Below are positions 1-64,000 of a stretch of 64,000 nucleotides of DNA, one piece after another. Every line of letters begins with the position of its first letter. Positions within the stretch are counted from its first letter, which is position 1. Location of the stretch: the NCBI GenBank assembly GCA_009691105.1, contig SHVU01000001.1, positions 22,882-86,881 on the forward strand, read 5' to 3'. Made by a program: the position numbers and the translations under genes. Under the pieces are notes generated by a model. That model saw only the letters and a list, made by a program, of their open reading frames with translations, searched no databases and was not told the DNA's origin. The stretch is from Rhodospirillales bacterium. Its GTDB lineage: Bacteria; Pseudomonadota; Alphaproteobacteria; Rhodospirillales; SHVU01.

Positions 1-297
1 CTCGAGGGCTCGGACTTTCAGAAAAAAGCCTGGGCCGCCATCGCCGATATCCCGTGGGGCGAGGTCCGCACCTATGGCGAGGTCGCAGCCCGCATCGGAT
101 CGTCGGCCCGGGCCATGGGCGCGGCCTGCCGGACCAATCCGCTTCCGATTATCATCCCGTGCCATCGCGTCGTCGGGGCGAATGGCGCATTGACGGGCTA
201 TTCCGGCGGTGAGGGGCTATCGACCAAACAGGCGTTGCTGGCGCTTGAAGGCCCGCTCGAGCAGAGCGATCTCTTCCAGCCGAAGAAGCCATCGTGA
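1..297 (+). CDS. ogt: methylated-DNA--protein-cysteine methyltransferase, C-terminal part (5' end lies off the window)
   Basis: Frame 1 is open from base 1. The translation ...WGEVRTYGEVAARIG...NPLPIIIPCHRVVGANGALTGYSGG carries the PCHRV active-site motif of the Ogt/Ada family. Stop TGA at 295-297. Confidence 0.85.
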   Translation, partial: LEGSDFQKKAWAAIADIPWGEVRTYGEVAARIGSSARAMGAACRTNPLPIIIPCHRVVGANGALTGYSGGEGLSTKQALLALEGPLEQSDLFQPKKPS

Positions 298-315
298 CCA
301 GGGGAGGACGCGACA

Positions 316-1293
316 ATGACCAAGGCCATCATCATTCACTCAACAGGCGGGCCCGAAGTTATGAAATGGGAAACCGTCGACGTCGGCCGGCCTGCCAAGG
401 GCCAGGTCCGTATTCGCCAGACTGCCGTCGGGCTTAACTATATCGACGTCTACTATCGCTCGGGCTTCTATCCGATCACCAAATTTCCGAGCTCCATCGG
501 CCTCGAAGCCGCCGGCGTCATCGAAGAGATCGGGCCCGGCGTCAAAGGCCTCAAGGTCGGAATGCGCGTCGCTTATTGCTCGCGGCCCAACGGCGCCTAT
601 GCCGAGACCCGGCTCTACGACGCCGCCAGCGTCGTGCCGCTGCCGAAATCGATCACCGACAAGACCGCCGCGGCGATGATGCTGAAAGGCCTCACCGCCG
701 AATATCTCCTGCGCCGCACCTACAAGGTCGGCAAGGGCGACACCATCCTGGTCCACGCCGCCGCTGGCGGCGTCGGGCTCATCCTCTGCCAATGGGGCAA
801 GCATCTCGGGGCGACGGTCATCGGCACCGTCGGCTCGGACGCCAAAGCCAAAGTCGCCAAGGCCAACGGCTGCCATCATCCGATCGTCTACACCCGCGAG
901 AATTTCCGCGAGCGGGTTCGCGAGATCACCGGCGGCGAAGGCTGCGACGTCGTCTACGACTCGGTCGGCAAGACCACGTTTGCGGAATCGCTCGGCTGCT
1001 TGCGCCGCCGCGGCATGATGGTGACCTTCGGCAACGCCTCCGGTCCGGTGCTGCCGATCAGTCCGTTGCTGCTGTCGCAACACGGCTCGCTCTTTCTCAC
1101 GCGGCCGTCGCTCGGTGATTACGTCGCGACGCGGCGCGAATTACTGACCGCCGCCGAGGCGCTCTTCGATGTCGTGAAGAAAAAGAAGGTCAAGATCCAC
1201 GTCAACCAGACGTACCCGCTGCGCGACGCCGCGCAGGCTCACGCCGATCTTGCGGCGCGCAAGACGACGGGATCGACGGTTCTGATTCCGTAA
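316..1293 (+). CDS. qor: NADPH:quinone oxidoreductase (zinc-type alcohol dehydrogenase superfamily)
   Basis: 325-aa ORF with MDR-family layout, an AAGGVG nucleotide-binding loop, and an N-terminus (VRIRQTAVGLNYIDVYYRSGFY) typical of Qor. Confidence 0.85.
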   Translation: MTKAIIIHSTGGPEVMKWETVDVGRPAKGQVRIRQTAVGLNYIDVYYRSGFYPITKFPSSIGLEAAGVIEEIGPGVKGLKVGMRVAYCSRPNGAYAETRLYDAASVVPLPKSITDKTAAAMMLKGLTAEYLLRRTYKVGKGDTILVHAAAGGVGLILCQWGKHLGATVIGTVGSDAKAKVAKANGCHHPIVYTRENFRERVREITGGEGCDVVYDSVGKTTFAESLGCLRRRGMMVTFGNASGPVLPISPLLLSQHGSLFLTRPSLGDYVATRRELLTAAEALFDVVKKKKVKIHVNQTYPLRDAAQAHADLAARKTTGSTVLIP

Positions 1294-1333
1294 GGTTGGT
1301 TTCTGTCCTCACCTGCCGCTTGGCGCGGCGGCG

Positions 1334-1358
1334 CCCTCTCCCGAAGAACGGGAGAGGG
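1334..1358. terminator. GC-rich hairpin between convergent qor and rho (possible bidirectional terminator)
   Basis: CCCTCTCCCG (1334-1343), loop AAGAA, CGGGAGAGGG (1349-1358): a perfect 10-bp stem. It is flanked by a further CCTCACC / GGTGAGG pairing. No clear T-tract on either side. Confidence 0.45.
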
Positions 1359-1385
1359 ATCGGTGAGGGATCGTAGGCGCGAAGC

Positions 1386-2642
1386 CTATGTGTTCATCGA
1401 TTCGAAGAATTCCTGATTGGTCTTGGTGCCGCGGAGCTTCTCGAGCAGGAACTCCATCGAGTCGACCACGCCCATCGGCAACAGGATGCGGCGCAGCACC
1501 CACATCTTCGACAGCGTGCCCTTGTCGACCAGCAGCTCTTCTTTGCGCGTTCCCGACTTGGTGATGTCGAGCGACGGCCAGGTGCGGCGATCGGTGAGCT
1601 TGCGATCGAGAATGATTTCCGAGTTACCGGTGCCCTTGAATTCTTCGAAGATGACTTCGTCCATCCGCGAGCCGGTATCGATCAGGGCGGTCGAGATGAT
1701 GGTCAGCGACCCGCCTTCCTCGATGTTGCGCGCCGCGCCAAAGAAGCGCTTCGGACGCTGCAGGGCGTTGGCATCGACGCCGCCGGTCAGCACTTTGCCC
1801 GACGACGGCACCACGGTGTTGTAGGCTCGCGCCAGGCGCGTGATCGAGTCGAGTAGGATCACGACGTCGCGCTTGTGTTCGACCAGCCGCTTGGCTTTCT
1901 CGATCACCATTTCGGCAACCGCGACGTGACGCGACGCCGGCTCGTCGAAGGTCGAGCTCACGACCTCGCCCTTCACCGAGCGATCCATGTCGGTGACTTC
2001 CTCGGGCCGCTCGTCGATGAGCAGCACGATCAGGTAGCACTCGGGATGGTTGCTGGCGATGGCGTGGGCGATGTTCTGCAGCATCATCGTCTTGCCGGTG
2101 CGCGGCGGCGCGACGATCAACGCGCGCTGGCCTTTGCCGATCGGCGTGACGAGATCGAGAACCCGCAGAGTCGGATCCTTGCTGTCGTTCTTTTTGACTT
2201 CCATCTGCAAGCGCTCATCGGGATAGAGCGGCGTCAGGTTGTCGAAATTGATGCGGTGGCGGACCTTGTCGGGGTCCTCGAAGTTGATGTGGTTGACGCG
2301 GAGTAGCGAGAAATACCGCTCGCCGTCCTTGGGCGAACGGATCTGGCCTTCGACCGTGTCGCCGGTGCGCAGACCGAAGCGTCGCACTTGGCTCGGCGAG
2401 ACGTAGATGTCGTCGGGCCCGGCAAGATAATTCGCTTCCGGCGAGCGGAGAAATCCGAAGCCGTCCTGCAAAACTTCCAACACGCCCGAGCCGAAGATCG
2501 GAACGTCGTTGACCGCGAGCTGTTTCAAGATCGCGAACATCATGTCCTGCTTGCGCAGGTTGCTCGCGTTCTCGACCTGAAGCTCTTCGGCGTAGCTGAG
2601 CAGATCAGCCGGGGATTTAGCCTTGAGTTCTTTGAGGTCCAT
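1386..2642 (-). CDS. rho: transcription termination factor Rho
   Basis: 418 aa. N-terminal [15 protein letters not shown]..., RNA-binding domain, Walker A PPRTGKT, full-length Rho architecture. Confidence 0.97.
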
Positions 2643-2877
2643 GTATGGGCACCGAATCCTTAGGCCGCCGATTGCACGGCAGCTTCGAGGCGGGCCTTTA
2701 TCCGCTTCGGACGTCCTGACGGGAACGTACTGGGGTCCAACGACAGGCCCGAAACAGCCCGCAACTCGACCAACAATGGGGGAAAAGAGAAGTCGCAGCG
2801 ATCGTTAACGAACGCCGTCACCAGGATTGACCAAACCCGGCCTCAAAGTCAATTGATGTTTTGGGATAGAGGCCGGA

Positions 2878-3321
2878 TCAGAACGGCTTCACGACCGCGA
2901 GGATGGCGATCACGACGACCAGCACTGTCGGAATTTCGTTGAGAAGGCGATAGACGCGAGCTGAGCGCGTGTTGCGATCGGCGGCGAAGGCTTTGCGACA
3001 GCCGGCGAGAAATCCATGCAAGCCGGCGAGCACCAACACCAAGCCAAGCTTGCCGTGCAGCCATCCGGCCCGACCAAGCTCGGGATGTTCCGCCAGCATC
3101 AAGCCGCCGAGCAGAAACACCGCAATCATCGCCGGGTTCATGATGCCGCGAAGCAAACGCCGCTCCATGATTTTGAACGTCTCGGCTTGGGGACCAGCGG
3201 GCGTCTCGGCGTGATAGACGAACAGCCGCGGCAAATACCAAAGCCCCGCCATCCACGCCATGACGGCGACGATGTGGAGCGCTTTGATGACGAGGTAAGC
3301 GTCGTGGCTCAGGCCAAGCAT
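2878..3321 (-). CDS. hemJ: protoporphyrinogen IX oxidase HemJ (UPF0093 / CopD-like membrane protein)
   Basis: Last 147 aa of the 455-aa track ORF: MLGLSHDAYLVIKALHIVAVMAWMAGLWYLPRLFVYH... Four predicted TM segments. ATG at 3321 preceded by AGGA. Sits 8 nt after the hemH stop. Confidence 0.85.
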   Translation of the reverse strand: MLGLSHDAYLVIKALHIVAVMAWMAGLWYLPRLFVYHAETPAGPQAETFKIMERRLLRGIMNPAMIAVFLLGGLMLAEHPELGRAGWLHGKLGLVLVLAGLHGFLAGCRKAFAADRNTRSARVYRLLNEIPTVLVVVIAILAVVKPF

Positions 3322-3329
3322 CGTCCTGC

Positions 3330-4370
3330 TTACGCCGATCCGGTCGTGATCGGCAAGGGACATGCGCGGCTCGAGCTCGGACAGATCCGCTTTCCGTCGC
3401 CGGCGACGATCATCGCGCCGCGTCCGTGGGCGGCGCGGACCAGCCGCGCCAGACCGGCAATAAACGCCGGTTCGGTTCCGACCGTGGGCACGCGCACGTA
3501 GGACGGCACGGTGTGGTCCTGGGCGCGCTTTCGGTATTCGATGTCGAGCTCGACCAAAGTTTCTGAATGCTCCGAGACGAAGGCGATGGGCACTACGACG
3601 ACAGCGCGACCGTCGAGGCCGGCCCGCGCGATCTCGGACTCGGTCGAGGGCCCAATCCATTTCAGCGGGCCGACGCGGCTTTGGTAGCAGACGACGGACT
3701 CGACATCGCCGAGCCCAGACCGGATCGCGGCTGCAGTGCGTTCGACCTGGCCGGGATACGGATCGCCGCGTGCCACGATGCGCTCCGGCAAACCGTGCGC
3801 CGAGAACAGGATGCGCGGCGGCGCGTTCGCAGCGCGACGGGCTTGCTCGACGCCGGCGCGCGTCAACGTCGTGAGCGCGGCGATAAATCCAGCTTCGGTC
3901 GGGTAGCAGCAGATCGCACTGGTCGGCACGTCGAGGCCGGCACGGCGCGCGGCACGATGCCACTCGTCGAGCGACGAAGCCGTGGTCGTCGTCGAGTACT
4001 GCGGATAGAGCGGCAAAAGCACGATCGCATCGGGCGCATAGGCTTTCACGGCCTGCGCCGTGGCGTCGCTCATCGGATGCCAGTAGCGCATGGCGATGAA
4101 GGCTCGAACGTCTTCCCCAAGTTCGGCTTCGAGAGCCTTCGCCTGTTTTTCGGTCTCGGCCAGGATTGGCGAGCCGCCACCGAGCTCGGCATATATTTTC
4201 TGGGCGACGGCGGTGCGGCGTTTCGCGATCAGCCGCGCCAGCCATCCCCGGAACGGCGACGGCACGGCCAGGATCGCCGGATCGCTGAACAGATTGGTCA
4301 GGAACGGCTGCACGGCCTCCGGTCGATCGGGACCGCCGAGGTTGAACAGGACGACCGCGGTCTTGGCCAC
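3330..4370 (-). CDS. hemH: ferrochelatase
   Basis: Ferrochelatase homology across the ORF (TAVVLFNLGGPD..., LLPLYPQYSTTT, FSAHGLPE, EHSETLVELD). Start set to GTG at 4370 (codon 4368-4370), 4 nt after the hemE stop. An alternative ATG at 4418 would overlap hemE. Confidence 0.9.
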   Translation of the reverse strand: MAKTAVVLFNLGGPDRPEAVQPFLTNLFSDPAILAVPSPFRGWLARLIAKRRTAVAQKIYAELGGGSPILAETEKQAKALEAELGEDVRAFIAMRYWHPMSDATAQAVKAYAPDAIVLLPLYPQYSTTTTASSLDEWHRAARRAGLDVPTSAICCYPTEAGFIAALTTLTRAGVEQARRAANAPPRILFSAHGLPERIVARGDPYPGQVERTAAAIRSGLGDVESVVCYQSRVGPLKWIGPSTESEIARAGLDGRAVVVVPIAFVSEHSETLVELDIEYRKRAQDHTVPSYVRVPTVGTEPAFIAGLARLVRAAHGRGAMIVAGDGKRICPSSSRACPLPITTGSA

Positions 4371-4374
4371 GCCC

Positions 4375-5415
4375 TCAGGCCTTCCAGGCCCGGACGAGCC
4401 CAACGAGTTCGGCGACATGCTCAGGCGGCGTTTCTGGCAGAACACCGTGGCCAAGGTTGAAGACGAACGGACCACGGCCGAGGGTGTCGAGGATGCGCGT
4501 GACTTCGGTTTTAAGCGCCGCGCCACCGGCAACCAGGGCCTGGTTGTCGAAGTTGCCTTGGACGGCGACCCGAGACTGCAATTCGTCGCGCGCCCAGGCG
4601 AGCGGCACCGTGCTGTCGAGGCCGACCGCATCAACGCCGGTCTTCGACGCGTAGTCGCGATAGAGCGCCCCGGCGCCGCGGGGAAATCCAATCACTGGGA
4701 TCTCGGGATGCGCCGCTTTGAACCGGCGGACAACTTCGCGAGTCGGCGCGATGACCCAGCGTTCGAACTGGCTTTCCCCGAGAAGCCCGGCCCAGCTATC
4801 AAAAATCTGGACGGCATCGGCCCCGGCATCGGCCTGCTTCACGAGATGCTCGGCCGTCGCCGCGACCAAGGCCTGGATCAACCGCTCGAACGACGCCGAA
4901 TCGCGCCAGGCCCAGCGCCTGGCCTTGGTGAACTCGCCGCCGCCCCGGCCCTCGACCATGTAGGCCGCGATGGTCCAGGGGGCTCCGGCAAACCCGATCA
5001 CCGCGACATTGGCCGGCCGCGTCGCTTTCAAACCGGCGACAGCTTTCCACACCGGGGCTAGCCGGTCAGCCAGGCGTGCCGCTTCGAAGCTCGGAATATC
5101 GCGTTCGTCAGCGATCGGCTCCAAAACCGGCCCGACGCCTTCCCGAAACTCAACCTTCCGGCCGAGCGCATCTGGGATCACCATGATATCGCTGAAAATG
5201 ATCGCCGCATCGAAGCCGAACCGTCGGATCGGTTGCATCGAGAGCTCGACACAGGTCTGGGGCTGGTAACACAGCTCCAGAAAGTTCTCGGACTTGCCGC
5301 GCAGCTCACGGTATTCCGGCAGATACCGCCCGGCCTGGCGCATCAGCCACAAGGGCGGCTTGGCCAACGTCTCGCCCTTGAGAGTACGCACCAGGGCAAG
5401 CGCCAAGTCGGTCAT
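4375..5415 (-). CDS. hemE: uroporphyrinogen decarboxylase
   Basis: 346 aa. PPLWLMRQAGRYLPEYR signature at the N-terminus, full-length HemE. Confidence 0.95.
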   Translation of the reverse strand: MTDLALALVRTLKGETLAKPPLWLMRQAGRYLPEYRELRGKSENFLELCYQPQTCVELSMQPIRRFGFDAAIIFSDIMVIPDALGRKVEFREGVGPVLEPIADERDIPSFEAARLADRLAPVWKAVAGLKATRPANVAVIGFAGAPWTIAAYMVEGRGGGEFTKARRWAWRDSASFERLIQALVAATAEHLVKQADAGADAVQIFDSWAGLLGESQFERWVIAPTREVVRRFKAAHPEIPVIGFPRGAGALYRDYASKTGVDAVGLDSTVPLAWARDELQSRVAVQGNFDNQALVAGGAALKTEVTRILDTLGRGPFVFNLGHGVLPETPPEHVAELVGLVRAWKA

Positions 5416-5705
5416 CCCGTGTTCTACTACTACTAAGATTCTTTATAAGAAGATTGTAGTGGTGGTAGTGAGGTGAAAATCGGGGATCATTGATAGTGCG
5501 TGGAACGCCTTGATGAAGCTGGGGATGAAATAAAAATCGAGCTTGGTCTGTGCGCAAGTCCCCGTCGACATCATCGGTTCGCTTATAGTGACGCGCCTTC
5601 TAACACAGTGAATCACGGGGACCGGATGCCGCTGCGAACCTCTATCTCTTTCGGAATATCCCGTTCGTCCAAGGTTGCACACACGAGGGTGATATCACTT
5701 TTGAT
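5416..5705. other. candidate chromosomal replication origin (oriC) in the hemE/DUF299 intergenic gap
   Basis: Non-coding gap between divergent hemE and the DUF299 gene, the conserved alphaproteobacterial origin location. Locally AT-rich: 20 G/C in the 60 nt at 5421-5480. DnaA-box-like complements TGATCCCCG (5481-5489) and TCATCCCCA (5520-5528). A/T run at 5524-5540. Gene orientation flips here. Confidence 0.5.
5424..5468. repeat. imperfect inverted repeat centred on TATA (5444-5447)
   Basis: CTACTACTACT (5424-5434) pairs with AGTGGTGGTAG (5458-5468): 9 Watson-Crick pairs plus 2 T/G positions. The inner arms AAGATTCTT / AAGAAGATT are partly complementary. Confidence 0.7.
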
Positions 5706-6611
5706 TTGGGGCAAGGGGGAATGGAATCGCCAATTCGACGCGAACCGCCGATTATCCCCAAGTCATCCCCAGGATATGAACCGGTCGTCGTGACGAAGGA
5801 ATTCAACCTGCATCTGGTCTCGGATTCGACCGGCGAAACCGTGATTACGGTGGCGCGGGCCGGCATCGCGCAGTTCGACGACATCCAAGCCAAGGAATAC
5901 GTCTGGCCGCTGGTTCGGTCCCGCGAGATGGTGACCGAGGTCTTGGCGGCGATCGAGAAGAACCCCGGCATGGTGCTCTTCACCATGGTCAACACCGACG
6001 TCCGGAAAACCCTCGAGGCCGGCTGCTGCCGCCTCGGCATTCCCTGCATCTCGATCCTGGATCCGGTCTTCGCGGCGCTGGGCTTGTACCTCAAGGCCGA
6101 GGTCGGGCATCGCCCCGGCCGCCAGCACATGCTGGACGCGGAGTATTTCGAGCGGATCGCGGCGATGGAATACGCGCTGAGCCACGACGACGGCCAGGCG
6201 ACCCGTGATCTGGAATCGGCCGACGTCCTGCTGCTCGGCGTATCGCGGACCTCGAAGTCGCCGACCTGCATTTATCTCGCCAACCGTGGCGTCCGGGCGG
6301 CGAACGTGCCGATCGTCGCTGGCGTGGAACTACCGCCCGAGGTTCTCGCTGCGAAAGGTCCCTTGAAGGTCGGTCTGACCAAGGATCCGCGCCGCCTTGT
6401 CCAGATCCGGCGCAACCGCCTCAAGTCGCTCGAGATCGACGAAGACACCGACTACATCGACTTCGACAAAGTCACCGGCGAAGTCACCGCCGCGCGGCGG
6501 CTGTTCGCCGAACAGGGCTGGCCGGTGATCGATGTGACGCGCCGCTCGGTCGAAGAAACCGCGGCCGCGATCATTCAGCTTTTGAAAACCCATCGGGAGC
6601 GAACCGCCTGA
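5706..6611 (+). CDS. ppsR: pyruvate,phosphate dikinase / PEP synthase regulatory protein (DUF299 kinase/pyrophosphorylase)
   Basis: FNLHLVSDSTGET near the N-terminus and the P-loop GVSRTSKSP, typical of the PSRP/PDRP family. The start could be the ATG at 5721 instead of 5706. Confidence 0.85.
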   Translation: MGQGGMESPIRREPPIIPKSSPGYEPVVVTKEFNLHLVSDSTGETVITVARAGIAQFDDIQAKEYVWPLVRSREMVTEVLAAIEKNPGMVLFTMVNTDVRKTLEAGCCRLGIPCISILDPVFAALGLYLKAEVGHRPGRQHMLDAEYFERIAAMEYALSHDDGQATRDLESADVLLLGVSRTSKSPTCIYLANRGVRAANVPIVAGVELPPEVLAAKGPLKVGLTKDPRRLVQIRRNRLKSLEIDEDTDYIDFDKVTGEVTAARRLFAEQGWPVIDVTRRSVEETAAAIIQLLKTHRERTA

Positions 6612-7201
6612 CTCGTCCCGCCCGGCTCGTTCTCGCCTCGGCCAGTCCGATCCGCTGGAATCTGTTGAAGGCGGCGGGCCTTGACTGTCGCCGCGACCCG
6701 GCCGATCTAGACGAAGCCGCGATCCGTGATCGCCTCAAGGCGCGCGGCGCCGTCGTCGCAGCCCGGGCGCTCGCCAAAGCCAAGGCCGAAGCGGTCTCGA
6801 AGCGCCGCCCCGGCGCCACCGTCATCGGCGCCGACCAGATCCTGGTCCTGGGCGTGACGATGTTCGAGAAACCCAAAACCAAAGCCCGGGCCGCCGCCGA
6901 TCTTCGGCGCTTGAGCGGCCGCAGCCATCGCTTGATCAGCGCCGTCGCCGTCGCCCGCGACGGCCGGGCTCTGTGGAGCCGCGTCGCCACGGCGAAACTC
7001 ACCATGCGAACGATGAGCCGGGCCGAGATCGCCGCATATTTGGACGCCGCTGGCCCGGACGTTCTCGGATCGGTCGGGGCCTACCAGGTCGAAGGCCTCG
7101 GCATTCGGCTGTTCGAAAAGATCGACGGCGATTATTTCACCGTCCTGGGCCTGCCCTTGTTGCCGCTGCTTGGCTATTTGCGACGGGCCGGCTTGGGCTA
7201 G
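6608..7201 (+). CDS. maf: Maf-like nucleoside triphosphate pyrophosphatase
   Basis: The track ORF starts at TTG 6665, but the conserved Maf N-terminus RLVLASASPIRWNLL lies upstream in the same open frame. The only plausible initiator there is CTG 6608 (overlapping the ppsR stop), so the start is uncertain. Confidence 0.75.
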   Translation: MTRPARLVLASASPIRWNLLKAAGLDCRRDPADLDEAAIRDRLKARGAVVAARALAKAKAEAVSKRRPGATVIGADQILVLGVTMFEKPKTKARAAADLRRLSGRSHRLISAVAVARDGRALWSRVATAKLTMRTMSRAEIAAYLDAAGPDVLGSVGAYQVEGLGIRLFEKIDGDYFTVLGLPLLPLLGYLRRAGLG

Positions 7202-7235
7202 GATGGCGTCGGCTGAACGCCAGCGGGGACTCATC

Positions 7236-8096
7236 ATGAAGCTCGGTTGCATCGTTCCGGAAAAAGCGAAACTCATCGGCCTGCTCGGACTTCCGTTGAG
7301 CGGCATTCTTTCACCCCGGTTGTTCGCCTATCTGCTCGGTCAGAAAGGCATCGACGGTGCGGTCGTCGTCATGGAGACCCAGCCCGAGGACCTCGGCTCG
7401 GTCCTCAAAACATTGCCCAAGATTGGCTTCGTCGGTTTCAGCGTCACCGCGCCCCACAAGCTCGAAGCGATGAAATACGTCGACGAGCTAGACCCGATGG
7501 CGAGGCGCCTGGGCGCGCTCAACTGCATCGTCGTAAAGCCCGACGGTCGCTTGATCGGAAAAAACATCGATACATACGGCTTCATCGAGCACTTGAAGGC
7601 AACGCTCGTTGGGTTTCCGTTTAAGAAAACCTCCACCGTTGTGGTCGGCGCCGGCGGCGCGGCGCGGTCGAGCTGCGCCGTCTTGCTCGACGAAGGCGTT
7701 CCCGAAATTCGTCTCGTCAATCGTTCGCTGGAGCGGGCGAGCGCTCTTGCGAAATTCATCGGCGGGCCGATCAAGGTCGTGCCGTGGGCGGATCGCGAGG
7801 CGGCTCTCGACGGCGCCGGGCTGCTGGTGAACACCACGACCCAAGGCATGACGCCGAACCCGCCGCTCGATTTGAAGCTCGATCGGTTGTCGCGAACTGC
7901 CGCTGTCTACGACATCGTCCGCACGCCCATCGATACGCCTTTGCTGAAAGCGGCGCGCAGCCGTGGGCACCCCATTGTCGACGGCGTCGGCATGGTGCTG
8001 CACCAGGCGAAGCTGTCCTGCACCGAATGGTTCGGATTCACGCCTGAGATCACTCCGGCGACTCGCACCTTCGTCGTCGAGGGCCGCCTTCCGTGA
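7236..8096 (+). CDS. shikimate dehydrogenase-like paralog (divergent substrate pocket)
   Basis: Full-length AroE fold (VTAPHK, GKNIDTYGF, GAGGAARS, LLVNTTTQGM). Differs from canonical AroE at several shikimate-contact positions. Start at ATG 7236, with an alternative ATG at 7203. Confidence 0.8.
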   Translation: MKLGCIVPEKAKLIGLLGLPLSGILSPRLFAYLLGQKGIDGAVVVMETQPEDLGSVLKTLPKIGFVGFSVTAPHKLEAMKYVDELDPMARRLGALNCIVVKPDGRLIGKNIDTYGFIEHLKATLVGFPFKKTSTVVVGAGGAARSSCAVLLDEGVPEIRLVNRSLERASALAKFIGGPIKVVPWADREAALDGAGLLVNTTTQGMTPNPPLDLKLDRLSRTAAVYDIVRTPIDTPLLKAARSRGHPIVDGVGMVLHQAKLSCTEWFGFTPEITPATRTFVVEGRLP

Positions 8097-8962
8097 CGGC
8101 CGCTGGGCCAGGCAGCGGGCCAAGCGGTCGGGCCCGCGTTGCTGGTGTGATCGGGTGGCCGACCGGCCATTCGTTGTCGCCGCGGCTTCACGGCTTTTGG
8201 CTTCGCGCCCACGGCGTCGACGGCGCGTATGTGCCGCTTCCGGTGCGGCCCGAAGATTTCGAAACCGCGATCCGGACGCTGGCCAAGCTCGGGTTCTCCG
8301 GCGCCAACATCACGGTGCCGCATAAGGAACGCGCGCTTCGGATTTGCGACGACGTCGAAGATCAGGCTCGCCGCATCGGCGCGGTGAACACGCTGGTCGT
8401 GCGCGACGGAAAGATTCTCGGCCGCAACACCGATGCCTACGGGTTCGTCGCCAATCTCAAAGCGGCACGACCGGCGCTGAATCTTCGCGCCGCTCCCGCC
8501 GCTGTTATCGGCGCCGGCGGCGCGGCCCGGGCCGTCGCCGCGGCGCTGATCGACGAAGGCGTTCCGGAATTGCGCATCGCCAATCGGACCGCCGAACGGG
8601 CCGAGGTTTTGGCCCGCGCTCTCGGCCCGAAACTCACGGTCGTTCCCTGGGACCAGCGCGCCGCGATGCTCGATGGCGCCGGGTTGCTGGTGAACACCAC
8701 GACCCAAGGCATGACGCCGAACCCGCCCCTCGATCTGGCGCTCGACCGCTTGCCGAAGACCGCGGTCGTCAACGACCTCGTTTATGTGCCGATCGAAACG
8801 CCTCTGCTCGCCGCCGCCAAGGCGCGCGGCAATCCGACGGTCGATGGTCTTGGCATGCTTCTCTATCAAGCGAAGCCCGCGTTCGCGGCGTTCTTCGGCG
8901 TCGAGCCCGAGGTCACGCCGGAGCTTCGCGCCTTCGTTCTCGCCGGCCTCGCCACACGATGA
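8093..8962 (+). CDS. aroE: shikimate dehydrogenase (NADP+)
   Basis: 289 aa with canonical motifs GHSLSPRLH, NITVPHK, GRNTDAYGF, GAGGAARA, LLYQA. The GTG start overlaps the upstream stop (GTGA at 8093-8096). Confidence 0.9.
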   Translation: MTAAGPGSGPSGRARVAGVIGWPTGHSLSPRLHGFWLRAHGVDGAYVPLPVRPEDFETAIRTLAKLGFSGANITVPHKERALRICDDVEDQARRIGAVNTLVVRDGKILGRNTDAYGFVANLKAARPALNLRAAPAAVIGAGGAARAVAAALIDEGVPELRIANRTAERAEVLARALGPKLTVVPWDQRAAMLDGAGLLVNTTTQGMTPNPPLDLALDRLPKTAVVNDLVYVPIETPLLAAAKARGNPTVDGLGMLLYQAKPAFAAFFGVEPEVTPELRAFVLAGLATR

Positions 8963-9621
8963 TCATTGTCGGGCTGACCGGCTCGATCGGCATGGGCAAG
9001 ACGACGACGGCCGCGGCCTTTCGCCGGCTGGGGATTCCCGTTCACGACGCCGACCGCGTCGTGCATGGGTTGACCGCGCCCGGCGGAAAAATACTTCCCG
9101 TGATCGAAAAAGCGTTTCCGGGATCGGTGATCGCGGGTCGCCTAGATCGCGCCGGCCTCGGCAAGCGAGTCTTCGACGATCCGAAAGCGCTGGCCCGGCT
9201 GGAAGCGATCCTGCATCCCCAAGTCCGCGCCGCGAAACTCGACTTCCTCGACAACGCCGCCCGGCGTCGCGAGCCCATCGTCGTTCTCGATATCCCGCTG
9301 CTCTTCGAAAAAGGTTCCGACCGGTGGTGCGACGTGGTCGTCGTGGCCTCCGCGCCGCCAACGATTCAAGCCCGTCGCGTCCTTGCCCGTCCCGGCATGA
9401 GTGCGGCGAAGTTGGCCGCCGTTCTTGGTCGTCAGGTGAGCGACCGCGTCAAGCGCCGCCGTGCAGATTTCATCGTGGATACCGGCTTGGGCTTGAGTTA
9501 TGCCTTCCGTCAGGTCCGCCGCATCGTCGTTCAGGTTCGGAAGCGACGCGGCACCAGCTGGCCCTTTCGTGGGCGCATGGGTCGGCAGCGTGCCGACGCG
9601 CGAACCGTCCGAGGCACATGA
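8959..9621 (+). CDS. coaE: dephospho-CoA kinase
   Basis: MIIVGLTGSIGMGKTT P-loop N-terminus, and ILHPQVR. ATG 8959 overlaps the aroE stop (ATGA). The track ORF's long Arg-rich N-terminal extension is out-of-frame overlap with aroE. Confidence 0.9.
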   Translation: MIIVGLTGSIGMGKTTTAAAFRRLGIPVHDADRVVHGLTAPGGKILPVIEKAFPGSVIAGRLDRAGLGKRVFDDPKALARLEAILHPQVRAAKLDFLDNAARRREPIVVLDIPLLFEKGSDRWCDVVVVASAPPTIQARRVLARPGMSAAKLAAVLGRQVSDRVKRRRADFIVDTGLGLSYAFRQVRRIVVQVRKRRGTSWPFRGRMGRQRADARTVRGT

Positions 9622-10289
9622 CGCGCGAAATCATTCTCGATACAGAAACCACCGGACTCGATCACTCTACCGGCGATCGCATCGTCGAGATCGGCTGCGT
9701 CGAGCTCGACCATCATCGCCCGACCGGCCGGACCTTTCAGCGCTACCTCAATCCCGATCGCGACATGCCGGCCGGCGCCGTAGCCGTCCACGGACTGACC
9801 CGCGAATTCCTGTCGCGCCATCCGCGCTTCGCTCAAGTCGTCGACGATTTTCTGACGTTCATCGGCGACGCGCCGCTGGTCATCCACAATGCCGAATTCG
9901 ACGTCGGCTTCATCAATGCGGAACTGACGCGGGCCGGCCGGCCGCTCATCTTGATCGAGCGTGCTGTCGATACCGTGACCATTGCCCGGCGACGTTTTCC
10001 CGGCGCTCCGGCCAGCCTCGACGCGCTCTGCCGTCGCTTCGCGATCGACGTCAGCCAGCGCACGCTGCACGGCGCCCTCAAGGACGCCGATCTACTGGCG
10101 AAGGTTTATTTCGAATTGATCGGTGGCCGCGAGCCGACCCTGGCGCTGGCCGCCGGCATTCAAGTGTCGTTGGGTCCGGTGGCGACGGGCCCGGTGCGGC
10201 CAAAGCGGCCTCACGCGCCGACTCCCGCCGAAATCGAAGCGCATACGCGCTTCGTCGATAAGCTTAAGAACCCGATTTGGCGGGGCTAG
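9618..10289 (+). CDS. dnaQ: DNA polymerase III subunit epsilon (3'-5' exonuclease)
   Basis: MTREIILDTETTGLD (Exo I), VIHNAEFDVGF (Exo II), HGALKDADLLAKVY (Exo III). ATG 9618 overlaps the coaE stop (ATGA). Confidence 0.92.
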   Translation: MTREIILDTETTGLDHSTGDRIVEIGCVELDHHRPTGRTFQRYLNPDRDMPAGAVAVHGLTREFLSRHPRFAQVVDDFLTFIGDAPLVIHNAEFDVGFINAELTRAGRPLILIERAVDTVTIARRRFPGAPASLDALCRRFAIDVSQRTLHGALKDADLLAKVYFELIGGREPTLALAAGIQVSLGPVATGPVRPKRPHAPTPAEIEAHTRFVDKLKNPIWRG

Positions 10290-10812
10290 CCGGGGCTGCG
10301 TCTCCGGCTTTCGCGGCCTGCTGCGCCGCGAGCTTGCGCTCGCGATACATCTGCACGAAATCGACCGGCGAGATCAGCAGCGGCGGGAAGCCGCCGTCGC
10401 GGGTGATGTCGGCAACGATATGGCGGGCGAACGGGAACAACAGGCGCGGGCATTCGATCAGGAGGACGAGTTCCAACTGATCCTGCGGAACCTTCAAGGT
10501 GAAGGTGCCGCCGTAGACCAGCTCGAGGATGAACCCGACCGTCTCGCCGGATTTGCACTCCGAGTGGATGCGGATCACGACCTCGAAGACGTCGGGCTGC
10601 AGATTGGCGGCCCGAACGTCGATGGCGACGCTGATCTCGGGCGGGGTCTGCTGGAAATGCTGGAAGACGCGGGGCGCGCCGGGCGCCTCGAACGACAAGT
10701 CCTTGATGTATTGGACGTGCAGCGTAATCGGGGCGTCGCCCGCGGCGGCGGGTCCGCCGGCTGCGCCTGTCGCCGGCGCGGCTGCGGCGCTCGGCCCTTG
10801 GTTCTCGCTCAT
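10264..10812 (-). CDS. secB: protein-export chaperone SecB
   Basis: C-terminal 182 aa of the track ORF: ITLHVQYIKDLSFEAP..., ECPRLLFPFARHIVADITRDGGFPPLLISPVDF. ATG at 10812. Confidence 0.9.
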   Translation of the reverse strand: MSENQGPSAAAAPATGAAGGPAAAGDAPITLHVQYIKDLSFEAPGAPRVFQHFQQTPPEISVAIDVRAANLQPDVFEVVIRIHSECKSGETVGFILELVYGGTFTLKVPQDQLELVLLIECPRLLFPFARHIVADITRDGGFPPLLISPVDFVQMYRERKLAAQQAAKAGDAAPASPAKSGS

Positions 10813-10993
10813 CGTCGATGCCCCCGTCAGTGGATTGCGGCTGGCTATCATGGATCGGCGATGCCGACAACCGGTGCGGCCCCGGAACGGACTATTCCGA
10901 AGGCGGCCGAAGGAGAGGGTCCATCGGGCTGGACCTGATGCGTGCGGACCGCTAACGTTATTGGTCGGGCCCAAGCGCGGCCTCGGAGACGGC

Positions 10994-11638
10994 ATGGGCG
11001 ACGGGTTCCAGTTCATCGATCTGATCTTCTTCGCGATGGTTGCCGCCTTTTTGGTGCTGCGCCTGCGTGGCGTCCTCGGTCGGCGTACCGGCACCAAGAC
11101 CGGACATACGGATCCCTTCAAGAGCCGCCCCGCCGAGCCCGCGCCCGTCACCGACGCCAAGCCGGCCCGCGCCAAGGCGGAATCGCCGCTCGAAGCGACG
11201 CTGACCGAGATTGGCATCGCCGATCCCAAGTTCGATAAAAAGGAATTTCTGTCCGGCGCGCGGATGGCGTTCGAAATGATCCTGGGCGCTTTCGCTGGCG
11301 GCGACCGCGCCGCGCTGAAGCCGATGCTGAGCCCCGAGGTTTATTCCAACTTCTCGCAAGTCATTAGCGATCGCGAAAAGGCCGGCAACAAACTCGACCA
11401 GACGATTGTCGCGACCAAGGCCGCCGACATCGCCGACGCCAGCTTGGACGGATCGACCGCTCAGATCACCGTCAAATTCACGAGCGAGCAGATCAACGCG
11501 TTGCGTGATTCTGCCGGCACCGTCATCGAGGGCGATGCCAAGACCCCGACCACCGTTGTCGATTTCTGGATTTTTGCCCGCGATACCCGCTCGCGCGATC
11601 CCAATTGGACGCTCATTGGAACGCAGAGCCTGGAGTAA
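10994..11638 (+). CDS. Tim44-like domain protein (membrane-anchored)
   Basis: N-terminal TM helix (FIDLIFFAMVAAFLVLRL) followed by a Tim44-like domain (FLSGARMAFEMILGAFAGGD..., WIFARD). Sits between secB and mltA, the usual alphaproteobacterial position. Confidence 0.85.
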   Translation: MGDGFQFIDLIFFAMVAAFLVLRLRGVLGRRTGTKTGHTDPFKSRPAEPAPVTDAKPARAKAESPLEATLTEIGIADPKFDKKEFLSGARMAFEMILGAFAGGDRAALKPMLSPEVYSNFSQVISDREKAGNKLDQTIVATKAADIADASLDGSTAQITVKFTSEQINALRDSAGTVIEGDAKTPTTVVDFWIFARDTRSRDPNWTLIGTQSLE

Positions 11639-12737
11639 AGCGGCGGCCGTCGCCCTTCTCGTCGCGGCCTGCGTCCCTAATCCGCCGCCGTCACCACCCG
11701 GCCCGGTCGCGCCTCCGCAACCCGCCGGCCTTCGCCTCGAAACAATAACCTTCGGCGCGCTCCCCGGTTGGCGAAGCGACACGCACGCCGACGCGATCCC
11801 GGCGTTGCGGCGCAGCTGTCCGGTTCTCGAAACGAAAGGTCCCGCCCCCGCCGTGGCGAAGCTGGCCGGCGGTCTCGCCGACTGGCGTCCGATTTGCGCT
11901 GCCGTCGCCCAGGTCGCGCCCGGGCCCGACGCGGCACGGCGTTTCTTCGAAGATTGGTTCCGGCCTTTTGCGGCGACCGACACCGCCCGATCGGATCTGA
12001 TCACCGGATACTACGAACCGGACCTGTCGGGCTCGCGGACCCGGGGCGGTCCGTACCAAGTGCCGCTCTACGCCCCGCCCGCCGATCTTGCCAGCCGTCA
12101 GCCCTATTTCACCCGCGCCGAAATTAATCGCGGCGAGCTCGCCGGCCGTAACCTCGAAATTCTTTGGCTCGCCGATCCGGTCGATGCGTTCTTTCTGCAC
12201 GTTCAAGGCTCGGGACGAGTCGCATTGCCCGATGGCCGGACGCTGCGCGTCGGCTTCGCCGGTGCGAACAACCACGCCTATGTCGCCATCGGTCGCGAGT
12301 TGGTGCGCGACGGCGCCATTCCCGAAGGCGAGGTTACGGCGCCGCGGATTCGGGAATGGCTTGCCGCCAATCCCACGCGCCGCGCCGAAATGTTGGCGCG
12401 CAATCCGCGCTACATTTTTTTTCGGATCGTCGAGGGCGACGGGCCGGTCGGCGCCCAAGGCGTTGCCCTGACGCCGGGACGAAGCTTGGCTGTCGATCCA
12501 ACCCATCTGCCGCTCGGGATTCCGATCTGGCTCGACGCCGTCGATCCGCTGACGCGTTTGGCGATGCGCCGCCTCGTCGTCGCCCAGGATACCGGCAACG
12601 CCATCCGGGGCGCCGTGCGGGCCGATCTCTTTCTCGGCGCCGGACAGGACGCCGAAACCCGCGCCGGGGCCATGCGCGATCGTGGCCGGCTGTATCTGCT
12701 GATTCCGAAAACCGTTCCGGCCGCCGCCGGAAGCTAG
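11616..12737 (+). CDS. mltA: murein transglycosylase A (lipoprotein)
   Basis: MltA and 3D domains (TGYYEP, FFLHVQGSG, GRSLAVDP, VAQDTGNAIRG). TTG 11616 yields the lipoprotein signal M-ERRAWSKAAAVALLVAAC. The start is inferred. Confidence 0.85.
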   Translation: MERRAWSKAAAVALLVAACVPNPPPSPPGPVAPPQPAGLRLETITFGALPGWRSDTHADAIPALRRSCPVLETKGPAPAVAKLAGGLADWRPICAAVAQVAPGPDAARRFFEDWFRPFAATDTARSDLITGYYEPDLSGSRTRGGPYQVPLYAPPADLASRQPYFTRAEINRGELAGRNLEILWLADPVDAFFLHVQGSGRVALPDGRTLRVGFAGANNHAYVAIGRELVRDGAIPEGEVTAPRIREWLAANPTRRAEMLARNPRYIFFRIVEGDGPVGAQGVALTPGRSLAVDPTHLPLGIPIWLDAVDPLTRLAMRRLVVAQDTGNAIRGAVRADLFLGAGQDAETRAGAMRDRGRLYLLIPKTVPAAAGS

Positions 12738-12798
12738 TCCGGCGGCCCTGTGCCGCCGGCCCTTGCCAAGTCCGGCCGGCCGTTCCACCATTCCGGTC

Positions 12799-13578
12799 AT
12801 GGCCGAAACCTCACCCGATGTCGCGTTGTTCGCGACCTGTCTTGTCGATGCGTTTCGGCCGTCGGTCGGCTTCGCAGCTGCGAAGCTTGTGGAAGAATCT
12901 GGCAGCCGCGTCGTCGTTCCCGAGGCCCAGACCTGCTGCGGGCAACCGGCCTACAACTCTGGCGACCGGGCGACCGCGACGAAAATCGCCAAGCAGGTCG
13001 TCGATACCTTCGCGCCGTTTGCCGCCGTCGTCGTGCCGTCGGGATCCTGCGCCGGCATGATCAAGCAGCATTATCCAGCCCTGCTCGCCGACGATCCGGC
13101 TTACGCCGCCAAAGCCAAAGCGCTGGCCGCTAAGACCCACGAGCTGCTCGCGTACCTTGTCGACGTTCGCAAGATGACCCGCTGTGCGGCCCGGTGTTCG
13201 CGGACCGCGACCTATCATGATTCCTGTTCGGGTTTGCGCGAGCTCGGCGTCAAAGCCCAGCCCCGGACTCTGCTGAAGTCCGTCGACGGGCTGGCATTGA
13301 TCGAAGCCCCAAACGCCGAAACCTGTTGCGGCTTTGGCGGCACTTTCTGCGTCAAATATCCCGAAGTTTCGACCCGCATCGTCGACGCCAAAATCACCGA
13401 CGCCATCGCGACGGGAGCCGATCTGGTGCTGGGTGGCGATCTCGGCTGCCTCATGACCATCGCCGGGCGCTTGTCGCGCCAAGGCTCGACGGTCGAAGTT
13501 CGCCACGTCGCCGAAGTGCTGGCTGGTCTCGACGACCGTCCGGCGATAGGCGTCGCCAAAACGCCGCCGCAAGGCTGA
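12799..13578 (+). CDS. lutA: lactate utilization protein A, (Fe-S)-binding CCG-domain oxidoreductase
   Basis: VALFATCLVDAF..., CCGQPAYNSG, CCGFGGTF (two CCG motifs). Start placed at ATG 12799 (MAETSPD). Confidence 0.85.
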   Translation: MAETSPDVALFATCLVDAFRPSVGFAAAKLVEESGSRVVVPEAQTCCGQPAYNSGDRATATKIAKQVVDTFAPFAAVVVPSGSCAGMIKQHYPALLADDPAYAAKAKALAAKTHELLAYLVDVRKMTRCAARCSRTATYHDSCSGLRELGVKAQPRTLLKSVDGLALIEAPNAETCCGFGGTFCVKYPEVSTRIVDAKITDAIATGADLVLGGDLGCLMTIAGRLSRQGSTVEVRHVAEVLAGLDDRPAIGVAKTPPQG

Positions 13579-13588
13579 GGCGAACGCC

Positions 13589-15004
13589 ATGGACGCCACC
13601 AGCCACACATTTTCGGCGAACGCGCGGACGGCCCTCGCCGACGTCAAACTGCAACGCGCCCTCGATCGCTTGGCCGAAGGTTTCCCGGCGCGACGCCGTG
13701 ACGCCGTGGCCCGACTTCCGGAGTTCGATGCGCTGCGCGACGCCGCGGTCGCCATCAAGGATCACACGATCCTGAATCTCGATCGCTATCTCGAACGCTT
13801 CGAGGCGAAAGTCCTCGAAGCCGGCGGGCGCGTTCATTGGTGCCGGGACGCCGCCGAAGCCCGGGCGACGATCCTTTCGATCTGCACCCGAGCCAAAGCG
13901 AAGTCGGTGACCAAGGGCAAGACCATGGTCGGCGAGGAAATCGCCATCAACGATCACTTGGCCGCCAACGGCCTCGATGTCGTCGAAACCGATCTCGGCG
14001 AATACATCATCCAGCTGCGCGGCGAACCGCCGAGCCACATCATCGCCCCGGCGATTCATCTGTCCAAAGACCAGGTCGCGGACACCTTCCGCAAAGCCCA
14101 CGGCACCTTGCCGCCGGCCCGGCCCCTGACCGAGTCGCGCGCGCTGCTCGAAGAAGCCCGCACGGTTCTGCGCAGCCGTTTTCTCGGCGCCGATGTCGGC
14201 ATTACCGGCGCGAATTTTCTGATCGCCGAAACCGGCTCGACGGTGACGGTCACCAACGAGGGCAACGCCGAACTCACCATGACGTTGCCCCGCGTCCATA
14301 TTGTGCTCGCCAGCATCGAGAAGGTCGTGCCGACCCTCGAAGACGCGGCGACGATGCTGCGCGTCTTGGCGCGCTCGGCCACGGGCCAAGACGTCTCGGT
14401 CTACACCAGCTTCGCGACTGGGCCGCGCCGGCCCGGCGATCTCGATGGGCCGGAAGAATTCAACGTCGTGCTGTTGGACAACGGGCGCAGCGCCATGCTC
14501 GAAGGCGAGCTGCGCGAGATGCTGCGCTGTATCCGCTGCGGGGCTTGCTTGAATCACTGTCCGGTCTACGCCGCGGTTGGCGGGCATGCTTACGGCTGGG
14601 TCTATTCAGGCCCCATGGGCGCGGTGCTGACCCCGGCTTTGATCGGCCTCGATCCCGCCAAGCACTTGCCCGAAGCCTCGACGCTTTGCGGACGCTGCGA
14701 AGAAGTCTGCCCGATGCGGATTCCGATTCCGAAAATGCTCCGCCATTGGCGCGAGCGCAGCTGGCAACGCGGTCCGAGCGCGACGCGTAGCCGCTTCGGG
14801 CTTGCGGTCTGGGCGTTCGTCGCGGCCCGGCCCCGGCTCTATCGCTGGGCGACGGGCGCGGTCGCGGCGTTGCTGGCGCGGCTCGCCACGCGGGGCCGTT
14901 TCGCGTGGTTGCCGTTCGCGAGCGCCTGGACCGGGACGCGCGATTTCCCGGCGCCCGAAGGTCGCGGCTTCGTTGCTTCTTGGAATCGCGGAGAGCGCCG
15001 ATGA
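13589..15004 (+). CDS. lutB: lactate utilization protein B (LutB/LldF iron-sulfur protein)
   Basis: 471 aa. LUD domain plus ferredoxin-type clusters CIRCGACLNHCPVY and CGRCEEVCPMRIP. Confidence 0.9.
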   Translation: MDATSHTFSANARTALADVKLQRALDRLAEGFPARRRDAVARLPEFDALRDAAVAIKDHTILNLDRYLERFEAKVLEAGGRVHWCRDAAEARATILSICTRAKAKSVTKGKTMVGEEIAINDHLAANGLDVVETDLGEYIIQLRGEPPSHIIAPAIHLSKDQVADTFRKAHGTLPPARPLTESRALLEEARTVLRSRFLGADVGITGANFLIAETGSTVTVTNEGNAELTMTLPRVHIVLASIEKVVPTLEDAATMLRVLARSATGQDVSVYTSFATGPRRPGDLDGPEEFNVVLLDNGRSAMLEGELREMLRCIRCGACLNHCPVYAAVGGHAYGWVYSGPMGAVLTPALIGLDPAKHLPEASTLCGRCEEVCPMRIPIPKMLRHWRERSWQRGPSATRSRFGLAVWAFVAARPRLYRWATGAVAALLARLATRGRFAWLPFASAWTGTRDFPAPEGRGFVASWNRGERR

Positions 15005-15654
15005 GCGTCGCCCGCGCCGCCGTGCTGTCGTCCGTGCGTCGCGCCCTCGGGGCTCGCCCATCGGCAAGCGGCGTCGAAGCCCGGCTGACCGAGCCTCCGC
15101 CGGGAGTCATCCCGGCGCGGGGCCGCAACGACAGCGTCGCGATGTTTCTGGAAGGCGCGGCCCGGGTCGGAACGACCGTGGATCGCGCCGCGTCGGCCGC
15201 CGAAGTTCCGGCGCGCATCGCCGCGTATCTCGCCGAACGAAACCTGTCGACCGCGATCAAGCTGGCGCCCGATCCGGATCTTCGTGATCTGCCGTGGGCC
15301 GAGGCCCAGCTCCAGACCCGCGAAGGGCGCGGCGAGGACCACGACACGGTCAGTGTCGTGCAAGCCTTCGCCGCCGTCGCCGAAACCGGAACGCTGGTGA
15401 TGATCTCAGGCGCGGAGAGCCCGACGACGCTCAATTGTCTTCCCGACACGCATATCGTCGTCGTCCATAGCCGCGATCTGGTCGGCGCCTATGACGATGC
15501 CTGGGCGCGGCTTCGGGCTCGGGGCGCCTTGCCGCGTCTCGTCACCTGGATCACCGGGCCTTCGCGGACCGCCGACATCGAACAGGAAATCCTGGTCGGC
15601 ATTCACGGACCACGCCGCCTTCACGTCGTGATGATCGATGACGGACAAGCGTAG
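15001..15654 (+). CDS. lutC: lactate utilization protein C (LUD domain)
   Basis: ATG 15001 overlaps the lutB stop (ATGA). LUD-domain pattern ...AETGTLVM...SG..., ...DTHIVVV... Confidence 0.8.
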   Translation: MSVARAAVLSSVRRALGARPSASGVEARLTEPPPGVIPARGRNDSVAMFLEGAARVGTTVDRAASAAEVPARIAAYLAERNLSTAIKLAPDPDLRDLPWAEAQLQTREGRGEDHDTVSVVQAFAAVAETGTLVMISGAESPTTLNCLPDTHIVVVHSRDLVGAYDDAWARLRARGALPRLVTWITGPSRTADIEQEILVGIHGPRRLHVVMIDDGQA

Positions 15655-16177
15655 AAAAAACCGCACCTGGGTGGACGACGCGATGGCCTGGGAACGCGTC
15701 GCTGAAACCGTGAAGCCGTTGAAGCCGGGCGCGCGGCGGGCGCTCGAAACCCCGGTGCCGGTGCGGCCCGAACCGGTCCGCCTTGCCGCGCCGCGCAAAG
15801 CCCCGGTGGGTGCCGAAGTGCCGCGACCGCAAGCGCCCGAGCCGACCGCCACGGCCGATCCGAAAATGCTGCGCCGTCTGCGGCGTGGCGAATACGTCAT
15901 CGACGCCACTCTCGATCTGCATCACCAGACCTTGGATCAGGCCCATCGCTCGCTCCGGCGCTTTATAGACGTCGCCTATCAAACCGGGCGCCGCACTATT
16001 CTGGTGATTACCGGCCGTGGCCTTGGGCCGAACGGTGCCACCGGTAAGATCCGCGCCGCCGTGCCGCGCTGGCTGGACGAGCCCGGCTTTCGCGAGCGCA
16101 TCCTCGGCGTCACCCCGGCGCAACCCCGCGACGGCGGGGCCGGAGCGCTTTATGTTCTGATCCGGCGCAAACGATGA
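15638..16177 (+). CDS. Smr domain protein (MutS2-like small nuclease domain)
   Basis: C-terminal Smr domain DATLDLHHQTLDQAHRSLRRFID...ILVITGRG...ALYVLIRR. Confidence 0.8.
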   Translation: MTDKRRKNRTWVDDAMAWERVAETVKPLKPGARRALETPVPVRPEPVRLAAPRKAPVGAEVPRPQAPEPTATADPKMLRRLRRGEYVIDATLDLHHQTLDQAHRSLRRFIDVAYQTGRRTILVITGRGLGPNGATGKIRAAVPRWLDEPGFRERILGVTPAQPRDGGAGALYVLIRRKR

Positions 16178-16596
16178 AACAACCCAAACCACAGCGACGC
16201 AGTTTTCCCGGGATGACGCCGTTCGGTGCCAAGGTGCGTGCTTTGCGCAACGGTCGCGGCGTTACCCAGAAAGCCATGGCCTCGGCGCTTGGCGTGTCGG
16301 CGGCGTACTTGTCGGCGCTCGAACACGGCCAGCGTGGTCGGCCATCGCCCGCCATGGTCCGCCAGATCTGCGCCTATTTCGGATTGATGTGGGACGACGC
16401 CGATCAGCTCAAGCGGCTCGCCCAGATTTCGCACCCGCGCATCGTCGTCGACACCGGCGGGCTCTCGCCCAAAGCCACCGAGCTCGCCAACTTGTTGGCT
16501 GAGCGCATCGGCACCCTCGACGACGAGACGGTCGACTGGCTGTTGTCGGAAATCATGTCGGCGGGCGGGCGCAAATCCGAAGGCCCGACGCACTAA
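16174..16596 (+). CDS. XRE-family helix-turn-helix transcriptional regulator
   Basis: HTH segment VRALRNGRGVTQKAMASALGVSAAYLSALEHGQRG. ATG 16174 overlaps the Smr stop (ATGA). Confidence 0.75.
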   Translation: MKQPKPQRRSFPGMTPFGAKVRALRNGRGVTQKAMASALGVSAAYLSALEHGQRGRPSPAMVRQICAYFGLMWDDADQLKRLAQISHPRIVVDTGGLSPKATELANLLAERIGTLDDETVDWLLSEIMSAGGRKSEGPTH

Positions 16597-16650
16597 CCGC
16601 GCGTGACCCGTCCGCGAGGCTGATCGCGTGCCGCGAGCGAGAGCCGCGCG

Positions 16651-17964
16651 TTAGAGAATGAACTTCCGGAGATCGACGTTCTTGGCGAGGACGCCGACGT
16701 TTTTCTGAACCAAAGCGGCGTCGATGACGAGCGACTCGCCGGCCTTCTCGGAGGCCGAGAAGCTGATCTCTTCCAGAAGCTTTTCCATCACCGTGTGCAG
16801 GCGTCGCGCTCCGATGTTTTCGACGCCGGAGTTGATCTCGGCGGCGATGTTGGCGATTTCGCGGACGCCGTCCTCGGTGAAATTGAGGGTCACGTTCTCG
16901 ACCCCCATCAAGGCCGTGTACTGCTTGACGAGGCTCGCTTCGGGCTCGGTCAGGATGCGGATGAAATCGTCCCTGGTCAGGGCTTTCAGCTCGACCCGGA
17001 TCGGCAGGCGGCCTTGCAATTCGGGCAGCATGTCGGACGGCTTCGACATGTGGAACGCGCCCGACGCAATGAACAGAATGTGATCGGTCTGGACCTGGCC
17101 GTGCTTGGTCGCGACCGCGGTCCCCTCGATCAGCGGCAACAGATCGCGCTGCACGCCTTCGCGGCTGACGTCAGGTCCGCGCAGCTCGGACCGCGCCGTG
17201 ATCTTGTCGATCTCGTCGATGAAGACGATGCCGTTGTTCTGGGTGACGTCGATGGCCTCTTTGATGACTTTGTCTTCGTCGAGAAGCTTGTCGGCTTCCT
17301 GGCGCAGCAACACGGCATGGGCGTCGGCGACGCTCATCCGCTTCGGCTTGGTGCGCGAGCCGAAGGCCCTGCCGAGCATCTCGTTCAAATTGACCATGCC
17401 CATCTGGGCGCCGGGCATGCCGGGGATTTCCATCGTCGGCATGCCGCCGGTGTCGGCGACCTGGATGTCGATCTCGCGATCGTTGAGCTTGTTCTCGCGC
17501 AGCATGACGCGGAACTTCTCGCGCGTCTCTTTGCTCGAGCCCTCGCCGACCAGTGCGTCGAGGACGCGTTCCTCGGCTAACAGCTCGGCCTTGGCCTGAA
17601 CCTGCTTGCGCATTTTTTCGCGGCTCATCTGGATGGCGATTTCCAATAGATCGCGAACGATCTGCTCGACGTCGCGGCCGACGTAGCCGACTTCGGTGAA
17701 TTTCGTCGCTTCGACTTTGACGAAAGGCGCCTGGGCGAGCCGCGCCAAACGCCGGGCGATCTCGGTCTTGCCGACGCCGGTCGGGCCGATCATCAGGATG
17801 TTCTTGGGTAGGACTTCCTGGCGCAGCCCGGTGTCGAGCTGCTGGCGCCGCCAGCGATTGCGCAGCGCAATGGCGACGGCGCGCTTGGCGTCGTGCTGGC
17901 CGACGATGAAGCGGTCGAGTTCGGAGACGATCTCGCGGGGCGTGAAGCTGGTCACGGCGGTCAC
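16651..17964 (-). CDS. hslU: ATP-dependent protease ATPase subunit HslU
   Basis: 437 aa. [16 protein letters not shown], Walker [16 protein letters not shown], full-length HslU. Confidence 0.97.
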
Positions 17965-18500
17965 AGCGCTTCGATGCTGACGTTGCGGTTGGTGTAGACG
18001 CAGATGTCGGCGGCGATATCGAGGGACTTCCGGGCAATGGCCTCGGCGTCCAGGTTCGAACCGGCGAGCAAGGCGCGGGCCGCGGCCAGCGCGTAGTTGC
18101 CGCCCGAGCCGATGCCGACCAGGCCGTCGTCGGGTTCCAAGACGTCGCCGGTGCCGGTCAGGACCAACGACACGTCCTTGTCGGCGACGATCATCATGGC
18201 TTCGAGACGGCGCAAATAGCGGTCGGTCCGCCAGTCCTTGGCGAGCTCAACGCAGGCCCGGGTCAATTGGCCGCGATACTGCTCGAGCTTGCCTTCCAGG
18301 CGCTCGAACAGCGTGAACGCGTCGGCGGTCGCCCCGGCAAAACCGCCGATAACCTGGCCGTCGGCAAGCCTGCGGACCTTGCGGGCGTTGGCTTTGACCA
18401 CGGTGGCGCCGATCGACACTTGGCCGTCGCCGGCGATGACGACGCGGCCGTTGCGTCGGACCGAGATGATGGTCGTGCCGTGCATGGTGGCGGATGACAT
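17961..18500 (-). CDS. hslV: ATP-dependent protease subunit HslV
   Basis: 179 aa. [12 protein letters not shown] with the N-terminal Thr nucleophile context. Overlaps the hslU start by 4 nt. Confidence 0.95.
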
Positions 18501-18536
18501 GGGGTGGCGGGTGCCCTTTCGATGCAGCGCGTGCGG

Positions 18537-18570
18537 ATAATGTGCGCTGGTCGAGCCCCATCTTCAAGGG
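18537..18570 (-). promoter_or_regulatory. possible heat-shock (sigma-32-type) promoter of hslVU
   Basis: The minus strand reads CCCTTGAA (complement of 18563-18570), an exact match to the extended sigma-32 -35. The -10 region (gCACATTAt) is only a partial match. Confidence 0.3.
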
Positions 18571-18629
18571 CAGGGCCGGCAAGGGCACGGCTGGCGGATC
18601 GCCCGGCTTCCTGGTAGTAAAGCGCCGTC

Positions 18630-19268
18630 ATGAAACGTCCCGCCGCCAAATCCGCCTCGCCCCGCGCCGCCGCCGCGAAAGGCCGTCGTGCCTCGGTCGA
18701 GCGCATCACCAAGGAAACGTCGATCCGGGTGTCGATCAATCTCGACGGCACCGGCAAAGCTAAGATCGCGACCGGCGTCGGCTTCCTCGATCACATGCTC
18801 GACCAGATTGCCCGTCACGGGCTGATCGATCTCGAGGTCTATTGCAAGGGCGACACCCATATCGACTTGCACCACACGACTGAAGACACCGGCCTCGCCA
18901 TCGGCCAAGCGGTCAGTCAGGCGCTCGGCGATCGCAAGGGCATCGCCCGCTTCGGCTGGGCGCTGACGCCGCTCGATGAAGCTTTGACCCGCGTCGTCAT
19001 CGATGCGTCGAACCGTCCGTTCCTGGTGTGGAACGTCAACTTCACGCGCCCGAAGCTCGGCGAAATGGATACCGAGCTCTTCAAAGAGTGGTTCAAAGCT
19101 TTCGCCCAGACCGGCGGCTTCACGCTGCATGTCGAAAATCTCTACGGCGAGAACAACCACCACATCGTCGAGACTTGCTACAAGGCGCTGGCCCGTGCGC
19201 TGCGCCAAGCGGTGTCGCTGGATCCGCGGCAAGCCGGCGTCATCCCTTCGACCAAGGGCGCGCTCTAA
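18630..19268 (+). CDS. hisB: imidazoleglycerol-phosphate dehydratase
   Basis: [39 protein letters not shown]: full IGPD. Confidence 0.92.
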
Positions 19269-19333
19269 CCTCGTTTAATTTTTGATGTGTTGCCGGCGCC
19301 GAAGTTCGGCGCCGTAGAGTCGACGCGTGATTA

Positions 19334-19862
19334 GCGCGTGACGTCCGGCGGCAACGGCAACAGCCCGTCGGGAACGGCGCCGAGACGCTCCAGCAAAATC
19401 CGCGACCAGCGCAGCTGACCGTCGACATGGCGCGTTCAACGCACGTCTTTTGGATCCTGAAAGCCAACGGTCACGACAACGCGTCCATCCTCGCTGGCGG
19501 CCACGGCGTACAAGGCGAAGGCGCGCACCGATATTCTGGCCACCGACGACGACGTCCGCAAAGGCAGCGGCCGCGCCACCTTCATCGATACCCGCATTGC
19601 CGGTCAGTACCTCGGCATCAACAAGATTTCGGGCGTCACCCGCTACGGCACGATTCCGGGTTCGCGGAATTTGTCGTACTCGTGGCTCACCGACGACTCC
19701 GGTGTCCAGCTTCACGGCAAAGCCGGGCTTCTGGCGTCCTTTGTCTGGTTCGCGAGCTATGAGATTCTGGGCAACAAAGCGACCCGCCTTTATGACGCCA
19801 GCATGAGCGAATGGTCCCTCGCCCAGGCCAATCCGGTGGAGCGCCACATCGCCGTCGACTAA
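19334..19862 (+). pseudogene. rhodanese / sulfurtransferase relic (5'-truncated, frameshifted)
   Basis: One frame gives ...HVFWILKANGHDNASILAGG. Continuation needs a frame change near 19497-19505 to read TAYKAKARTDI...ATFIDTRIAGQYLG...GTIPGSRNL...LYDASMSEW. His replaces the expected active-site Cys (VQLHGKAG). The N-terminal ~100 aa of a two-domain rhodanese are absent. Confidence 0.5.
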
Positions 19863-19947
19863 GTCACGCCAAGCGGCCGGCCGCGGCCGTTTTGCCTTGA
19901 AAAATCACCGGGTGTAGGATCGCGGAGCGAACAGGAACCTCCGCGAT

Positions 19948-20340
19948 ATGCGCCTCTATACCGTTCATTTGCGCCGCCAAGGCCTCGATTCGGACCGCGA
20001 CCTCGCTTTGGTCAAGGAAGGGTTCGCCTGGCCGGCGTTCTTTTTCACGGTGCTCTGGGCGTTCACGCGCAGACTTTGGGTGGCCGGGTGCGCCCTCCTC
20101 GCTGTCGAACTGGCGGCGGGGTTCGGCCTGACCACGATCGGCGCCGATTCCGTGACCCAAGCCGTGGCGAGCTTTGCCATCGCCGCGCTCGCCGGATTTT
20201 TCGGCAATGACTGGGTCCGCGCCAAGCTTGCCCGCCAAGGCTTCGTCGAGACCGCCGTCGTCACGGGCAACGGCGAAGACGTCGCGCTGCAACGATTCCT
20301 CGATGTCCGGCCGACCGTCGCCGAAGGCCTTTTGACCTGA
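19948..20340 (+). CDS. DUF2628-type small membrane protein
   Basis: 130 aa: MRLYTVHLRR...LVKEGFAWPAFFFTVLWAFTRRLW with two TM helices. Usual position between hisB and hisH in alphaproteobacteria (family name from recollection). Confidence 0.7.
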   Translation: MRLYTVHLRRQGLDSDRDLALVKEGFAWPAFFFTVLWAFTRRLWVAGCALLAVELAAGFGLTTIGADSVTQAVASFAIAALAGFFGNDWVRAKLARQGFVETAVVTGNGEDVALQRFLDVRPTVAEGLLT

Positions 20341-20342
20341 CC

Positions 20343-20987
20343 ATGATGGACGTTGCGATCGTCGACTATGGCTCGGGCAATCTGCGCTCGGCGGCCAAGG
20401 CCTTCGAGCGGACCATCGCCGAGGCCAATGCCGGTGGCCGCACCACTGTCACCTCGGACCCCGCGGCGATCCGCAGCGCCAGCCACATCGTTTTGCCCGG
20501 CGTTGGCGCTTTCGCCGATTGTAAGCAAGGCTTGGAGGCGATTCCCGGCATGATCGAGGCTCTGGCCGAAGCAGCGCTAAAAAATGCCAAACCGTTCCTC
20601 GGGATCTGCGTCGGCATGCAACTTTTGGCGAGCCGTGGCCTCGAACACGGCGTGCACGACGGTCTCGGTTGGATCGAGGGCGATGTCGTCGCCATCCAAC
20701 CCAAGGACGACGCGCTCAAGATTCCGCACATGGGCTGGAACGATCTCCGCGTCGCTCAGCCGCATCCCCTGATGGCCGGGATCGACGCCGGGGCGCACGC
20801 CTATTTCGTTCACAGCTATCAGTTTACGCCGAAAGACCGCGCCGCGATCTTCGCGACCGTCGATTACGGCGGCGAGGTCGTGGCCCTGGTCGGCCGCGAC
20901 AATCTCGCCGGCACGCAATTCCATCCGGAAAAAAGTCAGGCGACGGGACTGGCTCTCATCGCCAATTTTTTGAAGTGGCGCCCCTAA
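20343..20987 (+). CDS. hisH: imidazole glycerol phosphate synthase, glutamine amidotransferase subunit
   Basis: VAIVDYGSGNLRS, GICVGMQLL (catalytic Cys), QFHPEKS. Confidence 0.93.
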   Translation: MMDVAIVDYGSGNLRSAAKAFERTIAEANAGGRTTVTSDPAAIRSASHIVLPGVGAFADCKQGLEAIPGMIEALAEAALKNAKPFLGICVGMQLLASRGLEHGVHDGLGWIEGDVVAIQPKDDALKIPHMGWNDLRVAQPHPLMAGIDAGAHAYFVHSYQFTPKDRAAIFATVDYGGEVVALVGRDNLAGTQFHPEKSQATGLALIANFLKWRP

Positions 20988-20988
20988 A

Positions 20989-21714
20989 ATGATCCTGTAC
21001 CCCGCCATCGATCTGAAAGCCGGCCAATGCGTGCGGCTCTATCGCGGCGCGCTCGACCAGGCCACCGTCTTCAACGACGACCCGGCTGGTCAGGCGCGCG
21101 TCTTCGCCGCCGCCGGCGCCGAATGGATTCACGTCGTCGATCTCGACGGTGCGGTCAGCGGCAAATCCGCCAACGGCGAAGCCGTCGAGAAGATCTTGCG
21201 GGCCGTCGACGTGCCGATCCAACTCGGTGGCGGCATCCGTCACCCCGACGCCATCCAGGCTTGGCTCGACAAAGGCGTGTCGCGGGTCGTGCTCGGCACC
21301 ATGGCGTTGCGCCATCCCGACGTCGTCACCGATTGCTGCCGCTTGTATCCGGGCCGCATCGCCGTCGCCATCGATGCCAAGGACGGCAAGGTCGCGGCCG
21401 GCGGTTGGGTCGAAGTGTCGGAAGTGCTCGCCACCGATCTCGCCAAGAAATTCCAGGATGCGGGCGTCGCCGCCATCGTCTTCACCGACATCGGCCGCGA
21501 CGGCACGCTCGAAGGACCAAACGTCGAAGCGACGCTGGCTCTCGCCCGCGCCGTGTCGCGTCCGGTCATCGCCTCGGGCGGTATCCGGTCGCTCGACGAT
21601 CTGCGCGAGTTAAAGGCCAGCGGTAGCGACCGCATCGCCGGCGTCATTTGCGGCCGGGCTCTCTACGAAGGCCTGATTGATCTGCCGGCGGCCATTCGTC
21701 TTCTAAAGGACTAG
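20989..21714 (+). CDS. hisA: 1-(5-phosphoribosyl)-5-[(5-phosphoribosylamino)methylideneamino]imidazole-4-carboxamide isomerase
   Basis: MILYPAIDLKAGQCVRL, VVDLDGA, QLGGGIR, TDIGRDGTLEGPN. Confidence 0.93.
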   Translation: MILYPAIDLKAGQCVRLYRGALDQATVFNDDPAGQARVFAAAGAEWIHVVDLDGAVSGKSANGEAVEKILRAVDVPIQLGGGIRHPDAIQAWLDKGVSRVVLGTMALRHPDVVTDCCRLYPGRIAVAIDAKDGKVAAGGWVEVSEVLATDLAKKFQDAGVAAIVFTDIGRDGTLEGPNVEATLALARAVSRPVIASGGIRSLDDLRELKASGSDRIAGVICGRALYEGLIDLPAAIRLLKD

Positions 21715-21717
21715 TCC

Positions 21718-22485
21718 GTGCTCAAGGCCCGCGTCATCCCCTGCCTCGACGTCAAGGCCGGGCGCGTCGTCAAAGGCGTCAGCTTCGTGGATTTGCGAGA
21801 CGCCGGCGATCCGGTCGAGCAAGCCCGCATCTATGACAAGGCCGGCGCCGACGAGCTTTGCTTTCTCGATATCACCGCGAGCGTCGAGGATCGCTCACCC
21901 CTCTATGACATTGTCGGCCGTACTGCCGAGGCCTGCTTCATGCCGTTGACCGTCGGCGGCGGGGTTCGGGCGCTGGAAGATATTCGCAAGCTGTTGCTCG
22001 CCGGGGCCGACAAGGTTTCGATCAACACCGCCGCCGTCGCCGATCCGCCGCTGGTCGCCGCGGCCGCCGAAAAATTCGGTCGCCAATGCATCGTCGTCGC
22101 CATCGACGCCAAGACGACGGCCAACGGCTTCGAGGTCTTCACCCACGGCGGCCGCCGCGCCACCGGGCTCGACGCCGTCACCTGGGCGAAGCGCATGACC
22201 GCCAGCGGCGCCGGTGAAATTCTCCTGACGTCGATCGATCGCGACGGGACGAAAATCGGATTCGACTTGGCGTTGACACGCGCCGTCGCCGATGCGGTGT
22301 CGGTGCCGGTGATCGCGTCGGGCGGTGTCGGCACGCTCGATCACATGGCCGACGGGATCGTCAAAGGCCACGCCTCGGCGGTGCTCGCCGCCTCGATCTT
22401 TCACTTCGGAACCTTTACCATCGCTGAGGTCAAGGCGCGGATGCGCGACGCCGGAATTCCCGTTCGCGACGCGCCGGCGCGCTAG
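21718..22485 (+). CDS. hisF: imidazole glycerol phosphate synthase, cyclase subunit
   Basis: GTG start. [45 protein letters not shown]. Confidence 0.95.
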
Positions 22486-22493
22486 GAACTCGG

Positions 22494-22883
22494 ATGGCCC
22501 GACAAAAATCCGGAAGCGACGTTCTCGATCGCGTCTTTGCGGTGATCCAAAGCCGCAAGGGCGGCGACACGCGCACGTCCCACACGGCGCGGCTGCTCGC
22601 CAGCGGCAAGGCCGGTGTCGCCCACAAGCTGGGCGAGGAAGCGCTCGAGACTATCGCCGCGGCGCTGACCGAACCCAAGAGCCGGATCGTGTCGGAAAGC
22701 GCCGATCTGCTCTTTCATCTTCTCGTGCTGTGGGCGGCGAGCGGGCTTCGCCCGGAACAGATCTGGGCGGAACTGGCGCGCCGCGAAGGCACGTCCGGCA
22801 TTGCCGAAAAAGCTTCGCGCTCAGCGGCGAAGCCAAAGTCCGCCAAGCCGAAGGGAGCCCGTCGTGGCCTACGACACAAATAA
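22494..22883 (+). CDS. hisE: phosphoribosyl-ATP pyrophosphatase
   Basis: SHTARLLASG...KLGEEALETIAA...ESADLLFHLLVL pattern, with a basic C-terminal tail. Confidence 0.85.
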   Translation: MARQKSGSDVLDRVFAVIQSRKGGDTRTSHTARLLASGKAGVAHKLGEEALETIAAALTEPKSRIVSESADLLFHLLVLWAASGLRPEQIWAELARREGTSGIAEKASRSAAKPKSAKPKGARRGLRHK

Positions 22884-23232
22884 TATCTTCGCGAAAATTC
22901 TGCGCGGCGAAATCCCTTGCAAGAAAGTTCACGAGGACGAGTTCGCCCTCGCCTTCCACGACATCAATCCTCAGGCCCCGATCCACGTCCTGGTGATTCC
23001 GAAGGGCCCGTACGAATCCATGGCCGATTTTTCGGCCAAGGCCACCGAGGCCGAAATCGCCGGGTTCATCCGCGCCGTCGGCACCGTCGGCCGCCAACTC
23101 GGCATCGAAACCAACGGCTATCGCATCCTTGCCAACCACGGCCACGATTCGCGCCAGGAAGTTCCGCACTTCCACATCCACGTTTTCGGCGGCCGCGATC
23201 TCGGCTCGATGCTCGGCAAGCCGCGCGCTTGA
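22864..23232 (+). CDS. HIT-family (histidine triad) nucleotide hydrolase
   Basis: NIFAKILRGEIPCKKVHEDEF...HVLVIPK...VPHFHIHVFGG (HxHxHxx triad). Start placed at GTG 22864, with an alternative ATG at 22801. Confidence 0.85.
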   Translation: MAYDTNNIFAKILRGEIPCKKVHEDEFALAFHDINPQAPIHVLVIPKGPYESMADFSAKATEAEIAGFIRAVGTVGRQLGIETNGYRILANHGHDSRQEVPHFHIHVFGGRDLGSMLGKPRA

Positions 23233-23334
23233 GATAACGCCGAAGCCCACTACCGAAAACGTTCGGCACGTTGCCTTCGCGAGTGATGCCGTGGCCGACA
23301 TCGTGACGTTCGCTCCTTAAAGCCAACTATTCGC

Positions 23335-23872
23335 TTATCCGGCGACTAGGGCTCGCCCCGGCGCGACGCGCCGAAAGGCGAGCGCCTAGGCGACATGCAA
23401 GCTGCCGACCGCGGCTGTGCCTTCGAGATCGGCGATGGTCCGCGCGACGCGCAGGATCCGGTGATAGCCCCGCGCCGATAAACGCATGTGCTCGGACGCT
23501 GCGGCGAGCAGCGCCGATCCGGCGACGTCGGGCCGGGCGACCCGTTCTAACAGCTGTCCATCGGCTTCGGCGTTGGTGCGGATGACGCTTTCACCCGCGG
23601 CGCTCGCGTAGCGCTCGGCTTGCCGGGCTCGGGCTCGGGCTCGGGCTCGGGCCTGGGCGATGCGCGGCGCGATCACGGCGGCGGTGTGGCTGGTGACGTT
23701 CCTGGATCGGCGCAGCACGGTCGTCCGTGCCGGCGAAAACCGCGGCAAGACTCTGGTCAATCGCCGCGTCGTCATGGCGGCCGAGCCGGTCGGCGAATGG
23801 AACGGAACAGCGAGGACGTTCGACGTCCCGGTGACCTTGGCCGATGGCGAAGGCTGCGCCGTGATCGTGCAA
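23335..23872 (-). pseudogene. YifB/ComM-family Mg-chelatase-like ATPase relic (C-terminal fragment only)
   Basis: The minus strand reads ...HMRLSARGYHRILRVARTIADLEGTAAVGSLHVA-TAG-ALAFRRVAPG... The YifB C-terminus is interrupted by TAG at 23386-23388, where Glu is expected. An upstream piece (SVPFADRLGRH, compare SGPLLDRIDLH) lies in another frame. The whole AAA+ N-terminal part is missing. Confidence 0.55.
23625..23660. repeat. hexanucleotide microsatellite (GGGCTC)4 plus two degenerate units
   Basis: gggctc gggctc gggctc gggctc gggcct gggcga. Encodes (AR)n in the yifB-relic frame. Confidence 0.9.
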
Positions 23873-23936
23873 AGCCGCGCTCCCGGCCCGGTGCTTGGGG
23901 CCGCGGTCTGTCCGAAGACCGGTTCCTAGAATTTCG

Positions 23937-24698
23937 TCAGGCGCGAGCGCGCCACCAATAGACGTAGGTGACGCGACCGGGTTTCAGTGCTTCGAGAGCG
24001 TGGCCCGCCGCTGCGACCAACGGATACACAGGCCCGTAGACGGCGTCGTCAAATCGCTTGTGTAACCGTTGCGGCGCCATGGCGATGCGGCCGAAGGCCT
24101 CATAGCCGGCGTCGCGCGATAGGGGGCCGAGGTCGCGCCAGCTGTCGGCGAGCCCCGCCTTGTCGACGATCTGCACGCCGAGCACCAATCCGCGCGGTTT
24201 TAATTTCGGCCGGAACGCTTTCAGGAAGCCGAGATGAAACGCCGCGTCGGGCGAGCGCGAGAACGGATAGAACTCGCGGGCATGAATCACATCGAAGGTC
24301 GCGGCGGCAAACGAGTCGAGCTTGTCGACCGAACCGGCGCGAAACTCGCAAGCCGGATAACGCTGGGCGGCGACGCGAACTCCGGCCTCGGACATATCCA
24401 TTCCGACGACACGGATGCCGGATTGTCCGGTGGCGCGCAGGGCTTCGCTGATGGTGCCGATGCCCGATCCGGCATCGAGAATGGTGCCGGCCAGGTCTGC
24501 ATTCAAGCGCTGGCGCAACAAGCCTCCCAAATTCGCCGCGTAGAGCCGGGCATAGGCGTCATCGATGATGGCATAGCGTTGAAGCTGGCTGCCGTCGCCC
24601 TTGGCTTCGAAGTCGCGATAGGCGCCCCAGACACCGACGCCGTCGCGTTCGAGTTCCGCCATTTTCTCGGGGCGGTACCAATGTTCGCTTTGAGCCAT
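23937..24698 (-). CDS. class I SAM-dependent methyltransferase
   Basis: 253 aa. Motif I ILDAGSGIGTISEAL, followed by VVGMDMSE and FDVIHARE. Confidence 0.7.
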   Translation of the reverse strand: MAQSEHWYRPEKMAELERDGVGVWGAYRDFEAKGDGSQLQRYAIIDDAYARLYAANLGGLLRQRLNADLAGTILDAGSGIGTISEALRATGQSGIRVVGMDMSEAGVRVAAQRYPACEFRAGSVDKLDSFAAATFDVIHAREFYPFSRSPDAAFHLGFLKAFRPKLKPRGLVLGVQIVDKAGLADSWRDLGPLSRDAGYEAFGRIAMAPQRLHKRFDDAVYGPVYPLVAAAGHALEALKPGRVTYVYWWRARA

Positions 24699-24723
24699 GG
24701 GTCGCTCGCGTCAGGCCGATGCG

Positions 24724-25686
24724 CTAGCCACGGTTCGTCGCGACCCGCTTTTCGATGGCGTCCCAAATATCGGATTCGATGGCGACGCCGTCGAAGCGAT
24801 CGATCTCCTGAATGCCGGTCGGCGAGGTCACGTTGATCTCTGTGATGAAACCACCGATCACGTCGATGCCGACAAAGACCAAGCCGAGCCGCGCCAGCTC
24901 CGGTCCGATGGCGGCGCAAATCTCTTTGTCGCGGGCGGTGAGCGCGATGCGCTCCGGCCTCGCGCCGACGTGCATGTTGGCCCGGGCCTCGCCTTTGGGC
25001 GGGACGCGATTGACCGCGCCCTTGGCGATACCGTCGACCAGGATGATGCGCTTGTCGCCCTGCCGCACCGCCGGCACATAAGCCTGGACGACGATCGGCT
25101 CGCGCGACATCGCCGTGAACATTTCGAGCAGGGCGTTGAAGTTCTCGTCCTCGGGCCCGACGTGAAAGACGCCGGCGCCGCCGTTGCCGAACAGCGGTTT
25201 GATGATGACGTCGCGGTGCTGGGCGCGAAACTCGGCGGCCTGGGTGCGATCGGCGGTGATCAAGGTCGGCGGCATGAACTCGGCGAAACGCGTCACGAAC
25301 AATTTTTCGGGTGCGTTGCGTACCGCGACTGGATCGTTGACGACCAGGGTCTTCGGATGGACGTGTTCCAGAATATGCGTCGCCGTGATGTAAGCCATGT
25401 CGAACGGCGGGTCCTGGCGCATTAGGACGACGTCGACGTCGGCGAGATCGAGTGTCGTGAACGCGCCGAGCGTGTAGTGGTCGCCGGCCTTGCGCCGAAC
25501 CTCCAGAGTCCGGGCCCGGGCTTTGACGCGCCCGGCCGAGAACGACAAATACTGCGGCAGATAATGCTGCAACGTATGGCCGCGTTTTTGCGCTTCCAGC
25601 GCCAGGACGAAGGTCGAATCGGCGTCGATGTTGATCGACTCGATCGGATCCATCTGGATGGCGACTTTCAAGATCTTGGCACTCAT
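24724..25686 (-). CDS. gshB: glutathione synthetase
   Basis: [26 protein letters not shown]..., [33 protein letters not shown] 25686 overlaps the upstream stop (ATGA). Confidence 0.93.
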
Positions 25687-26498
25687 GCGAGACGCTCGTT
25701 CAGTTCGCGCACCAAAACCCAGGTACGGGGTCGCTCCGGCGAATCGCGATCGATGCCGAGCCAGCGCTCCAAGGCCCGCACCGCGGTCTTGAGATCGCCC
25801 AGGGCGAGGGCGAGCAAACCACATTCGCGCCACGGCTGGGCGACGGCGGGTGCGATCAAGGTCAGGGATTCGAGCAGCACCAGCTTGGCGCGTTCGCTCT
25901 CGTCGAGTTCGGTTTGGCGAGCCCTGGTCAGCGTCATCAAGATGTCGCGCGCGCTCAAGGTCGCAAAGTCGGTAAGCATCAAGGCACGATCATCGCCGCG
26001 CGTCGTCCGGACCAGTTCACGCAGCGCCGGTGCCGCGACGGTTTTTCCCGTCGTCGGATCGAGCAACAAGCGTGCGGCCCCGGCTTCGAGGCGAACCAGG
26101 GTGCGCGCCGGAAAATTGACAGCGGTCGCCGTCCAGCCTTGAGCCCGCGCCGCATCGATATACAGAATGGCTAAAGCCACGGCCGGGCCGCCGCGCCGAT
26201 CGATCGTCAAAGCGACGTCGGCCGACGCGTCCTCCGTCGCGACGGTGTAGCCGTAGCGCCGGGCCAAAACCTGCACGAGGCTTTCGGCCCGCCGCTCCAA
26301 ATCCTCGCCAGCCCATTGTCCGGCATAAGCGCCGACCTCGGTGGCCAGGGCTCGGATATGACGGTGATAGGCAGAGGGTTCGATTCCCGGCCGGATCGCC
26401 GCGGCCAACAGAACGGCAGTTTCGGCGAGCGGCAGATTCGAATCCTCGACGTCGCCGAGGGCGCCCAGCGCCGCCATCACATCGGGATCCGGCGTCAC
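25683..26498 (-). CDS. hypothetical protein, tentatively SirB1/YchA-like (transglutaminase-like fold plus TPR-like C-terminus)
   Basis: 271-aa ORF translationally coupled to both neighbours (GTGA and ATGA overlaps). The family assignment rests only on overall pattern recollection. Confidence 0.4.
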
Positions 26499-27091
26499 GT
26501 CTTGCCCTTGACGCGGACGTGAGGGGCGACGCGGCGCACGTATTCGAGGGAGCGGGCGTGGGCGACGACGCGATCGAGTTCGGATTGGCTTTGGGCGACG
26601 CCGATCAAATAGACCGTGCCGTTCACCGTCTCGACGGAATAGTTCACGGCCAGGACCTCGCGATCGAGCGTGATTCGAGATTTCAGCTGCGTCGTAATCC
26701 AGCCGTCGCGCGCGAAGTCGGAGGCGCTTTGATCGATCGGCTGCATTTCGTTGATGACGTCTTTCACGCCGTCGACCGTCCAGGCCAAGCGCACCACGTC
26801 GGCGCGGACCTGCGCGTCCGGGATAGTGCCGGTCAGCAGGGCGCGGCCCTCGTGAACCTCAAGGCCGATCTTTGCCGGCAAGGCGTGCTTGTGCTGGAAC
26901 CAGGCCTCGAGGATGCGGGTATGGATCCGCAAATCTCGGGCGACGCCATCGACGCCGCGTTCGTCATAGGCGGCCATGCCGACGGCAGCGCCGGCGCCGA
27001 AGATGACGCCGCAGCCGCTGACGCCGCCGAGCAACGCAACCAGGGCCAGACTTTGGACAAGGGTTTTGAGGGTTCTGCGCAAGGTGTTCAT
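26495..27091 (-). CDS. BON-domain lipoprotein (OsmY/DolP(YraP)-like)
   Basis: Signal peptide plus lipobox LLGGVSGC. Two BON-like units (VHEGRALLTGTIPDAQ..., VETVNGTVYLIGVAQSQ...). Confidence 0.8.
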   Translation of the reverse strand: MNTLRRTLKTLVQSLALVALLGGVSGCGVIFGAGAAVGMAAYDERGVDGVARDLRIHTRILEAWFQHKHALPAKIGLEVHEGRALLTGTIPDAQVRADVVRLAWTVDGVKDVINEMQPIDQSASDFARDGWITTQLKSRITLDREVLAVNYSVETVNGTVYLIGVAQSQSELDRVVAHARSLEYVRRVAPHVRVKGKT

Positions 27092-27138
27092 GCGGGCATC
27101 TTAATGCGCCGCCGCCGCGCCCAAAAGGGGTGACGCGT

Positions 27139-27528
27139 TTAGAGCCCGTCCTCGCGAAGGGCGCCACGGAGGTGAACCGGACGTCGCCAGGGGGCCACCA
27201 GGACGACATCGAAGCGGACATCGTGACCGGCGAGCCCCGGCCGACTTTGCAGAAACGCCTGGGTCGCCCGAGCGATTCGCTGGCGCTGATGCGGGCCGAG
27301 GGCATAGGGCGCGTCGTCGGCTCGACCGCGAGCTTTGACCTCGACGATAAGAAGAAGCCGTCCCCGTTTCGCGATGATGTAGATCTCGCCGACCGCGCAA
27401 GCGAAGCGCCGCGCCAGGATGCGAAACCCTTTGCAGCGGAGATAGACGGCGGCGACGGTTTCGGCGAAACGTCAGAATCCCTGGGCACGGCGTTTGGCGT
27501 CGAGGCCGGATCTGGCCTCCGCGCTCAT
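27139..27528 (-). pseudogene. yraN: YraN-family (UPF0102) endonuclease gene with an in-frame TGA at codon 19
   Basis: Minus-strand translation: MSAEARSGLDAKRRAQGF-TGA-RFAETVAAVYLRCKGFRILARRFACAVGEIYIIAKRGRLLLIVEVKARG...VRFDVVLV... The TGA is at 27472-27474. ATG 27528 overlaps the rsmI stop (ATGA). No ATG/GTG/TTG lies downstream until near the 3' end. Confidence 0.65.
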
Positions 27529-28484
27529 TCAGGGTCGGTGGGTTTGGCTGTATCGGTCGGTTTGCCGAGGGCGAGGGCTCGGGCATAGACGACGCGACGC
27601 GGCGTTTGGGTCGCGGCGGCGACCAGGGCCACGGCGTCCTTGAGCGAACCCTGGGTCATGGCGTTACGCAGCGCCGCGTCGAGGTCGGCCTCGGCGGTCG
27701 GGGCGGCCTCGCCGGGTGGGGCGATGACAATGGCGATCTCACCCTTCGGCGCGCCGGCCTCGGCGTAGTGGCGGGCCAGTTCGTCGAGGGATCCGCTGCG
27801 GACTTCTTCGAACATTTTGGTGAGCTCGCGGGTCACCGCGGCCGGTCGCGGCCCAAGACCGGCGGCGAGATCGGCGAGTGTCGCGGCCAAGCGCTTCGCC
27901 GATTCCATCAGAACCAGGCTCGCCCGAACCTCGGCAATTTCGGCGATGGCGCGTTGCCGGGCCAACAAGTGCGGCGGCAAAAATCCCGCAAACAGAAAAC
28001 GGTCTGTCGGCAGGCCAGACACGACCAGAGCCGTCAGGACCGCTGAAGGGCCCGGGACAGCCGTGACCGAAATCCCAGCCGCGATCACGTCGCGGACCAG
28101 CTTGTAGCCGGGATCGGAGACCAGTGGCGTTCCGGCGTCGGAGACCAACGCCACGCTTTCGCCACCTTTCAAGCGCTCGATCAGGCGTGGGCGGACGGTC
28201 TCGGCGTTGTGATCGTGATAGGTCGTCAGTCGCGCCCGAAGGCCGTGAATCGCCAAAAGTTTCATAGTCATGCGGGTGTCTTCGCAAGCGACGAGATTGG
28301 CGCGGGCGAGAACGTCGAGGGCGCGCAACGTGATGTCGGAAGCGTTGCCGATGGGCGTTGCGACAATATAAAGCCCGGGCGGAAGTGGCCCGGTGCCGGA
28401 TTTACCGGGACGCGGCCGCGATGTAGGCTCGGCGGCCCGCGTAGAGGGCGAAGGATCGTCGCGAGATGAACTGGATCGGGCCAC
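27525..28484 (-). CDS. rsmI: 16S rRNA (cytidine1402-2'-O)-methyltransferase
   Basis: GLYIVATPIGNASDITLRAL, CEDTR, SDAGTPLVSDPG. The start is uncertain: GTG 28484 is the nearest in-frame initiator upstream of the conserved N-terminus, and it overlaps the divergent lpoA-like start by 19 nt. Confidence 0.85.
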   Translation of the reverse strand: MARSSSSRDDPSPSTRAAEPTSRPRPGKSGTGPLPPGLYIVATPIGNASDITLRALDVLARANLVACEDTRMTMKLLAIHGLRARLTTYHDHNAETVRPRLIERLKGGESVALVSDAGTPLVSDPGYKLVRDVIAAGISVTAVPGPSAVLTALVVSGLPTDRFLFAGFLPPHLLARQRAIAEIAEVRASLVLMESAKRLAATLADLAAGLGPRPAAVTRELTKMFEEVRSGSLDELARHYAEAGAPKGEIAIVIAPPGEAAPTAEADLDAALRNAMTQGSLKDAVALVAAATQTPRRVVYARALALGKPTDTAKPTDPE

Positions 28485-29920
28485 GACGGTTCGCTTGGCT
28501 CCTGGTGGCCCTAGCGTTGGCCGCCTGCGATAGTTCCCAAACCGGTGGGTTGTTGCAAGCCATCGGCCGGCCGCAGCCCGCGGCCCCGCCGCCGGCTCAG
28601 TCGCGCCCGGCGGATGGAACGACCGCAACGGCTCCTACCGAATCGGGATCGCGGACTCCCACCGTTCAACAGTCGACACTGCCGCCGCCGACGGCGCAAG
28701 GCCCGTCGCTGGGCCCGCTTCTTGAAGGCCGTCCCGGCCTGACTCCGCCTGGTCCTGGTGATCCACCAGGCCCTCCGGGCCGCGATCCCTCGACACCGCG
28801 CGTCGCGCTGCTGCTGCCGTTATCGGGTGGCGCCGCCGAAGTCGGAAACGACATGCTCAACGCGGCGCAGCTCGCGCTCTTTGATTTCGCGCCCTCGGAA
28901 TTCGAACTTTTGATTCACGACGATCGCGGCACGCCCGACGGCGCCGCCGAAGCCGTGCGTCTTGCCATCGTCGACGGCGCGCAGCTCATCGTCGGTCCGT
29001 TGCTCGCCGCCTCGGCTCGCGCGGTTGCTCCAGCGGCGCGCGCTGCCGGTGTGAACGTCGTCGCGTTTTCGACAGACCGTTCGATTGTCGGCGACGGCGT
29101 CTATACGCTCGGATTTTTGCCGGCGGCCGAAGTCGAAAGCGTCATTGCGCACGCGCGGTCGCGGGGCATTAGTCGCATTGCCGTCCTTGCGCCCGACGAT
29201 GCCTACGGCGCCGCCGTTGTCGAAGCGGCACGCCGCGTCGTTCCGGGAGCCGGTCTCGCCAAGATCCAACTCTACGATCCGGCGACCAGCGATTTCTCCG
29301 AGCCGATCAAGCAGCTCTCGAATTTCCAACAGCGTCGCGGCCAATTGATGCAACAGAAGGCCGAGCTCGCGACCCGCACCGATGAAATCGCCAAGCAAGC
29401 TTTGGCGCGTCTCGAAAAACTGCAAGCCATCGGCGATCTGCCGTTCGACGCGCTGTTGATTGCCGACGGCGGCAAGCGGCTGCAATCGATCGCGGCTCTG
29501 CTGCCGTTCTACGATGTCGATCCGTCGAAGATTCGGATTCTCGGCACGGGCCAGTGGGATGAGCCCGGCACCGGCGCCGAGCCGGCCTTGGTCGGCGGCT
29601 GGTACGCCGCGCCCTCGCCGGACACCCGCGCCGAGTTCGAAGTGCAGTTCAAGCAGGCCTTCGGCACGACGCCGCGCCGGCTGGCGACGCTTGCCTACGA
29701 TGCCGTGGCGCTGGCCGCAGTTCTCGCCCAAGCCGAAGGCGGGGCGCATTTCGATGCGGCGGCTTTGACGCAAGCGAGTGGGTTCACGGGACGCGACGGA
29801 CTGTTCCGGCTGTTGCCCTCGGGGCTTGCCGAACGCCGTCTGGCGATTCTGGAAGTTGAGCCCAAGGGCGCCAAAATCATCGCCAAGCCCCGCGAAACCT
29901 TCGAAGCGGCGGTTCGCTAA
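28466..29920 (+). CDS. LpoA-like penicillin-binding protein activator (periplasmic-binding-protein fold lipoprotein)
   Basis: Lipoprotein signal MNWIGPRRFAWLLVALALAAC, a Pro-rich linker, then a type-I periplasmic binding domain (VALLLPLSG...AVRLAIVDGAQLIVGPL). Divergent from rsmI, as in E. coli. Confidence 0.7.
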   Translation: MNWIGPRRFAWLLVALALAACDSSQTGGLLQAIGRPQPAAPPPAQSRPADGTTATAPTESGSRTPTVQQSTLPPPTAQGPSLGPLLEGRPGLTPPGPGDPPGPPGRDPSTPRVALLLPLSGGAAEVGNDMLNAAQLALFDFAPSEFELLIHDDRGTPDGAAEAVRLAIVDGAQLIVGPLLAASARAVAPAARAAGVNVVAFSTDRSIVGDGVYTLGFLPAAEVESVIAHARSRGISRIAVLAPDDAYGAAVVEAARRVVPGAGLAKIQLYDPATSDFSEPIKQLSNFQQRRGQLMQQKAELATRTDEIAKQALARLEKLQAIGDLPFDALLIADGGKRLQSIAALLPFYDVDPSKIRILGTGQWDEPGTGAEPALVGGWYAAPSPDTRAEFEVQFKQAFGTTPRRLATLAYDAVALAAVLAQAEGGAHFDAAALTQASGFTGRDGLFRLLPSGLAERRLAILEVEPKGAKIIAKPRETFEAAVR

Positions 29921-29925
29921 AAGGC

Positions 29926-31077
29926 TTACGTCAGCAGCGCCTTCGTCACGGCGTTCAAGCGCAGCCGACCGGCCGGCGTCGTTCGCAGTCCGACATCGTC
30001 GGCGATCAGAAAACCCAAATCGACAAGACGTTCGATCGCGCCCGCTTGGACGACATCCTCGATGGTGACGCCGGTGAGGACGCGGAAAAGATCGCGCTCG
30101 AGACCGCGGTCCAGGCGCAATCCCATCATCACGACTTCCTCACGCCTGGCCTCGACGCTCAAGGCTTCGCGCGCCGCCGTGGCGTGACCTTTGGATTCGA
30201 CCATGGCGAGCCAGCGTGCCGGATCTGGCGTCTGTCGCGTCGCCACGGTCGTCGCATGGGAAATGCGGCCGTGAGCGCCGGGACCGATCCCGACGTAATC
30301 GCCGCCGCGCCAATAGGTAAGATTGTGCCGGCCTTCGTCGCCGGGCCGGGCGTGGTTCGAGACTTCGTAGGCCGGCAAGCCGGCGCGTTCCAAAATTTCC
30401 TGGGTGGCATCGAACAGCGCCGTGGCGCGATCGTCGTCGGCGGCCGGAACATGGGCTTTGGCGAAGGCCGTGCCGGGCTCGATGGTAAGCTGATAGACCG
30501 AGAGATGACCGGCGGCGAGCGCCAGGGCTTGTGCCAGTTCAGTTCGCCACGCCGCCGCGTCTTGTCCGGGACGGGCGTAGATCAAATCGAAGGAAAATCG
30601 CGGAAAGGTTTTCGCCGCAAGCTCGACGGCGCGCAGGGCTTCACGGACGCCGTGAAGGCGCCCCAAAAACCGCAGCGCGTCGTCGTCGAGAGATTGCACA
30701 CCCAAGGACACCCGGTTCACTCCGGCGTCGCGATAGCCGCGGAACCGTCCGGCCTCCACCGACGACGGATTCGCTTCCAAGGTGATCTCGACATCATCCG
30801 CGACCGTCCAATGGCGGCGAACGGCGTCGATCAGCGCGGCGATGGTCGCGGGCTCGGCCAGCGACGGGGTCCCGCCGCCGAAAAAAATGCTGGTCGCGGT
30901 GCGGCCTTGGGTTTCGGCGGCGTAGTGACCGAGTTCGGTGAGGAGCGCCTGGCGCCACCGACCGTGATCGATTCCCTCCGCAACGTGACTGTTGAAGTCG
31001 CAGTAGGGACACTTGGCCAGGCAGAACGGCCAATGAATATAGATGCCGAAGCCGGGGTGGGGCGGACGAGCCTCCAT
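29926..31077 (-). CDS. hemW: radical SAM heme chaperone HemW (HemN-like, YggW family)
   Basis: FGIYIHWPFCLAKCPYCDFNS (CxxxCxxC), FFGGGTPS, HemN C-terminal domain. Confidence 0.9.
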   Translation of the reverse strand: MEARPPHPGFGIYIHWPFCLAKCPYCDFNSHVAEGIDHGRWRQALLTELGHYAAETQGRTATSIFFGGGTPSLAEPATIAALIDAVRRHWTVADDVEITLEANPSSVEAGRFRGYRDAGVNRVSLGVQSLDDDALRFLGRLHGVREALRAVELAAKTFPRFSFDLIYARPGQDAAAWRTELAQALALAAGHLSVYQLTIEPGTAFAKAHVPAADDDRATALFDATQEILERAGLPAYEVSNHARPGDEGRHNLTYWRGGDYVGIGPGAHGRISHATTVATRQTPDPARWLAMVESKGHATAAREALSVEARREEVVMMGLRLDRGLERDLFRVLTGVTIEDVVQAGAIERLVDLGFLIADDVGLRTTPAGRLRLNAVTKALLT

Positions 31078-31086
31078 GCCGTAAGT

Positions 31087-31698
31087 CTACGCCGCGAAGT
31101 ACGCCGCGACGAGTTTGCGGAAGGCGTCGGCCCGATGGCTGATGGCGTGCTTGGCGTCGGGGTCCATCTCGGCGAAGGTTTCGCGGGCGCCCTCGGCGAC
31201 GAACATCGGGTCGTAGCCGAAGCCTTTGTCGCCGCGCGGCGGCCAGACGATCGTGCCGTCGACGGTGCCCTCGAAGGTCTCGCAAAAACCATCGGGCCAG
31301 GCGAGCGACAGCGCGCAGACGAATTGGGCGCGCCGGTCTTTGGCCGCGCCAAGCTCGCGCTGCACGCGTTCCATGGCGAGATTGAAGTCCTTGGCAGCCC
31401 CACCCCAACGTGCCGAATAAATCCCGGGCGCTCCCTTCAAGGCGCGCACCGCGAGACCCGAATCGTCGGCGAGAGCTGGAAGCTTCGCCGCCGTCGCCGC
31501 GGCTACGGCTTTCAGCTCGGCGTTGGCGCGAAAGGTCGTTCCGGTTTCTTCGGGTTCGGGCAGGCCAAGCGCTGCGGCGGACACGACCGCGACGCCGAAG
31601 GGCGCCAGCAGGGTTTCGATTTCGCGGACTTTTCCGGAATTGTGGCTGGCGATGACAAGGCGGTCCGGCTTCGGCCGCCGGCCGGGTTTTGGCGTCAA
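31087..31698 (-). CDS. rdgB: dITP/XTP pyrophosphatase (RdgB/HAM1)
   Basis: [39 protein letters not shown]. Confidence 0.9.
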
Positions 31699-32411
31699 AG
31701 TCCCAAGGCCTTTTTCTGGGCCTGGAACAGTTCAGCGACGCCGCTTCGCGCCAGATTCAGCATGGCGACCAATTGGGCCTCGCTGAACGGCTTGCCCTCG
31801 GCGGTGCCTTGCACCTCGACGATGCCGCCGGTGCCCGTGATGACGAAATTGGCGTCGGTTTCGGCGTCCGAATCCTCGGCGTAGTCGAGATCGAGAACCG
31901 GCTCGCCTTTGCAAATGCCACAGGAAATGCCGGCGACTTGGTCGAGAAGCGGGATCTTGGCGAGAATCCCAAGGCCGACGACGCGGCCAAGGGCTCGGTA
32001 GAGCGCCACATAGCTGCCGGTGATCGCCGCCGTCCGCGTCCCGCCATCGGCCTGGATGACGTCGCAATCGAGCGTGATCTGCATTTCGCCGAGCGCCTTC
32101 AGGTCGGTAATGGCCCGCAGGCTACGGCCGATCAGGCGCTGAATTTCCTGGGTGCGGCCCGACGGGCGGCCCCGCGTCGCCTCGCGATCGGTGCGAGTAT
32201 TGGTTGAGCGCGGCAGCATGCCGTACTCGGCCGTGACCCAGCCGCGCCCCGAATCGCGCAGCCAGCCGGGCACGCGTTGCTCGACGGAGGCGGTGCAAAG
32301 AACGTGGGTATCCCCGAAACGTGCCAGGCACGAGCCTTCGGCGTGCTTGCTGACATCGGCTTCAAGGACGATGGTGCGGAGTTGGTCGGGTCGGCGGCGG
32401 GATGGGCGCAT
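31695..32411 (-). CDS. rph: ribonuclease PH
   Basis: 238 aa. [55 protein letters not shown]. Confidence 0.95.
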
Positions 32412-32464
32412 GGCCGGAAGCTAACCCGCGGCTAGGCGCCGGTCCACCGTTCCCGGGGGTTGCG

Positions 32465-32493
32465 TTGACGTTCCCCAGGGTCGTTACTAGATT
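32465..32493 (+). promoter_or_regulatory. candidate sigma-70-type promoter of hrcA-grpE
   Basis: TTGACG (32465-32470), 17-nt spacer, TAGATT (32488-32493), about 25 nt upstream of the hrcA ATG. Confidence 0.35.
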
Positions 32494-32517
32494 TCAACCG
32501 ATGTCGATGACGCCGCC

Positions 32518-33558
32518 ATGAACACAATTCGCGAACTCAACGACCGGTCGCGGGAAATTTTCCGGCTGATCGTCGACGCCTTTATGGAGTCGGGCGAGCC
32601 GATCGGCTCGCGGACCCTTGCCCGCCGCCTCGACCTGGGGCTGTCGCCGGCGACTATCCGCAACGTCATGTCCGATCTTGAGGAGGCCGGGCTGCTCTTC
32701 GCGCCCCATACCTCGGCCGGGCGGCTGCCGACCGAAGCTGGGCTGCGCCTGTTCGTCGACGGCCTGGTCGAGATCGGCAATGTCACCGAGAACGAGCGTC
32801 AGGAGCTCGAATCTCATTGCGTCGCGTCCGGCAAGACCCTCGACGAATTGCTCGACCGGGCGACGACGACGCTGTCGGGCCTCTCGCATCTGACCGGCGT
32901 CGTCTATGCGCCGAAGGTCGAATCGCCGCTGCGCCACATCGAATTCGTCTACCTGAGCCCGGGCCGGGCCCTGGTCGTCATCGTCACCGAGAACGGCGCC
33001 GTCGAGAACCGCGTCCTGGAATTGCCGCGCGATCTTCCGGCCTCGACCCTGGTCGAAGCCAGCAACTACTTAAGCGCGCGCCTGGTCGGCCGGACGCTCG
33101 CCCAAGCCCTCGACGACATCCGCATCGAGCTCAAGGAGCACCGCGCCCAGCTCGACACTTTGGCCGAGCGCGTCATCGAAGCCGGCCTCGCGACCTGGAC
33201 CGAAGGCGATTCGAAAGGCTCGCTCATCGTCCGCGGCCAGGCCAATCTTCTCGACAACGTTGCCGCCGTGACCGATCTCGAACGCATCCGCTCGCTGTTT
33301 TCTGCGCTCGAGACCAAAGAAACGATGCTGAAAATGTTGACGCTTACCGATACGGCAAAAGGCGTCCGGATCTTCATCGGTTCCGACAACGATCTTTTCC
33401 GCGTCGCCGGCTGCGCCATGATCGTGGCGCCGTTTCGCAACGCCCGTGAACACATCCTGGGCGCCATCGGCGTGGTCGGTCCCACGCGGATGAACTATGC
33501 CCGGATCATTCCGATGGTCGACTATACCGCCAAGATGGTCGGCCGAATTTTAGGCTAA
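32518..33558 (+). CDS. hrcA: heat-inducible transcription repressor HrcA
   Basis: 346 aa. LNDRSREIFRLIVDAFMESGEPIGSRTLA, full-length HrcA. Confidence 0.93.
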   Translation: MNTIRELNDRSREIFRLIVDAFMESGEPIGSRTLARRLDLGLSPATIRNVMSDLEEAGLLFAPHTSAGRLPTEAGLRLFVDGLVEIGNVTENERQELESHCVASGKTLDELLDRATTTLSGLSHLTGVVYAPKVESPLRHIEFVYLSPGRALVVIVTENGAVENRVLELPRDLPASTLVEASNYLSARLVGRTLAQALDDIRIELKEHRAQLDTLAERVIEAGLATWTEGDSKGSLIVRGQANLLDNVAAVTDLERIRSLFSALETKETMLKMLTLTDTAKGVRIFIGSDNDLFRVAGCAMIVAPFRNAREHILGAIGVVGPTRMNYARIIPMVDYTAKMVGRILG

Positions 33559-33571
33559 AGGATACAAGGCT

Positions 33572-34237
33572 ATGACGACCCAGAACGAGCCCGAACCGCA
33601 GGACGCGCCCGAGACCGCGTCACCGGAATCGACGCTGCCCGCCGATGCGGCAACGCCCGATCGCGCCGCTGCGCTCGAAGCCGAACTCGCGGCGACGAAA
33701 GACAAATGGCTGCGCGCCATGGCCGAGGCCGAGAACATTCGCAAGCGCGCCGAGCGCGACCGCGACGATGCCCGACGTTATGCCGTCGGCAACTTCGCCA
33801 GCGATATGCTGACGGTGGCCGACAATCTGCGTCGCGCCGTCGCCGCTGTCGCGCCCGCTGCGCGCGCCGCCGATCCGGCTCTGGAGACTTTGGTCACCGG
33901 CGTCGAGATGACCGAGAAAGCGATGGTCACCGGACTTGAGCGAGTGGGCATCCGCGCCATCGACGCCATCGGCCAGAAGTACGACGCCAATCGCCACGAA
34001 GCGCTATACGAGGTCGAGGATGCGACGAAACCGTCCGGCACCGTCGTTCAGGAAGTCGAAAAGGGCTACATGATTCACGATCGGCTGTTGCGGCCGTCGC
34101 GGGTCGGAATTTCCAAAGGCGGCGCGGCCGCGTCGGCGGTGCCAACGCCCGGCGCGCCCACCGAGCCGGTCAAAGAAGCCAAAGCTTACGAAAAGCCGAC
34201 CGACGCCAGCGGCACGAAGTTCGACGAGAAGCTTTAG
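33572..34237 (+). CDS. grpE: nucleotide exchange factor GrpE
   Basis: DKWLRAMAEAENIRKRAERD, ...HEALYEV..., KGYMIHDRLLRPSRVGISKG. Confidence 0.93.
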   Translation: MTTQNEPEPQDAPETASPESTLPADAATPDRAAALEAELAATKDKWLRAMAEAENIRKRAERDRDDARRYAVGNFASDMLTVADNLRRAVAAVAPAARAADPALETLVTGVEMTEKAMVTGLERVGIRAIDAIGQKYDANRHEALYEVEDATKPSGTVVQEVEKGYMIHDRLLRPSRVGISKGGAAASAVPTPGAPTEPVKEAKAYEKPTDASGTKFDEKL

Positions 34238-34240
34238 ACG

Positions 34241-35155
34241 TTACGGCGCGCCGATCCGCCTCTCCGATTTTGGCGAGGACGGCGGAATCAGAAATTCACC
34301 GTTTGGGTCGTGGGCTGCGAGCCGGCGTTTCGCCGTGTCGTGGTTTGCGACTGCGTAGCAATAGACGCAGCCGTGCGCGCAACTGTCGTAGGCGCCGATG
34401 TCGCGCGACTGGACGCAGGCGCATCCGTCGCGATGCGGTTTGGCGGCGGCGGTGATCAATCGTCCAGCGACGTCGCTCAAACGTCCGGCGTCGATGCAGC
34501 GGGCGTCACCGACTCCGGGACGCAAGTACGGTCTCTGACCACACAGACTGAAAGCCATGCCGTGTTCGGCGGCGATCGCCGCGAAGCGGTCGAGGATCGT
34601 CGCTTTCTCGGTGTCGTCGGGATCTTGGCGGACGAAGCCATGCCGCGCCGCCGCCTCGGCGAGATTGCGGCGAGTCTTCCGGTAATCGTGCACGAAGGAC
34701 ACCACGACTTCGTCGACGGCACCGGCTAAGGCCTTCGCCAGGCCTGCAAAATTTTGGATATGCCAGTCGACGGGCGTCGCGGTGGTGACGACGATCGGGT
34801 CATAGCGCCACACCGCTGTCCGCCGGCCGAACCGCGCGGCAAGCGTGAGAACTTGAGAGATAGTCGCGGGCGAATCGATGGTGGCCCGATCCAAGGCCCG
34901 CGGGTAGCCGGTGATGGTGAACTGGACCATGAACGGGATGCCTAGGCCCCGGACCTGGTCCAAGCGGGGCAAAAAGGGCCCGACGTTTCGCGTCCAAAAG
35001 ACGAATCCGTCGACCGCCTCGGGGCTCAAAGCCACCTCGGATGGGGGACCGCCATACGGATTGGCGACCCGGACCCGGCCGGCCGCAAGCCTCCGGCCGA
35101 ACCAGTCGCCATAAAACGCCGGAATATCCGTTCGATAGCTGGCCGAGATGATCAT
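34241..35155 (-). CDS. DUF1848-family protein with a C-terminal CxxxCxxC cysteine cluster
   Basis: 304 aa: MIISASYRTDIPAFYGDWF..., C-terminal ...CACVQSRDIGAYDSCAHGCVYCYA. The CAHGCVYC motif is at 34358-34381. Family name from recollection. Confidence 0.7.
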   Translation of the reverse strand: MIISASYRTDIPAFYGDWFGRRLAAGRVRVANPYGGPPSEVALSPEAVDGFVFWTRNVGPFLPRLDQVRGLGIPFMVQFTITGYPRALDRATIDSPATISQVLTLAARFGRRTAVWRYDPIVVTTATPVDWHIQNFAGLAKALAGAVDEVVVSFVHDYRKTRRNLAEAAARHGFVRQDPDDTEKATILDRFAAIAAEHGMAFSLCGQRPYLRPGVGDARCIDAGRLSDVAGRLITAAAKPHRDGCACVQSRDIGAYDSCAHGCVYCYAVANHDTAKRRLAAHDPNGEFLIPPSSPKSERRIGAP

Positions 35156-35198
35156 TCGACGGACCGTGTCGTTTCGGGCTTGCGCCGCGGCCCATCCG

Positions 35199-35227
35199 GT
35201 TGCACGGTCAGGACGACCGCCCTATAT
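35199..35227 (+). promoter_or_regulatory. candidate sigma-32 (RpoH) heat-shock promoter of dnaKJ
   Basis: GTTGCA (35199-35204; 4/6 to CTTGAA), 15-nt spacer, CCCTATAT (35220-35227; 7/8 to CCCCATNT), about 100 nt upstream of the dnaK ATG. Confidence 0.5.
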
Positions 35228-35330
35228 AACCGTCGGCCTTCGCATTGCGGGGTCAACAGGTTAGCCACAAGGGGGGCGGGCGGTGCCATAGCGGGCCGCT
35301 TATCGCTCTCGCAGACGTAGGAAGCGAACC

Positions 35331-37301
<1,971 letters not shown>

Positions 37302-37387
37302 CCGTCTATAGTCTGAGCCATGACGCTAGGGGCCGTCATCGCTGATCTGCGCGCACCGGCTTGGGCCGGTGAGGACGCGCGCGTGTA

Positions 37388-38530
37388 ATGGCCAAGGAAG
37401 ATTTCTATACGCTGCTCGGCGTCCAAAAAGGCGCCGGGCTCGAAGACGTTAAGAAGGCGTATCGCAAGCTCGCCATGAAGTATCACCCGGATCGAAATCC
37501 GGGCGACAAATTGGCCGAGCGTAAATTCAAAGACATCAACGAAGCCTACGACGTCCTCAAGGACGACACAAAGCGCGCCGCCTATGACCGCTTCGGCCAC
37601 GCCGCGTTCGAGCAGGGCGGGCCGGGCGGTGCGCAACATGCCGGCGGGTTCGAGGCCGGCTTCGCGTCGGGCTTTGCCAATATCTTCGACGAGATGTTCG
37701 ACGATTTCTCGCAGCGCCAGCGCGGTGGTGGCGGGACAGGTCGCGGCGCCGATCTTCGCTACAACATGGACATCACGCTCGAGGAAGCCTACGGCGGCAA
37801 AAAGGCCTCGGTGCGGGTTCCGACGACGGTGGCGTGCACGACCTGTCGCGGCTCGGGCGCGGCGCAAGGCTCGACGCCGAGCGCGTGCACGACCTGTCGC
37901 GGCGCCGGTCGCGTCCGCTCGCAATCGGGATTCTTCACGGTAGAGCGAACCTGTCCGGCCTGCGGCGGCGCCGGCCAAGTCATCCGCAACCCCTGCAAGA
38001 GTTGCAACGGCGCCGGACGCGTCCAAAAAGAAAAGACGCTATCGGTCAGCATTCCGCCGGGGGTCGAGGACGGAACCCGGATTCGCTTGGCGGGCGAAGG
38101 CGCGGCCGGCTTGCGCGCCGCGCCGCCGGGGGATTTGTATATTTTCCTCGGCATCCAGCCGCACCGGTTATTCCGGCGCGACGGTCCCAACATTCATTGC
38201 CGCGTTCCGATCCCGATGACGGTCGCCGCCGTCGGCGGCGCCATCGATGTTCCAGCAGTCGACGGGACCCGGGCCCGGATCACGATCCCGGCCGGAACCC
38301 AAAGCGGGCACCAGTTCCGCCTGCGCGGCAAAGGCATGCAGGTCTTGCGCTCGACGGCGCGGGGCGACATGTTCATCGAGGCGATGGTCGAGACGCCGGT
38401 CAATCTCACCAAGCGCCAGAAGGAACTCTTGCGGGAGTTCGAAAACGAAAGCCCGCGCGAGCGTCAAAGTCCGGAATCTCACGGCTTCTTCACGAAGGTC
38501 CGCGAGATCTGGGAAGACTTGAAAGAGTAA
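37388..38530 (+). CDS. dnaJ: molecular chaperone DnaJ
   Basis: J domain with HPDRNP, a G/F region, and four CxxCxGxG zinc motifs ([32 protein letters not shown]). Confidence 0.97.
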
Positions 38531-38570
38531 ACGCACGCCGCGGGCGGGCGTCACGGGGGGAGACGACGCA

Positions 38571-39374
38571 TTGAGGATCGGGGTCTTCGGCGCCGCCGGA
38601 GCGACGGGCAAAGAAGTGGTCCGCCGCATCCTTTCGACTCCCGGCCTCGTGCTCTCCGGGGGCACGGGTCGTCCGAAAAGTGCCGACATCGGCAAGGATA
38701 TTGCCGCCGCCGCCGGTTTGAAGCCGATCGGCTTGCCGATCTTGGCCGATCCGGCCGCCGTCTTCGCCATCTCCGACGTGGTCATCGACTTCGCGCTGTC
38801 ATCGGCGACCATTCAGCATTTGAAGCTTGCCGCCAAAGCCAAGGTCCCGATCGTTCTCGGGGTCACCGGGTTCAAGGCGGCGCATCGCACGGCGATCGCG
38901 CAAGCCGCCAAAAAGACCGCCGTCGTCGAAGCCCCGAACACGGCCTACGCCGTCAATCTCGCCATGGTCTACATCGAGCGTGTTGCCCGTGTTCTCGCCG
39001 GCGATTTCGACATCGAGATCGTCACCGTCGGCGATCGCAAGCTGCCGTTCGCGCCATCGGGCACCGCGTTGCAGCTGGTCGATGCGGCGGCGCGCGGCCT
39101 CGGCGTCAAACGCGACAATGCTCTCGTCAAAGTCCGTGACGGCGACATCGGGGTTCGCAAGCCGACGGCGATCGGGCTCCATAACATTCGCGGCGGTATT
39201 CGCCCCGGCAATTCCCAGCGCGGCATTTTCTTCGGCGATTCCGAAGTCATCGAGATCGCCGGCATCACCTCGTCGCCCGGGGTCTATGCCGACGGCGCGG
39301 TCATTGCGGCGCAGTGGGTTAAAGGCAAGCGCCCCGGCCATTACGGCATGCGGGAGGTCTTCGACCTTGGTTGA
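38571..39374 (+). CDS. DapB-like paralog lacking the catalytic HHxHK motif (putative pseudoenzyme or neofunctionalised reductase)
   Basis: 267 aa, homologous to the downstream DapB along its full length. Keeps GAAGATG and APSGTA. Has VTVGDRKLPFAPSGTA (39021-39068) where DapB has VEMHHRHKVDSPSGTA. TTG start. Confidence 0.75.
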   Translation: MRIGVFGAAGATGKEVVRRILSTPGLVLSGGTGRPKSADIGKDIAAAAGLKPIGLPILADPAAVFAISDVVIDFALSSATIQHLKLAAKAKVPIVLGVTGFKAAHRTAIAQAAKKTAVVEAPNTAYAVNLAMVYIERVARVLAGDFDIEIVTVGDRKLPFAPSGTALQLVDAAARGLGVKRDNALVKVRDGDIGVRKPTAIGLHNIRGGIRPGNSQRGIFFGDSEVIEIAGITSSPGVYADGAVIAAQWVKGKRPGHYGMREVFDLG

Positions 39375-39384
39375 GAAGCGCCCC

Positions 39385-40176
39385 TTGAAAGTCGGCGTCG
39401 TCGGCTGCGCCGGCCGTATGGGCCGGATGCTGGTCGCCGAGATCGTCGCGACGCCGGGCTTGGCGCTCGGCGGCGGAACCGAGATCGCCGGAAATCCTGT
39501 CCTTGGCAGCGACGTCGCGCAGCAAGCCGGATTGCCGGCGGCGGGCCTCGTCGTCGGCAGCGATCCGCGGGCGCTGTTCAAGGCCTGTGACGCCGTCGTC
39601 GATTTCACGTTGCCGGCCGCCACCGCCATCCACGCCGATCTTGCCGCCGAGGCCAAAAAAATTCTGATCGCCGGGACGACGGGTCTGACCCCGGCCCAGC
39701 AAGAAATCGTCACCATGGCGGCGACGCGGACCGCCATCGTCCAGAGCGCCAACATGAGCGTCGGCGTCAACATTCTGCTCGGGCTTGCCGAAGATGCGGC
39801 GCGGCGCCTGACTGAGACCTACGACATCGAGATCGTCGAAATGCATCATCGCCACAAAGTCGATTCGCCGTCGGGAACGGCCTTGGCTTTGGGCCGGGCT
39901 GCTGCCAAAGGCCGTGGCGTCGATCTCGACAGCGTCAAGAAAATAGATCGCGATGGGGCGCGGCGCACCGGCGACATCGGGTTCGCGGTGTTGCGCGGCG
40001 GCGATGTCGCCGGCGATCACTCGTTGATCTTCGCCGCCGACGGCGTTCGCTTCGAACTCACCCACCGCGCCGGATCGCGGCGCATCTTCGCCAAGGGTGC
40101 GGCCCGGGCGTTGCTCTGGTCGCGGGGCCGGAAGCCTGGCCTCTATTCGATGCGCGACGTCTTGGGCCTCGGCTAG
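39385..40176 (+). CDS. dapB: 4-hydroxy-tetrahydrodipicolinate reductase
   Basis: KVGVVGCAGRMGR, EIVEMHHRHKVDSPSGTA (39835-39882), GDHSLIF, THRAGSRRIFAKGA. Start at TTG 39385, with an alternative TTG at 39367 overlapping the upstream stop. Confidence 0.9.
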   Translation: MKVGVVGCAGRMGRMLVAEIVATPGLALGGGTEIAGNPVLGSDVAQQAGLPAAGLVVGSDPRALFKACDAVVDFTLPAATAIHADLAAEAKKILIAGTTGLTPAQQEIVTMAATRTAIVQSANMSVGVNILLGLAEDAARRLTETYDIEIVEMHHRHKVDSPSGTALALGRAAAKGRGVDLDSVKKIDRDGARRTGDIGFAVLRGGDVAGDHSLIFAADGVRFELTHRAGSRRIFAKGAARALLWSRGRKPGLYSMRDVLGLG

Positions 40177-40186
40177 GCCCCGCCGT

Positions 40187-40654
40187 TCACGGCTGAACGG
40201 CGGCGAGAGCCTGACGAAGGTCGCCGGCAATGCGCAACCGTTCCTCGGCCGTCAAAAAACTGGCGATGCGGACCGACCGTCCGTGACTTCGCAGGACGAG
40301 CGGCGGATCGTCGTCGACGGATCCGGCCATCACGACCTTCAACCAATACGGCTGAAACGAATGATTGAGCCGCCGTCCCCAGGGATCGATCCTGCGAATT
40401 TGCAGCTCGCGGGCCGTAAGCGGGATCGTTTCGCTCCGCCGTCCGCCGCGCAAGTTGAGGCGCAGCGCTACGGCCAGGAGAATCACGTCGAGGCCGAGAA
40501 AACCGGAGACCGGCCAAGCTCCGATCGCCATGAACACCGCGCCGACGCCGCTGACCGCGAGCGCCAGGGTCGCGACCACGACATTGAGCCCGAGCAGGGT
40601 CGCGCTCCGATGAGGCCGAAGCACCGTGCGATAGAGGACCGGATCGTTCGCCAT
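40187..40654 (-). CDS. DUF2244-type integral membrane protein
   Basis: 155 aa. Two TM helices followed by ...LTARELQIRRIDPWGR...FQPYWLKV... (family name from recollection). Confidence 0.65.
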   Translation of the reverse strand: MANDPVLYRTVLRPHRSATLLGLNVVVATLALAVSGVGAVFMAIGAWPVSGFLGLDVILLAVALRLNLRGGRRSETIPLTARELQIRRIDPWGRRLNHSFQPYWLKVVMAGSVDDDPPLVLRSHGRSVRIASFLTAEERLRIAGDLRQALAAVQP

Positions 40655-40737
40655 GACCGCCGCCGTGCCTCGACGCCTTCAGAGTTCGCTCATTATTATC
40701 AGCCTGTCGAGGGAAGAAAAGACGAGCTCCTCCGGCC

Positions 40738-41484
40738 ATGAAGCCTGACGCGATCGAGACCTTCTATTCCCGGTTCCAGCAACGCGACCGCGTTCCGAAA
40801 GGCGAGCTCGTCTACGTCGATCCCTATACGTTGCTGGTGGCGGTGGTGCTGTCGGCTCAGGCCACCGACACCTCGGTCAACAAGGCGACCGCGGAGCTGT
40901 TCAAGGTCGCGACAACGCCCCAGGCCATGATCGCCTTGGGCGAGGAAAAGCTTCGCGGATACATCAAGACCATCGGGCTCTTCAACACCAAGGCGAAGAA
41001 CGTCATCGCACTAAGCCAGCTGTTGCTCAGCGAGCACGGCGGCCAAGTCCCGACGAACCGCGAGGCTTTGGAGCGCTTACCGGGGGTCGGGCGCAAGACC
41101 GCCAACGTCGTCATGAACATCGCTTTCGGCGCACCGACCATCGCCGTCGATACTCATGTCTTTCGGGTGTCGAACCGCACCGGGCTCGCGCCTGGCAAAA
41201 CGGTTCTTGATGTCGAGGAAAAGCTCGAGCGCGTGACGCCCGCTGCCTACAAGACCCACGCCCATCATTGGTTGATTTTGCACGGCCGCTACGTCTGCAC
41301 GGCGCGGGGTCCGAAATGCCCGACGTGCTTGGTGCGTGATCTTTGCGCGTGGCCGGAAAAAACCTCCGCCGAAGGCGGAGGCGTCAGTCCGAAGTCTTCG
41401 GCTTCGCCGTCGCGACCAGGGTCCGCCAACAACCGTCGACGTCAACCCGGGCGACGCTCCGGCCCCGCATCTCGACGTGGGTGA
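40738..41484 (+). CDS. nth: endonuclease III
   Basis: HhH-GPD motif LERLPGVGRKTANVV, catalytic region, and the Fe-S cluster loop CTARGPKCPTCLVRDLC. Carries a ~40-aa low-complexity C-terminal tail that overlaps the convergent gene. Confidence 0.9.
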   Translation: MKPDAIETFYSRFQQRDRVPKGELVYVDPYTLLVAVVLSAQATDTSVNKATAELFKVATTPQAMIALGEEKLRGYIKTIGLFNTKAKNVIALSQLLLSEHGGQVPTNREALERLPGVGRKTANVVMNIAFGAPTIAVDTHVFRVSNRTGLAPGKTVLDVEEKLERVTPAAYKTHAHHWLILHGRYVCTARGPKCPTCLVRDLCAWPEKTSAEGGGVSPKSSASPSRPGSANNRRRQPGRRSGPASRRG

Positions 41485-41848
41485 CGCGCGCACCGTTCGC
41501 GTCCTTGTGAAGAAATATATCGAGGACGCAGGTTTCGCCCCGGTACTGCCAAAGCTCGGACGGACCGTCGCGGCGCAAAAATCCTGGCTCGCCCAATAGC
41601 GCGGTGACTTCGAGCGGCGGCAATCCGACCAAGCGGTCGGGCCGGCCGAGGTTGGCCGGCATGGAAACGGCGCTGACCGGCGACAACAACGTCGGCGCCG
41701 GCGGCACGGCGGCCGACGGTCCGGGTGTCGCGCTGAGCGGCGTGATGACTTTGGATACGACCGGGGCCCTCGGCGCCGAGGGCGCGCCGCAGGCAGCGAC
41801 GGTCATCACTAAGAGGGCGGCGAAGACGCCGCCGGTGGTGCGGCTCAC
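41384..41848 (-). CDS. hypothetical lipoprotein
   Basis: 154 aa. Signal peptide plus lipobox LLVMTVAAC. The GTG start overlaps the bactofilin stop (GTGA). No recognisable domain. Confidence 0.5.
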   Translation of the reverse strand: MSRTTGGVFAALLVMTVAACGAPSAPRAPVVSKVITPLSATPGPSAAVPPAPTLLSPVSAVSMPANLGRPDRLVGLPPLEVTALLGEPGFLRRDGPSELWQYRGETCVLDIFLHKDANGARVTHVEMRGRSVARVDVDGCWRTLVATAKPKTSD

Positions 41849-42453
41849 GATGTTTTGTCGGTCCCTATTCTGGATCCCGACAGGCCGCCCTCGCGTTTCT
41901 GTCCCGGACGATCGGTGGCCGGCAAAGCCTGCATGTCGCCGGCAACGACGCCGCCCGATTCGACGATGATGCGGCCGTAGCGTACCGAGCCGCTGATCTT
42001 GCCTTGGTTACGGACGATCAGCTTGTCGCGGGCAATGAGTTCGCCTTCGAAGTGGCCACTGATGTCGGCTTCTTCGACTTCGGCGTTGCCTTTGAAATGT
42101 CCGGTCGGCGTCACTTCGAGGGTGCGTGCGTCAACCAACGAGGCCTCGACATAGCCTTCGACGACAATACGCGAGCACGCCGAAATTTCGCCTTTGAGGC
42201 GGATGTCGCGGCCGACGATCAGCTTGCTGCTGTCGCCTTGCACGGGACGCGAGCGATTGCCGCGCATCCCGATGTCGGAGATCTGACGCGGGACGTCGGT
42301 GCGACCGCCGCCTTCGCTCGCCGCGCCGGCGACACCCTGGGCGCCACGTCGCGAAAACGGTTTCAACGGAGGCGCTCCGGATTTGTCTTCAGCTTCGCGG
42401 CCGACCTCAGCCGAATCCTCGCCGTCTTCAGAATCGCCGCGCTTGAAAATCAT
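41845..42453 (-). CDS. bactofilin-family cytoskeletal protein
   Basis: Bactofilin (DUF583) beta-helical repeat core: LIVGRDIRLKGEISACSRIVVEGYVEASL...GHFKGNAEVEEADISGHFEGELIARDKLIVRNQGKISGSVRYGRIIVESGGVVAGD. ATG 42453 (MIFKRGD...) overlaps the upstream stop (ATGA). Confidence 0.8.
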   Translation of the reverse strand: MIFKRGDSEDGEDSAEVGREAEDKSGAPPLKPFSRRGAQGVAGAASEGGGRTDVPRQISDIGMRGNRSRPVQGDSSKLIVGRDIRLKGEISACSRIVVEGYVEASLVDARTLEVTPTGHFKGNAEVEEADISGHFEGELIARDKLIVRNQGKISGSVRYGRIIVESGGVVAGDMQALPATDRPGQKREGGLSGSRIGTDKTS

Positions 42454-43115
42454 CCAACCTTTCCTCGGCGTGGCCGCCACGCTTCTACGGCCCGCACCAT
42501 GACGATCGTCGCAAACACCGGTGCCGCAAGATTGATTACCGGCAACGTGTGCGCGAAGGCGATCGCAATCCCGAGGAGGAAAATCCGGCCTCGGTTGGCG
42601 AGTTTCAGCGCCATGACCCCATCGCGGTCCAGCCGGCGCATCGCCGCCATTTCAAAATACTCGCGGCCGAGAAGATAGCCGTTCGCGCCATAGAAGACAA
42701 AAGGGAAAACCGGCGGGATGAAGAGCGCCAAGAGGACCAGGAAATTGACCCCGAGACTGACGACCAGGAAGCGAATCGCCAGGCCCATGGCGGCCAGGGT
42801 CGAGGTCGGCTGATCGGGGGGCGTGCCATTGCGTTCGATGGCCTGGGCGATGTTTTCCTGGATCAGGCTGACCCCGACGCCGGCAAAGGCCGGGAACAGC
42901 ATGGCGGTCAGGACGATGGCCGCGGCCCCGCCCAAAATGTCGATAACGGCTTCGATCCAGGGGGTGTCGAAGGCCGTGGTTTGGACCAGGGCCCAGCCGG
43001 CGCCGATCCAGACCAAAACCATGATTCCGGCCGCCCCGATCCCCGCCTTGAACAGCAGGGTACGGATGCGCGGGTCAAACAGGTCGTTGAGGGCGCGAAC
43101 CAGGATGGTGATCAT
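42450..43115 (-). CDS. EI24/CysZ-like multi-pass membrane protein
   Basis: C-terminal 221 aa of the track ORF, starting MITILVRALNDLFDPRIRTLLFK. At least four TM segments; pattern resembles the CysZ/EI24 family. Confidence 0.65.
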   Translation of the reverse strand: MITILVRALNDLFDPRIRTLLFKAGIGAAGIMVLVWIGAGWALVQTTAFDTPWIEAVIDILGGAAAIVLTAMLFPAFAGVGVSLIQENIAQAIERNGTPPDQPTSTLAAMGLAIRFLVVSLGVNFLVLLALFIPPVFPFVFYGANGYLLGREYFEMAAMRRLDRDGVMALKLANRGRIFLLGIAIAFAHTLPVINLAAPVFATIVMVRAVEAWRPRRGKVG

Positions 43116-43196
43116 GGGGGCAAGCCTACCTCGGTTTTCGTCCGCCCGCCGGGGTGCGATTGCACTGGCCGCGGATTTCGCCGATATAGTCGCATT

Positions 43197-44189
43197 ATGA
43201 GCGAAATTCACCATGACGCCGTCGGCATCGGCAACGCCATCGTCGACGTCATCGCCAACGCCGACGAGGCGTTCCTGATCCGCCACGGCCTCGCCAAGGG
43301 GGGCATGACCCTGATCGACGAGGCCCGGGCCGAAAGCCTCTACGCGGCCATGGCGGCAGGGATCGAATCCTCGGGCGGCTCGGCGGCCAATACCATCGCG
43401 GCGCTGGCCTCGCTGGGCGGTACCGGCGGGTTCATCGGCAAGGTCCGCGATGACACCCTTGGCAAGGTCTTCGCCCACGACATCCGCGCCGGCGGCATCG
43501 CTTATGTGACCGCGCCGGCGACGGACGGCAAAGCCACGGCGCGCTGTTTGATTTTCGTGACGCCCGATGCCCAGCGTACCATGCAGACGTTTTTGGGCGC
43601 GTCCATCGATCTCGGCCCCGACGACATCCAGCCCGAGATGATCGCGCAAGCCAGCTACACGTATCTCGAGGGTTATCTCTGGGACCCGCCGGAGTGCAAG
43701 AAGGCCTTCCTGAAAGCCGCCAAAATCGCCCACGACGCCGGCCGCAAAGTCGCGCTCAGTTTGTCGGATGCGTTTTGCGTCGAGCGCCACCGCGCCGATT
43801 TTCTCGATCTCGTCACCGATCACGTCGACGTCCTGTTCGCCAACGAAGCCGAAATCACGTCGTTATTCCAAGCCCCGAATTTCGACGAAGCCTTGCAGAA
43901 GGTGCGCGGCCGAGTCGGGCTCGCGGCGCTGACACGCAGCGAAAAAGGCTCGGTCATCGTCGCCGGTGACGACGTCCATGTCGTCGATGCCATTCGCCAG
44001 GATCGCTTGGTTGACACGACCGGCGCCGGAGACGCCTACGCGGCGGGATTCCTGTTCGGTCTGGCCCGGGGTCGGACCGTGGTCGAATCGGCCCGGATCG
44101 GCGGGCTTGCCGCCGCCGAGGTCATCAGCCATTTCGGGGCCCGGCCGAAGACGCCGCTGCGTGATCTTCTGGCCCGCCACCCGGTCTAG
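43197..44189 (+). CDS. PfkB-family carbohydrate/adenosine kinase
   Basis: AVGIGNAIVDVI..., GGSAANT, DTTGAGDAYAAGFLFG (PfkB signature 2). Confidence 0.85.
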   Translation: MSEIHHDAVGIGNAIVDVIANADEAFLIRHGLAKGGMTLIDEARAESLYAAMAAGIESSGGSAANTIAALASLGGTGGFIGKVRDDTLGKVFAHDIRAGGIAYVTAPATDGKATARCLIFVTPDAQRTMQTFLGASIDLGPDDIQPEMIAQASYTYLEGYLWDPPECKKAFLKAAKIAHDAGRKVALSLSDAFCVERHRADFLDLVTDHVDVLFANEAEITSLFQAPNFDEALQKVRGRVGLAALTRSEKGSVIVAGDDVHVVDAIRQDRLVDTTGAGDAYAAGFLFGLARGRTVVESARIGGLAAAEVISHFGARPKTPLRDLLARHPV

Positions 44190-44237
44190 GGATCCATCTG
44201 CCATGGCGGCTTCTCAGCGCCGTCGCGGCCCGGTACT

Positions 44238-45515
44238 TTGAACCATGGTGCGATGAACACGCCGATCATGCCGGATGACGACGCCTGGTTCGACGCCAGC
44301 GCCACGCCGGGCCATCGTTTCGCCGTCGGGCGATTCTGGCGGGCGATGCCCTCGGGCATGCCGCGCCGCTGGTGGATGTTCCGCCCCTTCGATCTCGTGG
44401 CGCGCCATTGGCCCATAGGCAAACGTCGACGCGGCGTTCTCGTCGTCCGCATGGACGGCATCGGCGACATGGTGCTGTTCCGCCGCACCCTCGATCGTTA
44501 CGCGGAAATTTTCGGCGTCGAGCGGTCCGATATCATCGTGCTCGGATGTCGGAGTTGGGCGAGCGTCAAGGACGGGATCTTCGCCGGCTATCGCGTCCAC
44601 GCCATCGACGAGCATGCATTCGCGCGGTTTCCGCTCTATCGATTCAAAGTTTCGATGTGGGTGCGGCGTTTGGCGCCGGCTGTCGCTGTCTGTGATTCCT
44701 TTTTCCGCCGACCGCTCATGGCCGACTCGCTGGTGCTGGTGTCGGGCGCGCCGCGCCAAATTTTGTCGCTGCCACATATCAGCGAACGGACGCGGCCGCT
44801 GTTCACGTATTACCTGTCGCAAGCCACCGACATCGTCAATACCGGCCTCTATCCGACCCACGAGGCCGTGCGCCATGCCCGGTTCGTCTCGGCGCTCGCC
44901 GGGCGTCCCATCGCCGCCGAGCCGCCGGCCATCGCCTGGCGCGACGGACCGAACCCGGCGCGCGGCGCGCCGTACATCGTCCTCAATCCGGGTAGCAACG
45001 AGCCTGGCCGGCGTTGGCCGATCGCGTCTTATGCCGCGATCGCCAAACGGCTGCGGGCCGCTGGTCGCCGTGTTGTGCTGGTCGGCTCGGCCGAAGAAAA
45101 AATCCCGTCACCGGCTTTGGCGGCGTTGCGAAATGACGTTGGCATTCTCGATCTCACCGGCCGCACCAGCCTGCCGGAATTGATGGATGTGATGAAAGGC
45201 GCGGCTGCGGTCCTCAGCAACGATTCCGGACCGGCCCATCTTGCCATCGCGCTCGGGACGCCGACCGTCGTTGTCGTGGGCGGTGGGCACTTCGGAAGTT
45301 TCTTTCCGTACCCGGAAGGCGTGCGTCCGGACAACGCCCGTTTCGTCTTCCAAGAGATGGAGTGCTACCACTGCTTCTGGAGCTGTCATAAGCGGAAGAC
45401 CAAGTACGACGTCTTTCCGTGCATCAGCGCCATCGACGAAGACCGTGTCTGGCGCGAGCTCGACGGACTTCTGGCGCGGCCGGCGGCGCTTCGCGAGCCC
45501 TTACACGCTGGATGA
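44238..45515 (+). CDS. glycosyltransferase family 9 (heptosyltransferase-like) with a C-terminal 4-Cys motif
   Basis: GVLVVRMDGIGDMVLF, LNPGSNEPGRRWP, LTGRTSLPELM, SNDSGPAHLAIALGTPTVVV, then CYHCFWSCHKRKTKYDVFPC (45363-45422). An alternative start is ATG 44376. Confidence 0.75.
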   Translation: MNHGAMNTPIMPDDDAWFDASATPGHRFAVGRFWRAMPSGMPRRWWMFRPFDLVARHWPIGKRRRGVLVVRMDGIGDMVLFRRTLDRYAEIFGVERSDIIVLGCRSWASVKDGIFAGYRVHAIDEHAFARFPLYRFKVSMWVRRLAPAVAVCDSFFRRPLMADSLVLVSGAPRQILSLPHISERTRPLFTYYLSQATDIVNTGLYPTHEAVRHARFVSALAGRPIAAEPPAIAWRDGPNPARGAPYIVLNPGSNEPGRRWPIASYAAIAKRLRAAGRRVVLVGSAEEKIPSPALAALRNDVGILDLTGRTSLPELMDVMKGAAAVLSNDSGPAHLAIALGTPTVVVVGGGHFGSFFPYPEGVRPDNARFVFQEMECYHCFWSCHKRKTKYDVFPCISAIDEDRVWRELDGLLARPAALREPLHAG

Positions 45516-46639
45516 TGAGCGGCTTTCGTCTCAACAATCTCGTCGATAGGTGGTTGGCGCGACAAGCGCGCCCGGATCGGCCGGGCCGCGGCGTTCTCGT
45601 CGTGTCGAGCGGAGGCCTCGGCGACACGATTTTGTTCTCGCTCGCCTTCCCGCGCTTCCGCGCCCTCGCCCGCGCTGGCGAGCCGGTGCATCTCGTTCTG
45701 CGCCGCGACACCGCCAAGGCGGCGTTTCTGTTTCCGCCCGACGTCAATGTTATCGCCATCGACTATCGGCGCTTCGCCCGCAATCCGCTCTATCGCCTCC
45801 GCGAAGGGCGCCGCTTGCGCGACCTCGGGGTGCGCGTCGCGATCTCGGCCGATCATTTGCGCCTTCCGACCGTAGACGACGTTTTGGTCATGGCGACTGG
45901 CGCGGCGGAACGTTACGCGCTTGAGCCGCGGTCCTGGCCTAAGCACGATGCCCGGCTTCGTCGGAATCGTGGCTGGTACACGGACTGGGTGCCGGTCGCG
46001 CCGGGCATGGCCCACAAGATGCGGCGCTGGGTTGATCTCGCCAACGGCCTCGCCCAACGCGCCGATCCACTTCCTGTTGTTCGCATCGCGCCCGAGCGCT
46101 TGCCGGCGCCGGCCGCACTCGACGCTCCGACCGTCGTCATTCATCCGTTCTCGGCGGTCGCGGGCAAACAGCATTCGGTCGATCTGTGGCGGCGCATCCT
46201 GACGGCGCTGCCGGCGTCGTTCGAGGTCGTGGTTTCGGCTGGGCCCCGCGATCTCGCTGCGCATCCGGAATTCTCGACGCTGCTGGCGATGCCCCGGGTC
46301 CGGCTCGACGGCGGCGATCTTCGCTCGACCGCGGCGTTGATCCGCGCGGCGCGATTCGTCGTCTCGGTGGATTCGTCGATCCTGCATCTCGCCGCCGGCA
46401 CCGGAACGCCGACTTTAGCTTTGGCGAGCGCCGCTCACGTCGTCGACGCGGTGCCGTACGATCCGGCGATGACGCCCGCGAACGTCGAGGTCCTTTATCA
46501 CGACATGCCGTGCCGCGGCTGCTGCGGCCAATGCATCTATCCACCCGAAGACGGGCGCTATCCTTGCGTCGCACGGCTAGACCGGGACGTCGTCTTGGCG
46601 CGGGTTCAGGCGTTCGTGGAGAAAGCGGGGCAGTCTTAA
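45512..46639 (+). CDS. glycosyltransferase family 9 (heptosyltransferase-like) with a C-terminal 4-Cys motif
   Basis: GVLVVSSGGLGDTILF, VDSSILHLAAGTGTPTLAL, then CRGCCGQCIYPPEDGRYPC (46511-46567). ATG 45512 overlaps the upstream stop (ATGA). Confidence 0.75.
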   Translation: MMSGFRLNNLVDRWLARQARPDRPGRGVLVVSSGGLGDTILFSLAFPRFRALARAGEPVHLVLRRDTAKAAFLFPPDVNVIAIDYRRFARNPLYRLREGRRLRDLGVRVAISADHLRLPTVDDVLVMATGAAERYALEPRSWPKHDARLRRNRGWYTDWVPVAPGMAHKMRRWVDLANGLAQRADPLPVVRIAPERLPAPAALDAPTVVIHPFSAVAGKQHSVDLWRRILTALPASFEVVVSAGPRDLAAHPEFSTLLAMPRVRLDGGDLRSTAALIRAARFVVSVDSSILHLAAGTGTPTLALASAAHVVDAVPYDPAMTPANVEVLYHDMPCRGCCGQCIYPPEDGRYPCVARLDRDVVLARVQAFVEKAGQS

Positions 46640-46715
46640 CCCTAGGACAAGCTTCCTGCGGCGGCTGGCCGTGCTAGACTTCTGGCGATAGGCGATCTCG
46701 GCCAGGAGGGGCTCC

Positions 46716-47222
46716 ATGGCGTTGTCGTCTCGTGTATCCAAAATTAGTGCAGCACTGGCGCCGATCATCGCGATCGTCATCGGCGTGTCGGCATCGGCGC
46801 AAGACTTCTGGAATTATCCCGTGGTCGAAGCGATCATTGCCAACGATACGGCTGCTGTAACCAAATTTCTGGCCGACGGTCTCGATCCCAACCGCGATTA
46901 CGAGTTCGAACATCCGCGCTGGAACGATGGCAAGCCGACCAAGATGTGGCTGCCGATGGTCGCGGGCATGTTCGGCCGCCTCGACATTTTGAAAGGGCTG
47001 TACGCGCATCCGCAATTCAAGACGACCAAAGAGAAGAACACCTATCCCCTGTGCATGACGATTTCCCATCGCCATCCGGAGGTGGCGTTGTTCCTCCTCA
47101 CCAAAGACGTTTACGTCGATCCGCCGGGCGGTTGTTCGGGATGGTTCTCTCCGATGGCGCGCGCCAAAGAACAGGAACTGGACGTCGTCGTCGCGGCGCT
47201 TCGCAAGGCCGGTGCGCCATGA
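46716..47222 (+). CDS. secreted ankyrin-repeat-like protein
   Basis: Signal peptide (APIIAIVIGVSASAQD). Ankyrin-like units: AIIANDTAAVTKFLADGLDPN, GRLDILKGLYAHP, HRHPEVALFLLTK. AGGAGG SD upstream. Confidence 0.55.
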   Translation: MALSSRVSKISAALAPIIAIVIGVSASAQDFWNYPVVEAIIANDTAAVTKFLADGLDPNRDYEFEHPRWNDGKPTKMWLPMVAGMFGRLDILKGLYAHPQFKTTKEKNTYPLCMTISHRHPEVALFLLTKDVYVDPPGGCSGWFSPMARAKEQELDVVVAALRKAGAP

Positions 47223-47817
47223 CGATACGCGCAACGGTTCTTCTGGCCCTGCTGATCGTCGTCGGCTCCATCCCGGCTCGGTCCGCCGACCCGCTCGTCA
47301 TCGAGCCCAACGGTGCCGCGGTGCCGTCGGGCGTGATTGCTCCGCAAGCCACGGACGAGGTGGCAACGCCCGGGCCCCAGCCGGAAGCCGACGACTTCGT
47401 GATCGGCAGGCGGACGCGCCGGTTCTGGTCTACGAGTACTCGTCCTATTTCTGCACCGACTGCCGGCGGTATCGACACGGCCAGGCATCCGCGCGTTCTG
47501 AAACGTCTCGTCGACACCGGTGCCGTCCGATTCGTCCATCGCGACATGCCGCTATCGCCGCTTGCCTTCAAGGCCGCGGTTTTGACCCTCTGCGCCGCGC
47601 CGGATCAGCGCGATCGGGTCGCGGCTTGCCTGGACGACGACGCGGCGACCCCGGCGGTGCCGACGAATTCGCCGCCGGCCAAGCTCTGTTTCGCGTCGTC
47701 AAACTGCCGACGTTCTTTTTCGTCAAGGGCGACGCCGTGGCGCGCCTTGAAGGCGTCCCGACGCTCGAAGATTTCCAAGGTGTCATTGCCGCGCTCGACA
47801 AAGCCTCTCGTCCCTAA
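47219..47817 (+). pseudogene. DsbA-like thiol:disulfide oxidoreductase with about three frameshifts
   Basis: The homology path alternates between two frames. Signal peptide plus ...DDFVIG (frame A). ADAPVLVYEYSSYFCTDCRRY with CxxC (frame B, shift near 47404). HPRVLKRLVDTGAVRFVHRDMPL...LCAAPDQ (frame A, shift near 47484). DEFAAGQALFRVVKLPTFFFVKGDAVARLEG (frame B, shift near 47640-47665). Confidence 0.6.
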
Positions 47818-47835
47818 AACCGCGAGGAGACCGTC

Positions 47836-47976
47836 ATGAACGGACCGCGCCTTTTCGGATGCCTTCTCGCCATCGGCGTCCTTATGGCTCCGACCCTCGT
47901 TGCCGCGGCCGGCGGCTGCAGCTTCTACGACAACAACGAACGGCACGCCAAAGCGCCGATCGGGGAAACGGCATAG
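47836..47976 (+). CDS. small ORF (46 aa) encoding a signal-peptide-like peptide
   Basis: Not in the track (<60 aa). GAGGAG lies 6 nt upstream of ATG 47836. MNGPRLFGCLLAIGVLMAPTLVAAAGGCSFYDNNERHAKAPIGETA, stop TAG at 47974-47976. Confidence 0.3.
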   Translation: MNGPRLFGCLLAIGVLMAPTLVAAAGGCSFYDNNERHAKAPIGETA

Positions 47977-48074
47977 GCCCTGGAAGCGGAGCGCGCGGTT
48001 CGGCAAACGGCTCGGCGGCGGGCGGCGGTGGCGGTCAGGACAAGAAAGACGGCTAGGTCCTGGGGCGGATCGGC

Positions 48075-48296
48075 ATGCCGATCGGCGATAGCACCAAATA
48101 TATCGACTACGTGTTGACCACACCGCCGGACGTGACCCGCGAGGGCCGCGCCATGGTCGATGCGTTTCGCGGCAACCTCGGTCGCCAGAACTTCGATCAA
48201 CGCGTCGTCGATCGTCAGATCACGGTCGCCAAGCCCATCGGCGGAACGACGCTCGGCTCCGGCATCGTCGCGCAGGTCTACACGGGCCGCCGCTAG
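48075..48296 (+). CDS. hypothetical protein (73 aa)
   Basis: Track ORF MPIGDSTKYIDYVLTTPPDV... with no recognisable domain. The only support is an open frame in a gap between other calls. Confidence 0.25.
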   Translation: MPIGDSTKYIDYVLTTPPDVTREGRAMVDAFRGNLGRQNFDQRVVDRQITVAKPIGGTTLGSGIVAQVYTGRR

Positions 48297-48700
48297 TAGG
48301 GCTTGTAGGACTTTTCTTCCTGGAATTCGGAACCGAGCAGCGCATTCAATTCACGCTTCAGCTCGGCGCGTCGGTCGTTGGTGCGATAGACGGCGCGAGC
48401 ATGGCGGATGAAGCTCGGCCCGAAATTGCCGCGGCGCTCGCAATCGCGGATCGCGTCTTCGGTCGTCCATAACGTCGCGTTGGCGGCCCGCAAGCGTCCG
48501 ACCAAACGTTTCGCCGCCGCCGACAAACGGAAACCCCGCTTGCGGACTTTCTCTAGCGCCGCGAGTTCGATACGGACGTTCTTCAGCTTGGCGGCGTCGC
48601 CGATCCGCTTCGCCTTGATCTCGAGAATGGTGATCTTGTCCAGAAGCTCGCCGGGCGAGATCGGGATCAGAACGGATACGCCGGATGGTTTTTTCGCCAT
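48293..48700 (-). CDS. hypothetical protein, tentatively DUF6165-like
   Basis: 135 aa. VLIPISPGELLDKITILEIKAKRI... resembles small proteins seen next to glycosyltransferase genes (recollection, unverified). Confidence 0.55.
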   Translation of the reverse strand: MAKKPSGVSVLIPISPGELLDKITILEIKAKRIGDAAKLKNVRIELAALEKVRKRGFRLSAAAKRLVGRLRAANATLWTTEDAIRDCERRGNFGPSFIRHARAVYRTNDRRAELKRELNALLGSEFQEEKSYKPY

Positions 48701-48742
48701 GGGGCCATGCCCTTATCGCGCCCTCGCGCCGGATGCAAGCGA

Positions 48743-49147
48743 TCAGCGCGCCGTCGCGTCGGGCAATCCACCGAGTGCCGCGACCCACGGCAGGCGCGAG
48801 CCTGTCCAAAGCTGGGCGTGCGGCGCCAAAGCGTCGCGCTGACGAACCGTCCCGACCCGGATCGAATAGATCGTGGGCGTTCCTTCGGCGCCAGTCGCGT
48901 AGAGCGCCGCGCCGCACTTCGGACAGAACGCCTGAGCCCGTTTCGCGCCGCTCTCGGCGGTCTTTACGTAAATGTTGGGGGTCCCGGAGAGGATTCGGAA
49001 CGTGGCTGCCGGAACCGGAACGTTGATCCGAAATGCTGAACCGGACAGCGTTTGGCAGTCGGTGCAATGGCAGATCGCGGTCTTTTCGGGATCGGCCTCG
49101 GCCTCGTAGGTGATGAAGCCGCAGTGGCAGGCGCCGTCGATTTTCAT
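48743..49147 (-). CDS. GFA-family (CENP-V/glutathione-dependent formaldehyde-activating-like) zinc protein
   Basis: MKIDGACHCGFITYEA...CHCTDCQTLSGSAF...FCPKCGAALY cysteine pattern. AAGGAG SD upstream of ATG 49147. Confidence 0.8.
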   Translation of the reverse strand: MKIDGACHCGFITYEAEADPEKTAICHCTDCQTLSGSAFRINVPVPAATFRILSGTPNIYVKTAESGAKRAQAFCPKCGAALYATGAEGTPTIYSIRVGTVRQRDALAPHAQLWTGSRLPWVAALGGLPDATAR

Positions 49148-49248
49148 GGCTCGTCTCCTTTCCCCGATCATGATCCGGCCGGCACCGGCTTGCCAGGGAA
49201 TCAGCCGGGCGGTAAGGATCGCGCCATGACGGTTCCGGGGCTTCGGCC

Positions 49249-50523
49249 GTGACCACCTGGGGCGAATCGGCCAAGGTCTATCTCGACCGCAGGGTCATCG
49301 CCGTTCTTGCGCTCGGGTTTTCGAGCGGGCTGCCGCTTCTTCTCGTCTATTCGACGTTGTCGGCCCGCCTTCAGGAAGCCGGCGTCTCGCTGACCGCGAT
49401 CGGACTCTTCAGTTGGGCGAGCACGGCGTACGCCATCAAGTTTCTCTGGGCGCCGCTTGTCGATCGTTTGCCGATTCCGTGGCTGACGCGGCGGCTCGGC
49501 CGGCGGCGTTCGTGGTTGATTGTCGCGCAGCTGGCGGTCGCGGCTACCATGCTCGGCCTTGGCTCGACTGACCCTGCCCAGAATTTAGTCCCTGTCGCCG
49601 CCTGGGCGGTGGCCCTGGCATTCGCGTCGGCAACGCAAGACATCGCCATCGACGCCTTTCGTATCGAGATCCTCGACGAGCGCAGCCAAGGTGCCGGCGC
49701 CGCCAACGTCGTCCTTGGATATCGCTTCGGCATGTTTGCAGCCGGAGCCGGCGCGCTGATCATTGCCGATCTCTATGGATGGTTCTCCGCCTACGCTGTG
49801 ATGGCGGTGCTGATGGTCGTCGGCATCGTCGCGACGTTGGGGACGCCCGAGCCGGAGCATGCCGAGGGTGCGTCGGCCGAACCGACAACGGCGGCGGCCT
49901 GGCTTGGCCGTGCCGTGGTCGCGCCGTTTGCGGATTTCGCGGCCCGTCCCGGCTGGATGGCAATTCTCGCCTTCGTGCTGTTGTACAAATACGGCGACGC
50001 TTTGCTCGGCGTGATGGCAAATCCGTTTTATCTCGCCATCGGCTTTTCGCTCACTGAGATCGGCGTCGTCAGCAAAGGCTACGGCCTTGCCATGACTTTG
50101 GTCGGCGGGATCGGCGGCGGCCTTCTGGTGGCGCGCCTCGGCATCCTGCCGGCGCTCCTCGTCTGTGGAATTCTGCAAGCCGTGTCGAACGTCGTCTTCG
50201 CCATTCAAGCGATGGTCGGCTATTCGCTGCCGATGCTGAGCGTCACCATCGCCGTCGAGAACTTGACCGGCGGCGCGGCGACAGCGGCCTTCGTCGCCTA
50301 TCTCTCCAGTCTTTGCGCGCCCAGCCACGCCGCGACGCAATACGCGTTGCTGTCGTCCTTCGCGGCGGCGGCACGGACGGTGCTCGCCTCGGGCGGCGGC
50401 TGGCTCGCCGAGGAATTGGGTTGGGTTCTGTTCTTTCTGGTGACGACGGCTGCGGCCGTGCCCGGCCTCGCGCTTCTTCTTTGGCTGATGCGCCGCGCCT
50501 CTAGCGTCCCGCCGCACCGCTAG
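49249..50523 (+). CDS. ampG: AmpG-family muropeptide MFS transporter
   Basis: 424 aa, about 12 TM. LGFSSGLPLLLVYSTLSARL, KFLWAPLVDR, RRRSWL: AmpG signatures. Confidence 0.85.
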   Translation: MTTWGESAKVYLDRRVIAVLALGFSSGLPLLLVYSTLSARLQEAGVSLTAIGLFSWASTAYAIKFLWAPLVDRLPIPWLTRRLGRRRSWLIVAQLAVAATMLGLGSTDPAQNLVPVAAWAVALAFASATQDIAIDAFRIEILDERSQGAGAANVVLGYRFGMFAAGAGALIIADLYGWFSAYAVMAVLMVVGIVATLGTPEPEHAEGASAEPTTAAAWLGRAVVAPFADFAARPGWMAILAFVLLYKYGDALLGVMANPFYLAIGFSLTEIGVVSKGYGLAMTLVGGIGGGLLVARLGILPALLVCGILQAVSNVVFAIQAMVGYSLPMLSVTIAVENLTGGAATAAFVAYLSSLCAPSHAATQYALLSSFAAAARTVLASGGGWLAEELGWVLFFLVTTAAAVPGLALLLWLMRRASSVPPHR

Positions 50524-51529
50524 CCACTGCCGCGTCGACAGCGTCGGCGACCGGGTTCAACGGAATCCAATGCAACTCGCGTCCGCCGAAATCTTGGGCG
50601 CGGATGATGGTCAGTCGATCGGTCATCGGCACGAACTTCCCGGGCTGAGTGACGCCGTAGAGGACGACGAGCGGCGCCCCGCCGATCGCCATCATGTGGG
50701 CGGCGCCGGAATCGTTGGCGGCGGCGGCGGCGACATGGCCGGCCAGGGCGATGGTCAGGAGCGGCGAATAGCAATGCGTCGTGCTGATCGCGTCGCTCTG
50801 CAAGGGAAACACCGCTTCGGGGACCGCGGCGCGAATCCGCGGCAACCAATCCAGCTCCATCGGACCGATGATGAAGGCCGGAGTCCGGCCGCGCGCCACT
50901 TGGATCCGGGCGAGCCCGAGGAAATTATCCAACGGCCAACATTTCGGCGGGCCGCCCGAGCCGGGCGCGATCGCAACATAGGTCGGACCCGGCGGCAGAA
51001 GTTGTGCGGCGAGCGCCGCCAGTTCGGGCGATGGGCGAAGATCGATCCGATCCGGTGTCGGGAATTTTTGTCCGCTCGCCAACTCGAGAAGATCGAGCAT
51101 CTGGCGGATCATACTGCGCGGCTTGGGATGATTGGGCGGCGGCCGCCGCGACGACAGCAAGAACTTCGCGGCCGGCGAAATGAACAGCTTGTGCGGGATG
51201 CGCCGCAGCGACAGCGTCGCCCAGACGATCTTCTGCGTATCGATGATGACGTCGAAGCGACGGCCGGGCAGAGCGCGACGTTTGAGGAATTCGATAGGAC
51301 GCTGGCCGATGCCGGCGCTCTCGATGACTTCGTCGAGCAGGCCTACCACTGTCGGAGCCATCCGCCCGGCGTAGAGGCTGGTGTCCTTGCCGGCGACCCA
51401 CGTGATGCGCGCTTCTGGGTACGCCGCGCGCAGGCTGAGGACAAACGGCAGCTTCAGAAGCGAATCGCCGATCCGGTCGAGGCCGACATGGACCATGACG
51501 GACCCCGGCTTTTCTTTCACGGCCGACAC
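50501..51529 (-). CDS. glycosyltransferase family 9 (LPS heptosyltransferase-like), no Cys motif
   Basis: VMVHVGLDRIGDSLLKLP, IAPGSGGPPKCWPLDNF, ANDSGAAHMMAIGGAPLVVLYG. Confidence 0.8.
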   Translation of the reverse strand: MSAVKEKPGSVMVHVGLDRIGDSLLKLPFVLSLRAAYPEARITWVAGKDTSLYAGRMAPTVVGLLDEVIESAGIGQRPIEFLKRRALPGRRFDVIIDTQKIVWATLSLRRIPHKLFISPAAKFLLSSRRPPPNHPKPRSMIRQMLDLLELASGQKFPTPDRIDLRPSPELAALAAQLLPPGPTYVAIAPGSGGPPKCWPLDNFLGLARIQVARGRTPAFIIGPMELDWLPRIRAAVPEAVFPLQSDAISTTHCYSPLLTIALAGHVAAAAANDSGAAHMMAIGGAPLVVLYGVTQPGKFVPMTDRLTIIRAQDFGGRELHWIPLNPVADAVDAAVASGAAGR

Positions 51530-51631
51530 ATCTTGCTAGATTTTTGCCATGGTGTTGGTGCAGCCTCCAGTCGCCGTAAGTAGCATGGCCGGCCAGCCGT
51601 TGCCAAATCAGGGGCCGGCCGCGGGGGAAGC

Positions 51632-52582
51632 GTGATGAAGCTTTTCGGACGCGAGGCGATCAGTGTCGCCGCGCTCGCCGTCGCCTTCGGCGTCGCGAGC
51701 ACCGCGATGGCTGCGTCCGCGCCGGAACCCTCCATCCTTTTTCCCGACGATTGGGGAACCCGGCTTCCGGGCTTGCCTGAACAACCAAGCCGGGAGGTCG
51801 CTACCTGGATCGCCGGCTGGACCGGCGATGTGACCATCGAATACGCCATCGCCCCCCAAGGCTGGGGCCCGCAGACCCCGCGCGTCGCCCGGCTCTACTC
51901 GTTTTTTCAGAAACAACTCGTCTTTAGCCAAAGCTTTCCGAGTGAAATGGCCCTGCGCGAATCCGAGGACTTGCGCCGGGTCCGCGCCGCCACCAGTCCC
52001 GCCGCCGGATCGGGGTTGCTATTTCTCTATCCGATCGAAACGGGTCGTCCGATTCAGGATTCGTTCGCGCGGCTCGCCAAAGCCAGCAGCCCGCCCACGG
52101 TGGCGATCCGTGGACGGATCGAGACCCGGACCTTGTTCGATCAGGGTCGATCCAGCGTCTTCGGTCCCAACTACATTCTGTTCAGTCCCGATGGCGAGGT
52201 CCTCGCCGACACGGTGTTTGTCGAGACCTTCAGTCGCCCGACCACGGTGGCTGCACGCCGTAGCGCCGGCGAATTTCTGAGACCGGAGCGATGGAAAAAC
52301 GTCCAGGCGGTCGGGCTGGCCTTCTCGTTCTATCCCTTGCCTGATGGAACGTTGCTCGGCGTCGATGGCGAACGACGCGTCGTCGCCCGATTCGACGCCC
52401 GACTCAGCTCGCCCTTTTTTTCCCGCGATGGATCGCTGGCCGCCATCGACGGCGCACGGTTTCGCGAATGGATCGAAGAGGCCCGGACCAAGGCCGCGCC
52501 GCGTGGCCAGTTGCCGGACGCCGATGCCGTCGATCGCTATCTCGCCCGGCAGATCATTGCCGCCGGCCAAACTCGCAAATAG
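51632..52582 (+). CDS. hypothetical secreted protein
   Basis: 316 aa. Signal peptide ...[12 protein letters not shown]|AS. No recognisable domain. The ATG at 51635 is the likely true start. Confidence 0.5.
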
Positions 52583-52583
52583 C

Positions 52584-53114
52584 ATGGCCGCCGCCCCCAC
52601 ACGAATGAGCGTGATCGAGGGCGACATTACGCGCCTTCGCCTCGATGCCATCGTCAACGCCGCGAATTTGGCGCTTCTCGGCGGCGGCGGTCTCGACGGC
52701 ACCATTCATCGCGCCGCCGGTCCGCAACTGCTGGATGAATGCCGGAAGCTCGGCGGCTGTCCGACCGGCGATGCCAAGATCACGAGGGGCTACCGGCTTC
52801 CCGCCAAACACGTCATCCATACCGTCGGTCCGGTGTGGACAGGCGGCGCGGCGGGCGAGGATCAGTTGCTCGCCAGCTGCTATCGCCGCTCGCTCGACGT
52901 CGCGGTTCGCAACCGATTGTCGTCCATCGCCTTTCCAACGATCTCGACCGGCGTCTATCGCTTTCCGGCCGATCGGGCGTCGAAAATCGCCGTCGGCGCG
53001 GTCGCGACATATCTCCGCACCGACACGACGCTCGTTACCGTGACCTTCTGTTGCTTCAGCAGCGACTCGGCCAATCTGCGCCGCGCCGAGATTGCGAAGC
53101 TCGATTTGGGCTAG
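52584..53114 (+). CDS. macro-domain protein (O-acetyl-ADP-ribose deacetylase / ADP-ribose-binding, YmdB-like)
   Basis: [37 protein letters not shown]..., [23 protein letters not shown]. Confidence 0.85.
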
Positions 53115-53145
53115 ACTTCATACATGGCACTGGAGGAGGGGTCGG

Positions 53146-53826
53146 ATGTACCGTGCGAAAGCGGTTCGTTGGGCTGCTCGTGTCGTCAGCGATGTATCGA
53201 TAGCGCACCGGATCGTCACCATTGGGCTGCTGTTGGGCCTCGCCTTGAACGGCCCGGCGCGTGCCGATGTCGAGCGTCTATCCCTTGAACGGATGATCGG
53301 TCCCTACACGATCCGCATCTACGATATATACGGCAAGGCCACTGATTGGAGTCCCTATGAACAGGCGCTCCGAATCCTCCGCGACGGCCAAGTGTTGGCC
53401 ACTGTCCAGAATCATCGCCTGCGCATCGAACCCTTCACGGGTGGCGAGCCGGCGGGCTATACAACGCCGCCGGTGGGTATGAACGTTACGGGCGGATCGG
53501 AGCCCAATCTCATCGTCTACCAATACACGGGCGGCGCGCATTGCTGCGACGAGGTCGATGTCTTCGAAATCGGCGCCACGGTCCGCAAATTGGGCAGCAT
53601 CTCCAGCAACGACGCGGCAGTCCTGTTTCAGGATATCGACGGAGATGGCACGATTGAGGTGATGCTGAAAGACAGCATCTTCGCCTATTGGCGCGTTAGT
53701 TTCTCCGAGTCGCCGTTGATTCGGGTCTGCGAGCGCTATGATCGGCAAGCCGGAAGCTTCGAATTCTCATCCGATCTGATGCGCAAGCTTGGTCCGTCTC
53801 CCCACGATATTCCCAAAGTCGCCTAA
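53146..53826 (+). CDS. hypothetical secreted/anchored protein (GGAHCC and DIDGDG motifs)
   Basis: Signal/anchor IVTIGLLLGLALNGPARA. YTGGAHCCDEVDVF, FQDIDGDGTIEV. The same frame stays protein-like beyond the TAA (see findings). Confidence 0.55.
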   Translation: MYRAKAVRWAARVVSDVSIAHRIVTIGLLLGLALNGPARADVERLSLERMIGPYTIRIYDIYGKATDWSPYEQALRILRDGQVLATVQNHRLRIEPFTGGEPAGYTTPPVGMNVTGGSEPNLIVYQYTGGAHCCDEVDVFEIGATVRKLGSISSNDAAVLFQDIDGDGTIEVMLKDSIFAYWRVSFSESPLIRVCERYDRQAGSFEFSSDLMRKLGPSPHDIPKVA

Positions 53827-54171
53827 CCCCTGCGTGCCAGCAATGATTGGGTGCTATCCGGCAAGCTGAGGGTTACACCGGAGCTCTGGGCGACCATGCT
53901 GGATTACATCTATTCCGGACAGATGCCGGCGTAGCGCCAGCTTATGGACCTGGCTTGGCCGGCCGGTCTTGATGGCAAGGAGGAGTTCTACGATGAACTC
54001 ACGAAATGCCAACTTCGCCATAGCCGGTACTATTCTGATATTGCGGCCTTGAACGGTCTGCCAGACGCGGAGCCCGAAGGCGACTGTCCCGGTCCGCAAT
54101 GAAACAGGCGGCTCGGTTCTAGCCGTCGCGCGGCGTTCAAACGGCCCGTCGGCTCATGTTAGGGTCGGCCC

Positions 54172-56871
54172 ATGTCGAGCCCTGATTCTGAAGCCCCGGC
54201 GCCCGCCGCGCCTTTGATTCCGGCACCGGCCGACGAAGCGGCGGTGACGCCGATGATGGCGCAATTCCTTGCCATGAAGCGGGCCCATCCCGAGGGGCTT
54301 CTCTTCTATCGGATGGGCGATTTCTACGAGCTCTTCTTCGACGACGCGGTACAGGCCGCGAGGGCTCTCGATATAGCGCTGACCAAACGCGGCAAGCATC
54401 TCGGCGCCGACATCCCGATGTGCGGCGTGCCGGCCCATTCCTACGAAGCCTATTTGGCGCGGCTCATTCGCAAAGGCTTCAAGGTCGTGATCTGCGATCA
54501 GGTCGAGGACCCGGCCGAGGCCAAGAAGCGCGGCGCCAAATCCGTTGTGAAGCGCGACGTGGTGCGGGTCGTGACCGCCGGCACGCTCACCGAAGATTCG
54601 CTGCTCGAGGCGCGCCGCCACAATTATCTCGCCGCGATTGCCGAGGCTGAGCGCGAATTGGGGCTCGCCTGGATCGACGTCTCGACTGGGGATTTCCAGA
54701 CGCAGCCGGTTAAGCCCGGCGAGTTGGGCCCCGCCTTGGCTCGGCTCGATCCCGGAGAAATTCTGATCGCCGAGCCGGTGCTGGCGCGCCCGGCGTTGTT
54801 CGAAACCTGGGCCGACTGGAAAAGCCGCCTCACACCGTTACCCGGAGCGCGGTTCGACAGCGCCAACGGCCGGCGCCGGGTCGAGACACTGTTCAACGTG
54901 GCGACGCTCGATTCCTTCGGCGCGTTTACGCGAGCTGAGATGGCCGCGGCCGGCGCCCTGGTCGACTACGTCGATCTCACTCAGAAGGGCCGGGTGCCGC
55001 GCCTTAACACGCCGCGCCGCATCCAGCCCGGATCGTTCATGGAGATCGACGCCGCGACCCGGCGCAATCTCGAACTGGTCGAAGGCGCGAACGGCGGGCG
55101 CGACGGAAGTTTGCTCGCCGTTATCGATCGCACCGAGACCGCCGGCGGGGCGCGTCTGTTGGCCGCACATCTCGCAACGCCGGTGACCGACATCGCCGTC
55201 ATCGATCGTCGGCTCGACATGGTCCAGTTCTTCGTCGATGCCACCGATGCGCGCGTCGATCTTCGCCAGATTCTTCGCCGCACCCCCGATCTCGAACGCG
55301 GTTTGGCGCGACTGACGTTGGGGCGCGGCGGGCCGCGCGATCTCGCCGCCTTGCGCGACGGGCTCGGTCTGACCGCCGACATCCGCGCCCGGCTCGCGGC
55401 GCCGCCGACGCTGGCCCCGCTGAGCGGCGTCGACGCCGCGGTACGCGGCCTCGGCCATCACGGCCCGCTCGTCGAACGCCTGGGTCGCGCTTTGGCGCCC
55501 GAACTGCCGTTGCTGGTGCGCGACGGCGGATTCATCGCGCCGGGCTACACGCCGGAACTCGACGAGCTGCGCACGCTTCGCGACGAAGGCCGGCGCCTGG
55601 TCGCCGATCTGCAGGCGCGTTACGCCGAACTGACCGGAGTCTCGGTCCTCAAGATCCGGTACAACAACGTGCTCGGCTACTATGTCGAAGTTCCCGCCAA
55701 GCAAGCGTCGCGCATCCCAACCGGTGGCGATGGCCCGTTCATTCATCGCCAGACCATGGCAGGTGCGGTCCGGTATTCCTCGGTCGAACTTGGCGATCTC
55801 GAGAGCCGCATTCTCAAGGCGACCGATCGCGCCCTGGCGCTCGAGCTGCAGTTGTTCGAAGACCTGGTGACGGACGTTCGCGGCCAGGCTGACCACATCG
55901 CCGAAGCCGCCAGGGCGCTTGCCGCGCTCGACGTCGCCGCGGCCTTGGCCGAAATCGCCGACGAGCGAAATTACGTGCGTCCGGTGCTGATCCCGGAGCC
56001 GATCTTCGAGATCGAAGGCGGCCGTCATCCCGTCGTCGAAGCGGCCTTGGCCGCCGCTGGTTCCGGCAGTTTTGTCGCCAACGATTGCCGGATGTCGGAG
56101 GCGAGCCGGCTTTGGCTCATCACCGGCCCGAACATGGCCGGTAAAAGCACGTTCCTGCGCCAGAACGCTTTGATCGCGGTGCTGGCCCAAGCCGGATCGT
56201 TCGTTCCGGCGGCGCGCGCCAAGCTTGGCGTCGTCGACAAATTGTTTTCACGTGTCGGCGCGGCCGACGATCTCGCTCGGGGTCGCTCGACGTTCATGGT
56301 CGAAATGGTCGAAACCGCGGCGATCTTGAATCAAGCCGGACCCGGGGCGCTGGTCATTCTCGACGAGATCGGTCGCGGCACCGCGACCTTCGACGGCCTA
56401 TCGATTGCCTGGGCGGTCGTCGAGCATTTGCACGAGGTCAACCGTTCGCGGGCGTTGTTCGCGACCCACTTCCATGAGCTGACGTCGTTGCGCCATCGCT
56501 TGCCGGCTCTCGCCTGCCACACCATGCGGGTCAAGGAATGGCGGGGCAAAGTCGTCTTCCTCCACGAAGTCGGGGCCGGCGTCGCCGATCGGTCCTACGG
56601 CATTCATGTCGGCGAGCTTGCCGGCTTGCCCAAGGCCGTGGTCGAACGCGCCCAGGCCGTCCTTGCCAGTCTCGAAACCGGCGAGCAATCCTCGGCTCTG
56701 ACCAATCTTGCCGATGATTTGCCTTTGTTCGCGGCCCATCAGCCATCGAAGCCGGCCGAACCGTCGGCCGTGGAAACGGCGCTTCGCGACTCGAACCCAG
56801 ACCAGCTTTCGCCCAAAGACGCGCTCGAGTTTCTCTATCGGCTGAAGGCGCTTCTCGACGGCGCGGGATAG
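54172..56871 (+). CDS. mutS: DNA mismatch repair protein MutS
   Basis: 899 aa. [18 protein letters not shown], Walker [17 protein letters not shown]. Confidence 0.97.
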
Positions 56872-56928
56872 CGGTCTACCGGACTATGTCCAAACAACCG
56901 GTGCGCGGTCCGGATCGCCCCGGTAAAC

Positions 56929-59721
56929 TTGCGTCGCGCGGCCTTGGAGGCCCGAAACTTGAATAGCGTCGCTGAACAACCGGTCGCCGTCGACCGCGCC
57001 AAGCTTGCCCAGGCGCTGGCGGCGCTCGCCTCCGAAGACGGCTCGATCCGCGCTGACGACGCGCGGCCGCTCGCCATTCTGAAGGCGGTGCTGGACGACG
57101 GCCGGGCGTCGATCCGCCAACGTTTTGAGACTGGCGAAGCCAACGGCACGATGACGGCGCGGGCGACGTCGGTGTTGCTCGACGCGATCGTCGGCGAGTT
57201 GTTCGCATTCGCGTCGGCCCGGGCCTATCCGCTGGGCCGCCCGACCACTGGCGACAAATTGGCGGTCGTCGCCACCGGCGGCTTCGGTCGCGGCGAGCTT
57301 GCGCCCTATTCCGATCTCGATCTGATGTTTCTGTTTCCCTACAAGCTGACGCCGCGCAGCGAGCAGCTTGTCGAATACGGGCTCTACCGGCTGTGGGATC
57401 TCGGCCTCAAGGTCGGGCCGGCGACGCGATCGGTCGACGAAGCGATCCGTCTGGCCAAGGACGACATCACGGTTCGTACCAGTCTTCTCGAGACCCGTTT
57501 CGTGGTCGGCGAGCTGGATCTATACACGCGCTTCCGCGACCGGTTCGTTGCCGATGTCGTTACCGGCTCCGGTCCCGATTTCGTTCGCGCCAAACTCGCC
57601 GAACGCGATCGCCGTCACGCCAGCCTTGGCGATACGCGCTATCTGCTCGAGCCCAACATCAAGGAAGGCAAAGGCGGCTTGCGCGATCTGCAGACGCTCT
57701 TTTGGATCGCGAAATATCTCTATCGCGTCGGCGATGCGGCCTCCCTTGTCGATCTCGGCGTGTTTACGCGCGCCGACGCCCGGCGCTTCGCCAAGGCCGA
57801 GAATTTTCTCTGGGCGGTGCGCATTTTTCTCCACTACCTCGCCGAGCGGCCGGAAGAACGGCTGACCTTCGATTCGCAGATCGGACTGGCGCCGCGCCTC
57901 GGCTATACCGATCACGCCGGCACCAAAGGCGTGCAGCGCTTCATGAAGCACTACTATCTGGTGGCGAAAGACGTCGGCGATCTGACCCGTAATCTCTGCG
58001 CGGTTCTCGAAGCTTGCCACGTCGCCGAACCGATGCAGGCCGAGCAAGCGACAGCAGTGCGGCCCGAACCACCGTTTCGCCTCGAAGGCGGCCGGCTCGC
58101 GGTCGAGACGAACGACGCCTTTTCCGACGATCCGGTGCGTCTGATCCGCCTCTATCACGAGGCCGACCGTCTCGGCGTCGCCATTCATCCGCGGACCATT
58201 CGCCTGGTCATCCAGAATCTCGATCGCGTCGACGGCGAACTGCGCGCCAACCCAGACGCCAACCAGTTCTTCGTCGATCTGCTGACCTCAAGCCGCTCGC
58301 CCGACACCGCGTTGAAGCGCATGAACGAATCTGGTGTGCTCGGCCGGTTCATCCCGCCCTTCGGCCGCGTCGTCGCCCAGATGCAGTACGACATGTTCCA
58401 CGTCTACACCGTCGACGAGCACACGATCCGCGCCATCGGCCACTTGAGCCAGATCGAAAAAGGTCTGTTGAAGGATGAGCTGCCGGTGTCGACGGCGGCG
58501 GCACGCGAGGTCCGTTCGCGCCGCGCGTTATATCTGGCTCTTCTTCTGCACGATGTCGCCAAGGGCCGGGGCGGCGAACATTCCAGCCTCGGCGCCGAGA
58601 TCGGCGAGCGCATGGCCCGGCGGCTCGGTCTCGATGATTGGGAAGCCGACACGGTCAGCTGGCTGGTGCGCCATCACCTGGTGATGACCGCCACAGCCTT
58701 CAAACGCGACATCGACGATCCGAAAACCATCGCCGACTTCGTCGCCTTGGTCCAATCGCCGGAGCGCCTGCGATTGCTGCTGCTTCTGACCGTGGCCGAT
58801 GTCCGCGCCGTCGGGCCGGGGATTTGGAACAACTGGAAAGCGACATTGCTGCGCGAGCTGTTCCATCGCTCCTTGGAAGCGATGGCCGGTGAAAGCCACG
58901 AGGCCGGTCGCGCCGGACGCGTCGACACCGCGAAGCAGGCCTTGGCGGCGCGGCTCGCCGATTGGCCGAGCCCAGACATCGTGACGCATCTCGATCGCGG
59001 CACGCCCGCCTATTGGCTGGGCTTCGACGTCGGGGCCCTGGAACGCCACGCCCGCTTCATCCGTTCGGCCGGCGACGGCACGCAGCTCGCTCGGGTCGAG
59101 ACGCGGCCGGAGCCCGAACGCGGCGTGACCGAAGTCGTCGTCTACGCGCCCGACCGCGCCGGCCTCTTTGCTGAGATTGCCGGCGCCATCTCGCTCTCCG
59201 ACGCCTCGATCGTCGATGCCAAGATCACGACCTTGGCCAACGGCATGGCCCTCAACAGCTTCTCGGTTCAAGGCGCGCAAGGCGGCGCGTTCGAATCCGC
59301 GGACCGTCTCGCCAAGCTGGCGCGCCGTATCGAAGCGACCCTCGGTGGCGGCCTCGCCATTGCCCGCGAAGTCGCGGCGGTGCGGCGCCGCTGGCTGGCA
59401 GCGCCGTCGCGGGCCTTCCGCATCACGCCGGTGGTGCTGATCGACAACGGCGCCAGCGCCGAATCGACGGTGATCGAGGTCCAGGGTCGGGACCGTCCGG
59501 GCTTTCTCCACGACGTCACCGCGGCCCTAACCGCCCTCGGCCTCCATATCTCCTCGGCTCACATCTCGACGTATGGCGGTCACGTCGTCGACGTTTTCTA
59601 TGTGCGCGACGTCTTCGGCTTGAAGATCGAATCGCCGGATCGGTTGGAACGGGTGCGCGAACGGCTTCTCGCCGCGGTCGACGCTGCGACCGATACGGCC
59701 TCGGCGGCAACGGTGGCGTAA
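56929..59721 (+). CDS. glnD: [protein-PII] uridylyltransferase / uridylyl-removing enzyme
   Basis: 930 aa. Nucleotidyltransferase (GGFGRGELAPYSDLDLMFL), HD domain (LLLHDVAKG), two ACT domains. TTG start, uncertain. Confidence 0.95.
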   Translation: MRRAALEARNLNSVAEQPVAVDRAKLAQALAALASEDGSIRADDARPLAILKAVLDDGRASIRQRFETGEANGTMTARATSVLLDAIVGELFAFASARAYPLGRPTTGDKLAVVATGGFGRGELAPYSDLDLMFLFPYKLTPRSEQLVEYGLYRLWDLGLKVGPATRSVDEAIRLAKDDITVRTSLLETRFVVGELDLYTRFRDRFVADVVTGSGPDFVRAKLAERDRRHASLGDTRYLLEPNIKEGKGGLRDLQTLFWIAKYLYRVGDAASLVDLGVFTRADARRFAKAENFLWAVRIFLHYLAERPEERLTFDSQIGLAPRLGYTDHAGTKGVQRFMKHYYLVAKDVGDLTRNLCAVLEACHVAEPMQAEQATAVRPEPPFRLEGGRLAVETNDAFSDDPVRLIRLYHEADRLGVAIHPRTIRLVIQNLDRVDGELRANPDANQFFVDLLTSSRSPDTALKRMNESGVLGRFIPPFGRVVAQMQYDMFHVYTVDEHTIRAIGHLSQIEKGLLKDELPVSTAAAREVRSRRALYLALLLHDVAKGRGGEHSSLGAEIGERMARRLGLDDWEADTVSWLVRHHLVMTATAFKRDIDDPKTIADFVALVQSPERLRLLLLLTVADVRAVGPGIWNNWKATLLRELFHRSLEAMAGESHEAGRAGRVDTAKQALAARLADWPSPDIVTHLDRGTPAYWLGFDVGALERHARFIRSAGDGTQLARVETRPEPERGVTEVVVYAPDRAGLFAEIAGAISLSDASIVDAKITTLANGMALNSFSVQGAQGGAFESADRLAKLARRIEATLGGGLAIAREVAAVRRRWLAAPSRAFRITPVVLIDNGASAESTVIEVQGRDRPGFLHDVTAALTALGLHISSAHISTYGGHVVDVFYVRDVFGLKIESPDRLERVRERLLAAVDAATDTASAATVA

Positions 59722-59789
59722 CGCATGCGCGCAATACTCACGTCCCGCGACGCTCGTCGCAAATGGATAGCGGTGGCTAGCGGTCGATC

Positions 59790-61346
59790 ATGAGTCTGGT
59801 TCGCTCGGTTATGACGGTCGGCAGCTTGACGCTTGGCAGCCGCGTCTTCGGATTCGTCCGCGACATCTTGATCGCGGCGGGACTCGGCGCCGGTCCCTTG
59901 GCGGACGCGTTCTTCGTCGCCTTCCGCCTGCCCAATATGTTCCGCCGGCTGTTTGCCGAGGGCGCTTTCGCTGCTGCCTTCGTGCCGTTGTTCAACCGCT
60001 TGGCCGAGACCGAGGGTCGTGACGCCGCCGAACGGTTTGCCGAAGATGCGTTGAGCGTCTTGTTGTGGACGCTCGTTGCCGCGATCGTCCTTGGCCAGAT
60101 TGCTATGCCGGGTCTGATGATGGTTTTCGCGCCGGGATTCCTGGCTGAACCCGAGACCTTCGCCGTCGCCGTCGAGCTCAGTCGGATCACGTTTCCATAC
60201 TTGCTCTTTATCTCGCTGGTCTCGCTTTTGGGCGGCGTTCTGAATTCGCTCGGCCGGTTTGCCGCCGCCGCCGCCTCGCCGATCCTTTTAAACTTGGTGT
60301 TGATCGGCGCGATCCTGGTCGCCGCACCGTTCTTTCCAAGCCCGGCGCATGCTCTGGCCTGGGGCGTTGCGGTTGCCGGTGTCGTGCAGTTTGTCGGTCT
60401 TGTCGTTTCCTGCCGCTCTGCCGGATTGCCGCTGCGCCTGCGTCCGCCGCGGTTTGACGCCCATATCAAGCTGCTTCTGCGCCGCATTCTGCCGCTTGCC
60501 GTCGGCGCCGGCGTTTATCAGATCAATCTCATGATCGATGTCATCCTCGGCTCGTTCCTGCCGGCTGGTGCGATCTCGTTCCTGTATTTCGCCGACCGCG
60601 TGAACCAACTGCCCCTCGGTGTCGTCGGCGTCGCCATCGGCACGGCGTTGTTGCCGCAGCTCAGCCGCGAGATTCGCGCCGGGCGCGACGGCCACCACAG
60701 CCAAAACCGCGCCATGGAGCTGTCACTTCTTTTGGCCCTGCCGTCGTCGGTGGCGCTGGCGTTGCTCGCCCATCCGATCATTTCGATTTTGTTCGAGCGC
60801 GGCCTGTTTGGCGCTACCGAGGCGTCATTGACCGCCGATGCGCTCGCCGCATTCGCCTGGGGCCTGCCCGCCTACGTTCTCGTGAAGACGTTGTCGGCGG
60901 GATTTTTCGCCCGCGAGGACACATCGACGCCGGTCAAGATCGCGGGCGTGGCGTTGGTTGGGAATGTTGCCTTGAACCTTGCGCTGATCGGTCCGTTCCA
61001 ACACGTCGGCATTGCGGCGGCGACGGCGGCCTCCGGTTGGATCAATGCGAGTCTTCTCGGATGGATTTTGTATCGCCGCGGCCACCTGGTCTTCGACAGC
61101 CAGCTGATCGCCAGACTGCCGCGCATTGTCGCCGCGACCGTCGGCATGGCGGTGATCGTCGTCGGACTTCGTTGCGGGTTCGAAGGGATCATGGTGGGTG
61201 GGACCATAAGCCGCGCCATCGGACTTGCCGCAATCATCGCCGCCGGTGGCTTCGGCTATGTCGGCCTGGCCTTTCTCTTCAAGGCGGCGACCCGCAATGA
61301 CTTCCGAAGCCTGGGCCGACGGAAAAGCGCGACGCCGATCGCCTGA
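59790..61346 (+). CDS. murJ: lipid II flippase MurJ (MviN)
   Basis: 518 aa. SRVFGFVRDILIAAGLGAG..ADAFFVAFRLPN, multi-TM MOP superfamily. Confidence 0.95.
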   Translation: MSLVRSVMTVGSLTLGSRVFGFVRDILIAAGLGAGPLADAFFVAFRLPNMFRRLFAEGAFAAAFVPLFNRLAETEGRDAAERFAEDALSVLLWTLVAAIVLGQIAMPGLMMVFAPGFLAEPETFAVAVELSRITFPYLLFISLVSLLGGVLNSLGRFAAAAASPILLNLVLIGAILVAAPFFPSPAHALAWGVAVAGVVQFVGLVVSCRSAGLPLRLRPPRFDAHIKLLLRRILPLAVGAGVYQINLMIDVILGSFLPAGAISFLYFADRVNQLPLGVVGVAIGTALLPQLSREIRAGRDGHHSQNRAMELSLLLALPSSVALALLAHPIISILFERGLFGATEASLTADALAAFAWGLPAYVLVKTLSAGFFAREDTSTPVKIAGVALVGNVALNLALIGPFQHVGIAAATAASGWINASLLGWILYRRGHLVFDSQLIARLPRIVAATVGMAVIVVGLRCGFEGIMVGGTISRAIGLAAIIAAGGFGYVGLAFLFKAATRNDFRSLGRRKSATPIA

Positions 61347-61379
61347 CGCGGCGCGCACCTCGATCGACCCGCCGCGCGG

Positions 61380-61739
61380 CTACTGACCTGTCGGTCTCCA
61401 CATTTGGGCCTGCAGTTCGCCCTGGGCGATTTCGGCTCGGCTCATACTGCGGGCGATTCGGTCGCGGGCTTCGGCGGCCCTGGGCTCGTTTTGCCGAGCC
61501 GCTAAGGTGAACCACATATAGGCGGCTACCTTGTCGACCTGGCCGCGTTCGTGAAGAAGTCCTACGGCGACCTGGGCAACGGAATCACCGGCATTGGCAA
61601 GAGGCTGCCATTCGCGCAACGTGGCCGCATAGTCGCCACGGTTATACGCAGCCTCGCCGGTTTTGACGTCGGCGTTGGTTATGGATGGCGAAATGAGGGA
61701 AACGGAGATAACGGCAGCGACAAGCAGGCGTCTCATCAT
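61380..61739 (-). CDS. secreted Sel1-repeat (TPR-like) protein
   Basis: C-terminal 119 aa of the track ORF. Signal peptide MMRRLLVAAVISVSLISPSITNA. Sel1-like units GDSVAQVAVGLLHERGQ and AAYMWFTLAARQNEPRA. Confidence 0.7.
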   Translation of the reverse strand: MMRRLLVAAVISVSLISPSITNADVKTGEAAYNRGDYAATLREWQPLANAGDSVAQVAVGLLHERGQVDKVAAYMWFTLAARQNEPRAAEARDRIARSMSRAEIAQGELQAQMWRPTGQ

Positions 61740-61891
61740 GGAATGAGCTCCGGCGTCGGTCCGTCGACTATTATATCGACGTCCACGTGTTCCGCTATGG
61801 ACGGTTGAGGCGGATTTTCGTCGTCTTGATCTCTGAACGCCGCGCGTGGCATAGTCGCTCAAAATAAGCCGTTGGCGAATAACGCGACGGC

Positions 61892-63295
61892 ATGGAAACG
61901 TCGGACCATGCGAACGCACGCGATAACTCGTTGTATGGCCCCATTGGCCCAGGACGGCTGCGACGACGGGTGGGCGTCGTGAGCGGCGTCGACGCGCGCG
62001 TGCTGGCGCTGGCCGATGGCCATGCAAAGGCTGCGGTCGATTTCCTGTTGGAACTCGTCCGCGCCGTCGAGCACGGCGAAGACCGGGTCCAGGACTTGGT
62101 TGCCAAGCGCCTCGCGGCCGCCGGCTGCACCATCGAGAATCAGCGCTACAACCCGAAGACGGTCGTTCTCAAAGACGAATTCGCCGACGCTCAAGTTGTC
62201 GCCGACGGCGACCGCGTCAATGTCATCGGCCGGCTTGCCGGCACTGGTGGCGGCCGCAGCTTGATTCTGTTCGCCCATCCCGACGGCGAGCCGATCCAGC
62301 GCCTCGAAACCTGGTCCAAGCCGCCCTTCAAGGGCGTTCAGGAAAATGGCCGCCTCTATGGTTGGGGCGTTGCTGACGATCTCGCCGGCGTCGCCTCCGG
62401 CGTCATTGCAATTGAGTTGTTGGTCAAAGCTGGCCTGAAGCCGAAGGGCGAAGTGCTGATGGCAAGCTCGCCCAGCAAGCGTCATGCCCGCGGCGTCGTC
62501 GCGTTGCTCCAACACGGCTACAACGCCGACGGCGCGGTGTATCTACACCCGGCCGAATCCGGCGCCGGCATGCGCGATATCAAGGCGTTTTGCTCCGGCC
62601 AGGCCGAATTCCACATCGCCATCGACGGCCAGCTGCCCGACACCAACGAGCCCAACCACACTGTCTTCTATCACCGCTCGGTCAACCCCATCGACAAAGC
62701 GATGGTGATCCATCGGGCCTTGGTGGAGCTCGGCGAAGCACGCGCCAAGCGCGTTCATCATCCGCTGCTCGAAGCCGCCGTCGGCCGGTCGACGAATATC
62801 CAGGTGTCGCGAATTCGCTGCGGCGAGATGTCACGCTATGCGCGTCTTCAGCCGAACTGCGAGATGGGCGGCGCTGTGAGCTTTCCGGCCGGCGAACGCC
62901 CGGAGGCGGTTCGGGCCGAGATCGAGGCCGCCGTGGCCGCCGCCGCCAAGGCCGATCCGTGGTTGCGCGACCATCCGCCGCGCCTCAAGTGGCTGTCGTC
63001 GATCATCGGCGCTGAAGTTTCGCTCGATCACCCGCTCTACAAGATCGTCGAGAGTGCGGTTATCGCCTGCACCGGAACCGAGCCCCACGTGAATGCGCTT
63101 CACACGATTTCCGATATTCGCAATCCGATCATTCAGAAAGGCATCCCGACCGTTGCCTTCGGGTGCAAATCCGGCGACCTCACCCAAGCCGGGCAAGTCA
63201 ACGAGTGGATCGACGTCGATGACTACGTCCGCATGATCAAAGTAACGGCCGCGACCATCGCCGGATGGTGCGGCCTCGATGCGTCGCGCACGTAA
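61892..63295 (+). CDS. M20-family metallopeptidase / deacylase (ArgE/DapE-like)
   Basis: [21 protein letters not shown], dimerisation-domain insert, C-terminal ...IPTVAFG.... Confidence 0.8.
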   Translation: METSDHANARDNSLYGPIGPGRLRRRVGVVSGVDARVLALADGHAKAAVDFLLELVRAVEHGEDRVQDLVAKRLAAAGCTIENQRYNPKTVVLKDEFADAQVVADGDRVNVIGRLAGTGGGRSLILFAHPDGEPIQRLETWSKPPFKGVQENGRLYGWGVADDLAGVASGVIAIELLVKAGLKPKGEVLMASSPSKRHARGVVALLQHGYNADGAVYLHPAESGAGMRDIKAFCSGQAEFHIAIDGQLPDTNEPNHTVFYHRSVNPIDKAMVIHRALVELGEARAKRVHHPLLEAAVGRSTNIQVSRIRCGEMSRYARLQPNCEMGGAVSFPAGERPEAVRAEIEAAVAAAAKADPWLRDHPPRLKWLSSIIGAEVSLDHPLYKIVESAVIACTGTEPHVNALHTISDIRNPIIQKGIPTVAFGCKSGDLTQAGQVNEWIDVDDYVRMIKVTAATIAGWCGLDASRT

Positions 63296-63356
63296 ACCTG
63301 TCCGTCGCGATCGGTTCGGCTGAGGCTCGTCCGACCAGCCCCTTTTGTCGCTACGC

Positions 63357-63385
63357 TTGACCCACGAGGTCTTGCGCGTCATAAA
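63357..63385 (+). promoter_or_regulatory. candidate sigma-70-type promoter of trpS
   Basis: TTGACC (63357-63362), 17-nt spacer, CATAAA (63380-63385), about 55 nt upstream of the ATG. Confidence 0.3.
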
Positions 63386-63441
63386 GCCGCCCGCTTTCGC
63401 GACCGGCCCCCTGGGGGTCCAAACCCAAGGAAACCGCGCTC

Positions 63442-64000
63442 ATGAACCGTATCTTTTCGGGCGTCCAGCCGACCGGCAATCTGCATCTCGGTAATTATCT
63501 TGGCGCGATCCGCAATTGGGTCCGTCTGCAGCGCGACTACGAGTGCCTGTATTGTGTCGTCGACATGCACGCCATCACGGTCTGGCAGGACCCGGCGGCG
63601 TTGCGCGCCAGCACCCGCGAAGTCACGGCCGGCCTCGTTGCCGCCGGCCTCGATCCGGCGAAGAACATTCTGTTCAATCAAAGCCAAGTGTCGGGGCACG
63701 CCGAACTCGCCTGGATTTTCAATTGCGTGGCGCGGCTCGGCTGGCTGAACCGCATGACCCAGTTCAAGGAGAAGGCGGGCAAGCAGCGCGAGAACGCTTC
63801 GGCCGGCCTCTACGTCTATCCGAACCTCATGGCTGCCGACATTCTTCTCTACAAGGCGACGCATGTTCCGGTCGGCGAGGACCAGAAGCAGCATCTCGAG
63901 CTGGCCCGCGACATCGCCCAGAAATTCAATGGCGATTTCGGCGTCGAATTCTTTCCGCTGATCGAGCCGTTGATTCTCGGCGCCGCGACCCGGGTCATGA
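63442..64000 (+). CDS. trpS: tryptophan--tRNA ligase, N-terminal part (3' end lies off the window)
   Basis: [26 protein letters not shown] (HIGH-type motif), ...[31 protein letters not shown]... The frame is open to the window end, so it is absent from the closed-ORF track. Confidence 0.92.

Follow-up and report, generated by a model that had tools for sequence, protein, structure and literature searches.

A predicted hemE-linked chromosomal replication origin with TCCCC-type DnaA boxes in an uncultured Rhodospirillales lineage

Background

In Sinorhizobium meliloti, Sibley and colleagues reportedly mapped the chromosomal origin by experiment in 2006 and placed it next to hemE. The origin of Caulobacter has been mapped at the hemE/duf299 gap (PMC6393856), that of Rickettsia has been reported in the gap between hemE and RP001-COG1806 (PMC1914354), and in Azospirillum, a member of the Rhodospirillales, oriC has been predicted between yqfL and hemE (bioRxiv 10.64898/2026.09.14.751567). 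The opening of the duplex has been described in terms of a basal unwinding system, in which a forward DnaA box is followed by a spacer and by 5'-CTA-3' repeats on the same strand (PMC8287927, PMC8235120). The repeat 5'-CTA-3' is the complement of the DnaA-trio as it has been defined (PMC8235120), and the trio rule calls for at least three consecutive units with a central A (3'-NAN-5', consensus 3'-GAT-5') (PMC8287927).

The DNA described here, which we call the window and by which we mean the whole 64-kb stretch that was analyzed, belongs to a contig of a metagenome-assembled genome labelled 'Rhodospirillales bacterium' and has a GC content of 64.9%. A first-pass annotation of this DNA had proposed that the non-coding gap between hemE and the DUF299/ppsR gene is the origin of the replicon. 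That proposal is supported by synteny, predicted DnaA boxes, melting, purifying selection and the literature, and on these grounds we consider it highly probable that the hemE/ppsR gap is the active chromosomal replication origin.

Results and discussion

Gene neighborhood and limits of the gap

The genes of the window were called with Pfam and a codon-usage gene model, and their coordinates around the gap are collected in Table 1 together with those of the predicted sites. Pfam confirmed hemE and DUF299/ppsR as the divergent flanking genes that the first-pass annotation had named, and the gene calls identified the four minus-strand genes that it had placed to the left of the gap as rho, hemJ, hemH and hemE. 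To the right it had counted eight consecutive plus-strand genes from ppsR to dnaQ, where the gene model gives six: ppsR, maf, two shikimate-dehydrogenase paralogs, coaE and dnaQ (to 10289), all on the plus strand. Beyond dnaQ follow, in this order, secB (minus strand), a Tim44-like gene, mltA, lutABC, smr, an HTH gene, hslUV (minus strand) and hisB, and dnaK/dnaJ are found at ~35-38 kb of the window. As predicted by these models, the order ogt-ADH-rho-hemJ-hemH-hemE / ppsR-maf-aroE-coaE-dnaQ-secB-Tim44-mltA matches the known alphaproteobacterial origin neighborhood and that of the closest relatives, the same gene order being present in the relatives L083-L085. To the right of the gap 44 genes lie on the plus strand and 19 on the minus strand, to the left 4 on the minus strand and 2 on the plus strand, and this strand bias fits an origin. 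A search for dnaA with Pfam and the gene model found none in the 64-kb window, which includes 58 kb to the right of the gap.

Table 1. Positions of genes and predicted sites in the window
Feature	Position	Strand	Remarks
ogt	1-297	+	Pfam and codon-usage gene model
ADH	316-1293	+	Pfam and codon-usage gene model
rho	1386-2642	-	Pfam and codon-usage gene model
hemJ	2878-3321	-	Pfam and codon-usage gene model
hemH	3330-4370	-	Pfam and codon-usage gene model
hemE (uroporphyrinogen decarboxylase)	4375-5415	-	Left boundary gene; Pfam URO-D, E=2e-113
TCATCCCGT, weak box-like 9-mer (5/9)	5412-5420	+	Directed toward (CTA)4; over hemE start codon
Candidate oriC, whole hemE/ppsR intergenic region	5416-5789		374 bp; 50% GC against 64.9% in the window
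Candidate DNA unwinding element	5418-5497		Least stable duplex in 64 kb at 30-, 50- and 80-nt scales
(CTA)4, four perfect DnaA-trio consensus units	5424-5435	+	3'-GAT-5' on the minus strand
TAG TGG TGG TAG TGA, trio-like array	5457-5471	+	5' of two reverse-oriented boxes
ATTTTCACC, degenerate box (5/9)	5472-5480	-	In tandem with the 5481-5489 box; read from sequence
TGATCCCCG, DnaA-box-like site	5481-5489	-	66-74 nt from hemE start
TCATCCCCA, W-type DnaA box (predicted)	5520-5528	-	Core ATTTCATCCC kept in L081 and L086
CTGTGCGCAAGTC, conserved 13-mer	5548-5560		Identical in L081 and L086
CGGTCCCCG then TGATTCACT (6/9), tandem box-like pair	5607-5624	-	
TTGCACACACGAGGGTGATATCAC, conserved island	5675-5698		Includes the perfect palindrome GTGATATCAC
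TTATCCCCA, DnaA box (8/9; predicted)	5752-5760	+	38 nt upstream of ppsR start; TTGTCCCCA in L081
TCATCCCCA, second box of ppsR-proximal tandem pair	5763-5771	+	Identical in L081
DUF299/ppsR-family kinase/pyrophosphorylase (COG1806, RP001 homolog)	5790-6611	+	Right boundary gene; Pfam PF03618, E=1e-89

The gap had been described as 290 bp long and as short, and both statements had to be revised. In L081, a 90%-identical relative, an in-frame stop codon (TGA) lies 24 codons upstream of the conserved ppsR GTG with no start codon between the two, and TTG 5706 was rejected as the start of ppsR on this account. The ppsR homologs are mostly 272-277 aa long, and on an ENA metagenome contig, on which an identical hemE protein is called, the public gene call puts a distance of 374 nt between the starts of hemE and ppsR. 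The stop codon in L081, the lengths of the homologs and the ENA gene call together set the ppsR start at GTG 5790 and the gap at 374 bp, which is near the 383-404 bp of the hemE-COG1806 origin gaps across Rickettsia and Caulobacter (PMC1914354) and thus not short. The present analysis corrects the ppsR start in public annotation.

DnaA-box-like sites

The letters and positions that the first-pass annotation had given for the gap were found to be exact. These comprise the AT-rich segment with 20 G/C in 60 nt (5421-5480), the strings GGGGATCA at 5482-5489 and GGGGATGA at 5521-5528 with their 9-mer complements TGATCCCCG (6/9, 5481-5489) and TCATCCCCA (7/9, 5520-5528), the weaker ATATCCCGT (5/9) at 5656-5664, the A/T run GATGAAATAAAAATCGA at 5524-5540, and the GANTC sites at 5437 and 5610, to which we add a third at 5724. 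The interpretation of the 5/9-7/9 matches as evidence for DnaA fared less well, since they do not exceed chance when they are judged against the generic consensus. Sites were scored by their mismatches to TTATCCACA, the generic or E. coli DnaA-box consensus, and the chance expectation was taken from 5000 dinucleotide shuffles of the gap itself. The gap holds no full-consensus TTATCCACA box; it has 3 sites with up to 2 mismatches against 1.09 expected (P=0.09), and 9 sites with up to 3 mismatches against 7.8 expected, which is not significant, the latter set including the 6/9 match and the 5/9 match being weaker still. The count of generic DnaA boxes was also rejected as a marker of the gap, because two further places of the window reach an equal count; one of these, at 61.3 kb, is largely coding and holds a small Sel1-repeat ORF.

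What the boxes of the first-pass annotation have in common is an ATCCCC/TCCCCA core, and this core is strongly enriched in the gap. TCCCCA occurs 3 times against 0.30 expected (P=0.0026, same shuffles), and ATCCCC occurs 4 times against 0.40 expected, a number that 0 of 5000 shuffles reach. TCCCCA is the consensus of the weak box, or W-box, of Caulobacter (PMC4285127). When both strands of the 64 kb are considered, four of the five window sites of T[TCG]ATCCCC fall in the gap (5481-5771), as do 3 of the 13 TCCCCA sites, and the gap is the one intergenic region of the window that bears TCCCCA. All five window sites that fit the loose box pattern are of the TCCCC type.

Several of the individual sites are related to one another or recur elsewhere. 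Only five sites of the window come within 1 mismatch of TTATCCACA, and the 8/9 site TTATCCCCA, the best predicted DnaA box of the 64 kb, is among them; together with the adjoining TCATCCCCA (5752-5771) it was missed by the first-pass annotation, which had taken this stretch as coding. The other copy of TCATCCCCA, at 5520-5528, is the perfect 10-nt inverted partner of 5763-5772. The degenerate ATTTTCACC belongs to the direct repeat D3, and its place is occupied by TGTGGGAAT in L002 and by TGTGGACAA in L004. The tandem pair at 5607-5624, a direct repeat of 5473-5486 (D3), is an island conserved in L081 and L086, and its member TGATTCACT carries the GANTC site at 5610-5614. The weak 9-mer TCATCCCGT is also found at the hemE start in L030 and L086 and may merely reflect the start-codon context of hemE. 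The boxes predicted in the gap form a cluster that is beyond chance and is partly conserved in position.

Conservation of the gap among relatives

We compared the window with 80 loci around hemE homologs taken among the matches listed (hemE identity <=58%) and with several closer relatives. In all 75 of the loci among the matches listed that contain both genes, hemE and ppsR are divergent, and the distance between them is mostly ~400-440 bp. The pattern T[TGC][AG]TCC[AC]CA reaches 3.73/kb in the gaps of these 75 listed loci against 0.075/kb in 1.4 Mb of flanks, a ~50-fold enrichment of DnaA boxes, and TCCCCA reaches 1.85/kb in the same gaps against 0.23/kb in the flanks. Among the matches listed, a plus-oriented box stands 28-52 nt before the ppsR start in 14 loci, the window included, and in 23 loci a reverse box [CA][GA]GGAT[TC]A stands at a distance of 50-75 nt from the start of hemE, which is the modal bin and the one into which the hemE-proximal box of the window falls. 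The share of TCCCC-type boxes is 58% in the 12 closest loci and 27% in 60 mostly Rhizobiales loci among the matches listed (Fisher P=9e-4).

In L086, the closest relative (93% hemE identity), the gap is 91% identical and without indels over the 199 nt covered, the coverage ending at ~5615, whereas identity at third codon positions is 75% in hemE and 79% in hemH. An identity of 91% in the gap against 75-79% at third codon positions argues that the gap is under purifying selection. L081 is more distant, with 67% identity at the third codon positions of ppsR, and comes without the hemE-proximal 80 nt; the islands of the gap that survive in it are ATTTCATCCC, CTGTGCGCAAGTC, AGTGAATCAyGGGG, TTGCmCACACGrGGGyGATATC and the tandem boxes. 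Judged by the positions of the boxes, the identity to L086 and the islands in L081, the gap is orthologous at the sequence level to the origin gaps of its relatives.

These comparisons bear on the reading that the gap is an AT-rich intergenic region of the ordinary kind in which weak motif matches happen to cluster. The chance-level counts of generic-consensus matches with up to 2 or 3 mismatches agree with such a reading, and so do the three GANTC sites, whose 8/kb against 2.9/kb in the window is no clear excess in a stretch that is AT-richer. We nevertheless regard it as extremely improbable, since the enrichment of TCCCCA and ATCCCC survives shuffling of the gap itself, the motifs are kept in relatives at matching positions, and the gap is more conserved than synonymous sites.

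Strand composition

The raw GC skew of the plus strand is slightly positive to the left of the gap and negative to the right of it, which is the reverse of what an origin would naively be expected to show. On the coding strand, third codon positions have an excess of C (skew about -0.2), and the sign of the raw skew arises from this excess together with the switch of the genes from one strand to the other at the gap; the raw skew neither supports nor refutes an origin and is uninformative at this scale. On the right side of the gap the replication-associated component of the skew amounts to +0.011 and is not significant (P about 0.4-0.5), and the comparison of the third-position skew of minus-strand genes to the left and to the right gives a one-sided P=0.02, both figures being based on only 5.4 kb on the left. 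A scan for switch points in the skew of third codon positions over the 64-kb window gave no significant switch, the best fit, near 23 kb, also being non-significant. The KOPS-like motif GGGNAGGG is uninformative: in the window it is too rare, with one site per strand, and in the pooled relatives plus-strand sites exceed minus-strand sites on both flanks, so that the strand preference does not flip there.

The candidate unwinding element and its triplet arrays

The stability of the duplex was calculated from nearest-neighbor stacking energies, and the candidate unwinding element stands out clearly from the remainder of the window. At the 50-nt scale its minimum is -58.2 kcal/mol, where the mean is -80.3 (sd 4.4) and the next best value is -65.8, so that it lies ~5 sd off. 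The element includes a 21-bp AT core at 5436-5456 (24% GC), which contains the GANTC site at 5437-5441, and an imperfect palindrome at ~5424-5468 with a predicted DNA hairpin of -6.1 kcal/mol (z=-2.2). A trio-like triplet array lies on each side of the core. To the left of (CTA)4, of which (CTA)3 is kept in L086 and L088, stands TCATCCCGT, which extends over the start codon of hemE; after the second array come GGTGAAAAT and then CGGGGATCA, which read on the opposite strand as ATTTTCACC and TGATCCCCG. Runs of four or more T[AGT]G units in phase are present at the same place in L083, L006, L024 and L026, and similar triplet repeats were recognized by eye in L014 and L004. The recurrence of triplet runs in relatives and the retention of (CTA)3 argue for a function of these arrays.

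The arrays can be set beside the published rules for trio modules. The left arm has four perfect central-A units, and the right arm, TAG TGG TGG TAG TGA, breaks the central-A rule. For the box of a trio module we used a criterion of <=2 mismatches, a distance of <=16 bp from the trios and an orientation toward them. The boxes of the window are oriented toward the triplets and lie 3 nt (left) and 12 nt (right) away; they have 4 and 3 mismatches from TTATCCACA, respectively, and would come within 2 mismatches solely of a lineage-specific consensus T(C/G/T)ATCCCC. The agreement with the published module is thus partial. It is conceivable, and we offer it tentatively, that the element is a two-sided basal unwinding system in which convergent modules of box and triplets surround the 21-bp AT core. 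Its left module would consist of TCATCCCGT and (CTA)4, and its right module of TGATCCCCG and ATTTTCACC followed by CTA CCA CCA CTA on the minus strand. Mirrored triplet arrays are present in partial form in other alphaproteobacteria outside the Rhizobiales, namely in L083, L006, L014 and L004 and in the Kordiimonas loci L024 and L026, so that a two-sided system, if true, would be a variant of origin architecture that extends through the lineage. Filaments of DnaA might in that case act on both strands, and the origin would have 'weak' boxes of the TCCCC type as its sole boxes and no control by CtrA.

The palindrome could also be the operator of a dimeric regulator or a hairpin in the 5' leader of hemE, and not an unwinding element that bears trios. 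A distance of 8 nt separates it from the start codon of hemE, it would enter the hemE leader transcript, the hairpin energy given above agrees with such a role, the right arm falls short of the rule of at least 3 consecutive NAN units, and the left box is only a 5/9 match. We think this unlikely, because Rfam returned nothing over the window at the gathering threshold and nothing over the gap at E up to 1, the two left-arm differences between the window and L086 are uncompensated in the right arm, the T[AGT]G arrays recur beside boxes in relatives that are otherwise unalignable, so that a repeat in threes fits better, and the region of the palindrome is the easiest place of the window to melt. 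The operator or hairpin and the origin could both be true together. An Irr/ICE-box reading of the palindrome was dropped because the orientation of the half-sites is reversed.

Conserved islands and regulatory sites

Two further conserved islands lie between the predicted boxes. The 13-mer CTGTGCGCAAGTC may be the -35 region of the hemE promoter or a degenerate box (TGTGCGCAA, 6/9); CTGTGCGCAAGT is also found in L003, and the 16-nt spacing between the 13-mer and 5522-5531 is kept although the sequence of the spacer has diverged. At the island TTGCACACACGAGGGTGATATCAC, a promoter scan found no sigma-70-like match on the plus strand, and over the gap the scan gave one weak match on the minus strand, which overlaps the tandem boxes.

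Such islands would be expected under the alternative that the gap is merely the divergent promoter and regulatory region of hemE and ppsR, regulated by DnaA or by another factor, with initiation elsewhere, for example near dnaA. Both promoters necessarily lie in the gap, CTGTGCGCAAGTC with its exact 16-nt spacing to ATTTCATCCC looks promoter- or operator-like, as does GTGATATCAC, there is no demonstrable skew switch, and dnaA is not nearby. Against this stand the assignments of the same gap as the origin by mapping in Caulobacter, by report in Rickettsia and by prediction in Azospirillum (PMC6393856, PMC1914354, bioRxiv 10.64898/2026.09.14.751567), the 50-fold enrichment of DnaA boxes across 75 lineages among the matches listed, and the occurrence, where the duplex of the 64 kb is least stable, of trio-like arrays adjacent to boxes. 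Since the roles of promoter and origin coexist in Caulobacter, this alternative mostly overlaps with the reading of the gap as an origin and does not replace it; that the gap should be a promoter region only is, in our estimation, very unlikely.

The first-pass annotation had remarked that the gap has no TTAA-N7-TTAA CtrA box and that its control may therefore differ from that of Caulobacter. The absence is real and extends to the entire 64-kb window. With a full CtrA site in just 8 of the 75 hemE/ppsR gaps among the matches listed, its absence here is the usual state. CtrA and IHF sites characterize the regulatory subtype of Caulobacter and Rickettsia and are no defining feature of an oriC in general. 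Searches of the window for an IHF consensus site, and for parS at up to 3 mismatches, found none. Given the absence of CtrA and IHF sites, repression of the CtrA cell-cycle type is not expected.

Proposed mechanism and significance

We infer from the features described above that DnaA binds in the gap, that the duplex unwinds in the AT-rich element and that the origin fires at this place. In the mechanism that we propose, DnaA would occupy the ppsR-proximal tandem boxes TTATCCCCA and TCATCCCCA in the plus orientation and also the hemE-proximal, minus-oriented boxes at 5607-5624, 5520-5528 and 5472-5489. From the boxes adjacent to the AT-rich sequence, DnaA-ATP would oligomerize onto the trio-like triplets and 5418-5497 would melt, whereupon helicases would be loaded and bidirectional replication would begin. 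The gap would also house the promoters of hemE and ppsR, and transcripts that run toward hemE would pass through the unwinding element, as in Caulobacter.

An origin annotation for this uncultured Rhodospirillales lineage would be of use for the orientation of assemblies, for growth rates from read depth and for shuttle vectors. If the predicted boxes are correct, an origin beside hemE can have TCCCC-type boxes alone and lack both CtrA and IHF sites, which adds to the picture of differing origin control across the Alphaproteobacteria, and the mirrored trio-like arrays are a testable lead on the opening of the duplex in this group. Current understanding is not overturned by these findings.

Comparison with known origins

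On the evidence of its flanking genes and sequence, the gap is an ortholog of the origin that lies beside hemE in Caulobacter, Rickettsia, Sinorhizobium and Azospirillum. The Caulobacter crescentus origin, Cori, is flanked like the gap of the window by hemE and CCNA_00001/duf299, with a length of 404 bp against 374 bp. Both have weak boxes with a TCCCCA core and an AT-rich element on the hemE side (PMC6393856, PMC4285127, PMC1914354), and in both there are GANTC sites, one of which falls within a box-like site, and the promoters of hemE and duf299 lie in the gap. Cori differs in its five TTAA-N7-TTAA CtrA sites, of which the window has none, and the window is also without an IHF consensus site and without the moderate-affinity G-box TGATCCACA. 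Rickettsia prowazekii and other Rickettsia have the same boundary genes and gaps of 383-396 bp (PMC1914354); their origin regions are far more AT-rich and have reported CtrA and IHF sites, both of which the window lacks.

The oriC of Azospirillum baldaniorum, an Ori-Finder/DoriC prediction, shares with the window the order and the gene pair (bioRxiv 10.64898/2026.09.14.751567). It has ~six DnaA boxes of mixed orientation, a likeness drawn from the description, and its parAB lies ~12 kb from oriC (bioRxiv 10.64898/2026.09.14.751567), where the window ends 5.4 kb to the left of the gap. The Rhizobiales (Sinorhizobium/Ensifer, Brucella and Agrobacterium; L034, L047, L054 and others) also have divergent hemE/ppsR genes and a gap of ~410 bp, and have in common with the window a hemE-proximal ...CTGTG-N-CGGGGAT(T/C)A and a plus-oriented box ~40 nt before ppsR. 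Their gaps contain mostly TCCACA-type boxes at the fixed positions -192, -154, -103 and -44 and a GANTC-rich AT block, whereas the boxes of the window are of the TCCCC type and are co-positioned with them only in part.

The basal unwinding system of Bacillus subtilis and Helicobacter pylori resembles the predicted element of the window in its succession of box, spacer and 5'-CTA-3' repeats on the same strand (PMC8287927, PMC8235120). In the window, 12 nt separate the more conserved box of the right arm from the first TAG, the four trios of the left arm are perfect, and an AT-rich tract comes next. The differences are that the window has two convergent modules in place of one, that the middle letter is G in 2 of the 4 right-arm units TAG TGG TGG TAG and in the TGA that follows, and that the boxes beside the triplets of the window are 3-4 mismatches from TTATCCACA. 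The make-up entirely of weak boxes and the mirrored trio-like arrays are the sole unusual points of what is otherwise an ordinary further case of a known type of origin.

Conserved elements and the ppsR start

Comparison of the hemE|ppsR gap, our candidate oriC, with that of a 90% identical relative (L081) identified short conserved elements (see table). The spacing between CTGTGCGCAAGTC and ATTTCATCCC is exactly 16 nt, and it is the same in L081 despite a diverged spacer sequence. On the minus strand the two elements look like the -35/-10 geometry of a hemE promoter, the putative -10 of which would overlap a DnaA box.

The NCBI annotation gives ppsR as a protein of 296 aa starting at ATG 5721, a start that is probably too far upstream. 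The stretch 5706-5789 contains the conserved tandem pair of putative DnaA boxes, and its counterpart in L081 is non-coding.

Features in the gap and in the 61.3-kb region
Feature	Position	Strand	Remarks
ATTTCATCCC	5522-5531		conserved
CTGTGCGCAAGTC	5548-5560		13-mer; conserved
GTGATATCAC	5689-5698		perfect 10-bp palindrome; in conserved island 5675-5698, upstream of ppsR
Small ORF	61380-61751	-	hydrophobic, signal-peptide-like N-terminus; weak Sel1-repeat match

The 61.3-kb region and strand bias

An apparent 623-bp intergenic region at 61.3 kb contains three DnaA-box matches with ≤ 2 mismatches. The small ORF occupies most of this region, which does not rival the gap as an origin. The KOPS-like motif GGGNAGGG was counted in the pooled loci L002-L083, in the 10 kb to either side of the gap. 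Its strand preference shows no reversal there: the motif is commoner on the strand matching the window's plus strand both to the left (64 vs 38) and to the right (56 vs 27).

Comparison with relatives

The relative represented by L084/L085 (63% ppsR identity; 2.5-Mb ENA contig) carries an insertion sequence within its presumed origin, where a DDE_Tnp_1 transposase gene (8376-9545 in L084/L085) lengthens the hemE|ppsR gap to 1741 bp. To the right of the gap, the window contains a tandem pair of shikimate-dehydrogenase paralogues (7203-8096 and 8147-8962; 52% amino acid identity to each other) between maf and coaE, whereas L083 and L084 have just one aroE at this position.

Follow-up and report, generated by a model that had tools for sequence, protein, structure and literature searches.

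A divergent DapB paralogue without the catalytic residues, encoded directly upstream of canonical dapB in an uncultured Rhodospirillales lineage

In Pseudomonas, as Schurr et al. reportedly described in 1995, aspartate transcarbamoylase has an inactive dihydroorotase-like subunit, PyrC', whose gene overlaps pyrB. In plants, the DapB-like chloroplast protein CRR1 is said to play an assembly role, and the NAD(P)H dehydrogenase complex to require it, in work attributed to Shimizu and Shikanai in 2007. Dead paralogues that partner an active enzyme are also known from the trypanosomatid AdoMetDC prozyme and the deoxyhypusine synthase heterotetramer (PMC5201418, PMC3663545). Every bacterial DapB that has been characterised to date is a homotetramer built from identical, active subunits, and a chloroplast NAD(P)H dehydrogenase component has high homology to DHDPR (PMC3390394).

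DapB is an essential and well-studied antibacterial target, and our literature search brought up no report of a bacterial DapB paralogue that has lost the catalytic residues. The gene studied here, px, encodes such a protein. With bacterial DapB (EC 1.17.1.8; E. coli 1ARZ) px shares the DapB_N plus DapB_C architecture, the length, the glycines, GxTG, APN, APSGTA, the tetramerisation strands and the extended loop. It lacks all of E157, H159, H160, K163, D165, H220, H235 and R240 (E. coli numbering) as well as the Arg-Met pair (R16, M17) of the GxxGRMG loop, which the bacterial enzyme has.

Operon layout of px and canonical dapB

The locus lies in a window of 64,000 nucleotides (the whole stretch of DNA that was analysed), in which dnaK-dnaJ-px-dapB form one operon and px, a divergent DapB homologue, stands upstream of the canonical dapB. 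An orthologue of px that is 89% identical was found in the same gene order on another contig, L001. The features of the locus are as follows.

35331..37301, + strand: dnaK, first gene of the operon context (open reading frame; gene of the homologous loci with HSP70 Pfam matches)
37388..38530, + strand: dnaJ, immediately 5' of px (open reading frame; gene of the homologous loci with DnaJ Pfam matches)
38558..38563, + strand: Shine-Dalgarno-like GGGAGA, 7-8 nt 5' of the px start (read off the sequence)
38571..39374, + strand: px, divergent DapB paralogue of 267 aa, TTG start, TGA stop (39372-39374), NCBI MSO53573.1
39352..39357, + strand: Shine-Dalgarno GGGAGG for canonical dapB, within the px coding sequence and identical in L001
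39367..39374, + strand: dapB start (TTG) overlapping the px stop (TGA) by 8 nt, TTGGTTGA (read off the sequence and L001)
39367..40176, + strand: canonical dapB, 269 aa from 39367 (NCBI MSO53574.1 is 263 aa from 39385)
40180..40203, no strand: perfect 10-bp inverted repeat, CCGCCGTTCA-cggc-TGAACGGCGG, lying where the ends of dapB and the DUF2244 gene converge
40187..40654, - strand: DUF2244 membrane protein gene, conserved downstream neighbour (synteny)

In related genomes a single dapB comes straight after dnaJ, and the closest relatives that share the gene order have one dapB each. The dnaJ-dapB spacers measure ~40-80 nt. The dnaK gene is 93.6% identical to its L001 copy with a dN/dS of 0.076, dnaJ has a dN/dS of 0.067 in the same comparison, and the Shine-Dalgarno-like motif of px (GGGGGAGACGACGC) is kept in L001.

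As a preliminary description of this DNA had stated, the upstream reading frame is intact, ends at 39372-39374 and abuts dapB. That description had left two starts for dapB, 39367 and 39385, of which the first was confirmed and the second was not: we place the start at 39367 because L001 conserves this TTG, preceded by GGGAGG, and has CTC, which is no start codon, at the position matching 39385. Translation of px and dapB is expected to be coupled through the 8-nt overlap. From this overlap and the Shine-Dalgarno sequence inside px, both kept in L001, we infer that px is co-expressed with dapB from one message. The two genes lie on the same strand and the scans found no promoter-like or terminator-like site at their junction, with promoter and terminator scans of the window performing at chance level. 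The inverted repeat at 40180..40203 is possibly a bidirectional terminator, though it is without a T run and was left uncalled by the terminator scan. Rfam and tRNA scans of the window gave no family and no tRNA.

Catalytic residues, fold and nucleotide site

Four segments in the two reading frames bear on the catalytic and nucleotide-binding sites.

38589..38609, + strand: glycine-rich loop G-A-A-G-A-T-G, px residues 7-13, three glycines kept
39021..39068, + strand: remodelled substrate-site segment of px, V-T-V-G-D-R-K-L-P-F-A-P-S-G-T-A (from the sequence and the conserved-column comparison)
39207..39281, + strand: second remodelled region of px, G213-G237, with G-N-S-Q-R-G for G-D-H and A-G-I-T-S-S-P-G for T-H-R-A-x-S-R
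39835..39882, + strand: canonical motif V-E-M-H-H-R-H-K-V-D-S-P-S-G-T-A in the dapB product (from the sequence)

The downstream copy had been called canonical, rightly so: besides the last of these segments it has GCAGRMG, GDHSLIF and THRAGSR, all catalytic and nucleotide-binding residues are present, and it passes the cut-offs of Pfam DapB_N, Pfam DapB_C and TIGR00036 (236 bits for the last). It evolves at the normal rate of the DapB family. The upstream copy was said to align along its whole length, and an end-to-end alignment of px with its canonical neighbour indeed gave 41% identity (E 2e-55). Identity to DapB sequences ranges from 33 to 48% at the same length, and px passes both Pfam models (DapB_N 101 bits, cut-off 25.6; DapB_C 74.7 bits, cut-off 27).

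The motifs listed earlier for px (GAAGATG, APSGTA, T-V-G-D-R-K-L within 39021-39068, GNSQ and ITSSPG) are all present in the sequence. Two statements built on them needed amendment. The GxxGxxG loop does keep its glycines, but its family-invariant Arg-Met is lost, being replaced by Ala-Thr in px and by Thr-Val in the px orthologue P0001; this difference between orthologues at positions 11 and 12 may reflect a relaxed constraint on nucleotide binding. The loss of the His-His-x-x-Lys motif stood, but its extent had been understated. Compared with 122 canonical DapBs, px departs from 21 of the 73 columns conserved at >=95% and from 30 of the 95 columns conserved at >=90%. This divergence is far beyond chance, because canonical DapBs depart at a median of 1 and a maximum of 4 of the >=95%-conserved columns.

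In the substrate-site segment the changes are E157T, H159G, H160D, H162K, K163L and D165F, with APSGTA retained. Of the motif E-(L/A)-H-H-x-x-K-x-D-A-P-S-G-T-A, px has thus lost the E, the two H, the K and the D. The second region carries H220Q with a one-residue insertion, H235G, A237T and R240P; through H220Q, H235G and R240P the C-terminal G-(D/E)-H and T-H-x-A-x-x-R elements are lost as well. Few of the side chains with which DapB binds or protonates its dicarboxylate substrate are therefore left in px. E157T, H159G, H160D, K163L, D165F, H220Q, H235G and R240P are the same in all three px sequences, and the residues that they replace are 98-100% conserved in the 122 canonical DapBs. The motif and the roles of its residues have been defined before (PMC11489326; roles also PMC5962572). 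Mutants of H159 and K163 in E. coli DapB lose most activity (PMC11489326), PaDHDPR K158A (equivalent to K163) is inactive, and PaDHDPR H155 and R236 (equivalent to H160 and R240) touch the inhibitor dipicolinate (PMC5962572). In the pocket of px, four positive side chains are gone (H159, H160, K163 and R240), one Asp is gained, and two His-to-Gly changes leave extra space.

Hence px is homologous to an active enzyme and has the residues needed for catalysis replaced, as in a pseudoenzyme. We consider it very likely that the protein is dead for the ancestral DapB reaction, yet functional. NCBI names it 4-hydroxy-tetrahydrodipicolinate reductase, which probably over-annotates it. Despite the missing catalytic residues, px also passes the TIGR00036 equivalog model (167 bits versus a cut-off of 122), which would fit the NCBI annotation of px as an ordinary DapB isozyme, or a redundant duplicate becoming a pseudogene. 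The joint loss of H159, H160, K163, R240, D165 and E157 far exceeds the single changes that the family tolerates, and Ala mutants at the K163 equivalent are inactive. Almost certainly, the model here names a protein that is unable to do the reaction, and pathway reconstructions that count dapB copies can be misled because of this.

A structure model, one of the checks proposed in the preliminary description, indicated that px retains the two-domain DapB fold. The AF2 model (pLDDT 92.6, pTM 0.88) superposed in Foldseek on E. coli DapB 1ARZ with a TM of 0.95 and an rmsd of 1.5-1.6 A, and the best 50 matches listed were all DapB. In the nucleotide site, the loop glycines, the R39 equivalent, G102, T104, A126 and N128 are kept, as are GxTG and APN, while R16, M17, T103 and M129 are replaced. 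In PaDHDPR, the residues equivalent to positions 16 and 162 contact each other and the NADPH phosphate (PMC5962572). Lys or Arg occupies position 162 in 8 of 12 lineages without a basic residue at 16, against 33 of 479 with one (odds ratio 27, p 5e-7, in a statistic that ignores phylogeny), and the loss of R16 in px appears to be matched by a Lys at position 162 (K157 in px). This covariation is a small, testable structural point on how DapB grips the dinucleotide phosphate. px probably still binds NAD(P)H, given that it keeps the glycines, the Arg39 equivalent, Thr104 and Asn128 and seems to offset the lost R16 by the Lys at 162.

Such a site would also suit a second, somewhat less favoured reading, namely that px has been neofunctionalised into an NAD(P)H-dependent reductase whose pocket has been rebuilt for a non-dicarboxylate substrate, for instance a neutral or cationic cyclic imine, with Asp155 at the old His160 position as a new polar or proton-donating group. 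The mostly retained nucleotide site, with K157 apparently offsetting R16, agrees with this, as does the remodelled pocket (fewer positive charges, an Asp, more space), the new residues of which are invariant in the three px sequences. However, a bond between D165 and T104 forms on domain closure and R16 touches the phosphate (PMC5962572), and px has lost both D165 and R16.

Selection, distribution and origin

Protein-level constraint was estimated from the window and L001, the one informative genome pair. The dN/dS of px was 0.145 (95% bootstrap 0.083-0.226; 267 codons, dS 0.44), that of canonical dapB 0.189, and dN was 0.063 for px versus 0.118 for dapB. The reading frame is without stops or frameshifts in the window, L001, L002 and L003, and its GC3 of 0.80 is similar to that of its neighbours. 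px is therefore under purifying selection and is not decaying. The preliminary description, which took px either for a pseudoenzyme with the fold conserved or for a reductase acting on a new substrate, had named neutral evolution or decay in close relatives as the outcome to look for against this view; neither was found, because purifying selection preserves px in both of the diverged genomes, and the fold, the lost catalytic side chains and the dN/dS all support that view.

Relative-rate tests counted 47-54 changes unique to px versus 17-26 in canonical proteins (p 1e-5 to 1e-2), so that px underwent a burst of change and evolves slowly now. A burst that gives way to constraint is a textbook mark of a new function, and would be expected of a new reductase, as would the fact that constraint on px is strongest in the C-terminal domain, which binds the substrate (dN/dS 0.094). 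As regards the contrast between domains, we rejected the idea that px is unusual in having a C-terminal domain more constrained than the N-terminal one, since canonical dapB has the same pattern.

These data also weigh against a redundant duplicate or ordinary isozyme, a reading which we regard as highly improbable: the upper bootstrap bound of dN/dS is 0.226, stops and frameshifts are missing from every assembly, and with a dS of 0.44 since the two lineages diverged, px has had time enough to decay. On its side stand the very narrow distribution of px and the Phe that replaces H159 in the apparent main DapB copy of another lineage, so that single motif positions can be dispensable.

The distribution of px, another of the proposed checks, is confined to one small, narrow uncultured lineage so far: a search of 5.8 billion clusters gave three sequences, making px an orphan. 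When genome_contigs, with its 185,579 species representatives, was scanned, canonical DapBs with <=45% identity were the only ones among the matches listed, and the 37 loci among the matches listed held no further tandem dapB pair. A useful enzyme might be expected to spread, and the orphan state of px thus speaks against a new reductase.

A separate and independent tandem dapB pair occurs in another lineage (L048-L053, with P0393/P0173 as the divergent copy). Like px and dapB, this pair occupies the slot between dnaJ and the DUF2244 gene, its genes overlap (by 4 nt there), and one copy is a fast-evolving orphan; a metagenome scan with P0173 found two canonical loci and nothing else. Purifying selection acts on both copies (about 0.15). 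Unlike in the px locus, the divergent copy is the downstream one, and it retains H160, K163, D165, H220, H235 and R240, all of which px has lost. Its own losses are E157, H159 and N128; in addition, M17 is replaced by Ile, F79 by Leu and T170 by Gly. With px it has just 38% identity and no special derived residues in common.

Neighbour-joining trees from two taxon samplings placed px on a long branch within the alphaproteobacterial DapBs, where it was sister to its canonical neighbour in 0/100 and 0/200 bootstraps; in the second tree it grouped with the L048 pair. Against a narrow background px shared 8-9 rare residues with that pair and 2 with canonical dapB. Horizontal acquisition from the L048 lineage was nevertheless rejected as an artefact of long branches and narrow background, because the signal vanished with a background of ~500 sequences, in which 1-2 of 57 rare px residues were common to any of the L048 pair or the canonical neighbour. 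DNA similarity between px and dapB does not extend beyond 16 nt. Position alone favours an origin of px by tandem duplication.

Possible roles of px and comparison with known systems

We prefer the reading that px is a non-catalytic subunit that assembles with active DapB into a hetero-oligomer, with a probability of roughly 0.4. Under this reading px would be an old extra dapB copy in the tandem-duplicate position, unable to run the DapB reaction but kept working by selection. It would join active DapB subunits via its retained C-terminal tetramerisation domain and, as a non-catalytic and possibly nucleotide-sensing subunit, would alter how stable or how active the DapB tetramer is. The two interfaces of the DapB tetramer are formed by strand beta8 with the extended loop, and by strand beta10 (PMC3390394). 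In the px model, residues 201-209, 215-221 and 226-232 are predicted to be strands, and the extended loop has its full length, with R189, G191, G194 and R196 retained. Mixed oligomers of px and canonical DapB, as suggested in the preliminary description, would be consistent with these modelled strands and loop and with the 8-nt overlap conserved in L001.

Several observations count against a partner subunit. Adjacency is expected for any tandem duplicate, the stop/start overlap being a separate feature, and the kept nucleotide-binding features suit a new enzyme equally well. As to co-adaptation, canonical dapB of the window has 3-4 rare changes, among them a 3-residue deletion in the interface loop and E229V at the beta10 start, which would suit a partner of px. 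This number is at the upper edge of the canonical range but does not exceed what other canonical DapBs reach (maximum 4), and these changes are absent from the canonical partner of the second-lineage tandem pair.

In a more demanding version, which seems doubtful to us, DapB would be a heterotetramer that cannot do without px as a non-catalytic subunit, and px would be a bacterial 'prozyme' for the diaminopimelate/lysine pathway, keeping NAD(P)H binding and tuning flux or stability. If true, this version would mean that the flux or stability of an enzyme expressed from the heat-shock dnaKJ operon is tuned in this way. The pair of the second lineage would then represent an earlier stage of the same solution, and DapB would offer a natural series from subunit to regulator.

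The neighbourhood provides further arguments against a new reductase. It is the ancestral dnaK-dnaJ-dapB-DUF2244-nth block with nothing added, which suggests no substrate or pathway, and an unrelated enzyme needs no tight translational coupling to dapB. Should px be a new reductase after all, it would show how the DapB pocket can be re-tooled; should it be a partner of active DapB, we would have in it a compact bacterial case of regulation by a dead paralogue.

The third role considered is that of a non-catalytic DapB-fold protein unrelated to DapB, such as an NAD(P)H-binding sensor or an assembly factor, which would adjoin dapB only because it arose there. Purifying selection on a kept fold without catalytic residues is compatible with this, and a eukaryotic DapB-like protein outside lysine synthesis provides a precedent. 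We think it unlikely, however, as dapB is the only gene co-inherited with px and the stop/start overlap with it is conserved.

That precedent is CRR1, which on the unrelated-role reading resembles px in having a DapB fold and being thought to act outside lysine synthesis. px scored 23.7 bits against the plant-type DapB model TIGR02130 (cut-off 294.55), which is no match, and it represents an event independent of CRR1 because it falls among the alphaproteobacterial DapBs in the tree. Prozyme-type systems are fixed across whole clades, whereas px is known from one small uncultured lineage, a narrow distribution that limits its general importance. With these systems px nevertheless has in common that a paralogue with replaced catalytic residues is maintained by selection and encoded with the active enzyme, and that the parent enzyme is an obligate oligomer; with pyrB-pyrC', the px-dapB pair further shares its overlapping genes.

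Layout of the dnaK-dnaJ-dapB operon

The two dapB homologues lie on the plus strand in the operon dnaK-dnaJ-px-pc, where px denotes the divergent upstream copy and pc the canonical downstream one. Both are named 4-hydroxy-tetrahydrodipicolinate reductase by NCBI in entries of identical sequence (px, MSO53573.1; pc, MSO53574.1) from a metagenome-assembled "Rhodospirillales bacterium".

Genes of the operon and its convergent neighbour
35331-37301, plus strand: dnaK ORF
37388-38530, plus strand: dnaJ ORF
38571-39374, plus strand: px, DapB homologue ORF of 267 aa with a TTG start
39367-40176, plus strand: pc, canonical dapB ORF, 269 aa from 39367 (start by comparison with contig L001)
40187-40654, minus strand: DUF2244 membrane-protein gene, convergent with the operon

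Beyond the DUF2244 gene lie nth and then genes for a bactofilin, an EI24/CysZ-like protein and a PfkB kinase. The C-terminal tail of the nth ORF (40738-41484) is of low complexity and rich in Arg, Pro and Ser; the ORF overlaps a convergent 154-aa ORF without Pfam hit (41384-41848) by 101 nt (41384-41484), and one end of this pair may be wrongly called. Scans of the entire 64-kb window (1-64000) found neither tRNA genes nor, at gathering score, any Rfam family.

The motif strings and coordinates that the preliminary description had given for px and pc are all present in the sequence. Of the two pc starts it had offered, 39367 stands: this TTG and a GGGAGG nine bases 5' of it are both kept in L001, a contig from a different sample (ENA ERZ27280310) with the same dnaK-dnaJ-px-pc order, whereas the codon at 39385 is CTC there. 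The start of pc and the px stop codon lie within an 8-nt overlap (TTGGTTGA). The NCBI dapB model begins at TTG 39385 and encodes 263 aa. TTG 39367, supported by the L001 comparison, has a strong Shine-Dalgarno sequence; the deposited start probably lies 18 nt too far downstream (window 39367-39387).

Residues lost and retained in px

By sequence and fold, px is a member of the DapB superfamily. It aligns end to end with pc at 41% identity, both proteins score above the Pfam DapB_N and DapB_C cut-offs, and the NCBIfam equivalog TIGR00036 (cut-off 122 bits) gives 167 bits for px and 236 for pc. An AlphaFold2 model of px, made from an input alignment of 52 sequences, was confident (pLDDT 92.6, pTM 0.88), with minima (pLDDT ~80 in blocks of ten) at residues 151-160 and 201-220, in or beside the remodelled segments. 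The model matched E. coli DapB 1ARZ with a TM of 0.95 and an rmsd of 1.5-1.6 Å, and all of the 50 best PDB matches listed were DapB.

We then compared px with 122 canonical DapBs, E. coli included (E. coli numbering is used unless px or pc residues are named). It deviates at 30 of the 95 columns conserved to at least 90%, and at 21 of the 73 conserved at the 95% level, where canonical proteins deviate at a median of 1 and a maximum of 4. Losses in the substrate site and C-terminal domain include E157T, H159G, H160D, K163L, D165F, H220Q, H235G and R240P; the A-P-S-G-T-A segment, including T170, is retained, and the three known px sequences agree in every replaced active-site residue. PMC11489326 (citing Scapin et al. 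1997) describes E(L/A)HHxxKxDAPSGTA as the DapB substrate site: a carboxylate is bound by H160, the imine is polarised by K163, and H159 is proposed as general acid. It also reports that most activity is lost in H159 and K163 mutants. In Paenisporosarcina DapB, K158A (equivalent to K163) is inactive, dipicolinate is contacted by H155 (H160), R236 (R240, via water) and T165 (T170), and domain closure bonds T100 (T104) to D160 (D165) (PMC5962572). Measured against these contacts, px has kept one of the side chains holding the substrate analogue and lost the others. Because it fails the defining catalytic motif, the name HTPA reductase should not be applied to it.

The nucleotide site retains its glycines and most contact residues, namely the three loop glycines, the Arg39 equivalent, G102, T104 and N128, while R16 and M17 of the G-x-x-G-R-M-G loop are lost and T103V and M129T are found. 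In the Paenisporosarcina enzyme the NADPH phosphate is touched by K12 (R16), and in its ternary complex the residues at 16 and 162 touch both each other and this phosphate (PMC5962572). Across ~500 aligned DapB homologues, position 162 is K or R in 8 of 12 lineages without a basic residue at 16 versus 33 of 479 with one (odds ratio 27, p 5e-7, uncorrected for phylogeny), in keeping with the crystal contact. The same pairing is seen in px, with A or T at position 16 and K157 at position 162.

Codons of px in the window
38601-38603, plus strand: px residue 11
39039-39041, plus strand: px residue 157

In px, which probably still binds NAD(P)H, a reasonable reading is that the positive charge moved from position 16 to 162. 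The two non-glycine loop positions differ between px orthologues, which is a point against such binding. The main rival to the reading preferred below is that px serves as a reductase for a different substrate, its pocket being remodelled, less positive and roomier, which we regard as possible but tentative.

Distribution, origin and selection

The preliminary description had proposed determining the phylogenetic distribution of the paralogue and the dN/dS of the pair; px proved to be restricted to one small lineage and not to evolve neutrally. In a collection of 5.8 billion protein clusters, px-like proteins form one 90% cluster of three distinct sequences, and the hit that follows, a canonical DapB, is 48% identical. 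A profile of the three, searched against 1.84 billion representatives, scored px at 578 bits and the next protein at 196 bits. As judged from these searches, px is an orphan. Its partner pc is also isolated, with its closest relatives outside the lineage at no more than 66% identity. The homologue P0402 (65% identical to pc) lies in the window's exact gene order with one dapB 57 nt after dnaJ, and contigs L005 and L009 likewise have a single dapB. Since relatives with the same order have one copy, px is an addition in this lineage, placed where a tandem duplicate would be expected. Trees did not recover a px-pc sister grouping, and DNA comparison of px with pc left no similarity beyond 16 nt; px GC3 is native-like. 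A candidate affinity of px to the second tandem lineage (L048) disappeared once the background was broadened. The origin of px is best described, short of proof, as an old tandem duplication. In L006 (2850-5960) and L010 (2700-6000), from two marine Rhodospirillaceae/Rhodobacterales MAGs, dnaJ and dapB are separated by ~3 kb holding other genes (in L006, three ORFs), so this junction seems to be a recurrent insertion site.

Between the window and L001, px is 89% and pc 82.5% identical. Nei-Gojobori dN/dS for these two genomes (dS 0.44-0.63) was 0.145 for px (bootstrap 0.083-0.226), 0.189 for pc, 0.067 for dnaJ and 0.076 for dnaK, and present protein-level change is slower in px than in pc (dN 0.063 versus 0.118). 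The low value of the px C-terminal domain (0.094) is not peculiar to px, because pc has the same pattern across its domains. Relative-rate tests with E. coli as outgroup gave 47-54 px-unique changes versus 17-26 in canonical proteins (p 1e-5 to 1e-2) and a normal rate for pc. The excess of past change, the present purifying dN/dS and the invariant replaced residues point to a phase of rapid change that gave way to constraint. From these substitution patterns, px is alive and maintained by selection; that it is decaying, or is an ordinary isozyme, is quite unlikely. Its sequence indicates that px is very probably unable to carry out the DapB reaction, yet has a function that selection preserves.

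A second tandem pair and the function of px

Within the set of the nearest 149 representatives, a strict HHxxK is missing from seven full-length proteins and from one that carries an internal deletion. One of these, P0173/P0393, occupies the corresponding syntenic slot of a different alphaproteobacterial lineage, where dnaK is 79% identical to that of the window.

DapB loci on recovered contigs
L048 5195-6822, also L049, L050, L051, L052, L053: second tandem dapB pair, between dnaJ and the DUF2244 gene
L051 1074-1883; L052 498-1307; L053 1-573: upstream copies with Phe at His159
L043 6001-6867: P0131, incomplete motif
L044 484-1314: P0152, incomplete motif
L041 659-1474: P0216, incomplete motif

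In L048 a canonical dapB follows dnaJ and the divergent copy lies downstream, the two overlapping by 4 nt (ATGA). The divergent protein, P0173/P0393, reads N-Q-Q-H-R-K-K-A-D-A-P-S-G-G; it retains H160, K163, D165, H220, H235 and R240, lacks E157, H159 and N128, and is an orphan too. dN/dS is ~0.15 for each copy. As px and P0173/P0393 are just 38% identical, the two events look independent. In a sub-lineage represented by three independent assemblies, the otherwise canonical upstream copy reads E-L-F-H-R-K-K; both copies in the L051-L053 genomes lack the proposed general-acid His, which raises the question of how dispensable H159 is in vivo.

Incomplete HHxxK motifs (AH, VH, LH, HP, TH, HD) occur in the DapB-like proteins P0131, P0152, P0216, P0199, P0208 and P0268, and no second DapB gene was found on the recovered stretches of the first three. 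The P0131 gene has a staphylococcal-nuclease-like gene on one side and a TauE gene on the other, and a molybdopterin dehydrogenase cluster lies further downstream; MFS transporter and Old Yellow Enzyme-like genes come after the P0152 gene; and P0216 additionally lacks the Lys and the PSGT segment.

Our preferred reading, with a probability of about 0.4, is that px is a putative non-catalytic subunit, probably nucleotide-binding, that would assemble with active DapB through its retained tetramerisation domain. Bacterial DapB tetramers have two interfaces, formed by strand beta8 with the extended loop and by strand beta10 (PMC3390394); in the px model, strands are predicted at 201-209, 215-221 and 226-232, and the extended loop has its full length. 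A partnership with DapB is favoured by these intact interface elements, by the conserved stop/start overlap that ties px and pc synthesis together, by the gene overlap that the independent second pair shows as well, and by the lack of a new neighbouring gene hinting at a new pathway. A non-catalytic role unrelated to DapB is possible but less likely.

Changes rare in the family also occur in pc: A166S, loss of three residues from the extended interface loop, E229V where beta10 begins, and A251L (pc residues 161, 190-192, 221 and 243, within window 39385-40173), of which all except A166S are also present in L001. With these changes pc reaches the top of the range seen in canonical DapBs. We gave them little weight, since that range is not exceeded and the second lineage does not share them.

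The literature searched yielded no description of a DapB paralogue in bacteria that lacks the catalytic residues. The case of px is real, clean and open to experiment, and is confined to one small uncultured lineage. The DapB fold has been re-used outside lysine synthesis in plant CRR1, whose origin is unrelated to that of px. One analogue among dead-paralogue partners is Pseudomonas PyrC'. By analogy, px would work most like the dead-paralogue partners of trypanosomatid AdoMetDC and deoxyhypusine synthase (PMC5201418, PMC3663545).

Follow-up and report, generated by a model that had tools for sequence, protein, structure and literature searches.

Two tandem family 9 glycosyltransferases with a conserved four-cysteine knuckle in a Rhodospirillales bacterium: affinities with TibC and with LPS heptosyltransferases

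Two adjoining genes of a Rhodospirillales bacterium, here GT9_1 and GT9_2, encode family 9 glycosyltransferases (GT9) that each carry four cysteines in nearly the same spacing close to the C-terminus. Such cysteines call to mind the iron finger of TibC, a member of the TibC/AAH family of bacterial autotransporter heptosyltransferases (BAHT) that glycosylate proteins, and a preliminary description of the locus had read them as a sign of a protein or other non-LPS acceptor. We therefore asked to which kind of GT9 enzyme the two belong and what the cysteines can tell about their function, using the 64-kb stretch of DNA around the genes (the window) together with related loci, profiles and structures.

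Two coupled genes and a conserved cysteine knuckle

Profile searches confirm that both are GT9 enzymes: PF01075 (cut-off 22 bits) is passed by GT9_1 (86.3 bits), GT9_2 (34.5 bits) and GT9_3 (53.3 bits), that is, by all three GT9 open reading frames in the window. An independent ENA gene call on an identical contig contains the same 420- and 375-residue genes and, with the sequence itself, upholds the proposed ATGA coupling within GGATGATGAGC at 45510-45520 (Table 1). An alternative TTG start at 44238 would give a GT9_1 of 425 residues. GT9_1 opens with a conserved Trp/Arg-rich extension of ~55 residues, and neither protein has a signal peptide or transmembrane segment. GT9_1, whose homologues are 54-91% identical to it, belongs to a large GT9 subfamily, as yet uncharacterised, that is typified by the pattern C[FY]xCxWxC-x11-C (430 bits with the subfamily HMM), with relatives in at least 311 clusters of 50% identity at E<1e-30; a tblastn search of plasmids with it gave no match. 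For GT9_2 102 homologue clusters were found, and phmmer gave no match among PDB sequences.

Table 1. Features of the GT9 locus (positions in the window)
Feature	Position	Strand	Remarks
PfkB-family kinase	43197-44189	+	PF00294; upstream neighbour of GT9_1, conserved; tight operon in relatives
GT9_1	44253-45515	+	420 aa from ATG; GT-B, family 9
GIGD motif, GT9_1	44457-44468	+	Asp D72, counterpart of the WaaC catalytic base D13
NPGSNEPGRRWP loop, GT9_1	44985-45020	+	counterpart of WaaF GAEFGPAKRWP and of the WaaC K192 sugar-binding loop
DSGPAH, GT9_1	45222-45239	+	heptosyltransferase signature D(T/S)(G/A)xxH; D324 and H329 invariant
Four-Cys knuckle, GT9_1	45363-45422	+	CYHCFWSCHKRKTKYDVFPC; C371, C374, C378, C390; C-x2-C-x3-C-x11-C
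ATGA overlap	45512-45515	+	GT9_1 stop codon and GT9_2 start codon; translational coupling
GT9_2	45512-46639	+	375 aa GT9 glycosyltransferase; narrow clade
GGLGD motif, GT9_2	45611-45625	+	catalytic Asp equivalent; G35, G37, D38 invariant among homologues
DSSILH signature, GT9_2	46370-46387	+	D287 and H292 invariant
Four-Cys knuckle, GT9_2	46511-46567	+	CRGCCGQCIYPPEDGRYPC; C334, C337, C341, C352; C-x2-C-x3-C-x10-C
orf168	46716-47222		downstream; start looks, by eye, like a signal peptide
DUF6165-like small protein	48293-48700	-	PF19662 24 bits, below cut-off 27
AmpG-family MFS permease	49249-50523	+	TIGR00901 496 bits against cut-off 350; conserved downstream neighbour of GT9_1
GT9_3	50501-51529	-	third GT9 gene, without Cys knuckle; convergent with AmpG; conserved

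The two cysteine motifs translate exactly as had been described, and under random placement four or more cysteines within 20 residues are seldom expected in proteins of their cysteine content (p = 0.004 for GT9_1, with 6 in total, and p = 0.002 for GT9_2, with 5). A comparison of homologues, which the preliminary description had proposed as a check, found all four invariant in 120/120 homologues of GT9_1 and in 94/94 full-length homologues of GT9_2, among which C338, the extra cysteine of a CC pair, is variable. Among the best 150 distant GT9 relatives, down to 28% identity, the knuckle is present in 119 of the 122 full-length proteins. It occupies the loop between the last C-lobe strand and the C-terminal helix, and the AF2 model of GT9_1 renders it without regular secondary structure (pLDDT 76-91). 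GT9_3, as had been noted, has no such ending; its only two cysteines are residues 197 and 253, neither of them close to the C-terminus.

The knuckle and the iron finger of TibC

The iron of TibC is held by C339, C342, C358 and C370 (PMC4358343). A profile-profile comparison with hhalign (GT9_1 against TibC, probability 94%, E 9.6e-8) places the four cysteines of GT9_1 one-to-one on these ligands, with a 12-residue insert in TibC between the second and third of them (C-x2-C-x15-C-x11-C as against C-x2-C-x3-C-x11-C). The two proteins further have in common a CY(G/H)C element, the eleven residues between the third and fourth cysteine, and a C-x3-I-x4-V pattern after the last. This correspondence rests on the full-length alignment and on visual agreement of the motifs; a profile built from just the knuckle region matched only 3TOV and not TibC. 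An ungapped equation of TibC C339, C342 and C358 with the first, second and fourth cysteines was dropped, as the alignment with the 12-residue insert pairs all four and keeps the x11 spacing. Because the cysteines are invariant and aligned with the TibC ligands, and lie in a cytoplasmic protein, the knuckle most plausibly coordinates a single metal ion, Zn or Fe, in tetrahedral fashion and with a structural role. We consider it extremely unlikely that, in place of a mononuclear site, the cysteines make up disulfides or an Fe-S cluster for redox sensing. The metal of TibC is indeed iron and not zinc (PMC4358343), but GT9_1 and GT9_2 are GT-B enzymes of the cytoplasm, without export signal or membrane anchor, in which stable disulfides are unlikely, and the alignment of the four-ligand pattern with the solved 1Fe-0S site of TibC argues for a single metal.

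The resemblance to the TibC metal finger that had been pointed out thus stands as far as the four aligned cysteines go, while the other features that define the BAHT (PDB entries 4RAP and 4RB4) are absent: 1) TibC begins with a flattened β-barrel (residues 1-97) and has an N-lobe reduced to four strands (PMC4358343); the AF2 models of GT9_1 and GT9_2 lack the barrel and pass from helices or disorder into an N-lobe of alternating Rossmann strands and helices. 2) The C-lobe, GT9-related in all three, bears in TibC a β-hairpin thumb (around F265/V266) that makes the contacts of its dodecamer; no such thumb lies between the corresponding strands of the models, and hhalign gives no matching insertion. 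3) TibC reads PSGLSW where GT9_1 and GT9_2 keep the LPS-type D(S/T)(G/A/S)xxH. 4) TIGR04414, the BAHT model (cut-off 200 bits; 613 bits for TibC as positive control), scores 26.2 bits with GT9_1 (E 3.6e-6) and has no match to GT9_2. As for the iron finger itself, its four cysteines are present and aligned, but it is 12 residues shorter than in TibC and also occurs in GT9 enzymes outside the BAHT, including Pseudomonas WaaF, and so is not diagnostic of the BAHT. The subfamily HMM aligns with WaaQ, WaaF and WaaC from the GD motif to the C-lobe (98, 86 and 73 bits) and with TibC through the C-lobe alone (29 bits), the N-lobe of the family HMM aligning with the three LPS enzymes and not with TibC. 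As barrel and thumb are missing, TIGR04414 remains far below its cut-off, and fold and profile are nearer WaaC, WaaF and WaaQ, GT9_1 and GT9_2 belong outside the TibC/AAH family.

The same observations make it very unlikely that the two are protein O-glycosyl(heptosyl)transferases of TibC/AAH type whose metal finger grips a protein other than an autotransporter, possibly a secreted one encoded nearby. In favour of this proposal are the ligand-by-ligand alignment of the knuckle, the match of the GT9_1 family profile to TibC (E 3.4e-6) along with the weak TIGR04414 match, a distant subfamily member within a flagellin glycosylation island, and the signal-peptide-like start of orf168. Set against these are the complete Rossmann N-lobe, the LPS-type signature and the nearer kinship in fold and profile just described, the location of orf168 outside the conserved synteny, and the occurrence of a four-cysteine cluster in a true LPS enzyme of Pseudomonas (below). 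TibC, moreover, is encoded beside its own autotransporter substrate, with tibA directly after tibC in H10407, whereas no autotransporter gene occurs among the annotated window neighbours, in agreement with the preliminary description, or in 65 related loci; nor is there a repeat-rich acceptor gene in the annotated part of the 64-kb window.

Kinship with LPS heptosyltransferases

The published heptosyltransferase consensus consists of a catalytic Asp (WaaC D13) and a D(T/S)(G/A)xxH signature (WaaC D261-H266), with D(T/S)(S/A)xxH as the variant of WahD (PMC3559599). Both elements are found in GT9_1 and GT9_2. G69, G71 and D72 of GT9_1 are invariant in the alignment of its homologues and align with the GD of WaaC, WaaF and WaaQ, while DSSILH of GT9_2, for which orthologues have DTALLH or DTSxMH, has at its third position the Ser of the WahD variant (PMC3559599). 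The RxWP element that had been ascribed to both proteins is clear in GT9_1 (PGRRWP) and not clear in GT9_2; in the sugar-binding loop GT9_1 reads RRWP, WaaF KRWP and WaaC KHWP (the K192 loop), so that Arg stands in place of the Lys of the LPS enzymes. Both AF2 models (GT9_1, pLDDT 85.9 and pTM 0.87; GT9_2, 94.7 and 0.92) display a GT-B fold with two Rossmann-like lobes, and this full-length fold, with the GD Asp and the D(S/T)(G/A)xxH signature, is shared with WaaC, WaaF and WaaQ. Foldseek returned 3TOV as the best match of GT9_1 (target-normalised TM-score 0.78), with WaaF and WaaC also found, and WaaC as that of GT9_2 (0.73-0.75). Over both lobes the models give target-normalised TM-scores of 0.70-0.78 against 3TOV, 1PSW (WaaF) and 2H1H (WaaC) and of 0.50-0.55 against TibC. 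3TOV, a GT9 protein of Veillonella parvula with unknown function, can be aligned in sequence with GT9_1 across the knuckle and the C-terminal helix behind it; unlike GT9_1, it has no cysteines in the knuckle loop.

This kinship does not place the two within a curated family. The NCBIfam models for HepI, HepII and HepIII (TIGR02193, TIGR02195 and TIGR02201; cut-offs 185.3, 134.6 and 170.2 bits) score 47.2, 74.5 and 40.7 bits with GT9_1 and 26.3, 16.0 and 30.7 bits with GT9_2, and both proteins are outside all three equivalogs. In a rough NJ tree their clades stand apart from WaaC, WaaF and WaaQ, with which GT9_3 groups. In the suggested HMM and phylogenetic comparisons the two fall below the BAHT and Hep cut-offs alike and branch separately in the rough tree, not within the LPS heptosyltransferases; in fold and profile they resemble WaaC, WaaF and WaaQ more than they do TibC.

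The cysteines had been held to set GT9_1 and GT9_2 apart from classical LPS heptosyltransferases. This is true of E. coli WaaC, WaaF and WaaQ, which are without the motif, but all 120 of 120 clusters of Pseudomonas WaaF carry a four-cysteine cluster at the aligned position (consensus CSPCF[DE]RTCRFGHYNC), and Pseudomonas WaaF is a true heptosyltransferase II (P0280, 540 bits with TIGR02195). The spacing there is C-x2-C-x4-C-x6-C, in contrast to C-x2-C-x3-C-x10/11-C in the present proteins, with a conserved Trp in GT9_1 relatives. On zinc or cysteine sites in WaaF and on GT9 enzymes in flagellin glycosylation, the literature searched offered nothing relevant; a phage DNA-glycosylation preprint was rejected as a false match of "GT9" to "GT94". 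Among GT9 enzymes the knuckle forms a module that is both old and widely distributed, found in the uncharacterised subfamily, in Pseudomonas-type WaaF and, in expanded form, in TibC, though not in enterobacterial WaaC, WaaF and WaaQ. As it occurs in true LPS enzymes and widespread GT9 relatives, it says nothing about the acceptor, and its use as a pointer to a protein acceptor is not borne out.

Genomic context, probable function and implications

The block pfkB-GT9_1-AmpG-GT9_3 is conserved in uncultured Rhodospirillales (58 genome loci plus others), and GT9_1 is conserved and single-copy in related Rhodospirillales MAGs, where AmpG mostly adjoins it directly. After GT9_1 comes a variable slot that may hold a SAM methyltransferase, GT9_2 and DUF6165, with GT9_2 itself an accessory gene present in 13/65 loci. 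A DUF6165 homologue lies directly 3' of GT9_2 orthologues in four loci (L026, L029, L064, L065) and in L066 adjoins a distant four-cysteine family member (P0128); a literature search on DUF6165 or DUF4254 returned nothing relevant. The PfkB kinase passes no NCBIfam equivalog, and an HldA-like heptose-7-phosphate kinase function was rejected (rfaE domain I, cut-off 345 bits, scores 52 bits), its partial matches to ribokinase-type models being better.

We think it probable that both enzymes are GT9 proteins of LPS-heptosyltransferase type, responsible for conserved (GT9_1) and accessory (GT9_2) steps in building the LPS core or another lipid-linked glycan as putative acceptor. As cytoplasmic GT-B enzymes of CAZy family 9 with two Rossmann lobes, they would most likely use ADP-heptose as donor, since the GD Asp and the D(S/T)(G/A/S)xxH signature are kept. 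GT9_1 would catalyze one conserved glycosylation step and GT9_3 a second, and GT9_2 would add a lineage-specific elaboration after these, with GT9_2, the SAM methyltransferase and DUF6165 as optional cassettes inserted behind GT9_1; the product would probably be an LPS inner core or some other glycan linked to a lipid. The tandem order is reminiscent of waaF-waaC in E. coli. Against this reading stand the best scores below the Hep cut-offs (74.5 against 134.6 bits for GT9_1, 30.7 against 170.2 for GT9_2) and the separate clades in the rough tree. Unlike LPS heptosyltransferase genes, the two also have no LPS genes as neighbours in the annotated window: waaA, lpx and ADP-heptose biosynthesis genes are absent from the 64 kb, of which about one third of the open reading frames carry no annotation. 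An LPS logic is not obvious in the tight operon that the genes share with AmpG, PfkB and a macro-domain protein, and distant relatives occur in contexts other than the core.

Those relatives sit in a Wzx-type polysaccharide cluster (L067, with Wzx, GT2, GT4, GT10 and GT11) and, in Pseudomonas sp. ABC1, in an island for flagellin glycosylation (L069), from which it follows that acceptors within the four-cysteine subfamily are diverse and that a protein-linked glycan is conceivable. Together with a relative among three GT9 genes, one GT2 and five FkbM methyltransferases (L068), another fused to a GT2 domain (P0163), and the variable methyltransferase and GT9_2 cassettes, which resemble strain-variable glycan decoration, the polysaccharide cluster lends itself to a different view: a surface polysaccharide or some glycan outside the core, be it O-antigen, EPS, capsule or flagellin-linked, built on an undecaprenyl-linked or glycan acceptor and not on the LPS inner core. 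We regard this as conceivable but on balance doubtful. The annotated neighbours are housekeeping genes, and GT9_1 retains 54-73% identity over family-level diversity and a fixed place among such genes, which would be unusual for O-antigen or EPS transferases; the annotated part of the window also has no Wzx flippase, polymerase, initiating transferase or sugar-nucleotide genes, its MurJ being the lipid II flippase and not Wzx.

The operon partners raise the further idea that GT9_1 acts with AmpG, PfkB and the macro-domain protein in some pathway of the cytoplasm that has nothing to do with LPS, for instance by modifying an imported cell-wall fragment or ADP-linked metabolite. The order pfkB-GT9_1-(MT-GT9_2)-AmpG-macro is indeed strongly conserved, with neighbouring genes overlapping by 4 bp or 2-8 bp apart in L062 and L063, AmpG passes the muropeptide permease model, and the macro-domain protein passes that of O-acetyl-ADP-ribose deacetylases. 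Nevertheless we hold the idea to be highly improbable: no GT9 enzyme is known to act on cell-wall fragments or ADP-linked metabolites, conserved adjacency in a housekeeping region does not imply a shared function, and with GT9_3 convergent to AmpG the whole block lies among unrelated core genes. More broadly, it seems unlikely that the acceptor is of any non-LPS kind (a protein or a glycan attached to one, or else a substrate, cytoplasmic or imported, that belongs with the conserved PfkB-AmpG-macro operon) with the knuckle as a TibC-like, iron-containing module for acceptor recognition or oligomerisation; were this so, the Rhodospirillales would have in this locus a new system of housekeeping glycosylation.

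GT9_1 and GT9_2, themselves uncharacterised, come from a well-known family of enzymes, and the direct finding is a modest one. Its wider bearing lies in the knuckle. The "unique iron-finger" of TibC looks like an enlarged version of a knuckle common to a large GT9 subfamily and to WaaF of the Pseudomonas type, an LPS enzyme whose use as a drug target has been considered, and a four-cysteine finger would then be unusable for predicting protein glycosylation. For DUF6165, its repeated occurrence beside GT9 genes of the four-cysteine type gives a first functional lead, and if the cysteine sites bind metal, many GT9 enzymes would be unrecognised metalloproteins.

Family placement of the tandem glycosyltransferases

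The tandem family-9 glycosyltransferase genes GT9_1 and GT9_2 and the third such gene, GT9_3, all pass Pfam PF01075. The preliminary description of two tandem ORFs with an ATGA overlap agrees both with our ORF calls, in which the GT9_2 ATG overlaps the TGA stop of GT9_1 (GGATGATGAGC, 45510-45520), and with the ENA genes on an identical metagenome contig, which comprise the same pair of 420 and 375 aa. Translation likewise reproduces exactly the C-terminal cysteine strings reported for both ORFs, and the clustering of four cysteines, set against the few available in each protein, gives p = 0.004 for GT9_1 and 0.002 for GT9_2. A search for C-terminal cysteines in GT9_3 returned none, as had been described.

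Coordinates of the features discussed (window positions unless a locus is named)
Feature	Position	Strand	Remark
GT9_1	44253-45515	+	ORF from ATG, 420 aa; TTG at 44238 would give five residues more
GT9_1 N-terminal extension	44253-44430		residues 1-60
GT9_2	45512-46639	+	ORF, 375 aa
GT9_3	50501-51529	-	third GT9 ORF
PfkB kinase	43197-44189		part of conserved gene string
AmpG-family permease	49249-50523		part of conserved gene string
Macro-domain O-acetyl-ADP-ribose deacetylase	52344-53114		part of conserved gene string
Overlapping ORFs	47212-47840	+	between orf168 and DUF6165, two reading frames
DUF6165-like gene	48293-48700	-	
DUF6165-like gene	L026 11892-12305		
DUF6165-like gene	L029 11935-12336		
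DUF6165-like gene	L064 9065-9469		
DUF6165-like gene	L066 7605-7994		
Partly matching GT9_2 orthologue	L016 2983-3636		
PfkB-to-macro gene string	L062 5127-10899		
Apparent flagellin glycosylation island	L069 1-9560		Pseudomonas sp. ABC1, CP058349.1
TibC	L061 8640-9860		E. coli H10407, directly upstream of tibA

In architecture, GT9_1 and GT9_2 are GT9 enzymes of the LPS-heptosyltransferase type, and the suggested kinship with TibC/AAH, the bacterial autotransporter heptosyltransferases (BAHT, TIGR04414), does not extend to membership: 1) Among NCBIfam models GT9_1 matches HepII best (74.5 bits against a cut-off of 134.6) and Aah/TibC weakly (26 bits against 200), and GT9_2 matches HepIII best (30.7 against 170.2) and the TibC model not at all. 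2) AF2 modelled both proteins with confidence (pLDDT 85.9 and pTM 0.87 for GT9_1; 94.7 and 0.92 for GT9_2), and Foldseek TM-scores, normalised by target length, are higher for 3TOV and the LPS enzymes than for TibC, being 0.68-0.78 with 3TOV, WaaF and WaaC against 0.48-0.56 for GT9_1, and 0.73-0.75 with WaaC against about 0.50 for GT9_2. 3) Neither model contains the N-terminal beta-barrel or the beta-hairpin thumb, the accessories that define BAHTs (PMC4358343), and both have a regular strand-helix N-lobe. 4) The catalytic Asp is kept (GIGD in GT9_1, GGLGD in GT9_2), as is the heptosyltransferase signature D(T/S)(G/A)xxH (DSGPAH and DSSILH, respectively), whereas TibC has PSGLSW at this position. 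5) A subfamily HMM, built locally and scored against window and reference GT9 proteins, gives 430 bits for GT9_1, 202 for GT9_2, 98 for WaaQ, 92 for Pseudomonas WaaF, 86 for E. coli WaaF, 73 for WaaC, 61 for GT9_3 and 29 for TibC; alignments with the LPS enzymes start at the N-terminal GD motif, and the one with TibC is confined to the C-lobe. Both proteins lie outside every curated HepI, HepII and HepIII equivalog. In a rough neighbour-joining tree, without bootstrap and with TibC chosen as root, GT9_1 falls within the Cys4 subfamily defined below, GT9_2 forms its own clade and GT9_3 groups with WaaC, WaaF, WaaQ and WaaU.

Two further structural features were observed. The chloroplast NDH subunit PnsB1 (9grx_1, 7wff_a, 7f9o_6), whose GT9-like fold was co-opted for a photosynthetic complex, is among the best Foldseek matches of both models (target-normalised TM-score 0.57-0.66). 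A conserved N-terminal extension rich in Trp and Arg (consensus FWRALPAGMRRRWWMFRPFDLIARHWP) is also common to the GT9_1 orthologues; it is absent from WaaC, WaaF and WaaQ, is modelled with low confidence (pLDDT 40-57) and may be a membrane-surface or partner-binding segment.

The cysteine knuckle in GT9 enzymes

The four cysteines proved to be conserved in homologues of both proteins. C-Y-H-C-F-W-x-C-x11-C is kept in 120/120 of the best GT9_1 homologues (54-91% identity, nearly all from Rhodospirillales-type MAGs) and C-x2-C-x3-C-x10-C in all 94 full-length GT9_2 homologues, among which the second Cys of the GT9_2 'CC' pair varies. When 1.84 billion cluster representatives were searched exhaustively with HMMER, 311 relatives of GT9_1 were recovered at E<1e-30, rising to 4,392 at E<1e-10 and to 23,983 at E<1e-3. 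Among the best 150, 119 of the 122 full-length proteins, only 28-55% identical to GT9_1, carry C-[FY]-x-C-x-W-x-C-x(~11)-C; the knuckle thus marks a large, unnamed GT9 subfamily (Cys4), none of whose tested members scored above a curated NCBIfam cut-off.

In TibC, C339, C342, C358 and C370 ligate Fe(III) in a finger that was termed unique (PMC4358343). The relation between this finger and the GT9_1 motif, as originally proposed, is upheld by sequence alignment: hhalign of the subfamily against TibC (probability 94.3%, E 9.6e-8) pairs each of the four ligands with one subfamily cysteine. The TibC finger (HGCYGCWDDTSLNFDHHDFLWCPRHKNTDRQFECTRLITGAQV) differs from the GT9_1 knuckle of C371, C374, C378 and C390 (MECYHCFWSCHKRKTKYDVFPCISAIDEDRV) in a 12-residue insert between Cys2 and Cys3; common to both are 'CY(G/H)C', a Cys3-to-Cys4 spacing of x11 and C-x3-I-x4-V after Cys4. 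TibC was not recovered by a profile restricted to the knuckle region; hence, the correspondence hangs on the flanking C-lobe alignment.

A search with an approximate Pseudomonas WaaF sequence, about 91% identical to real entries, returned 120 Pseudomonas WaaF clusters (P0278-P0397), every one with a four-cysteine cluster at the aligned position near the C-terminus (C-x2-C-x4-C-x6-C, consensus CSPCF[DE]RTCRFGHYNC). Wherever a source name is given, it reads 'lipopolysaccharide heptosyltransferase II' or an equivalent, and the cluster representative P0280 reaches 540 bits on TIGR02195 (cut-off 134.6), so the feature is present in a classical LPS heptosyltransferase. The cysteines had been held to set the pair apart from such enzymes; this is correct for E. 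coli WaaC, WaaF and WaaQ, and the motif is also missing from Veillonella 3TOV and GT9_3, but it does not hold for Pseudomonas WaaF. The knuckle therefore does not indicate a protein acceptor. The Pseudomonas cluster hints at a metal site so far unreported in this well-studied LPS enzyme, and the 'unique' finger of TibC looks like an enlarged form of a widespread GT9 knuckle, an equivalence noted in no paper found by our literature search, whose coverage was incomplete.

Gene neighborhoods

In its annotated portion the window is core chromosome (rho, hemE, aroE, lutB, hslU, gshB, hemN, hrcA-grpE, dnaK-dnaJ-dapB, DUF2244, nth, bactofilin, EI24, pfkB, GT9_1, GT9_2, orf168, DUF6165, GFA, ampG, GT9_3, macro, mutS, glnD, murJ and an M20 peptidase). 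Among its annotated ORFs, about two-thirds of the total, we saw no ADP-heptose, waaA or lpx genes and, in line with the earlier reading, no autotransporter. The order nth-bactofilin-pfkB-GT9_1-AmpG-GT9_3(-) is conserved in metagenome contigs and in 58 loci from species-representative genomes, every one a MAG under the label Rhodospirillales, Thalassospiraceae or Magnetovibrio. Complete MAG chromosomes, such as OZ244953.1, OZ253533.1 and OZ245847.1, are among the carriers of this locus. The interval between GT9_1 and AmpG is without any gene in 43/65 loci; it holds a class I SAM methyltransferase in 17, a GT9_2 orthologue in 13 and a DUF6165 gene in four, besides the window, and is the only place where GT9_2 orthologues were found. 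In two loci (L062, L063) the genes run pfkB-GT9_1-MT-GT9_2-AmpG-macro, with neighbors overlapping by 4 bp or 2-8 bp apart. Given the conserved order and the variable slot, GT9_1 is a conserved housekeeping-type enzyme and GT9_2 an addition that varies between lineages, as one would expect of a conserved core step of glycosylation to which decoration is optionally added. The L016 orthologue of GT9_2 matches only the first 229 residues before its frame enters unrelated sequence; a frameshift or pseudogene is likely, which would agree with a dispensable GT9_2.

Other associations recur in these neighborhoods. PfkB kinase, GT9_1, AmpG-family permease and macro protein form a conserved tight string in many Rhodospirillales MAGs (e.g. 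L062); in no known pathway is a GT9 enzyme connected to AmpG or to a macro domain. A small DUF6165-like protein, with weak DUF4254 similarity too, recurs directly beside Cys4-type genes: it overlaps the stop codon of the GT9_2 orthologue by 4 bp in L064 and L065, and in L066, where the surroundings are unrelated, a relative with 38% identity to GT9_1 follows it after 7 bp. A role as partner protein to these transferases is possible. The overlapping ORFs between orf168 and the window's copy show 'FCTDC' and a weak thioredoxin-like lipoprotein match in one frame, and in the other a signal-peptide-like start with a C-terminal part that is DsbA-like by eye; the ENA gene caller finds only 46-aa and 73-aa fragments, and the region may be a frameshifted thiol:disulfide oxidoreductase pseudogene.

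Acceptors and proposed function

Distant Cys4 members occur in mixed settings, including a Wzx-type polysaccharide cluster with GT2, GT4, GT10 and GT11 genes (L067) and a Dongiaceae MAG locus with three GT9 genes, one GT2 and five FkbM methyltransferases (L068); one member also carries a fused GT2 domain. Pseudomonas sp. ABC1 encodes the 519-aa Cys4-type protein P0247 in an apparent flagellin glycosylation island, immediately downstream of flagellin and of a set of genes for sugar modification (DegT aminotransferase, KAS III, SDRs, PglD-like acetyltransferase, Rieske oxygenase); our literature search found no paper tying GT9 enzymes to flagellin glycosylation. Acceptors within the subfamily are diverse, and for some members the glycan may be protein-linked. 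These contexts keep alive the initial idea that the window genes act on a non-LPS acceptor, which we regard as a minority reading.

We favor an LPS-type assignment. The Cys4 loop is invariant and can be aligned with a solved Fe(Cys)4 site; GT9 membership, the GT-B fold, the catalytic and signature residues and synteny are likewise observed. As the protein is cytoplasmic and has four invariant ligands and a homologous site in TibC, the loop would bind a single metal ion and act as a structural knuckle. The signature points to ADP-heptose as the probable donor. The architecture, conservation and core-plus-variable layout suggest the LPS inner core or another lipid-linked glycan as acceptor, and translational coupling together with accessory distribution suggests that GT9_2 may extend or decorate the GT9_1 product. 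That the pair are LPS-type GT9 enzymes with a structural metal knuckle, and not BAHTs, we hold with high confidence; the full statement, with an LPS-core or lipid-linked acceptor added, merits moderate confidence.
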